DNA of 24,717 nucleotides from Candidatus Hodarchaeota archaeon (GTDB taxonomy: Archaea > Asgardarchaeota > Heimdallarchaeia > Hodarchaeales > Hodarchaeaceae). The position numbers were made by a program, and so were the translations under genes. Under the pieces are notes generated by a model. It did not search any database. It was not told the origin of the DNA and was given only the letters and a program-made list of their open reading frames with translations. Where the stretch lies: contig JAEOTQ010000222.1 in NCBI GenBank assembly GCA_016839785.1, forward strand, positions 1-24,717, in the 5' to 3' direction. Position 1 is the first letter of the stretch; each line of letters begins with the position of its first letter. Below are positions 1 through 24,717 of the stretch, in pieces.

Positions 1-990
1 CAACTAGTTTAGCCTTATATTCAAGCATTTGCACGAATTGGAGAAAGGGCAGCTGGACAAACGATTGATTGGTACGTTTTCCGAGGTTGCACTGTTGTTT
101 CCACCCCGTATTGTACCCAAGAACGATTGTTTGAATATTCTGCGTTAAACAATAATTGGTAATTCGACGGGAGGTTTGGTGGAAGAAATCCCCGAGACGG
201 TTCATCCTGACCCGATGAAGCCGAATGATACGACGAGTCAGCAGTTGATGATTGCAAGTGGTCGCTAAAGAGCGGTAATGGGCAAGTTGTTTGTTATACC
301 ACTGATTGATGGTCTTCACAATCCCGCCTTTGACGAGTAACCCGTCTGACGTAGTTACGAGATTGGTAAGCCCGAGATCAATTCCCATAGCTCGGGAGGG
401 GAAATCTGAGGAAGGAAACGCTTGCTCTTGCACTTCATAGAGGAGTTCGACCACAAAACGATCGTAATAGGGGACTAAACGGGCACCTACGCACGTCTCA
501 ACTGTCAAGGGAAGAGATCCGACTGGAAAAGTCGGAAATCCGCGAGCCATGAGATTTTTCGCAAATAAAATCTGGTTGTTCCGAATTCGCACCCGAGGTC
601 GGGGAAAGTTGACCATATGCAAGTCGTTCTTTGCTTTATATCGCGGGATTCGGGGACGGGCGTAAAATTTGGTCGGATCCTTTTTCCAGGCTTTCAAGCT
701 GTTAAAGAAGCTCCGCCAAGTCTGTTCTATTTGCCGTAAGACCTGCTGGGGTAAATAACTGTCAGAAATGGCTTTTAATGCGAGATAGGCAGGTTCCTGC
801 TTAAGGCGATGATACAAGGCTGTATATTGCACCCAGCTTCCTGTTTTGAAGAATTCTTGGCGGACCTCATAGGTGGCTCGATTATACAAATTTTTGCACA
901 GGTACACAAATCCGTAAAAATGGGCCGGGGTTTCAGTTGCATACGGATAGCTAGTTGTGGCTGAGGGTGTTTTTTGGTGCGCATTCCCAC
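1..990 (-). pseudogene. tnpB: IS200/IS605-family TnpB RNA-guided nuclease, one frameshift near the 5' end, 3' end outside the window
   Basis: Manual translation: MGMRTKKHPQPQLAIRMQLKPRPIFTDLCTCAK, then a shift at the T5 run 891-895, then NLYNRATYEVRQEFF...QQVLRQIEQTWRSFF...RPRIPRYK...AMGIDLGLTNL (RuvC-I, about 371-385)...FFHQTSRRITNYC...TIVLGYNTGWKQ...NQSFVQLPF...MLEYKAKLV. This frame is open to base 1, so the ORF track misses it. The region is visibly more GC-rich than the host DNA. Confidence 0.92.
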
Positions 991-1230
991 CCTTTTTGGG
1001 AATTTTCGCTCTTATAAGTTTGTACCCGAGAGAGAGCGGTGAAAATGACGAATATGACGAAAATGAGCCTTTCTAACTAGCCAACAATATGAACTATTTG
1101 TTGTCGGACAAACTCAACCATGTCTTACATGCGGTCATGGATTTACCTGTGAGATGAGTGGTGTTCCTAGTATATATGGGAGGGGTACAAAGGCTTCTAG
1201 TGATCTTTGTGTAGGTGTTGAAGATCAACC
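1..1230 (-). mobile_element. IS605/IS1341-like element (tnpB only within the window); left boundary uncertain
   Basis: tnpB is present and no tnpA (Y1 HUH) is seen upstream. Imperfect hairpins at about 1082-1103 and 1201-1227 are candidate left-end structures. Confidence 0.5.
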
Positions 1231-1406
1231 CCAGGTCTGGAAAGAAATCAAAAGACTTGGTAAATTATTAGGAAGTCGCCTTTCGTGAAATTTATGTTTT
1301 TCTTCGGATGAAGGAATTATCATTTAATCGATAATTCTCTTATCTCAAAAGTACGATAAAACAAAAGGAGGGGACGAGAAGAAAAAGAGAGTATGGAATA
1401 AAGAAG

Positions 1407-1640
1407 TTACTTCTTTCCTTCCATTCCATGGAAACAGAACCAGCCCCCTTCGAGTTCATTCTTGACGTAGATTGGACAATCGAAACAATTACATCCTTTA
1501 TCGACAAGTTTGTCCTCAGGAATCTCTGTTTTTCCTCTAGCGCAAAATAGAGCATGAGGTTTTGTTCCTCGAAGATTATTCTCTTTGAATGTAGGACAGG
1601 TTCCGCAGTAATCTTTGCATATACCCATTAATGTTGGCAT
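1407..1640 (-). CDS. Small Cys-rich metal-binding protein, DUF2769-like
   Basis: Cys pattern CxxxCxxCPTF...LFCARG...KGCNCFDCPIY...WFC matches my recollection of archaeal DUF2769 proteins; ATG start. Confidence 0.8.
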   Translation of the reverse strand: MPTLMGICKDYCGTCPTFKENNLRGTKPHALFCARGKTEIPEDKLVDKGCNCFDCPIYVKNELEGGWFCFHGMEGKK

Positions 1641-1763
1641 TTTTTCTCACGGTTCAGTTGGGATTGATCACTGTATTTATTTTTTGTCTTCATTATAGTC
1701 ACTTTCCAACTTCCTTCTTCTCTCCGACTGTTCTCATTTCTTTACACCCGTTCAATAAAGCTC

Positions 1764-4700
1764 TCAGATCGATTTTTTCTGTTTTACAAGGAAAAAGGTA
1801 CTAATTAGAAGAAGTAAAATTATTCCAAAAAGTATGTTCTGACCATTTAATGTAGGATACTCAGGAATGGTAGACGGTACATCAAAACTGGTATCAAAAC
1901 GACTTGGACTATAAGTTCTTGTAGTGTATGGATAATATTGATAAGAAAGCAATTCGGTTGGGGCTGTATTATATAGAATCTCGACGTATTGGAGCTCTAA
2001 ATAGATTGCTTCATTATTACCATAATTTAGCGGTAATTCTGAGGCGCTAACGTTTATATTGATGGGGTATTCTCCCATTTCCCAATAACTCATAGAATAT
2101 TTCCTACTATATTCCCAACTAGGAGCCATTACTAAATCAAGGTTGAGAATATAATATCCATTTTCTAAAACATTAACCCCAACAAAAATTGCTAATATCT
2201 CATAATTACCATCCTGATCTATATCTATACCATTATCGCGGTAATCATTACCTAAATATGCACCAGGTGGATTAAATTCATTGAATGAGTATATTCGGGT
2301 ATTATATTCACTAACTATTCGATCCATCGTATATCCCTGATTATTATACAATCTACAATACTCTAGAGTTATTGTTAAATCATCAAAATACGTGTACAGT
2401 AGTTTTGTGTTGATAAGGATACTTATGTTTCTGAGACCTTCAGAAAAGTACTCCTCCCGATAATCTCCCTGATTCTGATACCAATTCGTGGAATGATAAT
2501 CATAATTATAGGAATAATATCCAGCTTTTGTAGTATTAACTTCTAATTCAAAACTGATCTCATCTATAAGACCGTTGGAATCAGAGTCTACTTCTGTCTC
2601 CCAATAATTTCCTGTGAAATAAATCCCGGGATTATCAAATTCGATATACTGGTAGACCCGTGTTACGTAAGGAGAATCAATTCGGAACACCTCTTGCCAT
2701 TCCTCTGTTTCATGAATAATTAGTTCTTCAATAATGAAGGCGGTATCAAGTCGAAAAGCATAAGGAAGAGTAACATACATTTGTAAGGATATATTTTGAA
2801 TTCCAGGCTGCAGTGTCCGATCAAAATTAATCCACTTAGTAGTATCCCAGACTGGAATTAATGGCGCAATTCTAAATTCGAAGTTATACACACCAGACTG
2901 GACAGCATTTACCTCAACCTGTATTGACAATTCATCAATTTTTCCATTTTCGTTTAAATCCTCCCCATAATCGGAATAATTGCCTGTTACAAAAACGGCA
3001 GGAACCTCAAACTCGGTGCTCTCATAAACTTGAGTTGTATAAAACGAATAGGCGAAATCAATCATATTCCAATTTTCATCGTGTATTTCGATATAATCCA
3101 CAATGAACGAGGTATCTAGGTTTGCAGAATAAAATGAGGACAGATCAAAATAATTGTAAACATAATTCAATCCATTATTTAGATATTCATAAATTCCAAT
3201 ATCTTGATCCCAATGTTTCTTTGAATTAATCTCTTTTATTCGGATATTGATATTGTAATCACTCGCTCGTGTAGAATTCACTTCAAAATCTATAGCTAAT
3301 TCTTCAAAAACACCATTAAAATCATGATCCACCCCAAAATCCCAGCAATTCCCTGTTAAGTAAGCATAAGGTCTCTCAAATTGCGTGTATTGATATTCTT
3401 GCGTTGTGTAGATAGATTCAGACTGGAAGTACATTCCATCTCCTAGAAAAAGTTCAAAATATTCAATAATAAAAGAAATATTCCTTCTAATAGAATAAAA
3501 ACTCTCGGTATCGATAGTCGTGGACACATTTTGTACTCCCACGGTTCCAAAGTACCTTGTTTCAGAAAAATATTTCCTCCAACGGTAATTAGTCGTCATT
3601 GCCGGTTTAAGGTCAAAACGAAAATCATATGAGCCTATAGAGGTTACATTCACCTCAAAAATAATAGATATCTCATCAAAGTAGTTATTCAAATCAGAAT
3701 CATGACCTTGGTCCCAAAATCTTCCTGTGGGGAACATACGGGGAAAATCAAATTCTACATTCGAGTATTCACGAGTAGTATATGGCCAAGCATTAAATAG
3801 CTGGAGCACCCACGAATCATTTTGAATTATTAAATCTTGAATTAGGAAGGTAGAGGTTTTAAATATGGAGTAAAAGGGTATCTCATCAAACTCAACTGAG
3901 ATATTTACAATTCCTTGATTCCAGTAGCCATACACCGATTTTTCATATGGATAAGATGGGTTTTGGGGTACCTCTGGGTTTAAAGTTAAGATTATGGTAT
4001 AATATCCTGTTCTTGTGAAGTTTACTTCAAATATAATTTCCAGCTTATTATAGAGTGTGTTAGAATCCGTATCTACACCTCTATCCCAGAAATTCCCAGT
4101 TAATTCTACGGATGAATGTGCCAAATCGTGATAAAAAACCGATGAAGTATTATAGGCATTTGTAAGGATATGTTGAGGTTCTCCATATAGAGTAAAATGT
4201 ACATAATTGACCCTGATGTGGCCAGTCTGATTTATTTTAAAAAACTCTGATGCTTGGATTTGAATCTCGATTATATTTTGGCCTGGTTGCAAATATCCAT
4301 CCCAATGTCTGCTAATTTCTAATCCTGAATTATGTACTAAAATAGAATGTTCGAAATACGTAGATAATTGATAAAAGCCGTAATCGAATATCTCTGTTTC
4401 TATTTCTATGACAATCTCATCATAATAAGAATCCGAATCCGAATCTATTCCATAATCTGAAAATCCAGTTATTATTGCTCGTGGTCGTTCAAAATGACTG
4501 GAATTATATAATTCGAATGATGTTTCATATGTCATTGAAAAATTTAACTCACCATAATCAATATATCCATACCAGCCTGGAGTAAAAAGACTCACTCTTA
4601 GAACATATGGGCCATTTTTAGCATTTGCATATATTGGCTGGCCTGGGAAGGACAAAGAGACAAATGATTCATCATTATAACTTCTAAAATCAGCGGTTCC

Positions 4701-5027
4701 AAGTATATTCTCAAAATTGTCGAATAAAATCCCATAAACTCCGAAATTATCATGCGGTGTATAAAATCCCATATCTACAACAAGTCTATTGTAAAATCCA
4801 TTATGGTCGTCATCAACAGGATAATCCTGCCATGTGGTATTTAGTGGAAATGTATAGGTTGTATCTTGTAATGCCAACTTAGATGTATTAGATTCATCTC
4901 TTACTATTCTATTAGGGAATTCAGTTGTTTCTTTGAAATTGAACAGATAATTCTCTGCCATTTGGCTGGAAAATGAGATTAAGAGAAGAAAAAATAGACT
5001 GAATTTCATCATCTTCACGTGCATCAA
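1764..5027 (-). CDS. Large secreted, C-terminally anchored surface protein with 8 tandem ~125-aa beta-rich repeats
   Basis: N-terminal signal peptide (MKFSLFFLLLISFSSQMA). Eight repeats begin [WY/F]xDxGxDxDxNGxYxxLxI, a DxDxDG-like loop. The C-terminus is IPEYPT plus a hydrophobic helix plus KQKK (PEF-CTERM-like). Confidence 0.88.
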   Translation of the reverse strand: MMHVKMMKFSLFFLLLISFSSQMAENYLFNFKETTEFPNRIVRDESNTSKLALQDTTYTFPLNTTWQDYPVDDDHNGFYNRLVVDMGFYTPHDNFGVYGILFDNFENILGTADFRSYNDESFVSLSFPGQPIYANAKNGPYVLRVSLFTPGWYGYIDYGELNFSMTYETSFELYNSSHFERPRAIITGFSDYGIDSDSDSYYDEIVIEIETEIFDYGFYQLSTYFEHSILVHNSGLEISRHWDGYLQPGQNIIEIQIQASEFFKINQTGHIRVNYVHFTLYGEPQHILTNAYNTSSVFYHDLAHSSVELTGNFWDRGVDTDSNTLYNKLEIIFEVNFTRTGYYTIILTLNPEVPQNPSYPYEKSVYGYWNQGIVNISVEFDEIPFYSIFKTSTFLIQDLIIQNDSWVLQLFNAWPYTTREYSNVEFDFPRMFPTGRFWDQGHDSDLNNYFDEISIIFEVNVTSIGSYDFRFDLKPAMTTNYRWRKYFSETRYFGTVGVQNVSTTIDTESFYSIRRNISFIIEYFELFLGDGMYFQSESIYTTQEYQYTQFERPYAYLTGNCWDFGVDHDFNGVFEELAIDFEVNSTRASDYNINIRIKEINSKKHWDQDIGIYEYLNNGLNYVYNYFDLSSFYSANLDTSFIVDYIEIHDENWNMIDFAYSFYTTQVYESTEFEVPAVFVTGNYSDYGEDLNENGKIDELSIQVEVNAVQSGVYNFEFRIAPLIPVWDTTKWINFDRTLQPGIQNISLQMYVTLPYAFRLDTAFIIEELIIHETEEWQEVFRIDSPYVTRVYQYIEFDNPGIYFTGNYWETEVDSDSNGLIDEISFELEVNTTKAGYYSYNYDYHSTNWYQNQGDYREEYFSEGLRNISILINTKLLYTYFDDLTITLEYCRLYNNQGYTMDRIVSEYNTRIYSFNEFNPPGAYLGNDYRDNGIDIDQDGNYEILAIFVGVNVLENGYYILNLDLVMAPSWEYSRKYSMSYWEMGEYPININVSASELPLNYGNNEAIYLELQYVEILYNTAPTELLSYQYYPYTTRTYSPSRFDTSFDVPSTIPEYPTLNGQNILFGIILLLLISTFFLVKQKKSI

Positions 5028-5214
5028 CTATTGCAAAATACAAAGGCTGTATTTATTAATTTATAGAACTGTAATCGTAAAATTGTCCTTTTCATTCACC
5101 TTTTTAATGGGGAATATCTAACTGATACTTCATTGTTATCCCAACTCTTCAGTGTATCTTTTAAGAAACTGGGTTCCCTAGAAGCGGTAAATTTTTATTA
5201 ATACCAGTAATCTC

Positions 5215-6243
5215 TTGATTAATATGAGAATTACGGAAGAATTGAAGCAAGAGGTAATTGATTGTTTATTACCAATTTTTCCCAGTGAAAGGGATGTTAC
5301 TGTTGGGAACTTCCAACACTTACTCGGAGCCGACACTGATACATTATGTTTCTCTTATTTTTCAAATGATACAGACACTCCGTTGATATTGCGTATTTAT
5401 AGGCAAATTTCTAATCGTGCAGAAAAGGAATTTAATACTCTACATGCGCTTTCAACTGCAGGTATATCTGTTCCAGTCCCCTATATATGGAAAAAAGCTT
5501 CTCTCTCTGTCTCTCGGAGTTTTTTGATTATGGAAAAAATTCCTGGAGAGTTACTATCCGATTATCTTCTGAACTCCAAATCAGAAAGACAAAGAATGAC
5601 AGGTTTCCAGCAGTTTATTCAGGAACTTGTCAATATTCATAGCTATGACTGGAAAAGTGGTTTCACAGATAACTTCTTATTAAAAATACCTGATATTGAG
5701 AATGATCCATATGACTATATCAATAAATTGGTGTATTACCCCCAAAGGATGATTAATCTTCATAACATCAATGATTTAAAACCTCTTATTGGCTGGCTTA
5801 AGGATAACAAAGTTAAAACTGATAAATTGTCCCTTCTGCATGGTGATTATCATTTGAACAATGTTATAATAACTCCACAGAAAAATTTGATTGTAATCGA
5901 TTGGGCGGATTTGAAAATAGATGATTTTCGACATGATCTTGCTTTTGCAATCGTAGCAACATCTTCCGCGGGTCTAGACGTATCCGATTCATTTATCAGC
6001 TTGTACCAGAATATTTCCAATTTTGAGGTCGAAGATATTGAGTACTATATGATTTTAGCCATTTTGCATAATCTTTTACGGTGTTATAGTGCGTTACATG
6101 ACCCTCCATTATTAGGGGAAACTGAAACAACTAAAAAAATGTTCTTTGTAAATTATAAATCCTATACAAAGTATTTGACGATTATGGTAAAGAGGATTTC
6201 AGGGGTAAAGCTAACTATGCTTGAAGAAGCACTCTTCTCGTAA
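5215..6243 (+). CDS. Aminoglycoside phosphotransferase (APH)/choline kinase-like protein; start may be ATG 5224
   Basis: Motifs LILRIY, EFNTL, VPVPY, FLIMEKIPG, Brenner motif LLHGDYHLNNVI and VIDW. Confidence 0.9.
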   Translation: MINMRITEELKQEVIDCLLPIFPSERDVTVGNFQHLLGADTDTLCFSYFSNDTDTPLILRIYRQISNRAEKEFNTLHALSTAGISVPVPYIWKKASLSVSRSFLIMEKIPGELLSDYLLNSKSERQRMTGFQQFIQELVNIHSYDWKSGFTDNFLLKIPDIENDPYDYINKLVYYPQRMINLHNINDLKPLIGWLKDNKVKTDKLSLLHGDYHLNNVIITPQKNLIVIDWADLKIDDFRHDLAFAIVATSSAGLDVSDSFISLYQNISNFEVEDIEYYMILAILHNLLRCYSALHDPPLLGETETTKKMFFVNYKSYTKYLTIMVKRISGVKLTMLEEALFS

Positions 6244-6316
6244 AGAGGAATCGCTTGTTGTCACTTACGTGACCTAGGGTAAATCTACTTTGACATAACC
6301 AATTTTTACTTTTCTA

Positions 6317-7982
6317 TTAATTTCCTCTCTTTTTTCGAGAAATTAGAAGACTTAAAAATAAGAGGGATCCCATTATCTCAAATCCTCTAGCCGATGTAGT
6401 ATCTATTGCAGAGGAAGTAAATGTGGCTGTAAGAGTAGAAGACATAGAGGTATCTTCAGTACCTTCTGCAGTGGTTGTAGTTGTGACTTCACTTGTTGCA
6501 TTAATAGTGAAATAGACTTCCGCCCTAGCTGTATTATTCATTGTATCGTTTCCGTATATTTTGAGAAAATAATGGCCATCTGCAAGATTTAGAAAACTTG
6601 TCAACGTCGGTATTGTTACGTTTGGACCACTATTCAATGAATACACGATCCAAGGGAGAGATTCGTTTGTATCTAAGGATAGAATAAGATTTGATTTCTC
6701 ATAGGATTGATTTACTGGGGAAAGAATTGATATTTCTGGTTTTCCTCGGTCATTAGGCATGAGATAATTCTTCATAAGTAGATGAAATTTAGTATTATCA
6801 ATGGTGGAGTTTGCTATCGGATTGAGGTAATTACCATAAGCAAATAATGGGACATTTGCATTAGTATGCCCTCCAGCTCCCCAAGAAAGAGTTATCTCGT
6901 GAGTTCGGCTAATTCTTATGTTTTCATTTAAGTCTTCAGTATTATTTTCATTCGGAAGTGGAGTAGTTAACATTTCTGATGATACGACCAAACCTCCTGT
7001 TTCATGGTCAGCTGTGACAATTAATATGGTATTGTTGTGGGTTTCAACGTAATTAATCGCAGTTTTCACGGCTTTATCAAACTCAATTGTTTCTAAAGCT
7101 GCATTCACCTCATTAGTTATATGACTAGCCCAATCAATTTGTCCTCCTTCAACAAGTAAAAAGAAACCATCGGAATTTTGAGATAAAATATCAATAGATT
7201 TGTTAGTCATTTCAGCAAGAGAAGGAATCATTTCTCGATCGCGATCTTGTTCATAAGGAAAGGCTCCTCCTGTAAATAGACCAAATATCTTGTTATCAGT
7301 GCTGGTAAGAAGCTCAGAACGATTCTCAAGGATAGTATATCCTTGATCTTGAATTTTATTTAGCTGGGAGGCAAACAAATTTTTCCCCCCCCATAATTGT
7401 ATCGATTCCACTTGTGATTAACTGCTGGCCGATTTCATATCCATTATCACGACTGGGAGTATGAGCATAAAAAGCAGCAGGTGTAGCATGAGTAATTTCT
7501 GTTGTAGTAATGATTCCCGTAGATTTGTTTATTTGTTGAGTTAATTCCAAGATTGTTAGTAAGTCTACACCTGCTAAGCTCCTCGATATTATTCCATTGT
7601 AAGCTTTATATCCTGTTGCCATAGCAGTCGCACTAGCCGCACTATCAGTTATTGAATTAGCTAGATTATGGGTTACTACCTTCCCTTTGATAGGAAGATT
7701 TTGCATGTTTAATGTCCCATTAACTCCCTTTTCCACCCATTGAGCTAGTTCTACATGTTCAAAGCCCATTCCATCACCAATCATTAGGATTATGGATACG
7801 TTGTCATATTCTGATTTAGTAGTTTCACTAAAATTACTAAATCCAGAGCTAGAGCTTGGGAAAACCAAATTTACGTTAAAAAATACTAAACAAGATCCAA
7901 TGATCAGAAAATTCAAACTTTTTCGTTGTTTGATGCAAGTTATCCCCCGAATTACAATTTTGAGGAGTAAAGAATCTTTCAT
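6317..7982 (-). pseudogene. phoA: Surface-anchored alkaline phosphatase (PhoA family), split into two ORFs by a frameshift in a G8 tract (real or assembly error)
   Basis: ORF 7356-7982 has a signal/TM segment, MIGDGMG, TDSAASATA (catalytic Ser) and HATPAAFYAH. ORF 6317-7411 has VEGGQIDWASH, TADHETGG, GHT..VPLFAYG, an Ig-like domain, a Thr-rich linker and RGF+TM+RKKR. The junction is the C8 run at 7385-7392. Confidence 0.92.
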
Positions 7983-8118
7983 TTAACCTTCTCTCACGAT
8001 TAAGTTAATTAATATCTTATATCAGATGAATTTATCTTGATTGCGATATTGAAAAATTAAATTGAAGCAAGATAGAACAGTAGTCAAATAAGATCACATC
8101 TATCTGACAGCTCACCAT

Positions 8119-8664
8119 ATGTTAATACTTGTAGTTGGACTCCCTGGTACGGGGAAAACTTTTCTGGCAGAAAATCTCCTCTCCTCACATTTTTCAGGTT
8201 TTATATCTATCAGTACAGATGAAATTCGACGTCGGTACTTTGGTCTGTCTGAACACCACTACTTAGATTTTAATCAAGAAATATACTCCCAAGAAAAACG
8301 GAATGAAATTTATAATGTCATAAATTTAATGGTAGACATTTTATTAACGCAAGGTTTTTCTATCGTTGTAGAGGGGACATATTATACACGAGAAAAACGG
8401 GATATTTTGCTTCAAACTTGTCATCGCTTGAAACATCAATATCTTATTATTAAGACATCTTATCCTGATGAATTGATGGAATTTCGACTTAAGAATAGAG
8501 AGATTTCTGATAATGATACCAGTGATGCCAGATATCACATATATTTAGCATTGAAAGAACGTTTTGAGTCAATTGAACAACCTCATATTACCATTAATAC
8601 TCAACAATCCATAACATCTTGCATTGAGGAAGTGAAGAATTATTACGATAAAATTCAAACCTGA
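8119..8664 (+). CDS. P-loop kinase, AAA_33/COG0645-like
   Basis: Walker A GLPGTGKT, STDEIRR, VVEGTY, lid R...SDA motif. Confidence 0.88.
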   Translation: MLILVVGLPGTGKTFLAENLLSSHFSGFISISTDEIRRRYFGLSEHHYLDFNQEIYSQEKRNEIYNVINLMVDILLTQGFSIVVEGTYYTREKRDILLQTCHRLKHQYLIIKTSYPDELMEFRLKNREISDNDTSDARYHIYLALKERFESIEQPHITINTQQSITSCIEEVKNYYDKIQT

Positions 8665-8665
8665 A

Positions 8666-9619
8666 ATGCTTCTAAATTCTTCAGCATATAGCTCTCCAGT
8701 ATCAAATATTGAATTGAGGAATACTCACGTTTCTTGGGTTTTTCTAAGTGGAGATTTTGCCTATAAGGTGAAAAAACCTGTTAAATTTGGGGATATTCTT
8801 GATTTTTCAACTCTTGAACTCCGGAAAAAATTCTGTGAATTGGAAATTACTTTAAATTCCAGATTTTCTCCTGAAATCTACATAAATACATTTTCCATCG
8901 ACGAATCAGGTCAAATAAATGGTTCTGGTAAGATCATCGAGTATGGAGTGAAGATGAAACGCTTACCTGAAGAATACCTCTTGGTTAACCTCCTGCAGGA
9001 AAAGAAGGTAGATTTAGAGTCTGTAGCACGGATTGCAGAAATTATTGCTGAATTCCATTCAAATACAAACAAAGTTCCTGAGTATGGAAATCTAAAATTC
9101 ATAGGTGAAAAGTGGGATGAAAATTTCCGTACTACATCTACCTTCCGATGCATCGATGAATCCTTCCGAGAAAAAATCACCTGTTTTTTACGAGGAAATC
9201 GTGGATTATTTCGTGAGCGAATTAATGCAAATAGGATAACTGATAATCATGGGGACTTTCAACCTCGTAACATCTTTGTATTGCCCAATCATGAGGTTAT
9301 AATATTTGATTGTATTGAATTCAGTTCATTATTACGATATGGAGACGTGGCGGAGGATGTTGGCTTTTTAGCAATGGATTTAGATTTTTGGGGAGAAAGT
9401 GAATTATCTAAGCATTTTGTCGATATGTATATCAAATTTAGCGGAGACGATCTTTTACAGGATAACATTGACTTCTTTAAATGCTATCGTGCATATGTAC
9501 GGGGAAAAGTATATGGCTTTCAGACTGTTAATGAATCTGATAGTAATAAAAAGACTGAATTAAAAGAAATGTCTGATAAATACTATCAACTTGCTTACGA
9601 ATATGCTGACAAATGGTAA
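8666..9619 (+). CDS. COG2187-type APH-like kinase domain protein
   Basis: THVSWVFLSGDFAYKVKKPV, LDFSTLELRK..CELEITLN.RFSPEIY, HGDFQPRNIF, IFDCIEF, DVAEDVGFLAMDLD, YRAYVRGKV. Starts 1 nt after the previous stop. Confidence 0.9.
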   Translation: MLLNSSAYSSPVSNIELRNTHVSWVFLSGDFAYKVKKPVKFGDILDFSTLELRKKFCELEITLNSRFSPEIYINTFSIDESGQINGSGKIIEYGVKMKRLPEEYLLVNLLQEKKVDLESVARIAEIIAEFHSNTNKVPEYGNLKFIGEKWDENFRTTSTFRCIDESFREKITCFLRGNRGLFRERINANRITDNHGDFQPRNIFVLPNHEVIIFDCIEFSSLLRYGDVAEDVGFLAMDLDFWGESELSKHFVDMYIKFSGDDLLQDNIDFFKCYRAYVRGKVYGFQTVNESDSNKKTELKEMSDKYYQLAYEYADKW

Positions 9620-9987
9620 TTCGTTTATTCATTCGTGAGATAAGAGAGTAGATTCAAGTTATTGAAAATTAGAGGAGTATGATAATCTTATTGTGGATTG
9701 GCTTTTATTTCAAATTTCAGGAGTTACTAATTTACTGGGGTAATCTGTTATCTGAAAAATCAAAAAAATTCTCTTTTCGTACATCGTATCGATCAGGTAC
9801 TACCAGAAGGAGTAGATGAATGTATTTTTAATATCCCTGTTTAAATATATCTTATTCACATTCACACTGAACTTACTCTACATAGATTGATTTTCGGGTC
9901 ATTTTTGACAGAATTTCTCTTATTAACTATCATGATGTAAGTTATCCTAAAGCGAACACTTGTTTATGAATTGATACTTTTACTTGG

Positions 9988-10671
9988 ATGATATATAATA
10001 TGGAATCTAAATTAGATAAACTATTTGAAGCAAAACCTAAACCTGTCATTTGGATTGAAGGTATAATTGGATGTGGAAAGACCACACTGACAAAATCGAT
10101 CTCTAGAAAGCTTGATTTTCGAGCAATTTATGAACCTGTAAATTTAGAGTTATTGGAAATGTTCTATAAAGATCAGGATCGCTGGGCATTTGCTATGCAA
10201 ATCGATTTACTCCACCGCCGTTATGCGTTGCAAAAACTGGGTTCTTTTGAATCTATTACAGGGCAAGGCGTAGTAATAGATAGAGGACTTCCTGGAGATC
10301 GGGTATTTGCTAAAATGCTTTATAAAGCAGGAAAGATGGATCGAATCGAATGGGCTATATATGAACGTGCCTATTCGGTTATGACTAACTCCTTAATTCC
10401 GCCAAGTGTTATTATATTCATGGAAGTTTCTCCTGAAATTGCACAACAGCGAATTAAGAATAGAGACCGACAAGCTGAACGTGGTGATTTAGTACCTCTT
10501 GCATATCTTCAGGAACTGGAGTATGGATACTTAGAATTGTTATCAGAAATAGAATCTGCCTATCCTGCATGGAGTCGTGGAATGAAAGTAATAAAACTTC
10601 CATTTAATACCTCTGATGAATCTGATGAGTCTATAAGTAAAGTGATAGGCATAATACAGGGTTTATTATAG
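9988..10671 (+). CDS. Deoxynucleoside kinase (dNK family)
   Basis: IEGIIGCGKTT, YEPV, RWAFAMQ, IDRG..GDRVF, lid RIKNRDRQAE, YLQEL. Confidence 0.9.
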   Translation: MIYNMESKLDKLFEAKPKPVIWIEGIIGCGKTTLTKSISRKLDFRAIYEPVNLELLEMFYKDQDRWAFAMQIDLLHRRYALQKLGSFESITGQGVVIDRGLPGDRVFAKMLYKAGKMDRIEWAIYERAYSVMTNSLIPPSVIIFMEVSPEIAQQRIKNRDRQAERGDLVPLAYLQELEYGYLELLSEIESAYPAWSRGMKVIKLPFNTSDESDESISKVIGIIQGLL

Positions 10672-11193
10672 ATGGTGCATATCAATATTGAATTTAAAGC
10701 AAGGTGTGATAATCCCGAAAAAATTCGTCAGCTACTATTGCATGAAAATCCTGTTTTTAGGGGGAAAGACCATCAAGTAGATACTTACTTCAATGTGAAA
10801 ACTGGACGTTTGAAACTTCGAGAAGGCAATATTGAGAATGCATTAATCTATTATGAAAGACCTAATGTGGCGAATGCTAAACAATCAACAGTTCTTCTGT
10901 ATCATCCTGAATCGGATAGTACTTCTTCATTGAAAGAAATTTTGATAAAAACCCTGGGCGTTTTAATAGTAGTCGATAAAGAACGTGAGATTTATTTTAT
11001 TGATAATGTTAAATTTCATATTGATTACGTCAAGAATCTAGGTCATTTTATGGAAGTGGAAGCCATCGATGCCGATGGATCCATCGGTACGCAAAAACTT
11101 CAAGAACAATGTGACCATTATCGAAAACTGTTCCAGATTTCTGAAGATGATCTTGTTGAGGTTTCGTATTCTGATCTGATTTCACAACCATAA
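10672..11193 (+). CDS. CYTH-domain triphosphate tunnel enzyme (class IV adenylate cyclase-like)
   Basis: ExExK-type NIEFKAR, QVDTYF, RLKLRE, VDKEREIY, FHIDYVKNLGHFMEVE, C-terminal SYSDL. The ATG directly follows the dNK stop. Confidence 0.9.
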   Translation: MVHINIEFKARCDNPEKIRQLLLHENPVFRGKDHQVDTYFNVKTGRLKLREGNIENALIYYERPNVANAKQSTVLLYHPESDSTSSLKEILIKTLGVLIVVDKEREIYFIDNVKFHIDYVKNLGHFMEVEAIDADGSIGTQKLQEQCDHYRKLFQISEDDLVEVSYSDLISQP

Positions 11194-11244
11194 GCGTTGA
11201 ATAACAACACCTAAATTCCTAGGTTGTAGGGAAAGTCACTTATT

Positions 11245-11565
11245 ATGCCATCTCTAAAGGAAAATCCACCATTAATTGCCTATCAAAACTATGTGGCTGA
11301 ATTAGAACAGGAAAGAGATTTTAAAAATCAATCGGTAATTGATAAATGCTTATTACTTGGAGAAGAAGTAGGAGAATTATTTAAAGCTGTTCGGAAGAAA
11401 GAAGGATTGAATATAGACCTTAATTCAAATACTTCCCAAATTTCATACGAATTAGTAGATATTTTCATATTTCTATGTGCCATTGCGAATCGCTATGATA
11501 TTAAATTAGAGGATGCATTTCGAGAAAAAGAAGAAATCAATAAAAAACGACAATGGACTAAATAA
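11245..11565 (+). CDS. MazG-like all-alpha nucleotide pyrophosphohydrolase
   Basis: LGEEVGELFKAVRK and ELVDIFIFLCAIANR (EExxE...ExxD), C-terminal KEEINKKRQW. Confidence 0.9.
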   Translation: MPSLKENPPLIAYQNYVAELEQERDFKNQSVIDKCLLLGEEVGELFKAVRKKEGLNIDLNSNTSQISYELVDIFIFLCAIANRYDIKLEDAFREKEEINKKRQWTK

Positions 11566-11575
11566 TGAATAAAGA

Positions 11576-11599
11576 GTCGTCAAATCGTGCTTTGACGAC
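11576..11599. terminator. Perfect 9-bp inverted repeat after the MazG-like gene (terminator, RNA-stability hairpin or operator)
   Basis: GTCGTCAAA-tcgtgc-TTTGACGAC, 10 nt after the stop codon. There is no U-tract, so the function is uncertain. Confidence 0.4.
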
Positions 11600-11677
11600 A
11601 GTAATTTCGAAGATAGATATTTTTCCATTCGATACCATTTGCAGATAAGACCTTCTGGAGTTGAAATATATTAGTAA

Positions 11678-11920
11678 TTGCGACCTTACGAATTGTCACA
11701 AAGTTACGATTTGGAGTTATACGCGCTAATGGCCGATCTTATCGAATCTCTACTCATAATTATTAGAACAATTCTTATTTTTCTCTCTGCTTATTTCATT
11801 CTGCATCTTCTCTACTCAAAGTTAATTTTAAGGTTAGGACCCCCTGTTAAAATCAGAATAAATCGTCTACTTCAGAAATATCGTGAAACCACTGATAATA
11901 GTACTATTTGGAATCGATGA
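11678..11920 (+). CDS. Possible small single-pass membrane protein
   Basis: One hydrophobic stretch followed by a basic tail. It fills an otherwise empty gap and may start at the internal ATG (MADLIES). No family recognised. Confidence 0.4.
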   Translation: MRPYELSQSYDLELYALMADLIESLLIIIRTILIFLSAYFILHLLYSKLILRLGPPVKIRINRLLQKYRETTDNSTIWNR

Positions 11921-11958
11921 GAAAATCCATAATCTGAGTCTTGGATCAGTGCATTCTC

Positions 11959-12543
11959 TTATGATTCGTTTGGTATCTGTCGTTCTGGGGAGGAAAGCTG
12001 TTTATAGCGATAATATATTACCATGATTCCTATTGCGACTAGAACAAATCCGAGAGATTGTAATGGGAAAGGAAACGCACTTCCTGTGTCTGTGGATCTT
12101 AATACATTTTCTGGTACAAGACTAGTCATGGCAGAATAGGTGTTAAACATGGGAATGGCAATTTGGGGTTGTAAACTTTTGTAAGTAACCCACACGAGAC
12201 TTGAGATACTAGTCATTCGAAATGCCATGGCTCCTGCCTGTTCTCTACTCGGTGCCCAGCGTTCATTCTCGTAAATGAATGTTGAAACTACAATTCCAAT
12301 AAGGAACAGCGCAGTGACTTCTACAAGCAAAATCTGGTTTATCGTTGTTGTCAGATTAGGAATTATGGGGTAAATAAGGGTCATTACACCTACTTTGATT
12401 AAATTGACTGATCCTACTAATGTCATTACTTTTCCTACATACTCCTTCGGAAAGAAAAACCAGATAAAGGATATTTCGATAAATGCGATTATTATCAAGT
12501 CATTAATACCAAGGGTTGGGAGTAAATATTGGTCAATAATCAT
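11959..12543 (-). CDS. Hypothetical integral membrane protein (about 5 TM helices)
   Basis: ATG start with a GGAG-like element upstream and several hydrophobic segments; divergent from the HerA-like ATPase. Confidence 0.8.
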   Translation of the reverse strand: MIIDQYLLPTLGINDLIIIAFIEISFIWFFFPKEYVGKVMTLVGSVNLIKVGVMTLIYPIIPNLTTTINQILLVEVTALFLIGIVVSTFIYENERWAPSREQAGAMAFRMTSISSLVWVTYKSLQPQIAIPMFNTYSAMTSLVPENVLRSTDTGSAFPFPLQSLGFVLVAIGIMVIYYRYKQLSSPERQIPNES

Positions 12544-12849
12544 TTTTTTCTCCGATCTCTCCTGTTTATGACATCCATTATTTACTATCTTGTGTCTCTG
12601 ACTTTCTAATATTGTGTATGTGTAAACACCTTCTATTCATCCCCTCCTAGATACAGAGGGAATCGAATGGTGAGGTAATTTAGAAGTCCCAAATAGATTC
12701 AGTTATGCCATATTTTTCTTCCTTTTTACGAAGAAGGAGAGAAATTGGGGTGCTTATATATCAGATTGAATATTTTGTCTTATGATGCCTCCTAGAGCTG
12801 AACCAACTAACAAATGATTCCTTTTTAACTCCTCAATGAGATTCAACCC

Positions 12850-14985
12850 TTGCAGACTAGTTCCACATCATTTCATTTTGATTTTATTCCCGATAAAACA
12901 GATCGATCAAGCATAAAACTATTGAAAAATGTTTCTAACTCATTTACCTTGGAATATGCAGTTTTTGAACCGAAAACAGTTCATATTTGTATGCATGCGA
13001 ATCCAAAACGGCATTTTTTCAAAACAAATTCCAAATCAGCTGTCGCAATCCTTCAACAGTTTATTGTAACTCTTGGACTTCATGCAGACTATCTAAAATC
13101 AGGTATAGATCCCATTCCGAAGTTACTAAGTATCATCAAACCGCAATTCCTCCTCGACCCATTAGAACCCTGTCTTCATAGTGGTGGGCTACTGGGTTTA
13201 GAAATGGAATCCTCATTCCTCCCTATGAATGATGGCTTCATTAATGGATTATTGGAAATAATAACAGAAGATCCGACCTTTGCTCTCTTCCAGATACCTT
13301 TCAAGTCTCATAAAATCCCGAAAGAATTTCAATCCGTAGAGATTACGGATTTTAGAAATCAAACTAGATTTAATATTCAACAAGGAAAGGTTGAAAGGCG
13401 TTCACAACCTGTTAGTATGAATTTAATGGAAGAAGCAGGTTGTTTTAAGTTTTCAATTCGTTTATTGCTCGTTGAACGAACAGAGGAACGACTTCATACC
13501 AAACTAGAAAGGGTATCAGTTTTTCTGAAAGCCCATGGAATAAAGACCAGGAAATATCCCTCTTTTCTTCGTTCGTTTAACCGTTTTAAATCACATATTA
13601 GAAACCGATCATTCCATCCAGGAATGTTAACAGACGGATTCACACTAATGAATTTTCTATCATTTCCAACTAATCAATACTCGCTTTTTGGATACCAAAT
13701 TGTGCCTCACAAGGAAAGATATCAAAATTCGTCTACTTTATCACAATCTATTATGGATGATACAATAAGAATTGGCATTCCAATTCTGAGTGGCAAAACA
13801 GCTGATTCTCCTATAGTTCTTTCAGGTAAAGATCTATCTCGTCATATGGCGGTATTTGGAATGACAGGAGAAGGTAAAAGTAGGTTCATTTTTAACTTAA
13901 TCAAAGAATTTCACCAAAACCAGGTCAAATTTCTAATTATTGACCCCAAAGGAGAATATATCCATCCTGTACATACATTTTGTCAGGAATTCATATACTT
14001 GAAACCAGGTTCAGAATCATTCCCATGGGGAATAAATATGTTTGAAGTTCCGATGGATCAGCAAGGGCAACCCTTAATCTCTCCTGAAGATCATATTCAA
14101 TTTGTTGTTTCCTTACTTGAAAATGTGGTTGATGAAGGTAATTCTTTATCACCTCAGATGAGACGCTTAATCCAATTAGCGACTATACAAACCATTAAAG
14201 AAAAGGGCGATTTTAGACTATTTATACAATGGTTAGATAAACCTAATGCTCTTGGTCTTAAGGGAGCCTATTTAGAGAATACATCTGCAGGTACGATTAA
14301 TCGTGTTACGAAGCTGTTGTTTGGAAATACTGGGAGATGCTTTACGGTTAGTTCTACCTCATTCGATATTTCTCAAATTCTTTCTCAGAACGTGATTTTA
14401 GATTTATCGTCATTTGAAGCAATGGAAGACATAAATGGGCGGCAATTACTTCTGGAGGTAATATTCCAATATCTGTACTATTACATACGGCAATTTCGTC
14501 CCCCTTTCAAAGAAGAAAAGCTCCCCCAAAATGTGATTATTCTCGATGAAATTAACAAGCTTTTACCTGCCCCATCATATCGACAATCAACGCCTAAATC
14601 AATAATTGGTCGAGGGCCATGGACTTTGCGAGCTTATGATGTATCTATGGTTTTTATAGGAACCGACCCGATGATAGATCTTCCCATGTTGACGAATGCT
14701 GGGGTATTCGCAATGTTTTATTCAAAATTCGATCCTTATAAGGTTGCAAATTTATTGGGTATTTCTAAAGATGCATATGATCATTTAACGTCCCTTTTGA
14801 AAGCGAAACCTGATGAAAGAAGATGCTTACTTTCAGTTAATAAAAATGTGACCTTAATTAAGACAGATCAATTTGACCTTGATTACTCGAGCGTATCAAA
14901 CATTGAATTACTGAGAAATAATCCTGTTCAGATACATCTTCGAAAAAACTATACTCAGAACTATTTCCAGCCAATTCACGATTAA
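12850..14985 (+). CDS. HerA/FtsK/VirB4-superfamily ATPase (DUF87-like) with a ~300-aa uncharacterised N-terminal region; true start uncertain
   Basis: RHMAVFGMTGEGKS (Walker A), LIIDPKGEY, INMFE, VILDLS, IILDEINK (Walker B), LRAY (Arg finger region). Confidence 0.88.
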   Translation: MQTSSTSFHFDFIPDKTDRSSIKLLKNVSNSFTLEYAVFEPKTVHICMHANPKRHFFKTNSKSAVAILQQFIVTLGLHADYLKSGIDPIPKLLSIIKPQFLLDPLEPCLHSGGLLGLEMESSFLPMNDGFINGLLEIITEDPTFALFQIPFKSHKIPKEFQSVEITDFRNQTRFNIQQGKVERRSQPVSMNLMEEAGCFKFSIRLLLVERTEERLHTKLERVSVFLKAHGIKTRKYPSFLRSFNRFKSHIRNRSFHPGMLTDGFTLMNFLSFPTNQYSLFGYQIVPHKERYQNSSTLSQSIMDDTIRIGIPILSGKTADSPIVLSGKDLSRHMAVFGMTGEGKSRFIFNLIKEFHQNQVKFLIIDPKGEYIHPVHTFCQEFIYLKPGSESFPWGINMFEVPMDQQGQPLISPEDHIQFVVSLLENVVDEGNSLSPQMRRLIQLATIQTIKEKGDFRLFIQWLDKPNALGLKGAYLENTSAGTINRVTKLLFGNTGRCFTVSSTSFDISQILSQNVILDLSSFEAMEDINGRQLLLEVIFQYLYYYIRQFRPPFKEEKLPQNVIILDEINKLLPAPSYRQSTPKSIIGRGPWTLRAYDVSMVFIGTDPMIDLPMLTNAGVFAMFYSKFDPYKVANLLGISKDAYDHLTSLLKAKPDERRCLLSVNKNVTLIKTDQFDLDYSSVSNIELLRNNPVQIHLRKNYTQNYFQPIHD

Positions 14986-15003
14986 TTTTCCGTGTTAAGT
15001 TAA

Positions 15004-16128
15004 TCAGACCATAACAGCAGCAATGGTAGGGGGATCATCCTCAGAAATTGTTATTAATCCCTTCGTTACTAGGTCTTCAAGCATTTGTCGTAGTTTCAAT
15101 GGATGGGCACCTACAGACATAGCCAAGGTAGAGAGATCCAACACTCCGCCTAAATTTAATAAAATGAGAATTGATGCATATAAGGGATGAGTAGATAGCA
15201 ATCGCTGGGTATAATCAAGGAGAACATTTTTCTCAAGACGTTCAGTTATTGCTTTCGCTAGTTCAGCTTTGGCTACCGACAGCTCATCTTCAGCGATTGT
15301 TACTGCTTCTTCCAATCGGCCTACTGTGATTTTATGTTGTCGTGTTGTGTCCTCAAGGCGTTGATTCTGTGTTTCTAGCTTTGTTGTCAATTCCTCAAGA
15401 TCGATTTTCATTTCTTGACGAATTTCCTTTGTTCGACTTTGAATTCCCTCCTCGAGCATACGCTGATAATAATTCTCTTGAATTTGGTAAGTTTCTGCAA
15501 CAGAGGCTAAAGCCTCTTGGATATCTTTTTCGTGAATCAGTTCTTTCTCTTTGAATCGTTCGATTACTGCCTGATTTATCTCTAGTTCATTGATTAATTC
15601 TTTAGATTGGGTTTGGTGAACTTCGAGTTCTTTCTGTTGATTATCAAGCTGTGAACGAATACGTTTCACATCTGCCTCTAATGCGGTGATTTGATCAGTT
15701 TTTTCAGCCAACTGAGTGAGAGAATCCGTTTTTTCATTCTCATGATGTTTTAACTGTGAATTTTTTTCTTTTATTTGGGTCTTTAACTCTAAATTGCTTT
15801 CTCGTAATTGCTCAAGTTCACTTTCTCTTTCAGGAGAGGCTTCTTCTTGGATAATGAAACCACCTTCTGCTAATCCATCCTTAATTCGACCCAATGATTT
15901 GATCGTAATACGGGTTAACTCGCTATCTACAATTCGTGCGGTTTCTTTGCGGATAGTTTTAACCAGAGTGTCAATATCTTGATAACTGAAGTATGGTAAT
16001 CCTTGAGAAAGAAGCGTGCTCTTTGTACCCGATACTACTACGCCAATCTCTTGTTGAGAAACTTTACGATCTTTAGCCATTTCGTTGATAAATTCTAAAC
16101 CAAATTCTTTCAGAGATCTAGGTGTCAT
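15004..16128 (-). CDS. Long coiled-coil protein with a C-terminal winged-helix-like domain
   Basis: About 200 aa of E/K/Q/L heptad-rich sequence; C-terminal LDLSTLAMSVGAHPLKLRQMLEDLVTKGLITI has a wHTH pattern. Confidence 0.8.
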   Translation of the reverse strand: MTPRSLKEFGLEFINEMAKDRKVSQQEIGVVVSGTKSTLLSQGLPYFSYQDIDTLVKTIRKETARIVDSELTRITIKSLGRIKDGLAEGGFIIQEEASPERESELEQLRESNLELKTQIKEKNSQLKHHENEKTDSLTQLAEKTDQITALEADVKRIRSQLDNQQKELEVHQTQSKELINELEINQAVIERFKEKELIHEKDIQEALASVAETYQIQENYYQRMLEEGIQSRTKEIRQEMKIDLEELTTKLETQNQRLEDTTRQHKITVGRLEEAVTIAEDELSVAKAELAKAITERLEKNVLLDYTQRLLSTHPLYASILILLNLGGVLDLSTLAMSVGAHPLKLRQMLEDLVTKGLITISEDDPPTIAAVMV

Positions 16129-16266
16129 TTATTGTGCCCTCAAATGACCTTTAACTTTTCAATGAATAATCAAGTGAGTTTTGTATTTGGTGCAATATTT
16201 AAATCTCTAGGAGGTACTTTCTCCCCCATATTCATTGAAGGAACGGATCAAATTCAATAATTTCTC

Positions 16267-16683
16267 CTAAGATCCCCAAAGATTTTGCAGGTCTGGGATT
16301 AGAGTTGCTGTAATCAATGTAATTATTCCTTGAATTATGATCGCAGTAAACAGTGCAAAGGAGATACTTAATAACGTTCCTAACAAATAGTATTCTGCAA
16401 ACTGGCGTTCTTTAAGTTGTTCAAATCGAGCCATTGACTTAGCAACAAATACAAATGAAATTGTCCCAAATTCTCCCATTAACGCTAAAGTCAAGATTAT
16501 TGCTCTTTCCACCTGTCCAATCTTTTTTCCTGCTCCTGAAAGGCCCATTGATTTCTTAGTTGAGTCGGTATCCTTATAGGAAGATAAGAAACGGTCAACG
16601 AACAACGCCCCTCCAAAAATCGCCCAAAGATAAGCGCATAGATAAAGAAATACAAGTATTAAAAATAGATCCAATTGAAACAA
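16267..16683 (-). CDS. Membrane protein resembling the C-terminal part of DUF3307 proteins, a usual SatD neighbour
   Basis: AGKKIGQVERAII...AKSMARF...FAEYYLLGTLLS motif; GGAGG RBS-like sequence just upstream of a TTG start. Confidence 0.8.
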   Translation of the reverse strand: MFQLDLFLILVFLYLCAYLWAIFGGALFVDRFLSSYKDTDSTKKSMGLSGAGKKIGQVERAIILTLALMGEFGTISFVFVAKSMARFEQLKERQFAEYYLLGTLLSISFALFTAIIIQGIITLITATLIPDLQNLWGS

Positions 16684-16694
16684 TCAGTGTCCTC

Positions 16695-17202
16695 CTAGGA
16701 TCGACACTTTGGGTATGTTAATTTATTTAATGTTTCGATTGCTAATGTGATTTCCTCCCAATACGCGCTTTTAAGAATGTTTGAAACGGCTTGTTTAGTA
16801 ATTTTATCTTTATCTTTTGTTTTAATTCTTTTTCCGATCTTTTCATAGGTTAAATTTTGTTTTCGAAGTTTGATGACTTTCTTCTGTCTTTCTGTCCACC
16901 CTGACTTTAAGGTGGTTAAGAGAGTTAGAACAGAATTTGTCAATTGATCAAATAAACTGTTTTCTGATTGGAACCATGTCGCACGCTGGTTTTTAGTCGT
17001 GAATGTCTAAGCTGCTTCTGAAATTTGATGTAGATAAAGGTGAAGTATATCCGAGATCTTTATTCAACACCCATTCTCATGATCATCGAAATTCACCTAT
17101 GTTATGGTGAACTGGGTAATCCTTTATTCAAATTATTTCTATGAATTACAAGAGATATCTTGATACCACACCGTTACGGGCAATCAATCATTAATGGTAC
17201 AT
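16695..17202 (-). pseudogene. Second SatD-family gene: 5' palm half disrupted by many deletions, 3' HTH half intact
   Basis: The ATG at 17200-17202 abuts the upstream stop. A residual FTIT-G-EF motif lies at about 17088-17111. The frame is open over 16695-17006 (TWFQSENSLFDQLTNSVL...WTERQKKVI...LTYEKIG...TKQAVSNILKSAYW) and aligns by eye with the upstream SatD (VWIHSSNMLFNKTMNVL...WTDTQREVI...LTYQQIG...SKQAISNILRSAKW). Confidence 0.8.
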
Positions 17203-18174
17203 CTATTGAAATGTAATTAATTTAATATCTATGCCTTGATCTTGTAATTTGAAAGCAGAATACTTCTTAGCATCCGTTGAAAACGATTTACCAAAGATAA
17301 TTCCTCTCTTTGATTCTAAATCATTTAATACAGAGGCAAAGTCTCTGACTGTTCTCGAACCAACATGTCCCTTTTTTACCTGACATGGAATGCCCGTACT
17401 ATGAATGCCATCTAGTCCGCCGTCACGGGTTGTTGATAAGATCAGAATGTCTAACTTTTCACTCAACCAGTTTTGAAATTGAAAGCCATTCATTTTTTTT
17501 GTTTCTTCCCAATCTAAAGATGGTAGCGATACTAATTCATCTAAATCTACTTCACCAACCTTGAAATCAGCGATATCCATTGAGAAGAGTAATCGTTTTG
17601 CCATTTCGATTTGAGGCCATTTTGCACTTCGTAAAATATTACTAATTGCCTGTTTAGAAACACCTCGCAATTCTCCGATTTGTTGGTATGTTAATTGTTT
17701 TTTTCGTTGATGAATCACTTCTCGTTGAGTATCCGTCCATTGTTTGGTTAACGTACGCAATAATAGAAATAATACATTCATGGTTTTATTAAATAACATA
17801 TTCGAAGAATGAATCCAGACATCAAGCTTATATAAAGTGGCTACTTTCAAAGAAAACCGCGAATTAATTAAGGCTTCACCATCCATTTCTAATACATTGG
17901 GTGAAAAGCTAGTCGAAATGTCCCCGATTCCAATTCCACATCGAAATTCATGCGGAAAACGTTCAGAAATAGAGTCAAATATTTCATAAGCGTGTTTAAA
18001 TGATTTAATTGCCCCTTGAAATGAATCTCCCCAAACAATAACAAACGGGGCTTCTAGTTGCGATTTATATTCTTGATTAATTGTTTGGAGAGTGTGCTTT
18101 AGTTGCTGCTGTACGTCAGCTCGATCATTGATTTGTCTTGACAAAACAATATCGCCTGTAATGATGATAAACAC
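17203..18174 (-). CDS. SatD-family (cyclase/palm-like + HTH) protein fused to a C-terminal Mrr-like restriction endonuclease domain
   Basis: SatD part: IITGDIVLSR, PFVIVWGDSFQG, FRCGIGIG, MDGEALINSR, HTH TYQQIGELRGVSKQAISNIL. Nuclease part: MNGFQFQNWL...DGGLDG...PCQVKK..VGSRTVRDF...RGIIFGKSFSTDA (Mrr-type D...QxK). Confidence 0.85.
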   Translation of the reverse strand: MFIIITGDIVLSRQINDRADVQQQLKHTLQTINQEYKSQLEAPFVIVWGDSFQGAIKSFKHAYEIFDSISERFPHEFRCGIGIGDISTSFSPNVLEMDGEALINSRFSLKVATLYKLDVWIHSSNMLFNKTMNVLFLLLRTLTKQWTDTQREVIHQRKKQLTYQQIGELRGVSKQAISNILRSAKWPQIEMAKRLLFSMDIADFKVGEVDLDELVSLPSLDWEETKKMNGFQFQNWLSEKLDILILSTTRDGGLDGIHSTGIPCQVKKGHVGSRTVRDFASVLNDLESKRGIIFGKSFSTDAKKYSAFKLQDQGIDIKLITFQ

Positions 18175-18210
18175 TAATTCTCACATCCACTGGTTATCTT
18201 TTATACTAAG

Positions 18211-18365
18211 TACCCTTTATAAGGGTATTGTTAGTAAATATTAATTTGTTGACTTGACGGCACTTTCTATAATAATCTCATATATCTTGACTGAATGAAC
18301 TATTTTTAATAGAAAGTGTCATTTTCCACGATTTTCTCGGTAAAGTCAACTATTTTTAATTGACT
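18211..18365. promoter_or_regulatory. Operator-rich promoter region of the SatD-Mrr operon
   Basis: Palindrome TACCCTT-tat-AAGGGTA (18211-18227) enclosing a TTATAAA TATA-like box on the minus strand. AGT(A/C)AA-N10-TTGACT boxes at 18233-18254 and 18344-18365. Inverted repeat CACTTTCTAT/ATAGAAAGTG (18261-18270, 18309-18318). Direct repeat AACTATTTTTAAT (18298-18310, 18348-18360). Confidence 0.6.
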
Positions 18366-18385
18366 ATGTAAATACCAATATGGAA

Positions 18386-19468
18386 TTAACGAGTATCGAG
18401 TGGGGAACTACAAACTTGACAGACTGCCTCGTCCCCCTCAACAATTTTATTTGTATTATTACAGTTATGACAATGTACAAACACTTTTTTTTCTGCAAAA
18501 CAACCAAAAGTACCTTTACCAGCTAAAATCGTCTTATCTGCTTGCTCTTTCATCTTTTTGAAAAGGGGATTTGATAAATCCTCTAAACTAGAGATGACAC
18601 TTTGCCGATCAAGATTCTGTTTTTTCGAATTGGCTTTTTCTTGGAGGTATGCTTTACGTTCACCAGGAGACATTTTTTCAAGTCGTTGTAACTCTTTCAA
18701 TCGAAGAGTATACTTATTTCGTTGTTCTAAAGACATAGAATTGAGGGTTTGAGGGGAAAATGCTGATAATTCTTCTAGAGATAGCTCTGAGAAGTTTACA
18801 TGTGAAACATTTGCTGAAGGGCTAGGGATGTGTGTAGGAGAGCTGATTGTCCCTGGAGGTGGTGGAGGAGGAGGATTGACTGATTGAAAACTAGAAGGGG
18901 ATATTGTAGGGGATTGTTTTGTGGTTAATTGAGTGAGATTAGATGTGATACTATCTCGGACTGTTCCACTAATCTCTTCGATGACTGTTGATAAATAATC
19001 CTTAGAGGTCAATTCATGTTGTTTACTTTCTAAGGATTTCATTTGTGTCTCTAATTCACCAAGACGAGAAATTAATTCAAGTAATCGCTGATCATTCTTA
19101 GATTCTTTGAGTTCTTGCTCAACATTATTCAATTCTTTCTGATTATGACAAATATAACAGACATCGTTTATTAATTCATCTTTTAATGTCCTTCTACCAC
19201 AGTTTTGGCAGATTGTAAACATTATTCTAAGTTCAGTAAGAGCAGTTTGGATTCGTTTATTGTTTGAATTAAAATTAGTCTTAGTATAACGAGGATCTCT
19301 TGCAATTACAGGTTTTTGAATTATTACGGAGGATTTCATTGACCAGTCTTTATTATAAATTGATCCTAGTTGTTGAAGAGCCTTTTCAATATTATTAGAA
19401 TGGTTCTTTTTTTCAGGGAGAGAGGATTTGGGTTTGCCATCAATAGATAACTTGATTCCTTTTGACAT
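18386..19468 (-). CDS. Multidomain protein: Zn ribbon, coiled coil, Ser/Pro-rich linker with P7, helical region, C-terminal Zn ribbon
   Basis: CQNC...CYIC; coiled coil; NPPPPPPPG (18854-18874); C-terminal CHNC...CQVC. Confidence 0.85.
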   Translation of the reverse strand: MSKGIKLSIDGKPKSSLPEKKNHSNNIEKALQQLGSIYNKDWSMKSSVIIQKPVIARDPRYTKTNFNSNNKRIQTALTELRIMFTICQNCGRRTLKDELINDVCYICHNQKELNNVEQELKESKNDQRLLELISRLGELETQMKSLESKQHELTSKDYLSTVIEEISGTVRDSITSNLTQLTTKQSPTISPSSFQSVNPPPPPPPGTISSPTHIPSPSANVSHVNFSELSLEELSAFSPQTLNSMSLEQRNKYTLRLKELQRLEKMSPGERKAYLQEKANSKKQNLDRQSVISSLEDLSNPLFKKMKEQADKTILAGKGTFGCFAEKKVFVHCHNCNNTNKIVEGDEAVCQVCSSPLDTR

Positions 19469-19484
19469 TACTAAATCACATATC

Positions 19485-20099
19485 CTACTCTAACAAACTA
19501 GCCTGTTCAAGAAACGATAATGCTACTGCTCGTTCGTTCGTATCAGTACTCGATTGGCTTTCATTGATTACAACTAGTGCAATACGTGCAAGTAAATCAA
19601 AATTTGGATCTAAAATTTGTTGTAATCCAGTTTTAAGAAACTCTGCGGAAGATATATTACGCTCATGAGAGATATTCTCAATTCGATCCAACTCTGATTG
19701 TATCACATCAGTTAATTGTAGATCAATCATTGTTGACAAATTTTGGTCTTTTAGATTATTTTGATCTGAATAAACCTCTGAGTCACTTATTAAGTGTTTA
19801 ATCACGTCCATAGTATCATAAATTAAAATAGACTTGGATTTAACAATATTAGTTTCATAGAATGCTTGCCAATACGATTTATCTGGGATACCAATAAACC
19901 GTTGGCGCTGGCCTTTGGGTTGAGAAATATTGACTACTGCGATTTCTTGTTTATCAACTAATCGCGCTATAGAACCATCAATTTTACCTCTACTCCACTT
20001 CAACCGAATGACTAGATCATTAATTGTCACTGGACGTTCAAATTTTGAAAGTCTGTGGAGTAATTCTTGATCTGTTTCTTCAGCATTTCCTCGAGGCAA
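19485..20099 (-). CDS. Putative DNA-binding regulator: N-terminal winged HTH, possible C-terminal ribbon-helix-helix-like region
   Basis: PVTINDLVIRLKWSRGKIDGSIARLVDKQEI followed by a wing hairpin; ELDRIENISHERNISSAEFLKTGL resembles CopG helices. It lies 16 nt upstream of the poly-Pro gene on the same strand. Confidence 0.7.
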   Translation of the reverse strand: MPRGNAEETDQELLHRLSKFERPVTINDLVIRLKWSRGKIDGSIARLVDKQEIAVVNISQPKGQRQRFIGIPDKSYWQAFYETNIVKSKSILIYDTMDVIKHLISDSEVYSDQNNLKDQNLSTMIDLQLTDVIQSELDRIENISHERNISSAEFLKTGLQQILDPNFDLLARIALVVINESQSSTDTNERAVALSFLEQASLLE

Positions 20100-20572
20100 G
20101 ACTTTCTTACACCATTTTTTGTTAAATCGATTTAAATCAAATTTGAATGTATATTCGCTTGATTCTTACTAATAATAACATTTAGACAAGACTAAAATTC
20201 TGCAGTTATAATATCCCAATTTCCTGCTTGGGAAGTACTGAATTTCATTTAGATTCGATATCTACTTGACTATATAACTTTATTTCTAGATTGATGATTT
20301 AGGTCGGGTAATCTATTTAATGAAAGGATGTTAAGCGCGCCTATAATCATTTAAAACAAAACGGTTTTTCTTTATTCAAACGTCCCTGCTCAATCCTATT
20401 TCTAATTTGTTGATAGCCGCGGCTACAATGTTTAAAGTTTAAATATTAACAGATTTGGTTCCGTATAAATGGAAGAAAGAAAGAAACTTTAATAGGCCTG
20501 ACCATATCATATTTCGGTAATAGAATAGAAATATTTAGAATATCCTGTACCCTCGTATCTTCAGTTTTATCA

Positions 20573-22468
20573 GTGATACTGAAATCTAGAAAGATATCGG
20601 ATGGATTAAAATTGGAACTGGATATAGATGGATGCAAGGTTGTCCTTTTGGATTTTTTTCAGAAAAAAAAATCTATTCTTCTTAAAGCGTTTAAGTCTAC
20701 AGAAGTTAAAACGTTTCTTGAACCATTAAGCGATATTACAATAATATTTTCAGATATAAAAAAGTCTACTGATTTAAAGGATTATCTCATATCCCTTACT
20801 ATTCCAGAAGAGCATTTAAAAGAAATTTTACAATTTTTTGATCGTCCGTTTCAATCTTCATTTTCTTGGGGATTCCAGGATAAAGAATTCGTCTTCATTC
20901 GTTTAGAAGAGAGCACTAAGCTCTTTCTAAAGAAGAATCGGAAAGGTTTGATTGGATTAGTTGTTCATGAGATTTTACACGGTGTACAACGTCAACGGGG
21001 TCTGGAAATTCGTTTACACGATTCATTGGATTTCAGTTTAGATTTTTTCACCCAATTAGCGGAGGTAATACCTCCAGAGAAATATGATCGAACGCAAATT
21101 ATATCATTTCTAAAAAAGATTTCTCAGATTGCCTTATTCGCGTTGAAAGACATATTTGTTAATGTTGAAATGATAAAACGCGGATTTGCAGAGTGGTTGA
21201 TAATTTTCTATCGCGATGAATTAGGATTTGGGGAAGATCTTGATATTAAACCCCCCCAGTATGAAACTGAGTTTCATAAAGGGGTGATAATGGTAAAGGA
21301 TCTGGATTCATTTGCCGAAGCATTTACCTATACACTCTCCCTTATCCCAATTTGGCTCCCATTCATGGTACTTGAAACTGACTCCAAGGACTATGAGACC
21401 TCCCGTGAATTAAAGCATTTTATTTTTAATAGGTATTATATTAATCCTTCATTTATTACTCGGGAGATGTGGCACATAGAAAATTTATTTTTAGCCAACT
21501 TCTCATTTTCTAAGAGTTTCCATCGGAAGTGGTATGGTGCGGTCTTTAATCTGACTCTTGAATATTTACTCGGTGAAGATTTTCTGTTTTATCACCTCTT
21601 CAAAGCCACTGAACTCTTAGAAGAGCTTTATATTGGCCCGGAAACTGAAGAAAGAAAATCTCTGGCAATGGTTCCAATTTTGAAAGCCACTTACGTTTAC
21701 AGACGTGATAAGCTTATTGGAATACAGAAAAGGAATATTGATGAACTTGACGCAAAAATGCTCCAGTATGAAATTGGGAAGGAAGAGCTTTCTGAGCTCG
21801 AAGAAAGTATTGATCAGTCATTGGAGCATTCAACTTCTCCCGCACATATGTTTGAAAACCTCATGAAGTTATCTATCATGATTATAACACGAGATCTCAG
21901 AGAAAATGTATTTTCTGGTGAGGATTTCAAATTTAAGGTCTTTAGTCGTACAATCCTCTCTCTCCTGCAGGCAATAAATTACTTGGGGGATCAGTGTGAT
22001 AATAAGTATTATCATGAGGTCCGTTTAGGTGTGAAAAGACTTCTTCGAACAGATAATCTGTTTAAACGTAAGAGATGGGCTCTCCTCCTTGAGAATTTTG
22101 CTCAAAATACGATTTTACGAGGAGAAACTGAACCTTTGCAGGTTGAAATCGATGAATTAGTTTATAACTATGACTTCTTCGAAATTCCGTTAACGAATTT
22201 CTTTATAGACCTAGGAGTGTCTTTCATTCAGAACATTAAGACAGTAATGAAAACAGTTCCAATAAACGATGATGAATTCCCATTCTTGACAGCTCAGCTA
22301 ATCAATATGCAACTAGGAGGGCTTCAACTTCCAAGCGAGGATGAGGAGCACTTGAACCTCATGTTTGTAAGCAGTCTTATTGCAACAAAAGGGATTCCAT
22401 ATGTGATGATCCAGAAAATGCTGACGGCGTTTTTACAAACCAAGGTCCCAAAGGAGGAATCAGAATAG
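20573..22468 (+). CDS. Hypothetical helical protein with a zincin-like HExxH motif (putative metallopeptidase)
   Basis: LVVHEILHGVQR (20966-20980) and a downstream helix ALKDIFVNVEMIKRG with a candidate third ligand Asp; no signal peptide. Confidence 0.7.
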   Translation: MILKSRKISDGLKLELDIDGCKVVLLDFFQKKKSILLKAFKSTEVKTFLEPLSDITIIFSDIKKSTDLKDYLISLTIPEEHLKEILQFFDRPFQSSFSWGFQDKEFVFIRLEESTKLFLKKNRKGLIGLVVHEILHGVQRQRGLEIRLHDSLDFSLDFFTQLAEVIPPEKYDRTQIISFLKKISQIALFALKDIFVNVEMIKRGFAEWLIIFYRDELGFGEDLDIKPPQYETEFHKGVIMVKDLDSFAEAFTYTLSLIPIWLPFMVLETDSKDYETSRELKHFIFNRYYINPSFITREMWHIENLFLANFSFSKSFHRKWYGAVFNLTLEYLLGEDFLFYHLFKATELLEELYIGPETEERKSLAMVPILKATYVYRRDKLIGIQKRNIDELDAKMLQYEIGKEELSELEESIDQSLEHSTSPAHMFENLMKLSIMIITRDLRENVFSGEDFKFKVFSRTILSLLQAINYLGDQCDNKYYHEVRLGVKRLLRTDNLFKRKRWALLLENFAQNTILRGETEPLQVEIDELVYNYDFFEIPLTNFFIDLGVSFIQNIKTVMKTVPINDDEFPFLTAQLINMQLGGLQLPSEDEEHLNLMFVSSLIATKGIPYVMIQKMLTAFLQTKVPKEESE

Positions 22469-22506
22469 CTAGATTCGACATCAAACAAGAAAAGGATCTT
22501 TATTTG

Positions 22507-22513
22507 AAAAAAA
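22507..22513 (-). terminator. Oligo-T archaeal terminator after tRNA-Asn
   Basis: A7 on the plus strand (T7 on the minus strand), 5 nt downstream of the discriminator base. Confidence 0.55.
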
Positions 22514-22518
22514 GGGAA

Positions 22519-22685
22519 CGGCACCAGCAGGAGTTTCAGTCAAAAACGCTATGTTTTTAACACTTGAACCTGCGACCACTCGGTGTCTGTGTCTCTTTCA
22601 CAGTGAAAGATACCAATTAACAGCCGAACGCTCTACCTCTTCAGAGATAAAGATTGATTCTTTATCCTAACTGAGCTATGATGCC
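22519..22685 (-). tRNA. trnN: tRNA-Asn(GTT) with three introns: D-loop 17/17a (22639-22668, 30 nt), anticodon 37/38 (22585-22617, 33 nt), T-loop 59/60 (22533-22562, 30 nt)
   Basis: Removing the introns gives a 74-nt cloverleaf: GGCATCA TA GCTC AGTTAGGTA GAGC G TTCGG CTGTTAA CCGAG TGGTC GCAGG TTCAAGT CCTGC TGGTGCC G. G73 fits Asn and CCA is not encoded. Each junction has a 4-bp central helix (TCAG/CTGA, CTGT/ACAG, TTCA/TGAA) with BHB or relaxed-BHB bulges. Confidence 0.93.
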
Positions 22686-22701
22686 TTTTTTATTAAGAAT
22701 G

Positions 22702-22807
22702 TGGGCCTGGGGGGATTTGAACCCACGAACCATCCGGTTATGAGCCGGACGCTCTAACCATTTCAGAGGGTAAAGACGTTATACGTCCTAGACTGAGCTA
22801 CAGGCCC
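22702..22807 (-). tRNA. trnI: tRNA with CAT anticodon, most likely tRNA-Ile2 (agmatidine type), with a 30-nt D-loop intron (22761-22790)
   Basis: Spliced form: GGGCCTG TA GCTC AGTCTGGTTA GAGC G TCCGG CTCATAA CCGGA TGGTTC GTGGG TTCAAAT CCCCC CAGGCCC A. G1-C72 and the lack of the three G-C anticodon-stem pairs exclude initiator Met, and the GGGCC acceptor is Ile-like. Intron junction helix is TCAG/CTGA. Confidence 0.88.
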
Positions 22808-22836
22808 AATAGATGTTATAGTGTTGTGTTACTTTA

Positions 22837-22844
22837 TTATTTAA
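22837..22844 (-). promoter_or_regulatory. TATA box for the tRNA-Ile2/tRNA-Asn transcript
   Basis: TTAAATAA on the minus strand, 30-37 nt upstream of the mature 5' end at 22807. Confidence 0.55.
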
Positions 22845-22866
22845 GTGATTTCAGATCCTCTGATAT

Positions 22867-23418
22867 TTATGTATTTATGACGTATAAACCATCTTGGAAG
22901 ACAGTTGGATCTTTACTTCTTCGTCCTCGCAATCTTGATGATTCTGCCAAGCGTGCAGCAGCTTGCGAAACCATTTCTTTGTTAATTCCAGTTAGAGTCA
23001 CAATTTCACCTTTAACTTTGATATCGACTGATGGATCAAACGGAACTTTTATGGGATCCCTTCTTCCATATAAATTCTTAATGAGAACGACTGATTTTTG
23101 TACTTCTACCGTAGCAGGAAAGTGAGAAGTGATAATTTGCACCTGATAGGTATATAACTCTTGTACACCTTTGATCATGTTATTCAAATGACCTGTAATG
23201 GTTCCTACCATAGATGCTTCCTTTTTTTTCCCAAAGTGACTACTTATGACGAATTTGTTATCCTCCAATACCATATTGATACTCAGTCTGGTAAAGGATT
23301 TCTCGATATTGCCTTTAGGGCCTTCTATCTTAACTGTATATCCACCACGAATTTGTTTCATATCAACTTTGATATTGTTAGGGATTTCAACTGTTTTCTC
23401 AATAGCATAGTGCGTCAT
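22867..23418 (-). CDS. rpl6: 50S ribosomal protein uL6 (archaeal L6P)
   Basis: VKIEGPKGNIEKSF, GTITGHLNNMIKGV, SHFP, IKNLYG, GINKEMVSQAAARL, KDPTVFQDGLYV. Confidence 0.97.
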   Translation of the reverse strand: MTHYAIEKTVEIPNNIKVDMKQIRGGYTVKIEGPKGNIEKSFTRLSINMVLEDNKFVISSHFGKKKEASMVGTITGHLNNMIKGVQELYTYQVQIITSHFPATVEVQKSVVLIKNLYGRRDPIKVPFDPSVDIKVKGEIVTLTGINKEMVSQAAARLAESSRLRGRRSKDPTVFQDGLYVINT

Positions 23419-23437
23419 CGGTCTTTTCCTTCCATAA

Positions 23438-23824
23438 TTAATATACGTAAGCTAATAATCGTCCACCAAGATTTTTATCTGCAGCTTCATGATGTGACAT
23501 AACTCCTTCTGAGGTTGAAACCACAAGAACTCCCATATCTCTTGCAGGAAGGAACCTTTTCTCCCACTCTACATAATCTTGTACTTTAACTGGATATCTT
23601 GGCTTAATAACACCAATCTTCGTAATTCGGCCTAAGAGCTGAACTGAGATAATCCATAAATCTTCCATAACTTCAAATTCGCCAATGGTCCCATATTTTT
23701 GTATCACTCGCAGAACATTTGCTATAATCCTGCTCGCTGGTCTAATTGTAACTTCCTTGCGACCAAGAACTTCTGCGTTTGCTATTGTGGACATCGCATT
23801 AGCTAAGGGGTCATGCATAACCAT
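23438..23824 (-). CDS. rps8: 30S ribosomal protein uS8 (archaeal S8P)
   Basis: [58 protein letters not shown]. Confidence 0.97.
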
Positions 23825-24042
23825 AATTTTCTTCTCTTTTGGGATTGATTCATATGAAAATGGCTAGTAAAGCCGAATTATTGGAGTAGAAAGGCCTACT
23901 TTGCCTTAGTATCCATCTATACCGTCCATGAACCCACTTGTTAAAGGTTATCGTGAAGTGTGTCGCTGATATTCTTCCATTGTGGATTGTCGATGCTATT
24001 TTAACTTGCACAGGGGAGTTAAAACTTAGGTAGAATTCACAT

Positions 24043-24558
24043 TTACTTCTGTTTTCTTTTGATTTTGGCAATTGAACCAATTGTTGTGGCTCGAGGGATA
24101 ATATCATCAACGCTGGAGCTTTCTTCAGAAATTTCAGTTTTGAGCTCAATATCTAGTTCTCGCTCAATCTTGGCCACCACTCTATCTGTAGGTATTACTT
24201 TCTCCGCTTCAATTCGTCCTAGCAATGTTTCTTTTTCCTTGATTAATCCAGCAAACTGAGCACGTCCGTAACCTCGCTCTTTACGTGCTTCTTGGATTAT
24301 GTGACCATATCCATCCACTAGAATTTTATCATGAAGAAAATCCTTTTTTGGAGGTTTTCTTGTTACAGGTTTTGCTTTTGCTCGGGGTTTAGCTTGATGC
24401 TTACTGTATCTTGATCGTTGGTCAGGTTTTGGACGTTTTACTACAGGTTTTCCAAATTTTGCGCATTTTGGACACGCATAAAGTTCTACATGATCAATTT
24501 CAACAAGTGTGATCAGACCTTCAGACCCACACATTTCACATTGCTGTATTTTACTCAA
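24043..24558 (-). CDS. mbf1: Archaeal multiprotein bridging factor aMBF1 (Zn ribbon + HTH_3)
   Basis: CEMCG...ACPKCAKFG; YGHIIQEARKERG...IKEKETLLGRIE...P...KIERELDIEL; C-terminal TTIGSIAKIK. Confidence 0.93.
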   Translation of the reverse strand: MSKIQQCEMCGSEGLITLVEIDHVELYACPKCAKFGKPVVKRPKPDQRSRYSKHQAKPRAKAKPVTRKPPKKDFLHDKILVDGYGHIIQEARKERGYGRAQFAGLIKEKETLLGRIEAEKVIPTDRVVAKIERELDIELKTEISEESSSVDDIIPRATTIGSIAKIKRKQK

Positions 24559-24717
24559 AAATAAGACATCCTCAACATATAAAACTAATTTCAGTATTCA
24601 TTATAACATCTTAGATAAAAATATTAAAATCCAGCTAAGAAGGGTTTGATTTTCTATTATCCTTTGACGGATGTGAGGGGGTATTGAAAATCGTTCTTCT
24701 ACAAATGTGAAAAAAAA

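Follow-up and report, generated by a model that had tools for sequence, protein, structure and literature searches.

Transfer RNA genes interrupted by several introns have been described in some Asgard archaea. According to the accessible text of Valentin-Alvarado et al. 2024 (PMC11291895), 92-95% of the tRNA genes of Atabeyarchaeia and Freyarchaeia contain introns, and over half contain several. A preprint by Goswami et al. (bioRxiv 10.64898/2026.10.13.758758, October 2026) covers 90 Asgard genomes and, in the part available, describes genes with as many as five inserts, inserts in the D-arm that tRNAscan-SE overlooks, strong motifs in the T-arm and gains that occurred repeatedly, and gives several Heimdallarchaeia less than one insert per gene; its main text contains no occurrence of Hodarchaeales or tRNA-Asn. 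The tRNA-Asn(GTT) gene described here resembles these published cases, as far as their accessible text goes, in its several short BHB-type introns at D-arm, 37/38 and T-arm sites, in a D-arm insert missed by annotators, in a strong canonical T-arm motif, in the presence of two EndA paralogues and in intron variation among close relatives. The published cases centre on Atabeyarchaeia and on Freyr- and Jordiarchaeaceae, with 2.2 inserts per gene, whereas the present genome is of the Hodarchaeales type with about one intron per tRNA locus, and a single gene is found with every count from zero to three introns. An earlier note on this DNA held triple-intron tRNAs to be best known from Thermoproteales, a statement which these Asgard publications have made outdated. 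Heavily interrupted Asgard tRNA genes are already in print, and the present tRNA-Asn adds one more case.

In the Thermoproteales, up to three BHB introns per tRNA occur at non-canonical positions together with an (alpha-beta)2 EndA that has a crenarchaeal specificity loop, and their multi-intron tRNA genes were reportedly described by Sugahara et al. in 2008 and Fujishima et al. in 2010. These organisms are hyperthermophilic Thermoproteota, whereas the gene studied here lies in an Asgard genome of 35% G+C and has introns of about 30 nt at three fixed sites. BHB-EndA machinery also joins the pieces of split and permuted tRNA genes (Nanoarchaeum; the tri-split genes of Caldivirga), and it would likewise serve the present locus; a split or permuted gene was nevertheless rejected here, as all four exons follow one another in order on a single strand, inside 167 nt. 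In the available part of Hirata et al. 2011 (PMC3241643), A. pernix pre-tRNA-Thr is a further case with a D-loop BHB intron, cut by the A. pernix EndA. The catalytic subunits of both organisms have the specificity loop and a lysine at the position of K44. The A. pernix precursor contains one intron, whose cleavage was demonstrated biochemically, whereas three introns are predicted here from the sequence.

The window, as the whole analysed stretch of 24,717 nucleotides is called below, belongs to a MAG of 4.04 Mb in 248 contigs that is 84.5% complete with 3.4% contamination. Its ribosomal protein L6 shares 84-86% identity with records of Candidatus Heimdallarchaeota B3_Heim and of Hodarchaeota, and the host reads as a Hodarchaeales/Heimdallarchaeia-type Asgard archaeon, from the Asgard lineage that is commonly regarded as closest to eukaryotes. 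The GTDB order of the host holds 24 species genomes, 22 of which, the host included, fall in one genus.

Architecture and splicing motifs of the tRNA-Asn gene

The tRNA-Asn(GTT) gene occupies 22519..22685 on the minus strand, as do all of its parts, and spans 167 nt including the discriminator G; CCA is not encoded. Exon 1 (22669..22685, 17 nt) holds the 5' acceptor strand, positions 8-9, the 5' strand of the D-stem and the start of the D-loop, and is followed by intron 1 within the D-loop (22639..22668, 30 nt). Exon 2 (22618..22638, 21 nt) begins with the remaining D-arm and position 26 and continues with the 5' strand of the anticodon stem and with positions 32-37 of the loop, which include the anticodon GTT, up to intron 2 (22585..22617, 33 nt) at the canonical 37/38 site. 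Exon 3 (22563..22584, 22 nt) runs from position 38 through the 3' strand of the anticodon stem and the variable loop to the 5' strand of the T-stem and T-loop positions 54-59. Intron 3 (22533..22562, 30 nt) then interrupts the T-loop at 59/60, and exon 4 (22519..22532, 14 nt) supplies T-loop position 60, the 3' strands of the T-stem and acceptor stem, and the discriminator G. Introns account for 93 nt in total (30 + 33 + 30) and exons for 74 nt (17 + 21 + 22 + 14).

When the introns are removed in silico by coordinate, ARAGORN calls the product as tRNA-Asn(gtt) of 74 bases with a normal cloverleaf and a score of 122.6. The acceptor stem has 7 bp including one G-U pair, the D-stem halves are GCTC and GAGC, the anticodon stem flanks CTGTTA, and the T-stem halves are GCAGG and CCTGC. 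Features expected of a tRNA-Asn(GUU) cloverleaf, namely U8, A14, U33, purine 37, G18-G19 and the T-loop TTCRA, all appear in the ARAGORN drawing, together with a 7-nt anticodon loop and the anticodon GUU. Furthermore, the spliced product matches the sequence of intron-less orthologues, save for a few compensated stem changes.

The gene is one of a tRNA pair located just downstream of ribosomal proteins S8 and L6. Its upstream neighbour, 16 nt away, is a tRNA(CAT) of the elongator Met or Ile2 type (22702..22807, minus strand), which the Rfam model matches at 53.7 bits with a 37-nt D-loop insert and which reaches a score of 122.7 in the census described below once 30 nt after nucleotide 17 are removed. 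This D-loop intron of tRNA(CAT) (22761..22790, minus strand, 30 nt) has the same site and exon tetramer as intron 1 of tRNA-Asn. A common origin of the two was considered from their shared AGG start, CTCTGAA end and 30-nt length, but homology was not accepted, since pairing constrains these features and the middle block common to both introns is lost in orthologues. In relatives, tRNA(CAT) has 0, 1 or 2 introns. A run of seven T, read directly from the sequence, lies 5 nt past the tRNA-Asn discriminator (22507..22513, minus strand) and is likely to be the archaeal oligo-T terminator of the pair. Because the spacing between the two tRNAs is only 16 nt and contains no T-run, they probably form one transcript with four introns. 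On the other side of the pair, a 631-aa ORF on the plus strand (20573-22468) has an HExxH motif and no Pfam family. Its protein shows 48-85% identity among relatives. Of the 19 loci that have the ORF, 17 carry it beside the tRNA pair; in two loci (L009 and L010) it lies upstream of the ribosomal genes.

Each insert was tested for a BHB motif in the sole register that yields the mature sequence, with a 4-bp central helix and two 3-nt bulges, each cut after its second base. Flanking helices were scored as outer on the exon side and inner on the intron side, where they adjoin the central helix, and a strict call required at least 2 bp on each side. In each of the three tRNA-Asn introns the central helix is paired 4/4 and the 3-nt bulges lie in register. 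The T-loop motif is strict and consists of the 5-bp T stem, TTCA/TGAA paired 4/4, the 3-nt bulges and a 9-bp intron helix. In the D-loop motif, TCAG at positions 12-15 pairs with CTGA near the 3' end of the intron, and a 9-bp intron helix is present; its outer helix on the exon side is just 1 bp, and the motif is therefore classed as relaxed. The anticodon motif pairs CTGT with ACAG 4/4, stacked on the anticodon stem, with an exon-side helix of 7 and a 3' bulge of 3 nt. Its 5' bulge is larger and the intron-side helix is 0, so that this motif is also relaxed, since no intron helix abuts the 5' bulge. When the intron interiors were shuffled, the observed motif was matched in 1/2000 cases for the D-loop, 58/2000 for the anticodon and 2/2000 for the T-loop intron. 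In addition, the precursor folds at -61.5 kcal/mol compared with -40.3 +/- 3.8 for 200 dinucleotide shuffles (z = -5.55).

In its unspliced form the gene escapes standard finders. ARAGORN run on the genomic DNA, with and without -i, does not call tRNA-Asn, and the Rfam tRNA model matches it neither at the gathering score nor with the limit relaxed to E<=10, whether for the whole genome or for a stretch of 401 nt; the only Rfam match on the window is the neighbouring tRNA(CAT). At the gathering threshold, only 1 of 9 three-intron orthologues is found by Rfam. The earlier note, which had described a tRNA-Asn(GTT) with three introns, one per loop, gave exact coordinates and the right position for every intron, and its count of 93 intronic nucleotides out of 167 is correct, as is its distinction of a textbook T-loop motif from relaxed D-loop and anticodon motifs. 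Its well-formed cloverleaf is reproduced by ARAGORN on the in-silico product, and its expectation that standard annotation would likely miss the gene is borne out by the blindness of ARAGORN and Rfam to the unspliced form.

Conservation, splicing enzymes and the predicted route to mature tRNA

The comparison covers 20 loci, the window included, in which tRNA-Asn(GTT) lies downstream of L6 and tRNA(CAT); 19 of them also hold a homologue of the 631-aa ORF. At one further locus, L022, the Asn gene was not found. The gene is intron-less, with 74 nt, at two loci (L009, L010), has only the anticodon intron at six (L013, L014, L017, L018, L021, L053) and only the T intron at one (L020), while the anticodon and T introns are combined at L015 and the D and anticodon introns at L019. 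All three introns are present at nine loci (the window, L005, L006, L007, L008, L011, L012, L016 and L028). Counted by site, the D intron is present in 10/20 orthologues, the anticodon intron in 17/20 and the T intron in 11/20. In the MAFFT alignment the gaps of the shorter genes sit exactly at the predicted splice sites, and exons are near-invariant (exon 1 varies in a single column across the 20 orthologues), whereas introns are variable.

Despite this variation the motifs are retained. In every one of the 38 introns (10 D, 17 anticodon, 11 T) the central helix is 4/4 and both 3-nt bulges hold the register that gives the sequence of the intron-less orthologues. Standard pairs fill 98.6% of the cells of the tested pairs in the alignment, compared with 29-46% when the partners are slid, and nine pairs change on both sides, compared with 3.3 +/- 1.1 in shuffles (0/500). 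Compensatory change affects 6 of the 9 pairs of the T-intron helix, and G-U variants of the anticodon central helix still pair among the orthologues. Such constancy of exons combined with paired change in introns is the signature expected of selected, spliced introns and not of decay.

The genome encodes two EndA homologues, of 182 aa on contig C116 and 215 aa on contig C222. The 182-aa protein matches the catalytic subunit of A. pernix (3p1z_B) at 4.4e-43, and the alignment has no gap across the crenarchaeal specificity loop. K39 of this protein corresponds to K44 of the A. pernix enzyme, and the histidine that differs between 3p1z_B and 3ajv_B is present. The 215-aa protein has valine at the position of the M. 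jannaschii EndA histidine; its matches, to models of the beta subunit and to the structural repeat at the N-terminus of fused EndAs, are weak. The two paralogues, a predicted catalytic subunit and a beta-like subunit, fit the (alpha-beta)2 type. This type was placed in Asgard archaea by Kaneta et al. 2018, as far as the available text goes, and two EndA paralogues consistent with it were found in 44/60 genomes according to the accessible part of the Goswami preprint. Hirata et al. 2011 (PMC3241643), in the part available, report that the loop gives the A. pernix EndA its broad specificity, that K44 is needed for cleavage of the D-loop BHB intron, and that together they confer cutting of D-loop and relaxed motifs; the K44A change abolished cleavage of the D-loop intron and also of an intron in the anticodon loop. 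By homology, then, the genome appears to encode an EndA type able to cut non-canonical and relaxed motifs, and the broad-specificity endonuclease which the earlier note said such a gene would need seems to be at hand, complete with specificity loop and aligned lysine. An RtcB-type ligase is represented by two partial matches (C169:3109-3975, profile positions 1-284, and C135:49341-49904, profile positions 245-426), on different contigs; a gene split in two, a gene that contains an intein, or a pair of partial copies would each account for them.

The locus is very probably a functional tRNA-Asn(GUU) gene, the only one detected in the assembly, whose introns would be excised by EndA. Gene architecture, motifs, conservation, covariation and the presence of the enzymes are computational observations; the splicing, co-transcription and step order that we infer would run as follows. 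The gene would be transcribed together with the upstream tRNA(CAU), with the transcript ending at the T7 run, and each insert in the precursor would fold with adjacent exon sequence into a BHB motif. An EndA with (alpha-beta)2 architecture would then cut each 3-nt bulge, making six cuts in all, and an RtcB-type ligase would join the four exons into the 74-nt tRNA, to be finished by RNase P, RNase Z and a CCA-adding enzyme. As intron 1 pairs with D-stem and D-loop nucleotides 12-15, the D stem would form only once this intron is out. The D-loop motif, with its 1-bp outer helix, and the anticodon motif, with its enlarged 5' bulge, would depend on a broad-specificity enzyme. A search of public RNA data listed 11 runs, all in the form of contigs and with shares of 0.05-0.39; four of them, aligned to 22300-23000, covered no part of 22519-22685 and showed no splice joints, the aligned pieces being tRNA(CAT) fragments from other organisms and part of the L6 gene, a result that is neutral with regard to splicing.

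These same two motifs are where an alternative account finds its footing. The gene could be real while not all of its inserts are removed by EndA as drawn, because a site is shifted, another route is used, or splicing is inefficient and yields little mature tRNA. The minimal outer helix of the D-loop motif and the missing intron helix at the 5' bulge of the anticodon motif would both agree with this, as would the fact that the anticodon motif is the least unusual of the three against shuffles, and the accessible text of the Goswami preprint describes many D-arm inserts without canonical motifs. However, the central 4-bp helix and both bulges stay in register in 10/10 D and 17/17 anticodon introns despite sequence change, and the intron-less orthologue is reproduced by these cut sites only. 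The catalytic EndA, furthermore, carries the loop and lysine that in A. pernix permit cleavage of D-loop and relaxed motifs, according to the available part of PMC3241643. Incomplete or displaced excision is accordingly rated as quite unlikely, and excision of all three introns by EndA is retained as the preferred reading.

Interrupted tRNA genes and gene copy number across the genome

Interruption of tRNA genes is widespread in the host. In a SPLITS-like census, long ORFs were masked, leaving 970 kb, and all BHB-like candidates were enumerated; ARAGORN, with canonical introns allowed, was then run on 929 thousand variants that each lacked a single candidate and on 1.69 million variants from which a pair of candidates had been deleted. 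Reversed sequence served as a decoy and gave five matches per level, with maxima of 102.4 and 102.6. The tRNA-Asn gene was recovered blind at a score of 112.6, compared with the decoy maximum of 102.6, with exactly the same three introns. Forty loci scored above 103, and hand curation dropped one that spanned a separator. Of the remaining 39, 13 are uninterrupted, while a single intron is present in 16, two are present in 8 and three in 2, so that about 26/39 are interrupted. These ad hoc counts, which amount to about one intron for each locus, are rough lower bounds, and the anticodon is uncertain for several of the tRNAs. Two more tRNAs (Gln and His) were merged into the clusters of their neighbours. 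One candidate in the window itself, a tRNA(cta) at 1159-1437 on the plus strand, scored 105.4-106.3 after deletion of 76- and 115-nt candidates; it lies in an AT-rich stretch, is just above the decoy ceiling, and was rejected as a false positive.

The two three-intron loci of the census are tRNA-Asn and a probable tRNA-Phe at C235:12622-12816. An intron at T-loop 59/60 is found in seven tRNA genes of the genome, which makes this site an intron hot spot. The six genes other than tRNA-Asn lie at C116:31104-31270, C122:2162-2298, C180:2889-2991, C180:17043-17144, C228:16279-16416 and C235:12622-12816, and each has a 28-36-nt intron that ends in (T/C)GAAAN before the 3' strand of the T-stem. The probable tRNA-Phe gene (195 nt) and the gene at C116:31104-31270 (167 nt) look like further three-intron genes. 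The extensive non-canonical tRNA splicing that the earlier note had proposed for this lineage is supported by both the share of interrupted loci and the recurrence of the T-loop 59/60 intron.

A second tRNA-Asn was not found in the host assembly at any census level, and a blastn-short search of the 4.04-Mb assembly with the intron-less orthologue as query matched only the exons of the known tRNA-Asn. A genome-wide regular expression for GTT anticodon arms gave 233 chance-like matches and was dropped. Three approaches revealed no second Asn gene in the MAG; because of its completeness and contamination values, a copy on unassembled DNA is still conceivable. Similarly, no second tRNA-Asn was found in four of the five three-intron relatives searched. 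The fifth (G004) has a second Met-Asn-631-aa-ORF locus with a two-intron tRNA-Asn (anticodon + T); the contig has a length of 7.3 kb and its first letters already lie within tRNA(CAT) (L065; G004:C105:1-3000). This locus has the same synteny and resembles the allele of another lineage (L015), and for these reasons it probably represents a co-binned relative rather than a paralogue.

These results bear on whether the gene could be a decaying pseudogene with insertions, its role taken by a working tRNA-Asn in the unassembled part of the genome, roughly 15%. The MAG is indeed incomplete and the gene is not called by standard finders, but among the nine orthologues with three introns the exons are identical or nearly so, and the introns differ by changes that include compensatory ones. 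Together with the failure to find a second Asn gene in the host or in most of the relatives searched, and with the many other host tRNAs that are interrupted likewise, this makes decay very improbable. Chimeric joins in assembly or binning, for which the origin of the DNA in a metagenome assembly of 248 contigs could be cited, are an extremely remote explanation of the inserts, as eight other genomes, assembled independently, show this architecture of 166-167 nt as well and the gene lies mid-contig in conserved synteny. A functional, EndA-spliced tRNA-Asn is thus kept as the reading of the locus.

A different tRNA of the genome was noted in passing. At C137:7569-7677 on the plus strand (L066:7569-7677), a Gln-type tRNA with A1:U72 contains a 36-nt intron with a strict BHB at 37/38, and its cut sites give the anticodon CTA (amber) with T at position 37. 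The CTA anticodon with T at position 37 occurs in 6 of the 12 loci compared (the host locus L067 and five relatives, L068-L072), with a compensated stem change, and the orthologue reads CTG in 10 other genomes (the orthologues span L067-L084). TAG is an ordinary stop in the host genome, where 21% of the long open frames end in it and the next stop follows after a median of 12 codons. PylS gave no match above the cut-off in the host genome, and a literature search on CTA-anticodon tRNA found nothing relevant.

Intron states among relatives and what they mean

To place the intron states on a phylogeny, L6, S8 and the 631-aa protein were combined (929 columns, 21 rows) and analysed by careful search in IQ-TREE. 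The three-intron state appears in three separate, well-supported places of the tree, and the minimum number of changes is three for the D intron, one for the anticodon intron and five for the T intron. As the tree is rooted on L022, which has a long branch and only 33% of its columns filled, no direction of gain or loss was drawn. Within one genus-level Hodarchaeales clade, the tRNA-Asn gene occurs in six of the eight possible intron states.

Introns at the same site were also compared between clades. D introns have a mean between-clade identity of 0.73, compared with 0.58 in shuffles, and 22 of 31 pairs exceed the shuffled 95th percentile, pairs being non-independent; for T introns, 15 of 43 equally non-independent pairs do so. 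The T introns of the 11 orthologues are all 30 nt, compared with 28-36 nt in the other T-loop introns of the host. These likenesses raise the possibility that the D- and T-introns of separate clades are homologous and that the mosaic reflects repeated exact loss or exchange of whole alleles, a reading that is tentative and on present evidence rather doubtful. Exact loss could proceed through recombination with reverse-transcribed spliced tRNA. A history of loss or allele exchange would differ from the emphasis of the Goswami preprint of 2026, which in its accessible text stresses repeated independent gain.

The known splicing mechanism is left unchanged by the tRNA-Asn finding. A practical consequence is that too few tRNAs are reported by ARAGORN and the Rfam tRNA model in Hodarchaeales/Heimdallarchaeia, and that a missing tRNA-Asn in such MAGs is a gap in annotation and not biology. 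For the lineage itself, which published surveys call intron-poor, the locus adds a well-supported three-intron tRNA. In addition, the series from zero to three introns in one syntenic orthologous gene provides a compact data set for intron gain and loss, and, if homology of the introns and their loss or exchange were true, it would be a tractable natural series on how archaeal tRNA introns come and go.
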